From the human T2T-CHM13v2.0 reference genome, Homo sapiens: a stretch of DNA of 64,000 nucleotides. Location of the stretch: the NCBI RefSeq assembly GCF_009914755.1, contig NC_060935.1. One strand, written 5' to 3'. This document shows positions 1 through 64,000 of this stretch, one piece after another. Under the pieces are notes generated by a model, which did no database searches, was not told where the DNA came from, and saw only the letters and a list, made by a program, of their open reading frames with translations. Made by a program: the position numbers and the translations under genes. Position 1 is the first letter of the stretch. Each line of letters begins with the position of its first letter.

Positions 1-284
<284 letters not shown>

Positions 285-522
285 TCATTGTATGTAAATT
301 ACGACAGCAAATTAAGTCCAGAAAAAACATATAAATGAAAGGAATAAGAAGAAAAAATAGTTGAGATGAATAGGATGAAAAATTAAGTGAAAGTGTGGCA
401 AAATATATTTATTTAGTGGTATGAAATGCAGTCCCTTGTGGGAAGGAAGAGTTTAGATAGAAATCTAGAGAAAAGGGAAACAGGAATACATTGTATTTCT
501 CGTCAACCTATGTAAAAGATAC

Positions 523-905
523 TGTGATGAGCCATGATGATCTCCCTTCAGGACTGCAGGAATTATGCCCCCAGCTGGCAGCTCTTAACTGTGAGTCCTC
601 TCTAGAAATTGCCTAGGCTGGAAAGGGTTCCCTCAACCTCAAGGTAGTAAGAGCCTGTATCCCATGATAAGTTGACTCGACTCTAACTCCTTGATCCAAT
701 GCAAGCCGACTCTGGAGGACTGCTCTAGTTTCTCTGTGGGGACAGCTGTGGCGTTTGTCAAGACTGAATCAATTTCTATCTGCCCAGTTCTGCTTCCTTC
801 CTGTCTCTTCCCCTCCACAGGTGCTGATACTGAAAGTGTCCCCAAATAAATTTTACCTCAAACTCTACCTCAGGGTCTACTTCCTAGAGAACTCAGCTTG
901 TAACA
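523..905 (+). mobile_element. ERVL solo LTR, LTR16-like
   Basis: TG...CA ends; the 3' part (AATAAA...CTCAGGGTCTACTTCCTAGAGAACTCAGCTTGTAACA) resembles the LTR16 3' terminus. Confidence 0.65.
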
Positions 906-939
906 ATCTGTGAAATTATTCCTTTGGTTGCTAATGGTT

Positions 940-1135
940 GTTGAGTAAATATTATTTGTTAGGGACCATGTATGTGTACTCTCTACATGGATTATGTCAT
1001 TTGATCTTCCCAACCCACAAGGGATGTACTATTATTGTCCACAGTTTTCAGCTGAGGAAACTGAACTATAGTGAGGTTAAATCATTTGTTCTAGGTCTGT
1101 GGGTGAGAAAAGTTGGAGTTTGGAGCTGGAGTCTA
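940..1135 (-). mobile_element. MIR SINE
   Basis: Reverse-complement MIR core: CAGCTGAGGAAACTGAAC...GAGGTTAAATCATTTG. Confidence 0.75.
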
Positions 1136-1794
1136 CCACACTGTCCAGGGAACTCTACAGGGAGACCAAGTTCCTAACAAGGAGGTAATGAGAAAGCTTT
1201 AGGAGTATTGACCCTACAGCGGGAAAGAGTCAACATTCAGGAAGAAATGTAGAGTCAAATTTAAATAGGCGCTTGTAACTCTCTTTGAATTCAAAACAAT
1301 TAAGGGCAAAAGTTGAACAATAATTAATAAGAATATCTAGTTCTGTCTGAAATTTAGAGATTTTAGTTTTTAAATCTTGAAATATAGTCTTCTTCTGAGG
1401 CTACTTCAGGTGATGACTTTTAATAGAAATATTAATTTCTAATATAACAATGTAGGCTTTTTAATTATAAAATTTAAGGTTTGAGGTAGCATCTAATCTA
1501 AAAGAACTCAGAAATGTTATCACTTAGTTTATCTCAGTATTATCATCTGCTAGAGAAGAAAAGGTTTCTTTTTTAAAAAATAAAATTTCCTTAATGTATC
1601 CTTCTAAATATAATATGTAGTTATGATTAAAAACAGATGGAAATATAAGGTCTCAGAAAATATAAATTTTGTTATGCTTTTTAAAAATATTTTAATTGTT
1701 TTTATTTTAATTGTTTTTTCTTTGTTTAATTCTGTCATGTTTATTCTTCTCCATATCCCAAGTGCTCTCTAAAGAAAAAATAGCAGTAGTACTA

Positions 1795-1945
1795 CCAGGA
1801 TTTCCTCCTTCCAATGTATCCTCTCTTGAGCAGTGACTCAATTTCTTGCTCGGAAATGGTGCCCCCAGCCATTGGTGGCTCAGGTTGAAAATGTGAGTCA
1901 TCTCTGATGTCCGTCTTTACCTCAGACCCCACTTCTGGGCATTGT
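1795..1945 (+). mobile_element. L2 LINE fragment
   Basis: AAATGGTGCCCCCAGCC...GCTCAGGTTGAAAATGTGAGTCATCTCTGA resembles the L2 3' region. Confidence 0.5.
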
Positions 1946-2459
1946 AAAATTATTAAAAATATATCCAGAGCTTTACTATTTCTTATTACTTCTTCCCCGC
2001 CACCCCAGTACAAAGACACCATTACCTCTTGTTTTTTAAAGCATGGTGTGATCATACTAGAGCTTTATATTCTTTTAAAACTTAATTATATAATGGATAT
2101 ATATCTTTATGAGCACCTAATATATATTTCAATGGCTGCTTAATGCCCTCTTGGGAAAATGTACTCCCAGTTTGAATGATGAAAGGGACCCTAAAGTCAG
2201 GGGTCACTTAGGGAATGTCAACTGGCTCTGTGGATCCAGTCTACCCAAAACAACAATACTTGATGGAGTCCTAGTATTGGAAAGAAAGAAAATTATTTTG
2301 CAATGAAACATATACATGGGAAAGCTGAGTGTGAATTCTGAACATGGATTCTGAGGCACTGTAGTCAGATATATGATGTCATAGTGTCTCATGGCACTTA
2401 TCTTCATTTAAGAATATTTCTGCTCAACAGACCAGATTTGAGTGTTTTCAACCAAGAAA

Positions 2460-3095
2460 TACTTGTATCATTTCCATGCTTGAAACCCCTGGATGGTTTC
2501 ACATCATTCTTAGATTAAAATCTAACATTTCTTGAGATATCGACAGGACCTGACTTACCATGGTTTGACTTATGATTTTATAAGTTTATGATGCTGTGAA
2601 AGCAACTGTCCTTCAGTACAACATTCAATGCATTACATGAAATATTCAGTGCTTTATAAAATAGGCTTTGTGTTAGATGGTTTAGCTACACTGTAGGCTG
2701 ATATTAGTGCTCTAGGCAAATTTAAGATAGGCTAGGCCAAGCTATGATGTTCTGTATGTTAGGTGCATTAAATGCATTTTCAATTTATGATAAGTTGATT
2801 GGGATGTAACTCCATCGTAAGTTGAAGAGCATCTGTAATTTTGTTTCTAGCCACCTCTTCTGTCTCATTTTCTACCACTTCCACCTTGCTCCAAACTATC
2901 AGTCTACATGTTGCACTTGTTTTCAGTGCCTGGAACTCACCAACTCCCTTGTAACATAAAGATCTTTGAAGATGCCATTCCCTTGACCAATCTCTCAACT
3001 CTGTTTGTCATTTTAACTCCCATTTATCATTCATGGTTCCTTTGAGATGTCATTCTTTTCAGAAAGCCTTCTCTGAAACACAGACTGGTTAAATT
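2460..3095 (+). mobile_element. L2 LINE fragment interrupted by MER47-like element
   Basis: Pyrimidine-rich L2 motifs either side of the DNA element, e.g. AGATGTCATTCTTTTCAGAAAGCCTTCTCTGA. Confidence 0.55.
2540..2835 (-). mobile_element. MER47A-like non-autonomous TcMar-Tigger element
   Basis: Terminal inverted repeats (GACTTACCATGG... and ...CCATCGTAAGTTGAAGAGCATCTG), TA on both flanks, internal AGGCTAGGCCAAGCTATGATGTTC motif. Confidence 0.8.
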
Positions 3096-3918
3096 TGGCT
3101 AACATGAAAAACCCTTTTAGGACCCAAGTCTCTTTGGGGGCACTTGTGTTGGATGCAATCAAACAATAACGTTCACAGTTTTCTATGGAGCATGTATACA
3201 TTTAAATGAAGTACATACCTGAAGACAGAAGTAAGGAAGCCATATGTGTTAAGTTGCATGAGGACAATGAACATACCTGTTGCTTTCTAAGATCTGGATA
3301 TGCCTCACAGTGTTCTCTAGTACGTAGATACTTGGCTTTTTCAAAAATCTTTGGACAATTAAATTTAATTACTGTTTTTTTTCTAGTGTATGTACTGCTG
3401 TAATGATTATATAGTTACAAAACAAACACTTGCATTTTCTAGTTGGGTTTATTTCCTAGCATATACTAAGGAAATACTTATAAAAGGTGAATAAGCCCTT
3501 TCTGGGCTGGACTTTTTGATAAAGTAATAAAATTGTGTGATAATGAATACTTAATTTAAAAATACTTCTCTGAGCTTTCACTTGATTGTGGAGACTTATG
3601 TAAGTAAAAGCATTACCAACCTAGGAAGTAAGGGTGGCTAGCTGGGTTTGATTTCCTTCAGTCTTTCAGGAAATGGCAAAATGTTCAACCTTTTGAGAGA
3701 ACTTAACTTTATGTTCCTGTTTTCAGTGCTGACACTGCTAAGAATGAATCATTAAATGTGAGAGGAAGGTTAAAGAAAAAATGTTTAACAAACTGTACTT
3801 TTCCAGTGCTACATTTAGAAAAAAATTGTTTTGAATATTGAATATATTTCAATAGCCAGGATATAATGACCATATATGTACGCATACATATCAATTGTTG
3901 GAATTTATTTATAAAAGC

Positions 3919-5186
3919 TTTTTTTTTTCTTTTTTAATGTGGAAATTCAGAAAGTACAGGTACAGATTCATTACATGGGTAAATTGTGTGTTACTGGGGT
4001 TTGGTGTACAAATAATTTTGTCACCCAGGTAATAAGCATAGTACATACCTGATAGGTAGTTTTTTGACCCTCACCCTCCTCCCACTCACCACCCTCAAGT
4101 AGACCTAGTGTCTGTTGTTCCCCTCTGTGTGTCCATGTGCAGTCAGTTTTTAGCTCCTACTTATAAGTGAAAACATGTGATATTTGTTTTTTTTGTTCCT
4201 ACATTAATTCACTGAGGATAATAGCCTCCAGTTGCATCCATGATGCTACAAAGGGCATTATTTCATTCATTTTTTTTATGGCAGCATAGGATTCCATGGT
4301 ATACGTGTACCACATTTTCTTTATCCTGTCCACTGTGGATGGTCCCCTAGGTTGATTCCATGTCTTTGCTATTGTGAATAGTACTGCAATGAACATACGG
4401 TTGCATGTGTCTTTATGGTAGAATGATTTATTTTCCTTTGTGTATATACCCAGTAATGGGATTTGCTGGGTTGAATGGTAATTCTGTTTTCAGTTCTTTA
4501 AGAAATCTCCAATCTACAGTAGTTGAAATAATTTACATTCCCACCAGCAGTGTGTAAGCATTCCCTTTTCTCTGCAACTTCATCAACATCTGTTATTTCT
4601 TGACATTTTAATAATAGCCTTTGTGACTGGTATGAGATGGTATCTCATTGTGGTTTTAATTTGCATATTTCTGATGGTTAATGATGTTTAGCATTTCTTC
4701 ATATGCTTGTTGGCTATGTGTATGTCTTCTTTGAGAAATATCTGTTCATATTCTTTGCCCATTTTTTAATCAGTTTGTTAGCTTTTTGCTTGTTAATTTA
4801 AGTTCTTTGTAGATTCTGGATATTAGACCTTTGTCAGATGCAGAGTTTGCAACTATTTTCTCTCATTCCGTAGGGTGTCTGTTTACTCTGTTGATAATTT
4901 ATTTTACTGTGAAGAAAGTCTTTAGTTTAATTGTCCATATTTGGTTTTGTTTCAGTTGCTTTTTGAGACTTCGTCATAAAATCTTTGCCATGGCCGATGC
5001 CTAGAATGTTATTTCCTAGATTTTCTTCTAGGGTTTTTGAAGAGTTAGGTCTTATATTTAAGTCTTTAATCATCTTGAGCTAGTTTTTGTATATGGTGAA
5101 CTGAAGGAGTGCAGTTTCAGTCTTCTACATATGGCTAGCCAGTTATTCCAGCACCATTTATTGAATGGGGAGTCTTTTCCCTATTG
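3919..5186 (-). mobile_element. 5'-truncated L1 (L1PA15/16-like)
   Basis: Poly(T) start, L1PA15/16-type 3'UTR, and ORF2 C-terminal peptide at 4199-4396 ([16 protein letters not shown]...). Confidence 0.9.
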
Positions 5187-5609
5187 TATAATAATGCTTA
5201 CAGAATCAAATTTTGGTGGCTGAAATTAATTATTGAGAGGGTGGGGAAGATTTTTCTATGTTAGTTAAAGAATTAGAAATTTCTAATAAAGTGAAATAAT
5301 GAAATTTATTACATAGCTCAACAAGAGGATTCAAACTCAGCATAAGAGGGAGGAACTACTTCATCTCTTTTATACCTTCATGAGCTTTGGTTGCATGAAA
5401 TAATAACCTTAATTATACAAAATTCAACTAAAAGAAGCATTCGAGTATGTGTTCTGAGAGTTCCATTTTGGAGAAAAAGGATGAGAAGACCATCCAATTA
5501 AAAAATATGTATACACAGTTCATGTTGTTGACAAGTAGTTTAAGCCTTGGGTATGTATCACTATTTATGTATTTTATGCTAGACAATGATAAATAACACT
5601 TGGGGCAGT

Positions 5610-5890
5610 TTATTGTTTTAATTAATATAATTGAGTGCCTAAGATGTGTCAGGTGCTGTGATAAGCACTTTGGATTAAACGGTGCCCAAAATAGATATCT
5701 CTGTCCTCAGAGTTAGGATCTATCTAGTGGAGGACACAGACATGGGAAAAATAACTTTCTTTTTTCAAATTATGTAAATTATAACTCAGATAAGCACTGT
5801 GTGGAAAGTTACATGATACTTTAAGAACATATAACAGGGGTGTTTGACCTAATTAGGAAAGTAAGAGAAAGCTTTCTTAGTGAAGGCATG
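5610..5890 (-). mobile_element. L2 3' end
   Basis: ATTGAGTGCCTAAGATGTGTCAGGTGCTGTG matches the reverse complement of the L2 terminus. Confidence 0.7.
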
Positions 5891-6029
5891 GTAGAATAGT
5901 GAGATGAAGAATAATGTAATACTTAGTTTAAGAAAGAAAGCAGAAATTTCTATGGAAATCAGTTTTAATAAAGTTGTTCTTTGCTATTGCACTCTATAAA
6001 AAATGAATATGCTGAAGGCATGAAAACTT

Positions 6030-6340
6030 TTGATTTTTAAATTTTTAATTATGACTACATAATAATTGTACATATTTATGGGGTACATGTGATATTTTGT
6101 TACAAGCATGCAATGCATAATGACCAAATCAGCGCAATTGGGATATCAATCTCCTCAAGTATTTATCATTTGTTTGTGTTAGGAACATTCCAATTACACT
6201 TTTTAGTTATTTTGTTTTAGTTATTTTTGAAATAAATAACAAATTACTGTTACGTATAGTTGCCCCATTGTGCTAATGTATACTAGATTTTATTTATTCT
6301 ATTTAACTGTATCTAATATTTGTACCTATTAACTATCAAT
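6030..6340 (-). mobile_element. L1MA-type 3' end
   Basis: TTGTACATATTTATGGGGTACATGTGATATTTTG...GTGTTAGGAACATTCCAA is typical of L1MA 3'UTRs. Confidence 0.8.
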
Positions 6341-6894
6341 TTCTTCACTATTCCCTCTCTGAAATATACATTGTCAAAAGATTTTGGATACCATTTTACC
6401 TTTTGATATATATGTATATATTTGCATACACTGTATTTGGTTTATTTTAGCAAAATCTGATGATATTAAATATATTCCTCTAAAGTTTATAGGTTTTTGT
6501 TTTGATTTGCTTTTGTTTTTCACCTTATAATAATTTTGGATACCTTTCCTTGTCAACACTTATGGAACTTTTTATTATTCTTAATAGCCGTATAAGATTT
6601 TATTCCTGCATCTAAGATTGTTATTTAGTGATCCATCTAAGGACAATATGGTTCATTTAATTTTTCATAATTATCATTGATGATGAATAAAACATTCTTA
6701 TTGATTGTGGGGTGTTTCTAAAGAGTATAGTAGAAATGTTAGGTCAATGGATATGAACACCTAAAATTTAGTATATTTCAGTATTGCATTCTAAAAGTTT
6801 GTAATATTCCCATATACTTCCATGAATAAGGTATACGAGTACCCATTTTCAGTTTTGTTTGATAAAATTACATATTGATATATCATATTCTCTC

Positions 6895-8110
6895 TCTTTT
6901 TGAACCACTTTATTGAGGTATACTTGACATGTAAAAAGCTGTACATATTTAATGTATACATGTCAATGAGTTTAGAGATAAATATATACCTGTGAAACTA
7001 CCACTACAGTCAAGGCCATAAAAATATCCATCACCTTCTAAAGTTTTCTCCCACTTCCTTTATTACTATTAGATTTTTTGGTTAGACCCCATATAATATC
7101 TACCTTCTTGGCAATTTTAAATAAGCAATACATTGTTGTTATACACACTATGCTTTAGAGTAGGTCTCCAGAACTTATTCCTGTTGCATAACTGAAACTT
7201 GATATCCTTTAACCATCACCTCCCCATTTCTTCCTCTCCCCAGCCACTGGCAACAACCAATCTATTCTCTATTTCTATGAGTATGACTATTTTAGATTCT
7301 ATATATGAGAGAAATAATGCAATACTTGCCTTTTGTTTGTTGGCTTATTTTACTTAACATAATGCTCTCCAGGTTTATCTTAGGTGTCACAAATGGAAGC
7401 ATTTTCTTCTTTCTTGATGATGACTAATATTCTGTTGTATGTATATACCACACGTTCTTCATCCATTCATCCATGATAGATATTTAGATAGTTTCCATAT
7501 CTTGGCTATTGTAAATAATGTTGCAAAGAATTTGTGAGTGCAAGTACCTCTTCTACATTTTTTGAATACATACTGAGAAGTAGGGTTGCTGGATCATACA
7601 ATAGGTCTAATTTTAATATTTTCTGTTGTCCATAATGGCTGTGCCAGTTTTCATTCTCACCAACAGCATACACGTGTCCCCTTTCTTCACACCTTTGCCA
7701 GCACATGTTACCTTTTGTCTTATTTGTCTTTGTATCAATGATTTGTTTGAGTTCCTTATATATTTTGGATATTAATCCCTTATTAGAATTATGGTTTGCA
7801 AAGGTATTTTTCTATTCCATAGGATGTCTCTTCACTCTAATTATTGTTTCTGTTGCTGTGCATAAGCCTTTTAGTATGATATTATCCCATTGGTCTATTT
7901 TTAAAAATTCTTTTTGATGCTATTAATTGTCAGTGATATTCCTTTCTTAATTTCTTTTTCAGATAGTTTGTTAGTGTATAAAAATGGAACTGTTTTCTGA
8001 ATGTTGATTTTGTATTCCACAACTTTACTGAATTTATTTATTAGTTCTAACAGTTTTTGGTGGAATTTTAAAGATTTTCTCTACATATGGCCATGTCATT
8101 GGCAATAATT
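6895..8110 (-). mobile_element. L1MA9/L1MA10/L1MB-type fragment (internally deleted)
   Basis: TTTATTGAGGTATACTTGACATG terminus, 3'UTR motifs, and degenerate ORF2 peptide at 7506-7706 (CWQRCEERG...LYDPATLLLSMY). Confidence 0.8.
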
Positions 8111-10029
8111 ATGTTCAGTTTTTTAATAATCAGTGACATTCATTTTGATGCCCTTTTTTAACAAACTGATTTATCACTTTTAACTTCACCTCTAAGTAAT
8201 ATAGAATAATGATCACTTGTTTGATTTACCAAATTTGATGTAATTTTATGGTCCAAACGTGCCTTACATGTGCAATACCCCAAACCAAAACATCTTCAAC
8301 ATTTAAAGGAGATACAGCATTTTCAAAAGTGAGCACAACTTAGTATACAGAAAGACTATATATCCTTTATTTGTGTAAGGAAAAAAAAAGAACAGTATAA
8401 GTGAATATTATAGTACACTGCTAGTGAGAGTGAATTTCAGCACCTCCCATTTGAAGTCATACACAGATGTCTAAAAGAACAATAATCTATTTACAAAGAT
8501 CTGTAGGGAATATATTATACTATATTGAGTAGAGCACTTATATCTCTGGGATATATTGAGGTTTTTCTTTAAACATGTCATCAATTTTTCTGAGCCTTCT
8601 ATGAATACTTGAGCAAAATACATCTGTTGTCTTTTAGGTTTTATCTATTCATTCTACTTTAGTAATCATATTGCTCTTATCCTTTATGCCCTTTAACTTA
8701 AACTGGAGCAACATGTTCTAATGAAGAATAAGCAAATCCACAAGTGACATATGACACATTTTTTTGGAGTGTTGATATCATTAGAAAACTCTGGTAACTT
8801 CTTAAAGTTTTATTTTGAGAAGCATCACTGCTATGTATACTTAATAACCCTGAATAAATATTTCTGCTATATACAGATGTTACTTTTGTAAACATCTACT
8901 GCTCTTGTATCTTCATGAACACTTTATTTTCGAGTTTCAATTTTCTTTTCTCTTTTAGTGCTTTCTTTTTGGCACATAGATATTTATTAACTTTTAGATT
9001 TATTTATTACCTTTACTTCAGATATATTGATATATTTGGATATATATTAATAGACTGTATCAATTTTTGGTGTCCTAATTTTTCCTTTGCCATACATTCT
9101 AATTTACCTATTAAATGTAAATTATTCATCAAGGCATGTTTACCAATCCTTTTATATATGACTAGTTTTATTTTCCTTTAGAACTGCATGTAAGTAGAAA
9201 AGCGGGAGGTAGTCTATTTCAAAAGATTATGCTTTAGAATAGTGGAAGTAAATTTTTATATTTATCTTTTAAAATGTGCTTATTTTATGGCCTTCTGCTA
9301 TTTTGTTTTCTTTTCTTTTACATCGTTTCTATTTTCTTTAATTCTTTGAATTTTTAAATATTCTTAAGATGTTAGGGCAGTAAAACCTGTTTTCAATTGT
9401 AATGTTAACAATCCTTATGTTTTACCTAATATATTGTTAAGACTATATTCATCTAATTTTAAATTAAAAACAAAACATAACTTTAGGCTTTTCTATATAA
9501 AAGATGGGAGATTATGCACTTTTAAATTATTTGTTCCCAGCCCAATTTATTCTATATTAGAAGTTTTGGAATTATGTAGTAGATTATTTTTTCTTTCATA
9601 TACAAATTGCTATTATTTTTAAATTATTAATAAAGTTATGTATTTATTCAGTGCTAATGTACCTCCCTAACCCACAGTACTGACAAACTCATGCTTATGT
9701 TTTTATTTCAACTTCTTTCAGAAAACCTGACTAATATGTTTAGATAAAGTGCTTAGGTAATACATATTTTGAAAATTTTATATGAACTACTTTTTTCTTG
9801 TGTATTCAAAGATTCATACTTATAAAATGACATACAACTTTTGGTGTGTTAATACTTTTCCTCAAACCTATTATATAGTTCTTTGTTTTATTGTTTTTGT
9901 TGTGGAGCAAATCAGAACAATCTGTCAATGTCCCAATGACCAATACTCAAACAATCGGAGAAAGAAAATTAATAACAATAGTATTGCCTTATAACACATA
10001 TTCTAAAATAAATATTTACATTTACTTGT

Positions 10030-10640
10030 TGATAGAAAGAAATAATTGACTAAATAATTGGGTATAAGGAACATATTTCTCTTACATAAGAAGCCTAACA
10101 AAAAATATAGAATTAATGAGAGAAATAGAAAGCCTCATTAGAATTTAGCAGTAATAACAGTCAGGCAAGATCTACCAATGGTTGCTAAAAATCAATGAGC
10201 GTAAGTATGAGTAGAAACAGGATGTTTGTATAGAATCAAAGGACCTCCCTTAGGATATTTATTAATTTCAAAGAGAAAAGGAGTAAACTTAAATTAGAGA
10301 TATCTGGCAGACAATACCTTAATAAAGTGATCAAATTTACTATCACCAGTAAAATGACATACTAATAATGTGGTTCCTGATATCATATACTGATAACCCA
10401 TCACTTTTCTGTTACCTTTTCAAATGTGCATAACTTCACATTAATAATGAGAAATAATCAAACAAGTCCCCAGAATGAGAGACTTTACACAAAATTACTG
10501 AGCAGTACTCTCAAAGTTGTCATCATGAAAGGCAAGGAAAGACCAAGGAGCTGTCACAGATTAGAGGAAGGGGTAAGGAGATAACTATTAATAAAGTTAA
10601 CGTGGAATCCAGAACCAGATTCTAAGACAGAAAAAAGTAT
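10030..10640 (+). mobile_element. L1MC-type 3'UTR fragment
   Basis: AATGAGAAATAATCAAACAAGTCCC...GGCAAGGAAAGACCAAGGAGCTGTCACAGATTAGAGGA motif. Confidence 0.6.
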
Positions 10641-10699
10641 ACAAATTTATGATATGTTTAAGGTTAATTTGAAGATAAGAGAAACCTCATATAAGAGAG

Positions 10700-11495
10700 A
10701 AAATGCTGAAACACGTTTTCAAAGATAAAGGAATGGTGTGCTATGCTTCAGCCTGGAAATATTCTATATCATAAAGATGCCAATATTTCATCTTTTTCCA
10801 TCTTCCACATTTTCAATGAAATTCTCCTCCAAATCTCCAGATAATTTTTAATGAAATTACCATTAATATGTGAAAATTAATCTAGAAGATCTAATGCACA
10901 AAAATGGCAAAACACATTTTGGCAAAGAACCTGAAATAAAGGAGAAAAGCCTAGTCTTAACACATGAGGAATAAGTTCTCAACAATACTGATCAATAGGA
11001 TACAATGAAGCTGTCCTTAAAATTCTGGAAGAAATTCATTACAATTTAAGATTTTCATGGCAGTATTGTTCATAACCATCAAAAACCAGAGACTCTCTAA
11101 ATGAGCAGCAACAAGAATATAGATGAAATTAATTTTGGTATATTCAAATAATATAATCTACATATCAACAATACTGAAAAAAAACCTCTCACACTAATGG
11201 AAAAGATAAATTTCATAAACTTAATATTTAGTAAAATAAAACAAAGATATGTACTGTGTGATTATATTTAAATAAAACATGTTAGACATAGACATTAGGA
11301 TAGCAACTACCTTTGGAGAGAGGGCTGGGTTCATGATTGGGAGATGTTAGGAAGAGTTTCACTTTAGCTGGAAATACCCCATTTTCTAACCTGGGTTGTT
11401 GACACATAGGCATGTTCACTTGGTGATCATTTATTGAAATGTATACTTAATGATTTATTCAGTTTTCTGTATGTATGTTATAGCTCAGTAAAAAG
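10700..11495 (+). mobile_element. L1ME-type 3' fragment
   Basis: Degenerate ORF2 end plus 3'UTR ending TTTTCTGTATGTATGTTATAGCTCAGTAAAAAG. Confidence 0.6.
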
Positions 11496-11531
11496 TACTA
11501 GCTGAAGATACAGAGTAATAAAGCTGTGACC

Positions 11532-12172
11532 TTTCTAGTTCTAGATCCTTGAGGAATTGCTACACTGTGTTCCACAATGGTTGAACTAATTTACACTCCC
11601 ATCAACAGTGTAAAAGTGTTCCTATTTCAGAAATACTGTTTGACCCAGCAATCCCATTACTGCGTATACCCAAAGGATTATAATACCCAAAGGATTATAA
11701 ATAATGCTGCTATAAAGACACATGCACACATATGTGCATTGTGATACTGTTCACAATAGCAAAGACTTAGAACCAACCCAAATGCTCATCAATGATAGAA
11801 GGATAAAGAAAATGCACCACATATATACCATGGAATACTATGCAGCCGTAAAAAGGGATGAGTTCATTTCCTTTCTAGGGACATGAGTGAAGCTGGAAAC
11901 TATCATTCTCAGCAAACTAACACAGGAACAGAAAACCAAACACCACATGTTATCACTCATAAGTGGGAGTTGAACAATGAGAACACATGGACACAGGGAG
12001 GGGAACATCACACACCGGGTCCTGTCAGGGGGTTGGGGGGATAGGGGAGGGATAGCATTAGGAGAAATACCTAATGTGAATGATGGGTTGATTGGTGCAG
12101 CAAACCACCATGGCATGTGTATACCTATGTACCAAACCTGCATATTCTGCACAAGTATCCCAGAACTTAAAG

Positions 12173-12210
<38 letters not shown>
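11532..12210 (+). mobile_element. L1PA7-like, 5'-truncated with 5' inversion (11532-11628 inverted) and (TAA)n tail
   Basis: Antisense ORF2 piece joined to a sense piece that continues from the same consensus position; L1PA7-type 3'UTR; (TAA)n at 12175-12210. Confidence 0.92.
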
Positions 12211-12213
<3 letters not shown>

Positions 12214-12339
12214 TTGGCAAATGTGACCTACACATTTGCAAAGAAAAGGACAAATATCCTTTTAAAGCTTTATTTAAAAAAATGAAAATCTATTAAATGG
12301 CTTCTTCTATTTGAAAATAAAAGTAATTAAATAAAAAAA

Positions 12340-13380
12340 AAGCTATGACCTTGATATAAAGCCCTTCCTAAGGAATGTGAGAATTGCATAAAATAAGATA
12401 AATAATTTTGACCCCACAAATCTGAAATCCTCAATATTATAAAAACAGATAAAAGACAAGTGGTACACTGGGAAAAAATTTGTCAAAATAGAATAAAACA
12501 TTAGATTATTATCTGGATTATACAAATTTCAAATATATTTTAAAAAGAAAAGGCAAAGCAATTCATAGATAGCGTCAAAGCCTATGATCAAGTAACTCAC
12601 AGAAGAAATATAACAGAGGCCTCGCATGGTGGCTCAAGCCTGTAATCCCAGCACTTTGGGAGGCCAAGGCAGAATGATCACTTGAGACCAGGAATTTGAG
12701 AACATCCTGGGCAAGATAGGAAGACTCCATCTCTACAAAAAATAAAAAATTAGTCCAGCATGGTGGCTTGTGCCTGTAGTCCCAGCGACTGGGGAAGCTG
12801 AAGTGGGAGGATCACTTGAGGCCAGAAGGTGGAGGCTGCCCTGAGCCATGATTGTACCACTGCACTCCAGTCTGGGTGACAGAGTGAGATTGTGTCTCAG
12901 AAAATAAATAAAAATAGTTGATAAAGAAGTATAAAGGAATGACTTCACATTTAGTATTACCTAGAAAAATGCAAATTAAAATACATATTAGATTTAAATA
13001 AAAACATTACCAGTATCATATGTTGGCATATATGAGGGGAAATACATAAGAGTATAAATATGTACAGCCTTTGAGGAGGTCAATGTAATAGTACCTGTGC
13101 ACAAGTATTGTCTTTGGCCCAACCACGAACTGTTTAGGTGCCTCACCTATGAGGTTATACATGCATACTCATGATTAATCATGTACATGCATTTTAGGTA
13201 ACGAGGAAAAATTGAAAATAATATAAATCTACCAATTCATAAAAAGTAATGCAACCTCTGATGTATCCACATTGTAGAGTTTCAAGAATATGATAATTCT
13301 ACATCTAATAACATGAAAAGATCCTTAAGTCATATTAGGAAATAACAATAGTAAGTTACAGAGCAATATATCTAGTTGGA
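12340..13380 (+). mobile_element. Old L1 (L1ME-like) fragment interrupted by AluJ
   Basis: Degenerate ORF2 3' motifs (CTGGGAAAAAATTTGTCAA; AAAATGCAAATTAAAA). Confidence 0.55.
12618..12915 (+). mobile_element. AluJ (Jo-like)
   Basis: Dimeric Alu with J diagnostics (GGATCACTTGAGGCCAGAAGG, TGAGCCATGATTGTACCAC) and heavy CpG loss. Confidence 0.92.
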
Positions 13381-14784
13381 TTGTAATTCTTTATAAAGAA
13401 ATAATTCTTCTTATTTCTTTATAAAAGAAAATAAGCTATAAGTATACATGAGCTTTTATGTGCATTCATGTGTCTGTTTTATTTTTGTAAATGTAAAGGA
13501 AAAGTTCTAGAGAAATAAACAAGAAAACAATCACAGTGACAGTTCTAGAGAAGAAATTAAGAGGAAAGACTTCACAAGGACTTTCAATTTTTACCTATTG
13601 TTTAAATTTTTTTTACATAAAGTCTCTATCCTGCTTTACATAAATAACTAAAAGGGAGAAAAACAACAATAAAGAACCTCAACACAGATGTGATTCATGT
13701 TTTTTTATTGTAATATTCATGTTTTACAGTGCCATTCTTTGGCAGTATACTGAAGGGGTCAGCATTTGCACAAATACTTAGTCATTCAGTAATACAAGAG
13801 ATACGGAGGTGATAAATGAAATACTCAGTTGTTGCCACAACAAGGCAGTCTTAGTGAATCATGTAGGAAATGCCAGAAAGACAGCTGAGTGTAGACAAAA
13901 CACTAGGAGAGAATACAGACATAATCAACATTTCCATGGCCCTTACTGTGTATGTTTTTCAATTCTTCTAATTATTCTTCTCTCTGAGGGACACATTAAA
14001 AAATGAAAGTAGTTTCTTACCACAAAGAAAGTACTTTAAAAAGCTATGTTAGATTGCTAAATATGGATTTTGATGAGTATCTAAAAAATTCTCATGGCCA
14101 AAGCATATTTATCTGAGCATTCAGTATATGTGTTTTAATTATATTAAGTGAGATTTCTGAACATCTGACATCTGTTTACTAGTCAACTCTTAATTATTTG
14201 AGCATAACAATGTTAAATGAAATGTTTTAAGGAAGCTGTTGGAACTCTGCAGTTCTAAGTGCGGTCCTAACAAATTCATAGGAAAGCCTTAGAATCCATC
14301 CCTGCACTCAGACACAATGGAGTCCACTTGCTCTTTGTTCTTCCCTTATTTCCTTGTTTTCTTGAATTTGTCTGCTTTTTCTTACCACCTCTCCTTCAGT
14401 AATGGTGCATTATTCACCAGGCCCTGTGTAAGACAATGTTGGCATCTTATAATCAGAGGAGTGGGTCTGAAGTTTTTTATTCAGAGACCGTGTACATAGA
14501 GATATTTAAAAATCATTTATTTCTCTAATAAAACAGTCTATCGTAATTGCTGTTTCTGCTATCATATTACTAAGAATACAGGGCCAGCAGGCAGAAAGCT
14601 TCACTTTGAAACCCAGCTTCCCTACCTGTGACACTTACTGGCTCTGTGGCTTATATTTTCTTTCTAAATGTCAGCTCTATGTCTAGTAATATTCTGGCCC
14701 TGTATCCACAACAACAGCAAAGCATAATGTTCTCAGTGTGTTTATCCAGATTCCAGAAGGCTCAAACTTTGTTTTTCTTTAATA

Positions 14785-15017
14785 ATAATGACGATGATGG
14801 CTAATATTCATTGATATCTTACTCTGAGCCAAGCACTGCACTAAGCCCTTTATATGGATTATCCTATTTAATGCATACAATTCCATAAGGAACATATTAT
14901 TCCATTTCCACAAATAAGAAATCTACAGATTAGAGAAGTTAAGTAACTTGTTCAAGGTCACATAGCTAGTAAGTGATAGAATCCAAAGCCAAGCTCTTAA
15001 CAATTACAATATTCTGC
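14785..15017 (-). mobile_element. MIR SINE
   Basis: AGAGAAGTTAAGTAACTTGTTCAAGGTCACATAGCTAGTAAGTG core. Confidence 0.85.
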
Positions 15018-15165
15018 TTCAATTATTTCCTGAGTGGTTTCCTTCCCCCACCTCACAGGTTGCCTGCCCAGCCTGTTGCTAAACTATGTCTGGCAGAGGA
15101 TATCTCTTTCACCCCTGAGATGGAAAACCAGTATCTTTGCAGCCTTTTTTACAACTACGAGCTTA

Positions 15166-15676
15166 TGTGGTGGTTAACTTTAAGTGTAAATTTGAGTGAG
15201 TCATGGGATGCCCAGATATCTGATTAAACATTATTTGTGGATGTGTCTATGAGGGTGTTTCTAAAAGAGATTAACATCTGAATTGGGGGACTTAGTAAAG
15301 TTGATTGCCCTCCCTAATGTGGAGAGACATCATTCAATCTGTGGAAGGCCTGAATAGAACAAAAAGGAGGAGCAAGTTTGGATTCATACTCCCTCTACCT
15401 GATTACTTAAGCTAAAACATCAATATTTTCTGCCCCTCAGGATCCTGGTTCTCAGGCCTTCAGACTTGGATTAAAATGTATACCATCAGCCCCCTGGCTG
15501 CTGGGCCATTGAATTGCGCCCTCAGATTTTCTGTCTTTAGCTTGCAGATGGAACATCATGGGATTTATCAGCCTCCATAATCATGTGAATCATACCTTAT
15601 AATAAGTCATGTCTATTTATCTATCTAGTTATCTATTCTATTGGTTTCGTTTCTCTGGAGAAGCCTAACTAATACA
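15166..15676 (+). mobile_element. MLT2 (ERVL) solo LTR, MLT2D-like
   Basis: TGTGGTGGTTAACTTTAAGTGT start, CTATTGGTTTCGTTTCTCTGGAGAAGCCTAACTAATACA end; degraded 5-bp flanks GCTTA/GCCTG. Confidence 0.88.
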
Positions 15677-15749
15677 GCCTGCTTCCCACTTCCTTTTGAA
15701 AAAACACTAACCACCATCAGGATGCTTTAAAGGAGTAAAACAAAAGCAT

Positions 15750-15975
15750 GCATTCAACAAATGAGCTTCTACTAAGTGTCACACACTATTCCAAGGAATG
15801 CAGATATAGAAATAAGAAAAACAAGGTATCTGGCTTACTGGCACTGATAATGCCAGAGTGAGAGGACAGGAAATAAACATGTAAATGATTAAGATAATTT
15901 TTGAAGTGATATATGCTTTGAGGAAAGTAAAACAGAATGATAAAAGTAAGTGACTTAGGGAAGGCTACTCTACTT
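15750..15975 (-). mobile_element. L2 3' end
   Basis: CATTCAACAAATGAGCTTCTACTAAGTGTCA matches the reverse complement of the L2 terminus. Confidence 0.65.
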
Positions 15976-16384
15976 TGCAAAAGACAAAGTAATACACCTG
16001 TAGGGTCTTTGTTGAATGGAATATGCTATGTCCACACAATGGATTACTAATTAGTGGCAAAAAGTAACAGGAGGATCTCCAAATGATAAGAAATGGTTGC
16101 CAGAATGGTTTGTTACTTGGTATATATTTGCTTATGATTTTAAGAAAAAAAAACAGTGGTTATATAAAACAGAAAACTAATGAAAAGGGTTATTGATAGG
16201 AAAGGAGGAAAAAGATCTGATTGGAAGGGAATGGAAGGAAGATTTCTGTCGAAATCATTGGTATATAATTTCTACTATGGAAGACAGATTTTTTCATAAT
16301 TTAAATACATTTATTTATTCTAAAAATAGTCCTGAAGATTAAAAAGTTCACTAAGATCTTTTTAAAACAATTAAATATTAAGTA

Positions 16385-16605
16385 AATACCATCCATACTA
16401 GCTCCTTACTAATTTTCAAACATGCCAATGTTATTGGTGCCTCAGGGCTTTTGCATTTAACATGGTCTACATGGAGTAGTCTTCCCCTATTTCCCATAGC
16501 TTGCTGTCTTACTCTGTGAGGTTTTTGATGGTATTCCCTGAGTAACCTGTCTAGAGTAGCAGCAGCTTCGTTTTTCTTTATGATGTTTATCACCATCTGC
16601 CAAGC
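16385..16605 (+). mobile_element. L2 fragment
   Basis: TGCCTCAGGGCTTTTGCA motif with surrounding L2-like sequence. Confidence 0.55.
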
Positions 16606-16659
16606 CATAAGATACAGAAGTTAGACTGGAACACCAAGGAAGAAACTGATAATGTTTAA

Positions 16660-17040
16660 TGGTATGTTTTCTTCTCTTCTTTCTAGGCTTAAAGCTAGCT
16701 TAAAGCTAGATTATATTTTCCAGCCTTCTTTGCAGTTAGGTGTGTGTAGCCAACCATGTGGGTAGATTACATTCTTGCCAATTGAATATAAGTAGAAGTG
16801 ATGGCCATCCAGTTGCAGATTTGACCCATACAGTTACTATACCCAGTTCCCTCATTCTTACTCTGTCTCTCCATGTACCACTGAATAGAGAAGACCCAAA
16901 AATTTAGATAGGGGTGGAGTTTCCAGAGCAAAGCATCTTGGGGCTGAAAACCTGCTGGAGAAGGGTCCCTCTACTAACTATCCTATGTTTTCCTGGGACA
17001 CAAACAGAACATAAAACTTTATGTTAATTCATTGTATTTA
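16660..17040 (+). mobile_element. Old MaLR LTR (MLT1H/I/J-like)
   Basis: AGCTAGATTATATTTTCCAGCCTTCTTTGCAGTTAGGTGTG...TTCTTGCCAATTGAATATAAGTAGAAGTGATG motif. Confidence 0.65.
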
Positions 17041-19769
17041 TCAAAGTCTATCTAAACAGAAGAATGGAAATCACTTGAAGTATTTACAGCAGAAGAAAAC
17101 TAACTCAAGGAGTTAGTTAGATAAAAGGAAAGAGAGTCAAATATAAGATAGATAAACCAGAGTTGAGTATCAGCAAGGAACTACTACCATTTTAGACAAA
17201 GACGGATAAAAGGAAGTGTTGTGTTCTTCTAAGGAGGTAAAAAAATACCTACATATGGTGGCTAGTGATCTGTTTACATAGAGTCACCATGTCATTATTT
17301 CACAGTTTCACCAGATGACAATAATAATAACAAGCTAGATGTGGAATTTTTGTAGGTAATATTCTCACTGTTCTCTGTAAAAAAAAAAAAAATTGTCACC
17401 AGGTCTGAGCTTCAGAATGAAAGGGGAATATCTGGAAGGAGAAGGAAGAAAATCTGGTTTCAGACCAAAATGGAACTGAGTCATAAAATTTGCATACTGA
17501 AAGTAATGACTTCAATTTGTTCCCTAAAACTGAAACTAATCAATATCTGTTATATAAGTATAAATCTCACCTAAAATATTAAAATTAAGATAAATATATA
17601 CAATTATGACTCACCTATAAAATATTAAAATAAGTAGATTAATGATGATGACGACTGTGATGATGATACAAGATATTATTATGCCACACTTTAAAAAAGT
17701 ATTCTCACATCTTTCACGTTGGATTGACCTTAAAATAGCTCCTCATGTTAGCATGGCTGAAATTAGCAATAAGAAATGCCTTTCAGTCTGTTGCCACCCT
17801 AGTTACCTTTTTGGGGCATGTTCAAATTAGTCAGTGTTCCAAATAATGAATAACATCTTGAAACGGACACAACATTCCTGATTCCTAAGTAAGGTATGGC
17901 ATGGCAGTGCTGTGACTTCCTTGATCTGCATATGCACTAGTAGATAAAGGCAATATACTATAGTGCTGACAACTAGACTTCACAGGCATGAATTCCTGCC
18001 CTGCCAGCCATTGGTGATGTGACTTTGAGTAACTTATTTCTTTGTTTTTCAATTTCCTTTTCTGAAAAGAAAGTGCATCCTGGGAAGAAGCATTGCATTT
18101 TGGCAGTTGGGTTGTAACAGTCTTTACTTAAGCAACTCTTTTTCCGTGTGCTTTCTCAAAGGAAAATGGGAATCTCATCACTCAGAATAAAAGTCTATAA
18201 AAATCAAGTTTCCAAATGAATGCAATGATCCATGATGGAAGCAATCATTATCTTGGGTAAAGATTAGATAGACAATGAGTCTTTTTTTTTCTACAATTGT
18301 AGGTTTAGGAGGCCCTGTAACTACATTCTTGTGTATTATCCATTGCTTTCCCTAGTGTGAATTATTGATAATCATTTTGTTGTACTCTTCTATGGAATAA
18401 TTAAAGTTTATAGGCAAAACAAGTATTCCCAGAACTTGACAGCTATTGAGGGGGTGGGACATGTATATACAGAGTTAGTGGAGTGGAGAGAACAGCTGTT
18501 TCTTTAGTAATGCCCTATGTGAGATACTGGCTTCATTACATTTACTGCCTTTGTAAACTTAATTAACAAACATCTGCATCCTACTACCTATTCCCCAAGG
18601 TTCTGACATTTTCCTCATATTGAAATACCTTCATTTTTATTGATTGAACATTCCCCAGGCAGTTCTTCTGACAAAGTTACCAATTGGTGATATGTCGGCA
18701 TAAAGCAAAGACTAAAAGCTATACTTTCTGAGGCCTTAATTCGTTAGAATATCAGTGCAATTTTTCTAATCATGGCTTATAGGAGAAAACTGGGTACATC
18801 ACATAGTTTTCCTTCCTTTCTTTCTTTGTGTCCAATCCCACAGATGTCAGCAAAAAATTCAAGATCACTTCCATGTCTGTAGTGCATGTCTAACTAAGTT
18901 TCAGATCAATTCAGTTTGAGTTTTAAAAATAACCAGTGATTCACTATGCAGATCTTAGATGTATTTTTATACTCCCAGGCATATTCCTTTGTCCCTTTGG
19001 TGCCCCTTCAAAAACCACCCAGAGTTTGATCTTCTTCAGTAATGGCAGATTTATTGCTGTGATAACAAGGAATGGGGAAATCTGTCTGCTTCTCCTTCCT
19101 ATAAATGCGAGGACCTAGAGGTGGATTTTGATGGAGCTAGACAAAAATTATTTTACCTCCTAAAGACCTCTGGTGGGTGGGATTGTGGGCAAAAGATACT
19201 GTTTCTAAAAGCCCTCTGAACTATGCTCATTTCTCTTAAAGTTATTTCAAAGGACATCCCTAGCAACCGACTGATTGCTCAGCCTGTATTATCAATGGCC
19301 TATGTAGGTGCCATGATTTAAATTGGCTCCCTGGCTTCTCAGGATGATCGTTAATATTTTCGAGGAATACAACCCCATGCCAATGGAATACTGTTTGGAA
19401 ATGGAAAATTACAGACATATAGGTAAAAAAAATTCATTTTTATAGAAAAAATGTTCTTTTAATATGCTGCGATTATTTTTAGATGTTGAGATGAGAGCAT
19501 GACTCACCACCTTCCATTTCTTCCACCCCTTATGCCGGCCCCCACTCATCTTTCCTGACACATCGTGATGATGAAGGGAATGACAGCCTGTTCTCCACAG
19601 TGTGGTCATCACCACATGTTGCAGCTGCTTTGGGGAAAATACAGGGTGCTCTATGTCTTGGCTACAGATCCCCAGATTCAACGTCACTATTCTGTGGGTC
19701 ACTGCACACTGTGACCTAAAATATATCCCAAAAGGCATTCAATGGGAGCACCTCTTTCTAGTGGTTACC

Positions 19770-19985
19770 AATCAGATTTAGAATATCAGGAATCTAGACT
19801 CAAATGTGGCCTTCACCCCTTAGAAGTTGATTAACACTAGGTGAGGTTTGTGATCTCTCAGAACATATTTTCTACAAAGAAATGAATAATACCCACCCAA
19901 CAGGGTTATGTGAAATACTAAATGAGATCATGATTACAAAGAATTTTGCACCAGGCTTTGCATAGACTGTTCAAGCCATTGTTGT
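19770..19985 (+). mobile_element. MIR SINE
   Basis: AATAATACCCACCCAACAGGGTTATGTGAAATACTAAATGAGAT resembles the MIR 3' half. Confidence 0.6.
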
Positions 19986-20012
19986 CAGAATAGTGAATAT
20001 CATCGTTGTAAC

Positions 20013-20490
20013 TGTTGGAGCTCAAAACATGATGCCCCACAACATGGCAGCTTGACAATTGAGAAAACCGCAGAAGCAAGAAGGTCACTGACTTTCTCCC
20101 ATCTTTCCTGCCTGAAACCTGACTATAAAGGCTTTCTCTGACCTATTTTGCTCAGGAAGAAGGAACGTGATAAAGAGACACAGGAAATAATGTGAACAAA
20201 CAGGCCTTGCTGAAGGCACTCTCCACTCTGCATTCCTTACCATTAGATCATACCCCTTTTTGTCCAATCATGTTTCTCCACAACTATCCACTTATATCAT
20301 CAGATTTAGCATAAAAAATATACAGTTTTTCTTGGGTCTTTGGGCCTTCATTTCTGAAGGCTCCCAAGTCAGATAAAACTTTTATTAAATAAGTTATGCC
20401 TTTCTCTTGTTAAGCCGTCCTTTGTTATTGGAGTATCAGCCATGAACCTTGCAAATAGTGAGGACAAGGTATTAAATTTTCTCTTCTACA
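20013..20490 (+). mobile_element. ERV1 solo LTR, MER39-like
   Basis: TGTTGGAGCTCAAAAC...TTCTACA ends, near-identical 4-bp flanks TAAC/TAAT, internal CCATTAGATCATACCCCTTTTTGTCCAATCA motif. Confidence 0.82.
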
Positions 20491-21999
20491 TAATCATAGT
20501 GATTCCAACTTCAGCTGTTCCCATTTTTTCCACTGCAAAATTAAAATATTCCTGTAGCATCCACTAGAATATCATGAGACTAAATTTCTACATCTTTATA
20601 TAAGCATGGTGTGCATTTATGGGAAGGGTCTTAAGAAAATCCAAATCATTATTACTGTGATTGAGATTTAAATTGAGGGGGCAGCTATTTGTTTTTTGAT
20701 ATTGAGAGAGCCAGTTCCTCTGCCATTTGATTTTTTTTCTTATGCTTAAGAGACAATTATTTATTTGTAGTCAATTTTATCAAGCCTTAGGCATGATTCA
20801 TATTCTGTCCCATCCCCAGCCAAGATGCCTGCCCACCTGCTCCCCCACACTCCCCAGTTCTGTCTCATTGCAGGCCCACTGCTCGTATTTTCAGAATTAC
20901 GCTCTGCCAACTTCTCTATTATTCCTCTGCCCACCTTACTCCTTACAAAAGTAGTCTGTCCTTAGGCTAATTTCTCAGACTGACCAGAAAAATAATGACC
21001 ACTGCAATGCATACTTTTAAAAACGTGAAAGAAGCAACAGAGGAGTGTTCAAACTCTTGTGTACATCATTATCCTTCACTTGTCACACCCCCTACCCTGA
21101 AAAATCTCTGGTTTTCATTCTTCTTATGACTGGTGGGTAGACACGTGTTAAAATTTCTTTGTCAAGCCAGACAAGGAACAAATAATTATTGTAGTGGGAT
21201 TATACCAGATTATTATTTTTCAGATGGATTTAAGCTTTGCCGCACACAGCTCTCCTTTCTTAGTCAGACATCATGCTTCTTGATATAAGCTTTAAAGTCA
21301 GAAAGTTACGGGAGATGTTTCAGGAAACGAAAAAGAAATACCCATGTTGATTTGTCTGGTGATCCCTTCTTTTCTCACCTCCTTTTCTCTCTTGGCATAG
21401 AGAAAGGGAAAGAAAGAAGATTCTCAGAACTAGCAACATATTGAAAATGAAATTGGCAAACTGCCCTCCTTCTTAGGGGAAGGTGAAAATATCAGTTGAC
21501 TGTTAGTGATTCAGAAATGAAATTTCAGTATATTTAAGTCTATTTTAGAAAGAGGGATGGAAAGCACAGCTAACATGAAACAATTTAAAGAAACAGGTTA
21601 CTCTGGTACCTACATTGGTATGGATATGTGGTGAAATGAAGGAGGGCTATGACCAAATATAGCTTTCTTAACTGCTGTTACTGGTGCCCAGAATCCAATC
21701 CATTTGTAAACGTTGTCCTTAAAAGTGAGTCTACTTTACTCCTCTATCAAGACCTGATTAAGATACCCTGAGTCAACAAAAGTTCTAAATGATAAAAATG
21801 TGTTAGTGCCCACCATCCCAGACCTGTCACATAGAATCCAAATTAAACATAATACTAAACCTAAAAACACAAATATTAACTGAGCTTCCTTCTAAAATGA
21901 ACTTTTCTCATTTTATTGGTATCTACCTTAGTGGTACCCTAAATATGGGCTTAGTGTACAACTTTGCATTATTTCAAAGTTGAACATATAAGGTGACAA

Positions 22000-22180
22000 G
22001 TTGTGCAGTAGTTGTAAGTATACGGCTTTAGGGTAGAACTTTGCTATTTATTGAGAAGCCTGGGCAATTTTTCTTAGCTTCGGTTCTTTTTTTTTTTTTT
22101 TCCCATGTTACATGCAAATAATGGTACAGTATAGAGTTGTCATGAGGATTAATGAGATAATGCTCAATACATCTTAGCTC
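22000..22180 (+). mobile_element. MIR SINE (degenerate)
   Basis: ATAGAGTTGTCATGAGGATTAATGAGATAATG motif. Confidence 0.55.
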
Positions 22181-22245
22181 TTTTTATTCAAATTATTTGA
22201 GTTCTAATGTCTTAATTAGGTGACCACAAACAATGTGGCTAAATA

Positions 22246-22310
22246 TTTGGTTGGTGCAAAAGTAATTGCAGTTTTTGCAATTAAAAGTAATCACAAAACT
22301 TGAATCACTC
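22246..22310. mobile_element. MADE1 (Hsmar1 mariner MITE), right terminal repeat damaged
   Basis: TTGGTTGGTGCAAAAGTAATTGCAGTTTTTGCAATTAAAAGTAAT matches the MADE1 terminal repeat and spacer. Confidence 0.85.
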
Positions 22311-22904
22311 ATATTTCTTCAGTAAAAAAAGAAATGAATATCTGCAAAATGGGGTTAATGAGAGAGTATTGTGGAGAGGTGGAGAAAAAACACATACTTT
22401 TAAAAGAACTAAGTCTAGCACATAGTAGACCTGCAATAAATCTTGGTTCTCTTTTACTAGCATACCTCACCGGCATCTTAGTATTGATGGCTTTTTAAAT
22501 TTATTTTTCTTACTCTGAAGTACAAATTATATAAGAGTTACTGAAGGAAGGGATGGGGAGACAGTCACAAAATCAGGAAATTCTATTTTGCTTCAAGTCA
22601 CCCTGATGATTCAGAGTTACTTTACCAAAAAGAATTTAGACTGGACAATCATGGGTACAGCTTGGGCTCTTTCTCACTTTGGCTGGAATTTCACAGGATT
22701 TTTAAGTAGAGAAATAGTTTCATGCTGGTATACAAAATTGAGCCTGGAATTAATCAGCAAAATGAAGATATGAAAAGGACAATTTTCTTCATTGCATAGT
22801 CTATAGGAAATTTGAATATTTAGTCCAACTATGGGTTTGTCAGTACAAATGGATTGTCTTAATTATATCCTCATTTTCTCAATGGTTGTATAGTATAACT
22901 GAAT

Positions 22905-23110
22905 TTTATAGCAAACTTACCACTTCCAGGTCATGTTCTAAATGCTATGTTTTAGGGATATATTGTTTAACATATACTAATTTATGTGATGCTTAATAAA
23001 ATTTGTCTGACAGGTATTATTGTTTTCTTTATTTTATACATGATGAAATGAGGTACAGAATGATTTACTAACTTCCTTAAACTTCTGGTGTCAAGATACA
23101 ATTCCAGTGC
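22905..23110 (-). mobile_element. MIR SINE (degenerate)
   Basis: TTTTATACATGATGAAATGAGGTACAGAATGATTTACTAACTT core. Confidence 0.55.
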
Positions 23111-23299
23111 ACAATTTTAATTGCTTTGCTTTATTTCCTCCCTATAGAATGGGCATGAAAATAAGAGTTCATATTTTCAACCCCATTTAGACTTCTGAGC
23201 CAAAAAATATTTTTAATTGATGGGGGAAAGGCATTGAAATCTCCAAATTCCAATAATAATTTTCTAAGCAACCAAAAATAGACAAATATATAAATTAAT

Positions 23300-24358
23300 A
23301 ATTTTAAGACACTGGACATCAGGGACTGAAATACACTGAACCCTGTGGGACGGGAGACAAATGAGGAGAGCCAAACAAATTCCTCAGGTTACAAATTTGA
23401 GAGTATCTGGGTCATAGTACAGGGAGGAGAAATCCATGTGAGATGTAGAGGACTCCTTAGTTTAGGAGACAAAGCAGAGAGTCTGGGCAGACAAAGGGAG
23501 CTAGAATACAGGACAGGGTATGATAGAGTGTGCATTGAAAGAGAGCTCTAGGGAGCTGATTAGGGTCTTTCTCAAGTATTTTGCTAAATATTGATGAGTT
23601 ACACATGTATGTGAGAAAACTACTAAGGACTGGAGAAAGAACTACCCAAAAGGATTAGAGGTAACAGTGTCTAGCATTACACAGGACAAGGAAAAGTCCC
23701 TGTTTATGTCACTCAGATTGAAAAAAAAATATGATTCACAGGAAATTGGGCACAGTACTCAAGAAGGTCTTGCCTCAGTGGTAGAGTGTAATTATCTCTA
23801 GAATGAGCATTAATCCAGAAGCTACTAACATATCATTAAAGCAAGACATTACAGGATCAAACTGTCTTTCCAAGTAACTTAATTGCATTATAGAAAAAGC
23901 TCACTGATATTTATAGGAATGAATAATATTCAGCACAAATAAAGTAAAATTTATAATGCCTGGTATTTAATCAAAGATTACCAGATATGTAAGAAAATAT
24001 TACTTAGAAGGAGCAGAAAATCGATCAATTGAAACCATTTTAGATCTGAGCCAGATGTTAAAATCAGCTTTAAAAATAGTTATTATAGTTGTATTCTGTG
24101 TGTTAATGTTAAGTAGGAAAATAGAAAATATAAAAAGTTTCAAGTCAAACTTTGTGAGATGAGACCTACGATTTGTGATCTGGGATGTGATTAATGGCAA
24201 ATCTGATAGTGTGGAAGAAAAGGTGAGTAAACATGAAGACCTAGGACTAGAAACTAAAATAAAACACAGAACAATATTTCTTCTAAGTGAAGGGAGAATT
24301 ACTGAGCTGTGAGACACCTTCAAGTGAGCTAATATATTTGCAATGGAATCCCTGAATG

Positions 24359-24392
<34 letters not shown>

Positions 24393-24915
24393 GTTGGCAG
24401 GGAAGGAATTTGGGGGAAAAAAAGACCGAGAAACAATTTTTCCAAGTTCAGTGAAAATTATAAACCCACAGTTCCAAGAAGCTAAATAAACCCAAGGCAT
24501 AGAAACATGGAGAAAACAACACTAATAAACATCATACCACATTGCCCAAAATCAGAGATAAAGGAAAAATATCTTTAAAGCAAACAAAAAAAGATGCATT
24601 GCATACAACAGTTCAAAAATAAGTATGACAGCAGATTTTTCGTAAAAAACAATGCAATCAAGAAGACAGTGGAACAACATCTTTAAAGTACTGAAGGACA
24701 AAAGCTATTAAACTTAAATTCTGTATCAAATAAAAATATTTTCAAATATAAAGATGAAATCAAACTTTCTCCAACAAAGTTGAAAGAATTCATTTTCAAC
24801 AGAACTGTACTATAGAAAGTGTTAAAGGAAGTACTTTAGTTGGAGGAAAATTAAGCCAGATAGATATGCAGATATACACACAGTACTGAAAGGCACTGAA
24901 AATGGTATCCACCTG
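23300..24915 (+). mobile_element. Old L1M (L1MC/MD-type) 5'UTR and ORF1 relic
   Basis: ORF1-like stretches (GAGCTGTGAGACACCTTCAAG...; ATGACAGCAGATTTTTCG...AGAAGACAGTGGAACAACATCTTTAAAGTACTGAAGG). Confidence 0.75.
24362..24391. repeat. (GT)15 microsatellite
   Basis: Read directly from the sequence. Confidence 0.97.
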
Positions 24916-25071
24916 AATTCTGTTCCTTGAATACTCCTCATTAGTCCCCCTGCCTACAAATCTCAGTATATCAAATTACTCAACCTGAAACAATAATGGA
25001 AGAAGGTTATAATGATTAGACTTCGATGGCTTTAAATATCAAGCCTAAGCTAATGTAAGCAAAGGATATTG

Positions 25072-25108
25072 TTAGTAGTAGCAAATTAGTATTAGTAGTA
25101 GCAAATTA
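25072..25108. repeat. 20-bp-period tandem duplication
   Basis: TTAGTAGTAGCAAATTA starts at 25072 and again at 25092. Confidence 0.9.
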
Positions 25109-25959
25109 ATTAATTCAGTGATGTTTACTAAATATCCTCAATTATGTTATTTGTTAATTTGAAGTTTCTGTAAGAAAGAGAATACATGAACTTGAATTTC
25201 ACAAATACCTGTGAATTGCACAAATGTGATATTTTTAAAGCAAAAACTCAGCTCAGTATGCTTTCAGATATTTATATTTTTCATCACAGCATAGCCTATG
25301 TCAAGACTTTTCTATCCTCTGCATTAGAATTACAAACTGAAGACAAATTCATTAATTCACTAACAAATTTTTTCCTATCTATAGACTTCCCAAGTTTGAT
25401 CTAAATCATATATATCTAAAGTTTAATTATAAGGCTTTCTATTATAAGAGTATAAGATCATTTGGGGAAACTAATATTTTGATTAATAAGGTTGTAATAT
25501 TTCCAAAAGAAATAACAAATAAGCTTGGAGGGGGGATATAAAACAAGGAGAAATTCCAAATTGAAAACAAGAGTCGCTGCAAGAGAAAGTACTGGGATTG
25601 GGGCTTGGTGACTGAAGATGAGGGTCAAGAAAAGAAATGATCACTTATTTAATCATACTGTTATCTGTATTGAGATTCATTTCAACATGTATTGTTTCAT
25701 AACTTAAAAAAAACAGAATAAGTTGGCAATGTTCATCAATGCATGTACCCTTTGATGAAGTAATTATACTTCCAGGACTGTATTCTACAGATATGCTCCT
25801 TTCTAGGCAAAAAGATGTTTATATAAAAATGTTCACCATAGTGTTTTTATGCTAGTGAGAAAATGAGGCATATATGCCCCTTTGAAATGGTCTTTAACAC
25901 ACATTGTTAATTAAGCAAAGAGCAGAGTGGCGTTACAACATTCACTTTTGCTTAAATTA

Positions 25960-26140
25960 TACACAAATATGTGCACACAAACACATGCATATATATACAA
26001 TTTAATATAATGTATATATCATGAGTTATATCTACTTAATATACATATTTGAGTATATGTGTGTGTATAATGTGTGTGTGTATATATATTTATGTTTATA
26101 TATATTTACACATATACTCAAATATACAAATATACAATTT
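25960..26140. repeat. (TA)/(TG)-rich low-complexity tract containing an 18-bp inverted repeat
   Basis: Read directly; arms at 26045-26062 and 26108-26125. Confidence 0.85.
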
Positions 26141-26335
26141 ATGAGTCTATAGGCACAAACATTTTTTAGGGCCAACAACACACACTGTTAATAGTGGTTG
26201 CAACTGTGGAGGGGAATTGTTGGTCTAGGCTGGACACTTTCATCTCCCGATCAATACATTTCATACTGTTTAAGTTCTGTTTCATGGTTTGTTTTCTTTC
26301 AGCATACACTATCATGTCTGGCTTATGACAGAGTT

Positions 26336-26540
26336 CTGCTTTCCAATAAAATCACCAATAGCTATGTGTGGTTCTTGAGCACTTGAAATGTGGCTAGTTC
26401 AAATTGAGATGTTCTGTCTGTATGAAATATATACTGGCTTTGAATATTTAGTATAAAAAAGAAGATAAAATATATCAATAATAATTATATGTCAAAATAA
26501 TGTGGATATATTGACTAAGTACAATATACTTAAATTTTTA
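26336..26540. mobile_element. MER33-like hAT-Charlie fragment
   Basis: TTGAGCACTTGAAATGTGGCTAGTTCAAATTGAGATG motif. Confidence 0.75.
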
Positions 26541-26665
26541 AAAATAATAATGATCATTTGTGCTGGTTATACATTCAGACAGAATACTTAGTATGAAGGT
26601 TAATGTTTTTAGTATTTCTACATGGCAGTATTTCTTGAAATATGTTTTGAAAGTGTCTAGATGTT

Positions 26666-26708
26666 GTCTTATAGCCACACCACCCTGAACGTGCCTGATC
26701 TCGTCTGA
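26666..26708 (+). pseudogene. 3'-truncated (tailless) 5S rRNA retropseudogene, 5S nt ~1-42
   Basis: GTCTTATAGCCACACCACCCTGAACGTGCCTGATCTCGTCTGA versus 5S GTCTACGGCCATACCACCCTGAACGCGCCCGATCTCGTCTGA, differences mostly at CpGs; flanked by perfect direct repeat TGAAAGTGTCTAGATGT (26648-26664, 26706-26722). Confidence 0.93.
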
Positions 26709-27906
26709 AAGTGTCTAGATGTGTGTTACTTTCCTCATTTTACATATGATAGGACATAGGCAGAAAAGCTTTAGAAAAATTTTGAAAATTACAGAGTAAA
26801 TGAAATTTAACCTATTAATTTTATTTTGCAAAATGTATGAACAGTTACAATTTCTTATAAATACAACTGAAAAAATATATTAAACAGTTAATCCAGGTTG
26901 TTACTCTACTGGTTAGAGGAAGCTATTTGATGTGACTTCTACGTAGAAGGCTTTCTTTGTGCCAGACTAGATTAGATGACTCTGGAATGTGTTCAAGCAG
27001 TCTGTACATTACTTAATTCTTGTCATAATTTTATTGAATTATATTTCTTCTCCTAATCTATGTACCAAGAAAACAATACCTTTCTGCCTCGTTCCTCTGT
27101 TTTTTATTGGGTGCTTTAGAAAACTAGTTGATACTTAGCAATCATTTGATGGATCAATGGATGAATCCACCAATCCTGGAAATTAGAAAATCTTTATTTA
27201 AAAAAAAAATGTCTCTTTGCACTGCCCCATTGTGTGAATTACTCATTTATTTACATTACAAATAATTTATTGTTGCATGTTTATAGAATTATGCTCAACA
27301 ACATGCCCAATGCTTGTGGACTTGTGTACTTGAGTTCAACTTAATATCTTTTTTCACATTGTTTATGGGGGTGGAAACAAATTACATCTTCTTCATCTCA
27401 ACCCTGGGGTTAATGCTAACTTCTTTTATTATTGAACACTTAACATTTACATTTCAGAGGCTTTCAAGTTTTCTTTTAGTCATAGTGTTATGCAGGCATT
27501 GCCAGAAGTATTGGATGCTGTTGCATATTTCACCATCTTTTGTGGGTGGCATGACATTAAAGATGACGTAGTACTTATCATGGAGATGAAGAAATAAATA
27601 TTTTCTAACTCTAAAGAGTGCAGATTGATGGATGGAAAATTCTGAAAGGCATTCTACAATCTGCAAATCTTAGGGTAATTAAATGTATAAGGCAACATGA
27701 GATAAATCTGTGCTTTAAAGATATCTGATAATAACTTGTTATGGAATTGACAGTAGAATGGTATTTTGTAATTTTATAAGAGCAGGCTAAGTTCAGCATT
27801 TCATTGGCTATACAAGTGAGCAGCTTTGTTCTTCCTTTCTATGCAGACATTTAGATTTCATTTGGAATGAGGTAAACCACCAAGTTTTCCCTTTCCCCAA
27901 CATGTT

Positions 27907-27950
27907 GATGAGTATGCACATAAACTTAGATGAGTATGCACAAATACTTA
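27907..27950. repeat. 22-bp tandem duplication
   Basis: GATGAGTATGCACATAAACTTA followed by GATGAGTATGCACAAATACTTA. Confidence 0.9.
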
Positions 27951-28298
27951 GAAATGTATTGTCTCACAGTACTGGAGGCTAGAAGTTCAAGATCCTGGTG
28001 TTAGCAGTGTTGGCTCCTGGTTGTTTGCTGTCAATTTTTGGTATTCCTTGGCTTATGGAAACATCATTTCAATCTCTGCCTTCATCTTATGGTGTTCTCC
28101 CAATGTGTATGTCTCCAAATTTCCCCTTTTTATTAAGACACCAGTCATATTCAATTAGGGTCCACCCTAATTATCTCATTTAAAATGGATTATTTTTGTA
28201 AAAGTTCTTCCTCTGCATTCTGTAAAACCACATTCTGAGGTATTAGTGGTTAGTCTTCAACATATACATTTAAAAAGACACAATTCAATGCATAACAG
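27948..28298 (-). mobile_element. MLT1B/C-like MaLR LTR
   Basis: AAATGTATTGTCTCACAGTACTGGAGGCTAGAAGTTCAAGATC...GACACAATTCAATGCATAACA. Confidence 0.85.
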
Positions 28299-29327
28299 TA
28301 TCACACACAAATAGAATAAGTGCTCTTTCATGAAAATTTTGTTTCAGTTGTGTCCTGGCATATACTGAGTCACAATATAAAATAGCGTTCTTGTAGGTTG
28401 AGACACCATAGCACTAGGGTACGTTCCTAGGGTTGAAATTACAGGGCTGTAGAATAATTCATTTTTAAATTTACCAGATAATGCCAAAGTGATTGTGCCA
28501 TTTACTCTCATACTATCGGTGTATGAAAGTTTTTCTTTCTCTACAGCATCACAATTATGAATATCTGATTTTTACATTTTTTGTCAAACTGAGATGTGAT
28601 TTAGTAGCTCATTTTTTAAAATTATATGTTCTATTAAAACTGTAGTTGATTATTTTTTCTTACATTTGCTGGTCATGCAGGCCTCCACTTCTCTGAATTT
28701 GTTGTTCACATATATACATATATATGCATACACACACACGCATGTAAATATATAACATATACATGTAAATATATACAAACATTATATCTATTATATATAC
28801 ATAAACATGTATATTATATATACATAAACATGTGTATTATATATACATGTCTATATATAAACATTAGAAAGACAAACAATTTTACTTTTGGATTGTATGT
28901 CTTTCTAATAATTTGAAGGCATTTTATAAAAATATGTAATCTAATAACCAATCTTTTATTGATCACATACTATAAAAACACCTTCTCCCACAAAACTGTT
29001 TGTCTTTTAATTTTGTTTATGGTATTATCTGTAATGGAAAGTTTTTTTACTCTGGTCATTAAGAGTCTTTCTCATTAAGGTTTGTGCTTTTTGAGTATTT
29101 TCCAGAAATTATTTCCTGCTCCTAATTCATGACAACATTCTCTTCTAAAGGTTTTAATATGCAGGTCTTTAATTTAAATTTGAGATAATCTGAAGTACAG
29201 TACAAGGGAATCTGGTTTTATTTATTATTGTATGATTTGCCATTTGTCCTGGAACCATTTTATAAATAATTCTTTTCTTTCCACTACTTATTAAAATGCC
29301 AAATCTGTTATATTCCAATTTTCTATA

Positions 29328-32286
<2,959 letters not shown>

Positions 32287-33383
32287 TATATGAATATATC
32301 TATATCCAGGCTCACAACTTTGTTCCAAAGGTCTACTTTTTATTATCTACAAGTTGAAAACACAATTCAATAATTTAACGTTACAGTGTCTTTATACCTT
32401 GTAGGATAAGTCTACTTCCTTTTTTTAAAAAAATTGTCTTTCTCTTTACTTTATAATGAGATTTTAAGTTCAAATTGTCAATTTCTATGAAAAATCATTT
32501 TCGGATATTGATTGGAATTATATTTATTGTTTAACTTGAAGATAATTGACATCTTTACTATTTTGTCTTCTTGTTCCTTGCTATAACAAGACACCAATTT
32601 TTGTAAAGTCTCTGTCGTACATCCTTTTTTCTTTCTTTTTAGTGACAATCCTTTGAAGTCATGAATATACAAGAGCATGAATAAGAGAAGAAAAGATGGA
32701 AGATAAAAAGCAGAAGGGTGAGTGACAACCAAGTTAAAAACCTCAGTGGAGCAAAATTACAAATCAGAAGTGAGAACAGCCAGGGATGAGTCTGACTTTT
32801 ACCAGACAAAACCGCAAAGTCATAGGAACTGGAAGAACCAGGTACCTTTAAAACCAAGAGGGAAGAAGCAGCCTAAAATAAGGAAGACAAGGTTAAACCT
32901 CTTTGATAAGCAGTTACATTTCCTCCCCTCCCTTTACTTCATTGACTATTTCCCTGGTGCAGTAAATGACTAGGAATTTACTATTTTGGAAGCATCTCAC
33001 AGGTTTTTGTATTTTCATCTATCATATTTTTTAGGTTACTTTCTGTTTAACTTCCTCAGGCTCACTTCATTTTTAAAAAAATTGTTAACTGTATCTATTG
33101 TGTTTGTTTTATCATTTTTCAAGAATTACCTTTTTCATTTATAGAAGTCTTATTTGGACATTTTCCAAATCCCAACTTGTTTGAATTTTCGAATTATATT
33201 TTCATTGCATTACTTACTGCTTTCTTTAGGTCTTTAATTATGACAAAGTTATTTTCTTTTCATTCTAAACATATCCATAGTGCTAATTCTGCTAGGTTTT
33301 TTTTTCTCCTTTTTGAGGGGTCATTTCGTAAGTAGTCTTCACATTTGCTGTGAGCTCAGCTGCAGTAGAGATAGGTTTTTTCT

Positions 33384-33516
33384 GTTTGTTTACTTCAATT
33401 TTTAAAATTTTTTTCTATGGAAGATCCATGTACTCTTGGTAGGGAGATTGGTTTGTTTATTTCAATTTTTAAAAATATTTCTATGGAAGATACATGTGCT
33501 CTTGGTAGGGAGATTG
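33384..33516. repeat. 67-bp tandem duplication (two diverged copies)
   Basis: 33384-33450 versus 33451-33516, about five differences. Confidence 0.93.
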
Positions 33517-34344
33517 GGGTTAAAGCTCTGTTTTGTCCTTTGCCCAGTGCCCTCATTATTTCCTCAGTCTTAGATCATTTTTAAATAAATGCAAAATCTC
33601 TTCTTGAATCATGTGGGTTGTATACATTTGGATTCATACCTATATTGGATATGGGGTAAAACTTTGATTTCCCATCTTAAACTTTTTTTTCCAGTCAAAA
33701 AACTAGCAATGATAATGTTTCTCTTGAGCCAATGAAAAGAGTCTTTATAATCTTTATAATCTCTTTTTTACTAATGGGAAAAACTTCTAGAATTTGTATA
33801 TATGGCATTTTGTAATGGTATCCGTTTCAGTTCTGTTACATCACCTAGACCTAAGACCATACTTCCTGTTTACATGTAATCATAGTCATTAAGGCTAATA
33901 TTTATGTCTACCCTCTTCCCAATATCCAGTCCCTGCAGCATTAAGTTTGAACTCTAGTTTTAAGTTTCATTTCTAATTTTATCACATGGGAATTATGGGG
34001 AATATTTTCTTTCTTAATTCCTTGCTCTGATAAATACTCAAAATTTCTAATTCAATTAATTAATGTACAAATTAAACTAATTTAGTGTGTATGCCTCATT
34101 CTCACAAATAAATCTTTGAAATAATTGGGACAGCTATTGGTTTTCCCACTACCTGCTGTTGAATATTTTAAGCCAAACTCTTTTAAATATCAAAGAATAG
34201 AGCAAGCTAGCTGATACCTGAATTTTATTAGAATGAGGCAGGCATGGGTTTCTCCTCAAGAAACCAAAGGATGAATTTAAGTTAAAGCACATATAGATAT
34301 AAAACCTGTCAAAATAGTATATATCATAGAAGATGTCGACATGC

Positions 34345-34843
34345 ATTACTGTCACCCTGTTATCTGACTCCTGCTATATGGTTTCTCCTCTTTGGCTTCC
34401 ACTTACTTCTTTATGTGTTGCCCACTGTGCTTTAGCTACACTGAACTTTATTTGGAACTTCAAGCACTCTATGGTGATTTCCTTTCAGAGTTCTTTATGC
34501 TTGCTACTCCCTCTGTGTGAAATGCATCCCCCCAAATTCCACGGTCTGGCTTCTTTATCATTTGTTGAGTTTCAACTCAAGTGTGACTTTCTTGAGAGGA
34601 TTTTTGTCACTGCCTAAAGAAGCCCCACATATAGTGACCCCACTATGGATCATCTCGTGTTATTTTCTTCAAAACTCTAATCTGAAATAACCTTGTCCAC
34701 TTCTTGGTTCATATTTTTACTGCCTGCATAACCTCACTAGACTGTAAGTTCTATGAGAGAAGAAATGTTTCTATTTTGTGTATTTCTGGCACCTCAAAAA
34801 GCACTTTGAAAAATTATGCTGCTCCAATATTTGTTAAATGAAA
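34345..34843 (+). mobile_element. L2 (L2a-like) 3' end
   Basis: CTAGACTGTAAGTTCTATGAGAG...CAATATTTGTTAAATGAA terminus. Confidence 0.8.
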
Positions 34844-35612
34844 ATTAATTTGGCACCTTCTCTGCTTATGAGCTTTTGTTGGATGCCAAATTGTTTAAAT
34901 CACATTGGAAGATGCACATTCTTCATTTTAGGAACAATAGTGTAATAGGGATTAGGTTGATATGGAGAGAGCAACAATACCCGTATTAGCCCAGAGAGAT
35001 CACAATCACAACACAGTACACAAAAGAACTATTCTGCAAATGAGAAACAAGCAACGAATATTTTGAATTTTTAAATAGAATAATAATAATACAATTTCTC
35101 AATCTTAAAATTTCATTTGGTTTTTCATCTAACTTGGCAACTTTTCTGAAAAACAAATTGCCTGGATAAGTCGATTTTTATATGCACTGTGTTAAAGAGG
35201 AATATTCTAAAGCTGTAAATAGAGACTGATGTTTTAAACTATATCTACTGTGATACATTTTCTAGAAGGAAATGTCTCTAATATCAGGTATACAACAGCA
35301 TCTTCAACTTCTTGGCAAATGACCTCTACTATAATTATTGTCACCAAATTTTCTCCTCTCTAAAGAATATTTAGTTAAACCTCACTATAGTTTCTAGTTC
35401 CACATGAAACAAAACTAATTGGATAAACAGCATCAAGATAACATTTATTAACAGAGGCCTTGCTTCTCACCTATAGCACAAACAGTGCTACACTATACTG
35501 AGACATATGTGATCTCCTCATGATTAGGGTTCAAATAATACTAGTATGCTCCTGCAGATTTTCAATGAGATGATGTCATACTAGACAGATGAAACAGACA
35601 TGCTATTGCATT

Positions 35613-35642
35613 ATCATCAACATCATCATCATCATCATCATC
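35613..35642. repeat. (CAT)n microsatellite
   Basis: Read directly from the sequence. Confidence 0.9.
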
Positions 35643-37339
35643 TAAAAAGATTTTTAAGGACATGTGTGAGGAATTGCTCAACCAGAAAGAATGCAGATGG
35701 AAAAGATCAATCAATATCCAATATGTATGTGTATTTTAAAATATAATTGAAAAACTCAATTTCTTCAATGAAAAAACAAGTGCAAAGCAAGGTACTTTTA
35801 ATTTGTACTCATATTCAGATAGAGATATTCCCTAGCCTGCAAGAGAGTGAAGAAATCCATTTTAATATAATTGAGAACTATCTTCCCATGATGGGAAGGC
35901 ACTCAGTAGAGAGTAAGCAGCTTTTAAGACTGATTCTGACTGCTATCCCCTAGCATTACCATGGTGTCATCTAGCCACATGTGCTCCTGATCCAAATCAC
36001 CATGCATATGCATGTCCATATGTTTCCTCCTTGTGGGGCTTCTTCATCTCATCATTTGGTTCAATATCAACATTCCTATTCCCTTCCTTGCAGTTCCACA
36101 CATTGTGTTTCACTCATTGCACCTCTAACCACACCTCAGGAAAACTGTCGCTATCAAGTGGAAAATGGCATTGCCTGGGACATGTGAGGGTTGGCATATT
36201 CTGACCATCTATGCTAAAATGGTGTTTCTGACTGCCTTTTCCTCTGATTCAACATCAGAGGAAAAAAGTCAGTGTTATTATCTGCTTTGTAAGTTGGAGT
36301 GTAGGCTGAAGTTCTTTGCCACCCCTCCACTTCTCAAATGAATTAGGGTTCTCAGAATAACTCTGAGGGGAACTGAGTTTTGCATGTGTTTCTAGCAGCT
36401 TTGTCTGCAGTGGAGGTGATCTAAACTGCTAGGATACCCAATGGAGCACGGGTGAGAAATGCCATCTGACTTGTCATCACCCATGAAATCTTAGTGTGAA
36501 GCATGGGGGCAGAGTCCAGTGGGAAGGAAACAAAACAAACTGGAAATGTGGAGAAATACAGTGATGCTTCCTTTCTCCCATGTCAATAAAGGAGCTACAT
36601 AAACATTTAAATAATAAACAATTGTTCTCTTTAAGTAAGTCCTCCCAAGAAACACAATGGTCCAGAAATGTAAAATGCTATGTTGTTTTAGAGGAATTTT
36701 AGGAAAAGAAGCTGAGGGTAAAGAAATTGCCCACATTTCCTGCATCATAATTCTCAGTTAATTCATCCGATTCTTAAGTCTAGCTACATAATTTCTGAGG
36801 CCAGTGCAAAATGAAAACATGGGTTTCCCTGTCCAAAAAGCAGAAAAAAAGTTATTTTGCTTGTACTAAAATATAAAGCTTTTTCTTCTGTGGTCTCATT
36901 CTCAATTATGGTTGTGCTTATTATTAGCTGTTTAATGTCATTCTAAAAAAACATTAAAATTTTAAACTATTATAAGTTTTACAATTCATTTTAATTTTGT
37001 GCAATGCCCATACTAAATGCAATTGTAAGAGCATAGCTTTTATGTGGAATTCCTGAAATTACATAATTTTTACATATTTGTAGTTCATACATACATATGT
37101 ATTTTTGTTCCAACCAGAATAGTAGAAACACTGCACAAATTTAACTCAACTTTTAAAAAAATTGTACTTCTTGATACAAGTATATATACCAACACTATCT
37201 TTGGCTTGCTAATGAGTAAAGAAAGACTGAAAGGAAAAGGAACTATGAGTTGTACCATATTTTTCTTTTTTTTATTTTATCATTTTCATCATAAATTGTG
37301 GGCTTGTTTGAGGAAGTAATGGAATACAACTCCATTTTA

Positions 37340-37635
37340 AAAAAGAAAAAAAGTTCTGCAATATATAACAACATGAATGAAGCTTAAGGACACTACACAA
37401 ATGAAATGTTAGCCACAAAAAGACGAATACTGCATGATTCTATTTATATGAGCTACCTAAATTAGTCAAATCTATAGGATCAAAGAATGGAATGGAATAT
37501 ACAGTTTCAATTACATAATTATACATATTCTGGTAGCTTTTTGTACAATATTATAGTTAACAATACTGTATTATACACAAAATATACTAGGAGGGTACAT
37601 CTTATTTTAGTTTTTTTTTACTACCAGAAAAGTAA
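37340..37635 (+). mobile_element. L1MA/MB-type 3' fragment
   Basis: CAACATGAATGAAGCTTAAGGAC...AATACTGCATGATTC...TTAACAATACTGTATTATACAC. Confidence 0.7.
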
Positions 37636-37640
37636 AGAGG

Positions 37641-39843
37641 GTACATAATCAATGTACAAAAATCACTAGCATTGTTACACACCAAAAAACAGCCAAACTG
37701 AAACCCAAATCAGAAAGGAAATCCCATTAACAATTGCCCCAAAAAGAATAAAATACCTAGGAATACAGATAACCAAAGAGGTGAAAGACCTCTACAATGA
37801 GAATTATAAAAACACTTCTCAAAGGAATAGGAGAAGAAACAATCAAATGGAAAAACATCCCACGTTAATGCATAAGAAGAATCAATATTATTTAAATGGC
37901 CAAAGCAACTTACAGATTCAATATTATTCCTATCAGACTACCAATGACATTCTTCAAAGAACCAGAAAAAAGTATTTTAACACTGATATGGAACCAAAAA
38001 TGAGCCTGAATAGCCAAGGCAATCAAAAAGAACATAGCTGGAAGCATCACGTTACCAGACTTCAAACTATACTACAGGGCTATCATACCAAAACAGCGTG
38101 GTACTGGTACAAAAGCAGGCACATAGACCAATGGAACAGAATAGAGAGGCCAGAAATAAGGCCACATATCTACAACCATCTGATCTTCAACAAAGCTGAC
38201 AAAAACAAGAAATGAGAAATAAACTCCCTATTCAATAAATGATGCTAGGATAACTGGCTAGCCATATGCAGAAGATTGAAGCTGGACCCCTTCCTTTCAC
38301 CATATAGAAAAATCAACTCAAGATGGATTAAAGATTTAAATATAAAACCCCAAATTATAAAAACCCTGGAAGGCAACCTAGGCAATACCATCCTGGACAT
38401 AGAAAAGGGCAAAGATTTCATGACAAAGACACCAAAACCAATAGCATCAAAAGCAAAAATTGACAAGTGGAATCTAATTAAACTTAAGAGCTTCTGCACA
38501 CCAAAATAAACTACTATAGAATAAACAGACAACTTACAGAATGGGAGAAAATATTTGTAAACTATACATCTGAAAAAGGTCTAATATCCAGCATCTATAA
38601 GGAATTTAAACAAATTTACAAGAAAAACATCCCCATTAAAAAGCAGGCAAAGGACAAGAACAGATGCTTCTCGAATGAGGACATACATTTGGCCTACAAG
38701 CATATGAAAAAAAGCTCATTATCACTGATCATTACAGAAATGCAATTCAAAACCACAATGAGATAGCATCTCACACCAGTCAGAATGGCTATTATTAAAA
38801 TGTCAAAAAAATAACAGATGCTGGTGAGGTTGCAGAGAAAAGAGAACATATATACACTGTTGGTGGGAGTGTCAATTAGTTCAACCATTGTGAAAAGCAG
38901 TATGATGGTTCCTCACAGAGCTAAAAGCAGGCCAAGTGGTTCATGCCTGTAATCCCAGCACTTTGGGAGGCCGAGTTAGGCAGATCACTTGAGGTCAGGA
39001 GTTCGAGAGCAGCCTGGCCAACATGGTGAAACCGCATCTCTACTGAAAATACAAAAACTAGCTGGGCATGGTGGTGTACACCTATAGTCTCAGCTATTCA
39101 GGAGGCGGAGGCAGGAGAATCTCTTGAACCTGGGAAGCAGAGGTTGCAGTGAGCCAAGTCCGTGCCACTGCACTCCAGCCTGTGTGAGAGCCAGACTGTC
39201 TAAAAAAAAAAAAAATGTAAAACTAGAACTACTATATTTGACCTAGAAATCCCATTATTGAGTATATACCCAGAGGCGTATAAATAATACTACCATAAAA
39301 ACACATGCACATGATTTTTTTTTTTTTTTTTTTTGCAGCACTATTCACAATAGCGAAGACATGGAATCAATCTAAATCCCCATCAATGACAGATTGGATA
39401 AAGAAAATGTGCTACATATACACAATGGAATTCTATGCAGCCATAAAAAAAGAATGAGATCGTGTCTTTTGTGGGAACCAGGATGGAGCTGGAGGTTATT
39501 ATCCTTAACAAGCTAATGCAGGAACAGAAAACCAAATACTGCATGTTCTCACTTGTAAGTCAGAGCTAAATGATAAGAACTTACAAACACAAAGAGGGAA
39601 ACAACAGACACTGGTGTCTACTTGAAGGGAGAAGGTGAGAAGAGAGATAGAAGCAGAAAAAATAACTACTGGGTAGTGGGCTTAATACCTGGGTGATGAA
39701 ATAATATGTAAAACAAACCCCCATTACAGGTGTTTACCTATGAAACAAACCTTCACATGTACCCCCAAACTTAAAGTAAAAGTTAACAAAAAGAATAGGA
39801 AAGGAAAGAAGATAAAAGAAAAGGAAGGGAAAATAAAAGAAAA
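37641..39843 (+). mobile_element. 5'-truncated L1 (L1PA12-14-like) interrupted by AluS
   Basis: ORF2 peptides 37781-38215 ([18 protein letters not shown]) and 38276-38509; 3'UTR GGGCTTAATACCTGGGTGATGAAATAATATG; purine-rich tail. Confidence 0.9.
38930..39215 (+). mobile_element. AluS (Sx/Sz-like)
   Basis: Dimeric Alu within L1 ORF2; imperfect TSD TAAAAGCAG/TAAAACTAG. Confidence 0.92.
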
Positions 39844-39844
39844 G

Positions 39845-40271
<427 letters not shown>

Positions 40272-40962
40272 TCAGGTTGTACATTTAAAGGGTTTTTCTT
40301 ATACTTATGTGGGTTGCATTGAACTCCCATACATTTTCGGTCCAATGAACTTCTGTTCTTGAGAGGCATCTATATGCAAATGAGGTGGCCAGGAAAAGGG
40401 GGCATAGATATTGTGTCAAACTTCACTGCTCCATTGTCTCGCTGGACTTCATTTTCAAAATTCAAGTTCGAAGATCAAATCATTAAGAATTTCAAGGTGG
40501 TAACAGCAGAACGCTAAACCAAGTGCAAAGGCCTTCTGATTTCAGGGCTCTGTGTGACCACACAGTTGTCCACTTATAAAGGTTCCCCTGTTAGCTCTTG
40601 ATTGTTGCTTTATTTATTTATTTATTTATTTCTTGTCTTTTGTTTTTCTTTTCCTTTTTTTTTATTATACTTTAAGTTCTAGGGTACATGTACACAACGT
40701 GCAGGTTTGTTACGTAAGTATATATGTGCCATGTTGGTGTGCTGCACCCATTAACTCGTCATTGACATTAGGTATATCTTCTAATGCTATGCCTCCCCAC
40801 TACCCCCACCCCACAACAGGCCCTGGTGTGTGATGTTCCCCTTCCTGTGTCCAAGTGTTCTCATTGTTCAATTCCCACCTATGAGTGAGAACATGCAGTG
40901 TTTGGTTTTTTGTCCTTGCGATACTTTGCTGAGAATGATGGTTTCCAGCTTCATCCATGTCC

Positions 40963-44580
<3,618 letters not shown>

Positions 44581-44627
44581 TATGATGTTAGCTGGTTATT
44601 TTGCTCATTAGTTGATGCAGTTTCTTC

Positions 44628-45635
44628 CTAGCCTTGATGGTCTTTACAATTTGGCATGTTCTTGCAGTGGTTGTTCCTTTCCAAGTTTAGTGCTTCCTTC
44701 AGGAGCTCTTTTAGGGCAAGCCTGGTGGTGAGAAAATCTCTCAGAATTTGCTTGTCTGTAAAGTATTTTATTTCTCCTTCACTTATGAAGCTTAGATTGG
44801 CTGGATATGAAATTCTGGGTTGAAAATTATTTTCTTTAAGAATGTTGAATATTGGCCCCCACTCTCTTCTAGCTTGTAGAGTTTCTGCTGAGAGATCAGC
44901 TGTTAGTCTGATGGGCTTCCCTTTGTGGGTAACCCGACCTTTCTCTCTGGCTGCCCTTAAGATTTTTTCCTTCATTTCAACTTTGGTGAATCTGACAATT
45001 ATGTATCTTGGAGTTGCTCTTCTTGAGTAGTATCTTTGTGGTATTCTCTGTGTTTCCTGAATCTGAATGTTGGCCTACCTTGCTCTGTTGGGTAGGTTCT
45101 CCTGGATAATATCCTGCAGTGTGTTTCCCAACTTGGTTCCGTTTTCCCCATCACTTTCAGGTACACCAATGAGACGTAGATTTGGTCTTTTCACATAGTC
45201 CCATATTTCTTTGAGGCTTTGTTCATTTCTTTCTATTCTTTTCTCTCTAAACTTCTCTTCTCACTTCATTTCATTCATTTGATCTTCCATCACTGATACC
45301 CTTTCTTCCAGTTGATTGAATCGGCTACTGAAGCTTGTGCATTCATCACGTAGTTCTCATGCCAAGGTTTTCAGCTCCATCAGGTCCTTTAAGGACTTCT
45401 CTGCATTAGTTATTCTAGTTAGCCATTCATCTAATCTTTTTTCAAGGTTTTTTACTTCTTTGCAATGGGTTTGAACTTCCTGCTTTAGCTTGGAGAAGTT
45501 TGATCGTCTGAAGCCTTCTTCTCTCATCTCAAAGTCATTCTCCGTCCAGCTTTGTTCCATTGCTGGTGAGGAGTTGTGTTCCTTTGGAGGAAGAGAGGTG
45601 CTCTGATTTTTAGAATTCTCAGTTTTTCTGTTCTG
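44628..45635 (-). pseudogene. L1 ORF1p from codon 5, disrupted
   Basis: QNRKTENSKNQS... N-terminus; C-terminal domain 44628-44975 (MKEKILRAAREKGRVTHKGKPIRLTADLS); internal stop codons. Confidence 0.93.
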
Positions 45636-46079
45636 TGAAAGATGGCAGAATAGGAACAGCTCCAGTCTACAGCTTCCAGCGTGAACGACGCAGAAGATGG
45701 GTGATTTCTGCATTTCCAACTGAGGTACCGGGTTCATCTCACTGGGGCTTGTCAGACAGTGGCTACAGGACAGTGGCTGCATCGCACCGAGCGTGAGCTG
45801 AAGCAGGGTGAGGCATCGCCTCACCTGGGAAGTGCAAGGGGTCAGGGAATTCCCTTTCGTAGCCAAGCAAAGCTGTGACAGATGGCACCTGGAAATTCGG
45901 GTCATTCTCACCCTAATACTGTGCTTTTCCAGTGGTCTTAGCAAACGGCACACCAGGAGATTATTTCCTGTGCCTGGCTCGGAGGGTCCCATGCCCACGG
46001 AGCCTCGCTCATTGCTAGCACAGCAGTCTGAGATGGAACTGCAAGGTGGCAGTGAGGCTGGGGGAGGGGTGCCCACCAT
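45357..46079 (-). CDS. Chimeric open reading frame: L1 ORF0 (extended) fused in frame to the ORF1p N-terminus, 240 aa; expression unproven
   Basis: ATG at 46079 in GCAATGG context; MVGTPPPASLPPCSSISDCCASN matches ORF0; 147 antisense-UTR codons, one junction Ser, then 92 ORF1 codons; TGA at 45359-45357. Confidence 0.4.
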   Translation of the reverse strand: MVGTPPPASLPPCSSISDCCASNERGSVGMGPSEPGTGNNLLVCRLLRPLEKHSIRVRMTRISRCHLSQLCLATKGNSLTPCTSQVRRCLTLLQLTLGAMQPLSCSHCLTSPSEMNPVPQLEMQKSPIFCVVHAGSCRLELFLFCHLSQNRKTENSKNQSTSLPPKEHNSSPAMEQSWTENDFEMREEGFRRSNFSKLKQEVQTHCKEVKNLEKRLDEWLTRITNAEKSLKDLMELKTLA

Positions 46080-46653
46080 TGCTGAGGCTTGATAGGTAAA
46101 CAAAGCGGCTGGGAAGCTCGAACTGCATAGAGCCCACCGCAGCGCAAGGAGGCCTGCCTGCCTCTGTAGACTCCATCTCTAGGGGCAGGGCATAGCAGAA
46201 CAAATGGCAGCAGAAACCTCTGCGGACTTAAATGTCCCTGTCTGACAGCTTTGAAGAGAGTAGTGGTTCTCCCAGCACAGAGTTTGAGATCTGAAAACGG
46301 ACAGACTGCCTCCTCAAGTGGGTCCCTGACCCCCGAGTAGCCTAACTGGGAGGCATCCCCCAGTAGGGGCAGATTGACACCTCACGAGGCTGGGTACCCC
46401 TCTGAGAGGAAACTTCCAGAGGAATGATCAGGCAGCAACATTTGCTGTTCAGCAATATTTGCTCTTCTGCAGCTTCCGCTGCTGATACCCAGGCAAATAG
46501 GGTCTGGAGTGGACCTCCAGCAAACTCCAACAGACCTGCAGCTGGGGGTCCTGACTGTTAGAAGGAAAACTAGAAAACAGAAAGGACATCCACACCAAAG
46601 ACCCATCTGTACATCACCATCATCAGAGACCAAAGTTACATAAAACCACAAAG
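45639..46653 (+). promoter_or_regulatory. L1 5'UTR bidirectional promoter, inverted relative to its ORFs
   Basis: Starts AAGATGGCAGAATAGGAACAGCTCCAG (YY1 core kept, first ~12 nt lost); locally GC/CpG-rich; ends at the ORF1 ATG (46654). Confidence 0.85.
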
Positions 46654-47334
46654 ATGGGGAAAAAAACAGGAAAAGCAGAACTGATTGTTGCTTTAGAAAT
46701 GAAGAATCTCTATTTGAGGACCTTATGTTGGGTATAATGTTCTCTCTCGTATACAGTTAGGCTTGGATATATCCTGAAGCTATAAGAAAAAATTTTCTAT
46801 TTATTTGATGAAAAGGAACTCTCTGGGTAACAAACATCAAGAATAAACTCCATTCAAATGAATTTTGCTCCAACAAATGTTAGAAGTTAAAAGTATCTGA
46901 ATCTAAAGATATACAGTACCAATGTATAGGGAAAGCATGCCTAGGGAAAGAATGGTTTGTCAAAGTAAGCACAAACCAGTATAGGGATGTCTTTGTGCAA
47001 CCTCTAACACTTTAGAAGAACAAGGGTTCATTATTAGTCACCATTATTAGTCATCAGAGTAGCACCATACTGGGGGAAGAACACCTGAAGTTCTTGAAGA
47101 ATTAGTATTGGCGTATGAAATTAATGTAGTTAGTGGACTTCATCCAATCCCTAGAGAAAACTTTGATAGTATTTCAGGTTCTGGATGGCATTAATGTTTT
47201 TAGTATACAATTGCAGCTTCTGAGTGTCAGCACAGGAGCTTCATTACTAATGGCAATAGGACAGAGCCTCATATGAAGAGGAAAAATGGAGTAAATATAA
47301 TTTGTCAGTAGGAATAATATTACAGTAATGATGA

Positions 47335-47575
47335 ATAGTAATGAGGACTAATATAATATTGTAAAAGACTCTTTTTAAACCGTTAACTACAGTTTGCTAA
47401 GAGTATGGGCTATCTCATTTAGTCCACATAATAAATCTGCAAGAAAGAAAAAAAAAAACCCACAAACTTTATTAAGATTCCATTTAAAATATAATCATTC
47501 TAAGGTTCAGAGAGTTAATTGCCAGCCTAAGGTCACACAGAGGGTGGTCTATGAAGGCAAGGTTTAAATGCAGGT
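47335..47575 (-). mobile_element. MIR SINE
   Basis: AAGGTTCAGAGAGTTAATTGCCAGCCTAAGGTCACACAG core. Confidence 0.6.
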
Positions 47576-48175
47576 GGTGAGCAGAAGCAATGGATGATTC
47601 AGGATTTCTGCACTATCCACATGTGAGGTTCCTCTTCTGTAAGAACTCTACCATACCCTCTACCCAGAGGTTCACTTTCATAGCCATATTTATAACACAC
47701 TTCTGTTTCTTTTTTGAATAAACTATCATGATTCCCCTAGGTAGACATAAACATCTCCAAACTGGTCCTAAGAGCATTTTTCAAGCTTTTTCACTGAGAC
47801 TCACAGTACATTTTTATTTGGTACCTTGAATACACACCCATATATTTAACATATTCTATGTGCCTTATACTCTGATTTTTCTATTTTATTTTCTTTTTTA
47901 AACATGCAGATTGTCAAACTCAATAAACTGAATCATAAATTAATGATAGCCTGAAAAAAATTGCTGGCTGATAAGCTCTCTCCCTGGATTTTGGAATTGG
48001 AACTAAGAGATAGCAAATTAAGTTTTATATGATTCAAATAATGACATACAAATTTTATGTATTGCTGTCATGGGCAGCCGTATCTTGCCCAAGACATCTT
48101 ATGTACCATAAGCAAAAATAAATTCATACATCAAAGTAGTCTGGGATGGGGGAGAGAAGGAGAGGGAGGGAGGGG

Positions 48176-48178
<3 letters not shown>

Positions 48179-48235
<57 letters not shown>
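48179..48235. repeat. (GA)n microsatellite within a polypurine tract
   Basis: Read directly; the purine run extends from ~48149. Confidence 0.97.
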
Positions 48236-49173
48236 TGATTTTTAAAAGAAACAGATAAAAGCGGGAACAGATGTGACAACTGACCAACTGGCCAGTGCTT
48301 GGCTTCTAGGCCTGGCTATATTCCTGCATTTGGATTTTACTGAAACTCCTTTGACTTAAGTAAGCTCTAATTTACCTCTATTGAGTTTACAACAAATAGA
48401 GAATCTCCGATTTTACAAGCATGATAAAATCATAATGATTGTACAGGAATAACTGGGAGGAATTTGACAAGGGAAGAATCCCCCCAATAATTTGCTGTTT
48501 GCAAGAAGTAAAGAGAGAGTATGAATTATAATACTTAATTTTGACCTGAGATTTGTATAGCCCATTATTGATTTATTGTTTGGGTTAAATGAACAGAAAG
48601 ACTAGACTACTTATAAAACAACTGTATATAACTCTAAACTCTAATGAAAAATTATAGATATGAGGCTATGAACTAAATAATGAGAAAGATTCATTGTCTT
48701 ATATTATTCATTGTCTTATCCTTAAAACCTGATCCAAAAACATAGTAACTCCATAATTATTGAATGCACAAATAAATGAATCAAGTGTTATAAAGGAAAT
48801 ATACACAGATGTATGAAATATAAACCAGAAAACAAAAATGATCCTGGGAATCAGAACAGCTTTTCTGGAAGAACATTTTATGAGTATTCAAGAATAACAT
48901 GTACCAAAGCCTGGTGAGGAGTAAGGCGCATGAAGCATTCAAGGCTATAACATAGGGTCAGTGTGGCTAGAATGCAGAGGTGAGGGTGAGATTACTTTGT
49001 GCTCATATGCCAAGCATTATATTAGGCACTGTACATTTTTCATCTCAGTTGTAATTATAAATAAAAAAAACAAATTAGGAAGGTTGAATGACCTAGTTCA
49101 GACTTCATTTTGACACAGGTGAGACACATCCACAAAATTAATATTGTCTAGTTTTCATTCTTAAAAATGGTGA

Positions 49174-50179
49174 CATACCCAGTAATGGGATTGGTGGGTC
49201 AAATGGTATTTCTAGTTCTAGGTCTTTGAGGAATCGCCAGCACTGTCTTCCACAATGGTTGAACTAATTTACACTCCTAGCAACAGTGTAAAAGCATTCC
49301 TATTTTTCCACATCCTCTCCAGCATCTGTTGTTTCCAGACTTTTTAATATTTGCCATTCTAACTGGCATGAGCTGGTATCTCATTTTGGTTTTGGTTAGC
49401 ATTTCTCTAAGGCCCAGCGATGGTGAGCTTTTTTTATATGTTTGTTGGCCACATAAATGTCTTCTTTGGAAAAGTGTCTGTTAATATCCTTCACCCACTT
49501 TTTGATGGGATGGGTTTTTTATAATCTTCTAAATTTGTTTAAGTTCCTTGTAGATTCTGGATAATAGCTCTTTGTCAGATGGATAGATTGCAACAATTTT
49601 CTCCCATTCTGTAGTCTGCCTGTTCACTCAAATGATTGTTTCTTTTGCTGTGCAGAAGATCTTTAGTTTAATTAGATCATAAATCATTATACTATGAAGG
49701 CATATGCACATGTATGTTTATTGTAGCACTATTCACAATAGCAAAGACTTGGAACCAACCCAAATGCCCATCAATTATAGACTGGATAAAGAAAACTTGG
49801 AACATATACACCATGGAATACTATGCAGCCATAAAAAAGAATGAGCTCATGTCCTTTGCAGGGACATGGATAAAGCTAGAAATTATCATTCTCAGCAAAC
49901 TAACATAGGAACATAAAACCAAACACTACATGTTCTCACTCATAAGTGGGAGTCGAACCATGAGAACATATGGGCACAGGGAGGGGAACGTCATATGCTG
50001 GGGCCAGTCGGTGGGTGGGGGTCAAGGAGAGGGATAGCATTAGGGGAAATACCCAATGTAGATGACAGGTTGAAGGGTGCAGCAAACCACCATGGCACAT
50101 ATATACGTATGAAACAAACCAGCACATTCTGCACAGGTATCACAGAACTTAAAGTATAATTAAAATAAATAAAAAAGAA
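49174..50179 (+). mobile_element. L1PA7/8-like, 5'-truncated with 5' inversion (49174-~49678 inverted)
   Basis: TSD AAAAATGGTGA (49163-49173, 50180-50190) at a TT/AAAA site; antisense ORF2 segment then sense ORF2 end (49714-49908) and 3'UTR. Confidence 0.95.
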
Positions 50180-50545
50180 AAAAATGGTGATAAAGACTTG
50201 TACTCTGCTGATAAATCAATTGAGGAAAATATGAGATTTACAGTTATCCAACTTTTAAAGAGAACTAAGAGGAAGTTTAAAGTGGACCTATAACATCAAC
50301 TGTAAGAAGTCAACTAGCCTTAGAAGTTAAACTACAGAAGATTGTAAAAGATGGTAATGATTAATTTAGCAAAATAATGGACTACTTAAAAGTTTGCAAA
50401 ATGTAGCAAATAGTAGTGTTTTCTTTCCATGTTACTCTGCTTGGAGCACAAAGAGGTTATTCCAAATTTGCACCAACAAGTAATTGTGTGTACTGTTGGC
50501 TCCATAATAAAGGTATACAAAGGATTTCTAAATAGGCATTTTACT

Positions 50546-52880
50546 TGATGTGGTTTGGCTCTGTGTCCCCGCTCAAATCTCATCTTGAATTGTACTCCTG
50601 TAATTTCCCCATGTTGTGTGAGGGACCTGGTGGGAGATGATTGAATCATGGGGGTTTTAATCCCCCATAGTGTTCTAGTGTTAGTGAATAAGTCTCATGA
50701 GATCTGATGGTTTTGTCAGAGGTTTCTACTTTTGCATCTTCCTCATTTTCTCTTTGCCTGCTGCCATCCATGTTAGATGGGGGTTGCTCCTCCTTGCCTT
50801 CTGCCCTGATTGTGAGGCTTCCCCAGCCATGTGGAACTGTAAGTCCAATAAAACTTCTTTGTTTTGTAAATTTTCCAGTCTCTGGTATGTCTTTATCAGC
50901 AGCATGAAAATGGACTAATAGAGTAAATTGACACCACTAGAGAGGGGCGTTGCTGAAAAGATACCTGCAAATGTGGAAGCGACTTTGGAACTAGGTAACA
51001 GGCAGAGGTTGGAACCATTTGGAGGGCTCAGAAGAAGAAGGGAAAATGTGGAAGCGTTTGGAAATTCCTAGAGAATTGTTGAATGGCTTTGCCCAAAATG
51101 CTGATAGCAATATGGACAATAAAGTCTAGGCTGAGCTGGTCTCAGATGTAGATGAGGAACTTGTTGGGAACTGGAGCAAAGGTGACTCTTGCTATGTTTT
51201 AGCAAAGAGACTGGTGGCATTTTGCTCCTGTCCTAGAGATTTGTGGACCTTTGAACTTGAGAGAGATGATTTAGGGTATCTGACAGAAGAAGTTTCTAAG
51301 CAGCAAAGCATTCAAGAGGTGATTTGGGTGCTGTTTAAAGCATTTAGTTTTAAAATGGAAACAGAGCATAAAAGTTTGAAAAATTTGCAGCCTGGCAATG
51401 TGATAGAAAAGAAAATCCCATTTTCTGAGGAGAAATTCAAGCCAGCTGCAGAAATTTGCTTAAGTAATGAGGAGCCAAATGTTAAGCCCCAAGACAATAG
51501 GGAAAATGTCTCCAGGGCATGTCAGAATTCTTCGTGGCAGCCCCTCCCATCACAGGCCTGGAGGCCTAGGAGGAAAAAGTGGTTTTGTGTGCTGGACTGA
51601 GAGTATCCTGAGCTGTGTGCAGAATAGGGACTTGGTGCCCTGCGTCCCAGCTCCTCCTGTTGTGCATGAAAGGGGCCAGTGTAGATCTTGGGCTGTGGCT
51701 TCAGATGGTGCAAGCCCTAAGCCTTGGCAGCTTCTACATGGTGTTGAACCTGTGGGTACAGAGAAGTCAAGAATTGAGGTTTGGGAACTTCCCCCTAGAT
51801 TTCAGAAGATGGAAATGCCTGGATACCCAGGCAGAAGTTTGCTGCAGGGGCAGGGCTGTCATGGAGAACCTCTGCTAGGGCAGTGTGGAAGGGAAATGTG
51901 GCGTTGGAGCACCCACACAGAGTCCTTACTAGGGCACTGCCTAGTGGAGCTGTGAGAAGGGGGTCACTCTCCTCTATACCCCAGAATGGTGGTTCCACCA
52001 ACAGCTTGCATTGTGCATCTGGAAAGGCACAGACACTCAATGCCAGCCTGTGAAAGCAGCCAGAAAGAAGGCTTACCCTGCAAAACCACAGGGGTGGAGC
52101 TGCCCAAGACCATGGGAACTCACCTCTTGCATCAGTGTGACCTGGATGTGAGAGATGGAGTCAAAGGAGATCATTTTGGAGCTTTAAGATTTGACGGCCC
52201 CAGTGGATATCAGACTTGCATCGGCCCTGTAGCCATTTTGTTTTGGCCAATTTCTCCCATTTGGAATAGTTGTATTTACCTGATGTCTGTACCCCTATTT
52301 TATCTAGGAAATAAATAGCTTGCATTTCACTTTACAGGCTCATAGGCAGAAGGGACTTGCCTTGTCTCAGATGAGACATTGGACTGTGGACTTTTGGGTT
52401 AATGATGAAACGAGTTAAGACTTTGGGGGACTGTTGGGAAGGTATAGATGGTTTTGCAATGTGAGGATATGAGATTTGGCAGTGGCTAGGGGTGGAATGA
52501 TATGATTTGCCTCTGTCCCCACTCAGATATCATCTTGAATTGTATTCCCATAATTCCCACATGTTGTGGGAGGGACCTGGTGGGAGATGACTGAATCATA
52601 GGGGCAGTTTCCCCCATACTGTTCTCATGGTAGTGAGTACGTCCCATGGGATCTAATGGTTTTATCAGGGGTTTCTGCTTTTGTGTCTTCCTCATTCTCT
52701 CTTTGCCTGCTGCCTTCCATGTAAGATGGGACTTGCTCCTCCTTGCCTTCCACCTTGATTGTGAGGCTCCCCCAGCCACATGGAACTTTAAGTCCAATTA
52801 AACCTATTTCTTTTTAAACCTCTCTATTTCTTTTGTAAGTTGCCCAGTCTTGGGTATGTCTTTATCAGGAGCGTGAAAAC
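50546..52880 (+). mobile_element. Complete THE1 (THE1A/B-like) MaLR: 5'LTR 50546-50922, internal 50923-52497, 3'LTR 52498-52880
   Basis: Two direct LTRs, ~1.57-kb internal region with typical ORF relic (PRDLWTFELERDDLGYL), purine-rich tract before the 3'LTR; last ~11 nt of the 3'LTR missing. Confidence 0.95.
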
Positions 52881-52949
52881 TTCTTGATAACTGCCCCAAA
52901 TTTTTCACTGATAGGCCCCAGTGACCAAGTTAGCTCAGTATTTACCTGG

Positions 52950-53302
52950 TGATATGTTTGGTTCTGTCCCCACAAAATCGCATCTTGAATTGTAGCTCCC
53001 ATAATCCCCATGTGTCATGGAAGGGACCCAATGGGAGTTAATTGAATCATAGGGTGGGTTTTTCTCTTGCTGTTCTTGTGATAGTGAATAAGTCTCATGA
53101 GGTCTGACGGTTTTATAAAGAAGCGTTCCCCTGCACATGCCCTTTGCCTGCTGCCATGTGCCTTTGCTCCTCCTTTGTCTTCTCCCATGATTGTGAGGCC
53201 TTCCCAGTCATGTGGAACTGTGAGTCCATTAAACCTATTTTTCTTTATAAATTACCCAGTCTCAGGTATTTCTTCATAGCAGTGTGAAAATGGACAAATA
53301 CT
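52950..53302 (+). mobile_element. THE1 (B/C-like) solo LTR
   Basis: Full LTR length with near-identical 5-bp flanks CCTGG/CTTGG. Confidence 0.92.
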
Positions 53303-53379
53303 CTTGGAGATTGAGAATGGGATGTCAGAGAATATAGGGGAAGGCTATTTATTAATTATGGCTTGGGCAGGAAAAGATA

Positions 53380-53770
53380 TCATACTAAGACTAATTTGAG
53401 AAGAATCTAATAAAGGTTCTATTAAAAAAGACATGGGTGTAATTAAGGAAATAATGAAGAGTATAATATCCTAGATGTGTGTATGCTTATAACAGTAAGC
53501 CACTAGTAGGGCCCTTAGAATTGAAGCAATCAGAGGAGAAGTATTTACTGGAACTTAGTGAGTGGTATCCCGGCAAGAAAGGATCCAGGGAAATAGAAAT
53601 ATTTATCTTACTATTTTTCTTGCCTCTGATCTTCTGCCATGGCCTCTTATTTGCCAATCCAACCAGAAGCCAGGTTGCAAGGAAGCTTCTTGATGCAGTC
53701 CATCAAAGTCAACCTATCCGCACACAGGGCAAGGTGAGAATATATCTGGAGGGTCAAATTGGAGACTCAC
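53380..53770 (-). mobile_element. Ancient ERVL-type LTR fragment (LTR33/41-like)
   Basis: GCCAATCCAACCAGAAGCCAGG...GATGCAGTCCAT motif; family assignment uncertain. Confidence 0.4.
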
Positions 53771-54244
53771 TCTAAGTACCTTCTCAAATGAAAGCTCAGG
53801 CTTATAGTTCCCCCATTTTGTGTTAAACATCAGTTAAATTGAACAAATATTTATTAAGATCAAGGTAGATACAAGCTGCTGTGCTGCACACTTTAAGATT
53901 TGAAAAGATTAAAAAATTGTCAACTCTATCTATAGGGGACTCAGATACTCAAGTGGGTATACTATAAAGTACAGAAAGAAAAGGGATGAGGGTAACTAAA
54001 AAGAGAATATATTATTCTTAGCATAGTAAGAGACAAAACCCTGATACACAAGCTTTTCTTAGCTGGAAAACACTACAAATTTTATTTTGTGATTGTTTAC
54101 ATCAAATCTTAGCCAAAATTTCATTTTGCTAATCAGATAAAAGAGGAACAGTGGTTAAAATAAGGATATGTTGGTGATGTTTTATATAAAACGTAAAAAT
54201 CTGCCATTATGTGTAAATAAGGAATAATAGAAACATTTGGAAAT

Positions 54245-55790
54245 GAACAATTTTTTTTAGTGCCTACTATGTACTACATTATGCTAGGTGCTGGAGATAT
54301 AATGGTGAATAATGTTGCAATATGCCCAGTCTTCATGGAATCAACAGTCCAGTGGGGAAGGCAGATAAGTGGTAAGTCAATTGTAGTGCATGTTGATAAG
54401 AATAATTTATAAGGGGGCCCAGGGCATGGAGGCTCACGCCTGTAATCCCAGCGCTTCTGGGAGGCTGAGCTGGGTTATTACCTGAGGTTAGGAGTTCAAG
54501 ACAAGCCTGGCCAACATGGTGAAACCCTGTTTCTACAAAAATTAGCAAGGCATGGGGGTGCACACCTGTAGTCCCAGCTACTCAGGAGGCTGAGGCAGAA
54601 GACTCGCAGGTGGAGGTTGCAGTGAGCCAAGATCATGCCACTGCACTCCAGCCTGGGCAATAGAGTGAGACTTCATCTCAAAAACAAAACAAAACAAAAC
54701 AAAAGAATAATTATAAGGGAAGTACTGGTGCTATGGAAACACAGATGGAGTAAATAAAAATTGGAGATTTGGGGCTCAACATAGATGAAGAGACTTTCCA
54801 GTTAAAGTTGTATCTAAATTATTACCTGAAAAATGAGTTAAGAGCAATACACACAAAGAAGCAAAGAGGAAAAAATGTTTCCAGAGAGAAGGTAATATAT
54901 ACAGTTTCAGAGACAAAGAATGGTGTCAGAATGTGCTTTCAAGGTAAGGCAAGAGATTTAATATTACTAGAGTTCACAAGGGAAAGTCAGCGCTAAGGAG
55001 AAGGCCAAAAGCTAAGACCAGGCAAATCGTCAGGGGTCAGGTCATGATGAGGAAGCATAAGAGGAAAGATCTTAGATATTATCTGGAGGGTCCTGGAGAG
55101 TCGTTGAGGTATTTTAGGCAGGAGTGTGGCCTCAGTATATTTACAATTTAGAAGACTATTCCAATGAGTGGAGTGACTTAGTGGGGAGCTAGATGATAAA
55201 AATTAACACATAGTGATCCAAATGAAAGATAATGATGACCAGAGCTACAGTTGTAGGAAGAGAAATGATAGAATTAGATGCATTTCAGAAATATTAAAGA
55301 GTTATAATTGTCTGAATTGATGGATTGGATAAGGTTAGAGAAGTACACATGGATGCCTCAGTTATGACTTGGCAATTCAATGATCAGTGGTTCCATTTAC
55401 AGAGAGAAATTGTGAGAAAAGAAGCAGGTTTCGAGTGGGAGAGATGAGTTTAAATTTAGATATTTCAGACAGAGGTGCTCATAATATATTCAAGTGTAAA
55501 AGGATAGTAAGCATTTGAAAATACAGATCTGAATTTCCTGTGAAAATTATTGACTGGACCTCAAAATTTAAGAGCTATTAGTATGAGTAGTAATTAACCT
55601 CCTAGACAGGATAAAGTTATGTGAGAATGTATGAAGTGATAAAATTTTAAAAAAAAGATACAGTTAAGTCTAACAATTTTAGAATGGGCAGAGGAAGGAG
55701 CCTGCTAGACTGAGAACAGGTCATATGAGGGGTAGGAGAAGATATAGAAGAGTATGGTGTCAAAAAAAAATTTACAGAAGAGAGAGTTTT
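54245..55790 (-). mobile_element. L2 LINE (~1.2 kb) interrupted by Alu
   Basis: AGTGCCTACTATGTAC...CTAGGTGCTGGAGAT terminus followed by a long purine-rich L2 body. Confidence 0.78.
54416..54702 (+). mobile_element. AluS (Sx/Sq-like) with small deletions and (AAAAC)n tail
   Basis: TSD AAGAATAAT(T)TATAAGGG at 54398-54415 and 54703-54719. Confidence 0.92.
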
Positions 55791-57044
55791 CAGAAGAATT
55801 TGTTTTTTATGGTAGCATGTACCATAATCGCTTTTCAGTGACTTGAAGCACAGATCAGAGTTCTTGCTGATACCATTTCCCTAGAGAAGCGACCGGTTTT
55901 TATCCTTTCTTCTAAATTTAAATGTTTATTGTTTTAATGTCTATGGAGAATAATTTTCCCCTCCTGTCTAATAGGTCATCAGGTCAGTGGATATATAAGT
56001 CACCATTATTAACAGCCTCACTAAAAGACTACAAGATGAGTAAAATAGGTTCAAGACAGCTCCTATCACAGGGTTATTTTAGTAACTGTATGTGGAATTC
56101 TGGCTGTTTTATTTGGAGCTATGTTGAGTACTCAGATCTGTATTTCTCAGCATCAATGTACAGAACTCCTTTGAGTCCTGCAAAGCATTGTCACACTACA
56201 AAGCACAGTCAGTGTGAAAAAAAAAGAGAGGATGATGACAGAGTAGACAGCATGTCACAACCTCTTTATATATTATTTAAGTCAAATATGTATCTATATG
56301 ATATAAATATATGTAATAAACATCATAGCATAGCATAGTATATTAAATCATATACATATATGTGTGTATTGACATCTATATGTGTATATACTTTCTCTCT
56401 ATATACAAATATAGCTGTGTGATATATATATATACACACACCCCCCCACACATATGACTTTTCCTGGTTGAGTCCTGCCTATATAAAAACCACCCAGTCT
56501 ATCTGATAAGAAATTTGGGGATTATTGGATTTGCTGAGTCAGATGACTAGGTAAGATATTTCTTATTAGACAGAATGGAAAGATGTTGGTCTTGCTTTAT
56601 CAACCACATGTTTTACAGAAGTTGTCAGTGTCCTCCTTTTATTAGTTTAGGGCACAACATTTCAGAGTTCTCATTTAGTTAGACAAAGTTCTAAGACTCA
56701 GAGTGTAGGTAGACAAGGTGCACAACTTGTCTCTGCTATATTCAGACATATCGACTGATTCCAAGCCATCTAAATTAATTAGACCTCTTGATACCAAGAA
56801 TCAAAAGGTTTACTAACCAGGTAATGTTAATGGCATATCCCTGAGTAACAAGGGCATTATTCTGTTGGATCAAAAAGGTTAAACTTGATTACAGAAATCT
56901 TTGTGAAGGGATTTTTCTTTTTAAGATTCGCCAAATCCTCATAAGAGGGAGCTTAAAGTACCTATTGTAAAAAATTTTCAAAGATCCAGTTACAAAACCA
57001 TAAAACTATAGCTATATTGTTAAAGATAAGTTATTTTGGAAAAT

Positions 57045-57170
57045 AAACTCCCTCAGGGCAGTGACCATGTCTATTTTGTTCATCAATATATCCTTAGCTA
57101 TTAGCACCTAACATTGCCTGGTTCATACCAGACCTTCAGAAATATTTCATGGATAGACGTTTGCATGAAT
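57045..57170 (+). mobile_element. L2 3' end
   Basis: AAACTCCCTCAGGGCAGTGACCATGTCTATTTTGTTCA...GCACCTAACATTGCCTGG. Confidence 0.7.
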
Positions 57171-57544
57171 CCTCAGTTTAATTCAAAATGTTGTCATAAA
57201 TATTTTTAGCTAAAGAATCCTGAAGCCTATTACAAGTATGATTTCCATGAGAAAGTAGTTTTCTTCACTCGTGATGGATGAATGATGTCTAATACACATT
57301 ATGGTGAATTGGAAGAAGTATTCAGTAGCCTCTGAATAGCAGTTATGGTGGTAGCACCAAAGATCCTTAAAGCTCTATGTTGTTCCATATATACAGTAAA
57401 CAAATCATAATCATCTTGGTTCTTTCAATTGTATTGTACTTTACTTATTACAAAGTACTTTTACAGGTGTTTTGCTTTCATTTGAGCTTCATAACAACCT
57501 TGTTGAAGAAAGTAAAATACTATCTCCAATTCACACCTCTCCAT

Positions 57545-57830
57545 GTGATTAATTATTCTTTCAACAGGCATTTATTGTGCTCCAAATATTGAGCATAACC
57601 ATTGGCAGACAGATACATAAATTATGAGACACAGGTCCTGCCCTTAGGAAGATGACAGTCTTTTTGAGAAAAATAAGACAATGAAATAAATAATTATAAT
57701 GAAGTAAAGAGATCAGTATTAAGTAAAACATATAACCTCATTGTAAAGTGTTCAGGGAAGAACATACATTTTTGGCTGGGAGCTTGATAAAGGCTTTCAG
57801 AAGGAAGGAACATGACATAATGTCACTGGG
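57545..57830 (-). mobile_element. L2 3' end
   Basis: TTCAACAGGCATTTATTGTGCTCC...AGACACAGGTCCTGCCCTTAGGAAG. Confidence 0.65.
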
Positions 57831-57874
57831 ATTTTGAGATACTTGTTTATTTTATCAATTTTGGAGACAATTTA

Positions 57875-59171
57875 TGGTCATGCTTTGTATAATGATGTTT
57901 GATTCAATGACAGACTACATATATCATATTGTCCCCAGAAGATTATAACAAAGCTGAAAATTTCTATTGCCTAGTGATGCCATAGGTTCATAATATCATA
58001 GTGCAGTGCATTATGGATGTGTATGTGGTGATGCTGGCTTAACCTAACCTACTGCTCTGCCAATCATATAAAAGTATAATATATACAATTATGTACAATC
58101 CATAATACTTGAAGATGATAATAAATGACTGTTCCTGATTTATGGCTTATGTGTTTACTATACTATAATTTTTATTGTTATTTCAGAGCATATTCCTTCT
58201 ACTTACAGAAAAAGTCAACTGTAAAACAGCCTCAGGCAGGTCTTTCAGGAGATATTCCAGAAGGCATTGTTATCATACAAAATGATAGCTCCATGAGTAT
58301 CATTTTCCCTGAAGACCAGTGGGACAAGATGAGGAGATGGAAGACAGTGATATGGATGATCCTGAACCTGAGACTGTATAGGCCTAGGCTAATGCATGTG
58401 TTTGTGTCTTCGTTTTTAACTAAAAGCTTAAAAAGTAAGAAAAATAAAAATAAAACATTTGAAAATACAAAAATCATATAGAATTAAGGACATAAGAATA
58501 TTTTCGAACAGCTGTACAATGTATGTGTGTTTTAAGCTAAATGTTATTGCAAAAGAGCCAAAAGTTTTTTTAAAAAGTTTATAAAAACTTACAATAAGCT
58601 AAGATTAATTTATTAATGAAGAAATAATCTTTGTATATAAGTTTAGTGTAGCCTAAGTGTACAGTGTTTATAAATCTACAGTAATGTCCCAGACCTTCAC
58701 ATTCACTCATCACTCACTCACTGACTCACTCAGAGCAACTTCCACTCCTGCAAGCTCCATCCATTGTAAGTGCCTTATAAATGTGTACCACTTTTTATCT
58801 TTTATACTGTATTTTTACTGTACCCTTTCTATGCTTGTTTAGATACACAAATACCACTGTGTAACAATTGCCTACAGTATTCAGTACCGAAATATGGGGT
58901 ACAGATGTGTAGCCTAGGAGCAATAGGCTATACCATATAACCTAGGTGTGTATAGGTTTGTGTAAGCATACTCCACAATGCTTGCACAACTATATGCAAG
59001 CATACTCTATGATGTAAACATACTCTAGGATGTTCGTATAAGCATACTCTACAGTGTTTGTGTAAGCATACTCTAAATTTGTGTAAGCATACTCTACGAT
59101 GTTTGCATAACCATGACATCACCTAATGATACATTTTCAGAATGTAACCCATTGTTAAACATACATGACAG
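57875..59171 (+). mobile_element. Tigger3b (MER7B-type) non-autonomous DNA transposon
   Basis: TA|TGGTCATG...CATGACAG|TA terminal repeats; internal ACAGCCTCAGGCAGGTCTTTCAGGAG and CACTCACTCACTGACTCAC motifs; ~1.3 kb. Confidence 0.9.
58956..59110. repeat. Irregular minisatellite, six copies of a (TAAG)CATACTC core
   Basis: CATACTC at 58967, 59001, 59019, 59043, 59067 and 59088. Confidence 0.9.
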
Positions 59172-60945
59172 TATTTAATAAATAATTAAATGATTGCTGT
59201 ATTCCAGGCACTGTACCAAATGTTGGGGATACAAAAAAGAATGAAAAGTATATTTTAAATTTTTTGGTGTGTAAAATTTAGTGTTAAATGATTGCAGATC
59301 CCAAAGCAAATTATCATCTTAATGAGGAGAAAAATCACCTTTAGTCCAAGATGAACAGGAACTCTGCCTCAATCCCTAGTTTATGTAGAAAGAGACTGCA
59401 CAAATGTATTCACGGGGAGTAGGTCCTTGCATACCTTAGGGGAGGCCATGGGTAGAAAGATGAGCCAAGTACTCGGGGGGACAGATTGAGGAAAATATAA
59501 CTGGATTGAAGTTCATTCAACAAAGCCATTTTCAATCCATTTCAATAGATTAAAATGATGAAGAAAGGCTTCCATAGGAAATATTTTAAATAAAAGGTAA
59601 ATAGATACTAAAATCATTATACAGCTATTTTAGCTATTTTAATTACATTTTAAAAATATATGATGAATTAGGATTTCTACTCCTTGCAAATACTATCTAT
59701 TTTGAACAATATTGTTACTAAAGATGTAAATTTTTATACTGTTTGAAGCATGGCTAAAATGATTTCATTCTTGAAAATAAGCCCTGAATGAATTAGAGCT
59801 ACTGTATATAACATTATCAAGTTCCCAGGAATTTAGTTATGTTTCACAGAAAATTATTTTATTTCACTCATAGAAAGGGTTAGCTAAAAATAAGTTTTAG
59901 GTAACAAAGACCAAAAAGGACACAAGGGAAATATACCATGGGAGAAAACTGGGTTTTAGTTCTGGCTCCTCCAGAAAGTATCAAACTGTCGGGCTACTGA
60001 ACATTTACTTGTCTACCTGAAGGTTTCTATGTGTGTAAAGGGGAGTGGGGATGTTTTTGACTAAGTGTAACAAAAAAGTTACATACAGGCCTCAATTTCT
60101 CTCTTCCATGATGATGATAGATGCTGCTTCAGGATCATTGGTCTCTTTTTCACTGAGGCAGAGTTGGCATGCAAAGTGACAACCTACGCCAACCCTAGAC
60201 TAGATGATCTTCAATATTCTCTCAAGCTGAAGAATTCTATGAATCTAAAATTTTTGAAACCCAAATGATATAATTGAATACAAAATGAAATTTAGTCTCT
60301 TAAAATTGTTGGTTTACTGATAAGCTACCCATAAACATTTTATTCACATTTTGATGGTAAATCAAAATGTATTTGCTTAACAACTATTTTTGATATAAAT
60401 TTTAGCCACTATCTTCCATCTTTGTCCAATTAGATCCCTACTTGTTTATACTTTGTTTGTTCATTTTTTTATTCAGAAAGAGGAATGAAAAAGCTTATTA
60501 GCTATTCAGTATTCAGGTTTATTTGACCAGTGTTTCTCCAAAATAATATTTTAAAATATAGCAAAACTCCATTTAGTACTTTTAATTAATAATATATAAA
60601 TTCTCTACTTTAGATATAATAAAACAGTAGAAAAAATAGTAAATGTATACTAATATTCCATGTAATGTAGATAAAATACTGGTTTAACAGATGTATAGAC
60701 TCATTTGAACTCTATACTTTCAACAGAAATTTATTATTAATGAAGACAAAAGTGTTTAAGTAACAAAAATGTTCTGGGAGTGAGAATATAGTAAAAATTA
60801 TAGTAAAATTATTTTGATTTTTTGATAATTCTCTTAGAGCAAAAACTAAAATATTTAAGTCAAGTCTTTTGGGGGCCTTATAGTAAGTAGAGTTCATGGA
60901 GGCTCACAGGGTCTCCACACAGATGTAAATTTTACTTCCAAATAT

Positions 60946-63900
60946 GATCAAAAAGGACAAATGAGGGTATTACATAATAATAAAGGGTTCAATTCAACAA
61001 GAAAACTTAACTATTTTAAATATATATGCACTCAACACTGGAGCACCCAGATTCATAAAACAAATTCTAAGACACTTATGAAGAGACTTAGGTAACCAAT
61101 AGTAGGAGACTTCAACACTCCACGGACAGCTGGACAGATCATCAAGGCAGAATGCTAACAAAGATATTTGGGATCTAAACTTGACACTTGACCAAATGAA
61201 CCTTATAGGCATCCACAGAACACTCCACCCAACAAAAAACAGACTATACATTCTTCTCAGGTGCATGTGGCACATTCTTTAAAACTGACCACACACTTGG
61301 CCATGAGGCAATTCTCAACAAATTCAAAAAAACTGAAATTATACCAACCACATTCTCAGACCACAAGGCAATAAAAATATAAATAAATACCAAGAAGAGA
61401 TCTTAAAACCATACAATTACATGGAAATTAATCTGTTCCTGACTGACTTTTGGGTAAACAATGAAATTAATGTAGAAGTCAAGAAATTCTTTGAAACTAA
61501 TGAAAACAAAGATACAACATACAATAAGCTCTGGAACATAGCTAAAACAATGTTAAGAGAATTTATAGTGCTAAATGTCCATATCAAATAGCTAGAAGGA
61601 TCTCAAATTAACAACCTAACATCCCACTTGAAGGAACTTGAAAAAGAAGAGCAAACTAAGTCCAAAGGTAACAGAAGAAAAGAAATATCCAAAATCAGAA
61701 CTGAACTGAATGAAATGGAGATGAGAAAAAAGAAGAGATTAATGAAAACAAAAGTTGGTTCTTTGAAACAATGAAGGTTGATAGACTACTAGTTAGGCTA
61801 ATAAGGAAAAATATGGAGAAAAACAAAATAAACACAATCGGAAATACAAAGGGTGCCTTGCCACTGATCCCACGGAAATACAAAAATCCCTTAGAAACTA
61901 TTGTGAACACCTCTGTGCACACGAACTAGAAAACCTAGAAGAAATGGATAAATTCCTGGAAACACAGAACCTCTGAAGATTAAACCATGAAGAAATTGAG
62001 TCCCTGAACAGAGCAGCAATGAGTTCTGAAACTGAATTAGTAAAAACATAACAACCAAAAATAAAAAATAAAAAAGCCCTGGGCCAGATAGATTCATAGC
62101 CATATTCTCCCAAACATATAAAGAAGACCTAGTACTATTTTACTATTCAAAAATAAAAAAATCAAGGAGAAACCCTTCCTCACTCATTCTATGAGTCCTT
62201 CATCATTCTGATGCCAAAACCTGGCAGAGATACAACGGAAAAAGGAAACTTCAGATTAATATCCCTGATGAAGTTAGGGGCAAAAATCCTTAATAAAATA
62301 CTAGCAAACCAAATCCAGCAGCATATCAAAAAGCTAATTCACCATGAATAAGTATGCTTTATCCCTGGGATGCAAGGTTGGTTCAACATATCCAAATCAA
62401 TAAATGTGATTCACCATATAGACAGAACTAAAAACAAAAACCACATGATCATTTCAATATATGCAGAAAAGTCTTTCAATAAAATTCAATATACCTTCAT
62501 GTTATAAACCCTCAACAAACTGGGTATCAAAGATACATACCTCAAAATAATAAGAGCCATCTAACAAAAACCCAGAGCCAACATTATACTGAATGAGAAA
62601 AAGCTAGAAGCATTCCGCTTGAGAACAGGAACAAGACATAGAAGCCCAGTCTCATCACTCTAATTCAACATATTACTGGAAGTCCTAACCAGAGCAAACA
62701 GGCAAGAGAAAGAAATAAAAGGCATCCAAATAGGAATAAAGGAAGTGAAACTATCTCTCTTCACAGACATTATGAAAGTATACCTAGAAAACTTCATAGT
62801 ATCTGCCTAAAGTCTTTTAGATCTGATAAATAACTTCAGCATAGTTTCAGAATACAAAATTAATGTACAAAAATAAGTAGCATTTCTATACACAAATAAC
62901 ATACAACCTGAGAGCCAAATAAAAATTGCAATCCCATTCACGATATCCACAAAAGAATAAAATACCTAGAAATAGAGCTAAATAAAGGAGGTGAGAAATT
63001 TCTACAGTGAAAATTACAATATACTGCTGAAAGTAATCAGAGACAACACAGATAAATGGAAAAACATTTCATGCTCATGGATAGGAAGAATCAATATTGT
63101 TCAAATGGCCATACTTCCCAAAGCTATTTACAGATTGAAAGCTATTTCTAACAAACTACCAACCACATATTTTAGAGAATTAGAAAACAAATTCTAAAAT
63201 TCATTTGAAACCAAAAAAAGAGGCCAAATAGCCAAAAGAATCCTAAGCAAAAAGAAAAAAAGCTGGAGGCATCACACTGCCCAACTTCAAAATATACTAC
63301 AAGTCCACAGCATGGTATTGGTACAAAAAAAGACACATAGACCAATAGAACAGGTTAGAGAATCCAGAAATCAAGCCACATACCTACAACCATCTGATCT
63401 TCAACAAAGCTGACAAAAACAAGGAATGGGGAAAGGACTCCCTATTCAATAGATGCTGCTGGGATAACTGTCCTGCCATATGCAGAAGATTGAAACTGAA
63501 CCTCTACCATTCACCATATACAAAAATCAACTCAAGACAGAACAATGACCTAAATGGAAAATCTAAAAGTATAAAGGCCCTAGAGGAAAATTAGGAAATA
63601 TCATTCTGGACATCAGCCCAGGCAAAGACATCATGAGGAAGACTCCAAACCCAATTGCAACAAAAACAAAAATTAGCTAGTGGGACCTAATTAAACCAAA
63701 GAACTTCTGCACAGCAAAATAAACTATCGGTGGAGTAAACAAACACCCTACAGAATGGGAGAAAATATCTGCAAAGAATGCACTCAACAAAGGTCTAATA
63801 CTCAGAATCCGTAAGAAATTCAAATAAATCTATAAGCAAAAACCAAACAACCCCATTAAAATGGGCAAAAGATATCAACAGACAGTTCTTAAAAGAAGAC

Positions 63901-64000
63901 ATACGTGTGGCCAATAAGCACATGAAAAAATGCTCAATATCACAAATTATTAGGAAAATGCAAATTAAAACCACAATGAGATAGCATCTCATACCAGTCA
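60946..64000 (+). mobile_element. 5'-truncated L1 (L1PA15-17/L1PB-like) ORF2 region, continues beyond the window
   Basis: Continuous degenerate ORF2 from the endonuclease domain (ATATATGCACTCAACACTGGAGCACCCAGATTC) through RT; peptide 62991-63197 ([19 protein letters not shown]). Confidence 0.93.

What the first reader, a model, noticed from the sequence alone, without database searches (positions are those of the whole stretch)
45357..46079. ORF0-ORF1p fusion reading frame created by the L1 5'UTR inversion
Seen: on the minus strand an ATG at 46079 (GCAATGG, strong Kozak context) opens MVGTPPPASLPPCSSISDCCASNERGSVG..., stays open for 147 codons to the L1 5' end (...ELFLFCHL), crosses the inversion junction via one codon (TCA, 45638-45636), and continues in frame into ORF1p from Gln5 (QNRKTENSKNQS...LMELKTLA), 240 aa in total. 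The first two downstream stops are TGA at ORF1 consensus Arg positions, as expected from CGA>TGA CpG decay. Established: ORF0 is the primate L1 antisense ORF driven by the antisense promoter, and it normally points away from ORF1 and fuses to host exons. Inference: at insertion this locus was a re-wired L1 in which the antisense promoter could drive an ORF0-full ORF1p chimera followed by ORF2. Today it could encode ORF0 plus part of the ORF1p coiled coil, a candidate interactor with ORF1p trimers. Caveats: the long open antisense frame is probably inherited from the subfamily, and an in-frame junction arises about one time in three by chance.
Basis: partly seen in the sequence, partly recalled or inferred. 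Interest (0 to 1): 0.8.

Follow-up and report, generated by a model that had tools for sequence, protein, structure and literature searches.

The report
Old L1 with back-to-front promoter end
The 240-codon open frame is really there, but it is a by-product of an old LINE-1 copy whose front end went in backwards, and nothing found here shows that it is used.

Summary
On the minus strand an ATG at 46079 opens a 240-codon frame (to 45357). It runs antisense through an inverted L1 5'UTR, crosses a 2-3 nt junction, and continues in frame into ORF1 from Gln5.

The locus is one ~6.07 kb full-length L1 (40612-46681, minus strand). It inserted by twin priming. It has a 13-bp target-site duplication, and both arms are equally diverged from relatives. 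The two arms share about 17 nt at the A-rich start of ORF1.

The long antisense frame is inherited. It is still open in 10 of 29 nearest relatives, and most breaks in the other 19 fall at three CGA codons that recur as TGA. pN/pS is 0.81 and CpG retention is ordinary. ORF1 has three stops and ORF2 is in pieces. No other copy in the genome carries this junction.

The scans found only two other loci where an antisense L1 5' end meets the start of ORF1. One is in frame and one is not.

The ORF1p part stops at the residue-98 equivalent, a weakly expressed truncation class in print (PMC5605252).

Verdict: a neutral relic of a known mechanism. Expression could not be tested.

The parts
46682..46694 (-). 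5' target-site duplication, aaagcaacaatca (13 nt)
   Evidence: Read. The identical 13-mer follows the A-rich tail.
45639..46681 (+). Inverted arm: L1 5'UTR, lacking about the first 12-13 nt, plus the first ~28 nt of ORF1. It is sense on the + strand, so the minus strand reads it antisense.
   Evidence: 90-92% identical to 29 full-length relatives over 472 nt and 86.7-92.7% over the rest of the 5'UTR.
46654..46656 (+). ORF1 start codon left on the inverted arm. It now opens only a 27-codon frame into the flank.
46082..46582 (.). RefSeq 'enhancer' feature. It lies wholly inside the inverted 5'UTR, just upstream (in the minus-strand sense) of the ORF0-type ATG.
   Evidence: Hub annotation supplied with the finding; not checked by any search.
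45357..46079 (-). The 240-codon ORF: 147 codons of the ORF0 frame, 1 junction codon, ORF1 residues 5 to about 97, and a TGA stop.
   Evidence: ORF list; sequence; ORF residues 194-239 align to the ORF1p coiled-coil chain 6fia_A, positions 3-48 of 104.
45637..45638 (-). Junction filler (tc) between the end of the inverted arm (…ccatctt) and the start of the direct arm (acag aac…).
   Evidence: relatives read CCATCTTGG… and …AAAAAACAGAAC…
40612..45636 (-). Direct arm: L1 from ORF1 codon 5 through ORF2 and the 3'UTR to an A-rich/(aaat)n tail at about 40662-40612.
   Evidence: The ORF1 part is 87.4-94.5% identical (mean 91.1%) to the ORF1 of the same relatives.
45075..45359 (-). Three premature stops in ORF1: TGA 45359-45357, TGA 45263-45261, and a stop at 45077-45075. 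There is also a 3-nt deletion upstream, and the C-terminal end reads differently from the chr13 copy.
   Evidence: translation; alignment; for the chr13 ORF1 C-terminus.
40963..44595 (-). ORF2 remnants, broken into stop-free stretches of 341, 79, 166, 72, 300 and 300 codons.
40599..40611 (-). 3' target-site duplication, aaagcaacaatca.

Best explanation
This is one old primate L1 (L1PA type with an ORF0-bearing 5'UTR), about 6.07 kb, on the minus strand at 40612-46681. It was inserted in a single twin-priming event. The usual cDNA was primed from the poly(A) tail. A second cDNA was primed inside the A-rich first codons of ORF1 and copied the whole 5'UTR. The two were joined head to head. The 5'UTR therefore sits backwards in front of ORF1, and its antisense strand reads into the L1 body. 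In this subfamily the ORF0 frame had no stop between its ATG and the 5' end of the element. The join happened to fall in frame (one chance in three). At birth the locus therefore carried an ORF0-frame to ORF1 fusion, followed by ORF2. Since then it has decayed like its relatives. The 240-codon ORF is what is left before the first CGA-to-TGA stop in ORF1. Shown here: the anatomy, the inheritance of the open frame, the decay, and the absence of offspring. Inferred: that the antisense promoter ever transcribed it. Not shown: any present transcript or protein.
For: (1) One 13-nt duplication, aaagcaacaatca, flanks the whole composite in direct orientation.
(2) The inverted arm ends at about ORF1 nt 28 and the direct arm starts at ORF1 codon 5. 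The arms therefore share about 17 nt. Published twin-priming overlaps have a median of 12 bp (quartiles 4-17) and TSDs a median of 13 bp (PMC12016303, passages read).
(3) Both arms are equally far from the same 29 relatives: 90-92% for the 5'UTR and a mean of 91.1% for ORF1.
(4) The inverted arm has no poly(A) or TSD of its own.
(5) The ORF0 frame is open to the junction-equivalent position in 10 of 29 relatives, 8 of them with ATG. Fifteen of the other 19 stop at codons 25, 61 or 88 (8, 5 and 2 copies). At those codons the commonest state is CGA (13, 11 and 22 of 30 rows) and TGA recurs (9, 7 and 3 rows).
(6) Neutral pattern: 6 synonymous and 14 non-synonymous differences from the majority state, pN/pS 0.81. 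Divergence is 4.4%, against 4.2-7.4% in relatives. It retains 14 of 30 ancestral CpGs, against a median of 12 and a range of 7-18.
(7) ORF1 has 3 stops and ORF2 is fragmented.
(8) A second, independent case on chr13 has its own TSD and breakpoints at ORF1 codons 7-8. This shows that the same mechanism recurs at this A-rich site.
Against: The window keeps more open frame than a typical relative. Only 4 of 26 relatives keep ORF1 open as far as the window does and 10 of 29 keep the ORF0 frame. If these are independent, about 1 copy in 20 would keep both. The pN/pS test rests on 20 differences and cannot exclude weak constraint. RefSeq marks an enhancer inside the inverted 5'UTR (hub annotation), so some regulatory activity at the locus is possible. 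Of the three antisense-5'-end/ORF1-start junctions found, two are in frame and both still carry long fusion ORFs of 240 and 198 aa. This is more than one third, but n is 3 and the window was chosen for being in frame. The nick site reads CTTT/A, which is close to but not on the strict endonuclease motif list of PMC12016303.
Confidence: 0.85

Rival explanations
1. The locus is still transcribed from the L1 antisense promoter and translated into an ORF0-ORF1p(5-97) chimera. This protein co-assembles with ORF1p and modulates L1.
For: The ORF is intact with a good start context. The antisense promoter of L1PA2-8 is active within the first 600 bp (PMC4908685). Truncated ORF1p can suppress L1 in trans, including a construct truncated at 98 when over-expressed (PMC5605252). 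A RefSeq enhancer overlaps the region upstream of the ATG (hub annotation).
Against: pN/pS is 0.81 and CpG retention is ordinary. No Pfam domain reaches its cut-off. Only chain positions 3-48 of the 104-residue coiled-coil structure are covered. In PMC5605252 the 98 construct gave the lowest protein level and lost its effect when expressed from wild-type sequence. That paper also found the native N-terminus and the coiled coil to be required, and here residues 1-4 are replaced by 148 foreign residues. An out-of-frame upstream ATG at 46176 opens a 53-codon ORF that overlaps the start.
Confidence: 0.04
2. Two separate L1 insertions that lie head to head by chance, as at the chr5 locus, rather than one twin-priming event.
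For: Such a layout exists. At chr5 (L055/L066) a younger full-length L1 abuts an older L1 truncated at ORF1 codon 7, in the opposite orientation.
Against: In the window the inverted arm stops about 28 nt into ORF1 with no body or poly(A) of its own. One TSD pair encloses both arms. The arms overlap by about 17 nt in L1 coordinates and have the same divergence from the same relatives.
Confidence: 0.03
3. A normal full-length insertion whose 5'UTR was inverted later by a local rearrangement.
For: None specific. Inversions between nearby repeats do occur.
Against: The 5' TSD copy is in direct orientation next to the inverted arm. About 17 nt of L1 are present on both arms, which an inversion of existing DNA would not create.
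Confidence: 0.02
4. The re-wired element was a working source L1, driven by its antisense promoter, that spread copies carrying the junction.
For: At insertion the frame ran from ORF0 into ORF1 and then ORF2 (inference).
Against: No other locus carries this junction. The junction-spanning DNA searches returned only the locus itself and the chr13 event, which has a different junction (40 scored of 2820 and of 1652 candidates). Three exact-anchor scans of the whole genome returned only the window, chr13 and chr5.
Confidence: 0.01

Closest known systems
5'-inverted L1 insertions made by twin priming (Ostertag and Kazazian 2001, as cited and characterised in PMC12016303)
   Same: One TSD pair, a poly(A) tail on the direct arm, an inverted 5' arm, and a short overlap between the arms (about 17 nt here; published median 12 bp). 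The TSD is 13 nt, equal to the published median.
   Different: Per PMC12016303, breakpoints of recent insertions are spread over the 3' end of L1. Here the inverted arm is the complete 5'UTR and the break lies in the first codons of ORF1. The element is therefore full length with only its promoter region flipped. Only one other such case (chr13) turned up in the scans.
L1 ORF0 (Denli et al. 2015; known to me only through PMC4908685, PMC7746726, PMC9252281 and PMC10619931, because the paper itself was not held)
   Same: Antisense strand of the 5'UTR. The ATG is about 441 nt from the truncated 5' end, and PMC10619931 places the start codon at nt 451. It has a good start context and clear nucleotide homology to a young copy that carries a 71-codon ORF (L045).
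   Different: It is not 71 aa. In this subfamily the frame has no stop before the 5' end of the element (147 codons here). Here it does not run out into host DNA or splice to host exons. It runs into the element's own ORF1.
ORF0-host exon fusion transcripts (57 of about 3200 loci, as summarised in PMC4908685)
   Same: An ORF0 N-terminus joined to a downstream coding sequence.
   Different: Those fusions arise by splicing from ORF0 donors to host exons. Here the join is in the DNA, made at insertion, and the partner is L1 ORF1.
Truncated ORF1 proteins from L1 loci with premature stops (PMC5605252)
   Same: The stop lies at the Arg-98 equivalent, matching that paper's '98' construct (N-terminus plus 6 of 14 heptads).
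   Different: The native N-terminal four residues are replaced by a 148-residue ORF0-frame extension. The ORF1 belongs to an older type whose coiled coil differs from the modern one at many positions. No expression is known.

Membership tests
Twin-primed (5'-inverted) L1 insertion | A single target-site duplication encloses both arms, in direct orientation | tested here: met
   13 of 13 nt identical at 46694-46682 and 40611-40599.
Twin-primed (5'-inverted) L1 insertion | A direct 3' arm ending in poly(A), and a 5' arm in the opposite orientation without its own tail | tested here: met
Twin-primed (5'-inverted) L1 insertion | The arms are contiguous in L1 coordinates, with a small overlap or gap at the internal priming site | tested here: met
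   The inverted arm reaches about ORF1 nt 28 and the direct arm starts at codon 5, an overlap of about 17 nt. The inverted copy carries small indels, so the exact length is approximate.
Twin-primed (5'-inverted) L1 insertion | Both arms come from one RNA, so they have the same subfamily and age | tested here: met
   Identity to the same relatives is 90-92% (5'UTR, 29 of 29 hits) and 87.4-94.5% (ORF1, 27 of 29 hits, one of them partial). No named subfamily call was possible.
Twin-primed (5'-inverted) L1 insertion | An L1 endonuclease-type nick site at the poly(A) side | tested here: inconclusive
   The nicked strand reads CTTT/AGAA. This is close to TTTT/A but not on the strict list in PMC12016303.
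L1 ORF0 | On the antisense strand of an L1HS-L1PA8 type 5'UTR, downstream of the antisense promoter (first 600 bp) | tested here: met
   The ATG is 441 nt from the arm's end. The location criteria come from PMC4908685 and PMC10619931.
L1 ORF0 | Homology to the 71-aa ORF0 of young L1 | tested here: met
   Young copy L045 has a 71-codon ORF at the homologous ATG, with 83.9% nucleotide identity over the 472-nt query. No reference ORF0 sequence from print was available.
L1 ORF0 | A short peptide of 71 aa ending inside the 5'UTR | tested here: not met
   147 codons with no stop before the 5' end. The same holds in 10 of 29 relatives, and 15 of the other 19 stop at recurrent CGA-to-TGA positions.
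L1 ORF0 | Transcribed and translated | not testable with these tools
   No expression data were available.
L1 ORF1p | N-terminal region, full coiled coil, RRM and C-terminal domain in one frame | tested here: not met
   The ORF stops at the residue-98 equivalent and covers chain positions 3-48 of the 104-residue coiled-coil structure 6fia. No Pfam family reaches its cut-off. The rest of ORF1 follows in the same frame but behind three stops.
Dominant-negative truncated ORF1p (PMC5605252) | Native N-terminus plus enough coiled coil to heteromerise (best at about 99-132) | tested here: not met
   Residues 1-4 are replaced by a 148-residue extension. The truncation at about 98 falls in the weakly expressed class of that paper. 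Binding itself was not tested.

The most novel reading that the evidence does not exclude
The flipped 5'UTR still fires its antisense promoter in germ cells, early embryo or tumours. The transcript is translated into an ORF0-ORF1p(5-97) chimera that enters ORF1p assemblies and damps L1 activity. That would make it a host-retained, DNA-encoded fusion of the two L1 'accessory' reading frames.
Probability: 0.03. Interest if true: 0.55.

Novelty: new member of a known kind. Interest (0 to 1): 0.18.

Why it matters
As it stands, this is a tidy example of twin priming. It shows that the mechanism can flip just the promoter region of a full-length L1, so that the antisense promoter and the ORF0 frame point into ORF1 and ORF2.

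It would matter only if such re-wired copies are expressed. They would then be a DNA-encoded source of ORF0-ORF1p chimeras, and possibly of trans-acting truncated ORF1p.

Two side results may be of more use. First, the A-rich first codons of ORF1 look like a recurrent internal priming site: two independent events have breakpoints within about 10 nt of each other. Second, in older ORF0-bearing subfamilies the ORF0 frame is open all the way out of the element. It is not a closed 71-codon ORF.

Tried and rejected
- **Bacterial-type promoter and terminator scan.** It found nothing and is not relevant to a human Pol II element.
- **Denli et al. 2015.** The paper is not held. ORF0 facts come second-hand from passages in PMC4908685, PMC7746726, PMC9252281 and PMC10619931. 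I could not check whether that paper already describes the longer or open-ended ORF0 of older subfamilies.
- **Pfam on the 240-aa ORF.** Only two sub-threshold coiled-coil-like matches (14.3 and 13.8 bits, cut-offs 23.9 and 26.3). They were rejected.
- **Anchor scans for junctions deeper in ORF1.** One search gave 6 hits. All share one unrelated repeated sequence without L1 5'-end features, so I set them aside. One search gave 0 hits. One search also returned two chr19 loci (L060, L061) where the L1 5' end meets non-L1 flank; these are not junctions with ORF1. One search returned four non-L1 chance matches (L051-L054).
- **Literature searches for a described ORF0-ORF1 fusion or a flipped-5'UTR L1.** The listings, and the passages I opened, show none. 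These searches cover only the held open-access library.
- **Hypotheses considered and rejected.** Two independent insertions, a later inversion, and an amplifying re-wired lineage; see the rival explanations.

Full report
**1. The observation**

The start context is gcaATGg. Codons 1-147 read the antisense strand of an L1 5'UTR, and codon 147 (ctt, 45641-45639) is the last that matches L1 5'-end sequence. Codon 148 is tca (45638-45636). From 45635 the frame reads cag aac aga aaa act, which is ORF1 from Gln5, and it stops at TGA 45359-45357. The second stop is TGA at 45263-45261. In the three-way alignment both TGAs sit opposite CGA in the chr13 copy, and opposite CGA and CAA in the chr5 copy. 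The coordinates, length, junction codon and CpG-decay stops are all confirmed.

**2. Anatomy of the locus**

- Read on the minus strand, aaagcaacaatca (46694-46682) is followed directly by antisense L1 sequence. This sequence begins about 28 nt inside ORF1, so the ORF1 ATG lies on the + strand at 46654-46656. It then runs back through the whole 5'UTR to 45639.
- After a 2-3 nt filler, the L1 continues in sense from ORF1 codon 5 through ORF2 and the 3'UTR. It ends in an A-rich/(aaat)n tail at 40612, followed by the same 13-mer at 40611-40599.
- The composite is 6,070 nt long.
- The two arms share about 17 nt of L1 (cagaacagaaaaactga on the direct arm, and a slightly rearranged copy on the inverted arm).
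- Both arms are equally diverged from the same 29 full-length relatives. The 5'UTR is 90-92% identical over 472 nt and 86.7-92.7% over the rest. ORF1 is 87.4-94.5% identical, mean 91.1%, in 27 of 29 relatives with a hit, one of those partial.

This is the textbook product of twin priming. A 2025 long-read survey reports 5' inversions in 18-22% of L1 insertions. It gives a median arm overlap of 12 bp (quartiles 4-17) and a median TSD of 13 bp (PMC12016303, passages read). Two separate insertions, or a later inversion, do not fit the single direct TSD pair, the missing tail on the inverted arm, or the shared 17 nt.

**3. Is the open antisense frame special to this locus?**

It is not. I took the 29 nearest 5'UTR relatives in the same genome (40 scored of 6354 candidates, 29 fetched besides the locus itself). 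I read each from the homologous ATG.

- Ten of 29 are open to the position equivalent to the window's junction. Eight of these have ATG; L013 has ATT and L027 has ACG.
- Among the other 19, eight stop at codon 25, five at codon 61, two at codon 88 and two at codon 114. One stops at codon 15 and one after a frameshift.
- At codons 25, 61 and 88 the commonest state is CGA (13, 11 and 22 of 30 rows) and TGA recurs (9, 7 and 3 rows).

The founder of this subfamily therefore had an ORF0 frame with no stop before the 5' end of the element. The window shows 0 stops in that frame against 7 and 7 in the other two antisense frames.

Younger copies differ. Among 18 further loci examined, one (L045) has the 71-codon ORF that the literature calls ORF0 (71 aa per PMC4908685). 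Three have 102 codons, as does the chr13 copy. One (L061) is open-ended.

**4. Is there any sign of constraint?**

- Against the majority state of the 29 relatives, the ORF0 part of the window has 6 synonymous and 14 non-synonymous differences (113.7 and 327.3 sites). This gives pN/pS 0.81. The value is neutral within the small power of 20 changes.
- The window is 4.4% from the majority state. Relatives range from 4.2 to 7.4%, median 5.7%.
- It keeps 14 of 30 inferred ancestral CpGs. Relatives keep 7-18, median 12.
- ORF1 carries three stops, a 3-nt deletion and an altered C-terminal end. ORF2 is split into at least six stop-free pieces.
- Only 4 of 26 relatives keep ORF1 open as far as the window does. 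Had ORF1 stopped earlier, the ORF would merely be shorter.

**5. Did the re-wired element spread, and are there others?**

- A 161-nt query across the junction found the locus itself and one other junction-spanning hit, on chr13 (40 scored of 2820 candidates).
- The chr13 junction used as a query found the same two loci (40 scored of 1652 candidates).
- Three whole-genome scans used exact anchors on either side of such a junction. They returned the window, chr13 and one locus on chr5, plus chance or non-ORF1 matches.
- Scans for junctions deeper in ORF1 gave only an unrelated repeat (6 hits) or nothing.
- No second copy has the window's junction, so there are no detectable offspring.

The chr13 locus is a second true twin-priming event in a younger L1. 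Its inverted arm ends at ORF1 codon 8, its direct arm starts in codon 7, and it has its own TSD (AAAAGTCAAAAA). Its junction is out of frame and its ORF0 is 102 codons.

The chr5 locus is different. A younger full-length L1 lies head to head with an older L1 truncated at ORF1 codon 7. That junction is in frame and carries a 198-codon fusion ORF.

In total, 2 of 3 junctions are in frame. Leaving out the window, which was chosen for being in frame, the count is 1 of 2. This is compatible with one third. The scans need exact matches of 19-21 bases and will miss diverged copies, so this is not a census.

**6. What could the product do?**

The ORF1p-derived part aligns to the solved coiled coil of human ORF1p: 6fia_A, chain positions 3-48 of 104, E = 1.8e-10. 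It ends at the Arg-98 equivalent. That numbering is my own count from recalled L1HS ORF1p and is consistent with the '98' construct of PMC5605252. No Pfam family reaches its cut-off.

PMC5605252 (abstract and passages read) shows that truncated ORF1p can suppress L1 in trans. The effect needs the N-terminus and the coiled coil and is strongest for truncations around 130. The 98 construct (6 of 14 heptads) had the lowest steady-state level and lost its effect when expressed from wild-type rather than codon-optimised sequence.

Here the first four residues are replaced by 148 residues of ORF0 frame, and the coiled coil is of an older type that differs at many positions. An out-of-frame ATG at 46176 opens a 53-codon ORF that overlaps the start. 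It would compete if transcripts begin upstream of it. An interaction with modern ORF1p is possible but unsupported.

**7. What is inferred rather than shown**

Antisense transcription into the L1 body is inferred. The basis is the reported antisense-promoter activity of L1PA2-8 within the first 600 bp of the 5'UTR (PMC4908685) and the intact look of that region here. The RefSeq enhancer at 46082-46582 comes from the hub's annotation and was not examined. The subfamily name (I would guess L1PA5-7 from the ORF1 coiled-coil type) and an age of roughly 20-30 million years rest on recall of published subfamily ages and neutral rates, not on any call.

**8. Comparison with what is known, and novelty**

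The mechanism (twin priming), ORF0, ORF0 fusions by splicing, and truncated ORF1p are all in print. I found no description of a flipped-5'UTR L1 or of an ORF0-ORF1 fusion. I examined the listings and the passages opened in PMC4908685, PMC7746726, PMC5605252, PMC9252281, PMC12016303 and PMC10619931. The primary ORF0 paper was not held, and subscription journals are largely missing from the library. I file this as a new member of a known kind.

**9. Verdict**

The structural interpretation is correct. The functional suggestion is unsupported, and by the tests available the locus looks neutral. Interest is low (0.18). The most novel reading not excluded is an expressed chimera that acts on ORF1p, which I put at about 3%.

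Noticed in passing
L002 (G000:C13:104601910-104605067), junction near locus position 1590; 3' end in L065: A second, independent twin-primed L1 whose whole 5'UTR is flipped. The inverted arm ends at ORF1 codon 8 and the direct arm starts in codon 7. It has its own TSD, AAAAGTCAAAAA, and a younger ORF1 type. Its breakpoints lie within about 10 nt of the window's, so the A-rich first codons of ORF1 may be a preferred internal priming site. The junction is out of frame and ORF0 is 102 codons.
   Followed up: yes
L055 / L066 (G000:C5:176819000-176827712), junction at L066 about 7151-7163: A younger full-length L1 lies head to head with an older L1 that starts at ORF1 codon 7. The ORF0 frame of the young copy runs in frame into the old ORF1 and gives a 198-codon ORF. 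The far flank of the young L1 is antisense ORF2-like L1 sequence, and no TSD was evident. How this layout arose is unexplained.
   Followed up: partly
window 45639-46079 minus strand; loci L010-L038, L041-L050, L061: In the window's subfamily the ORF0 frame has no stop between its ATG and the 5' end of L1 (0 stops in 147 codons, against 7 and 7 in the other frames). Each full-length copy would then read out into its flank. Younger copies show 102-codon and 71-codon forms. I could not check whether this is described in the primary ORF0 paper.
   Followed up: partly
window 46654-46737 plus strand: Because of the flip, the L1 sense promoter and the ORF1 ATG now point out of the element on the + strand. 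This is the strand of LINC02742, whose next exon is at 54288 per the hub table. The ATG opens only a 27-codon frame into the flank.
   Followed up: partly
window 46015-46176 minus strand: An upstream ATG at 46176 (context agagATGg) opens a 53-codon ORF in another frame that overlaps the ORF0-type start at 46079. It would compete for ribosomes on any antisense transcript that begins upstream of it.
   Followed up: no
L060 and L061 (G000:C19:45567330-45570439 and 45681102-45684211): Two chr19 loci about 114 kb apart share the same L1 5' end and nearly the same flank, so they look like a segmental duplication. They were picked up by an anchor scan. One has a 152-codon open-ended ORF0 frame.
   Followed up: no
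window 39300-40150 minus strand: Just beyond the 3' TSD lie an Alu-like element with a long T run (about 39960-40150) and an older L1-like fragment (about 39300-39800).
   Followed up: no
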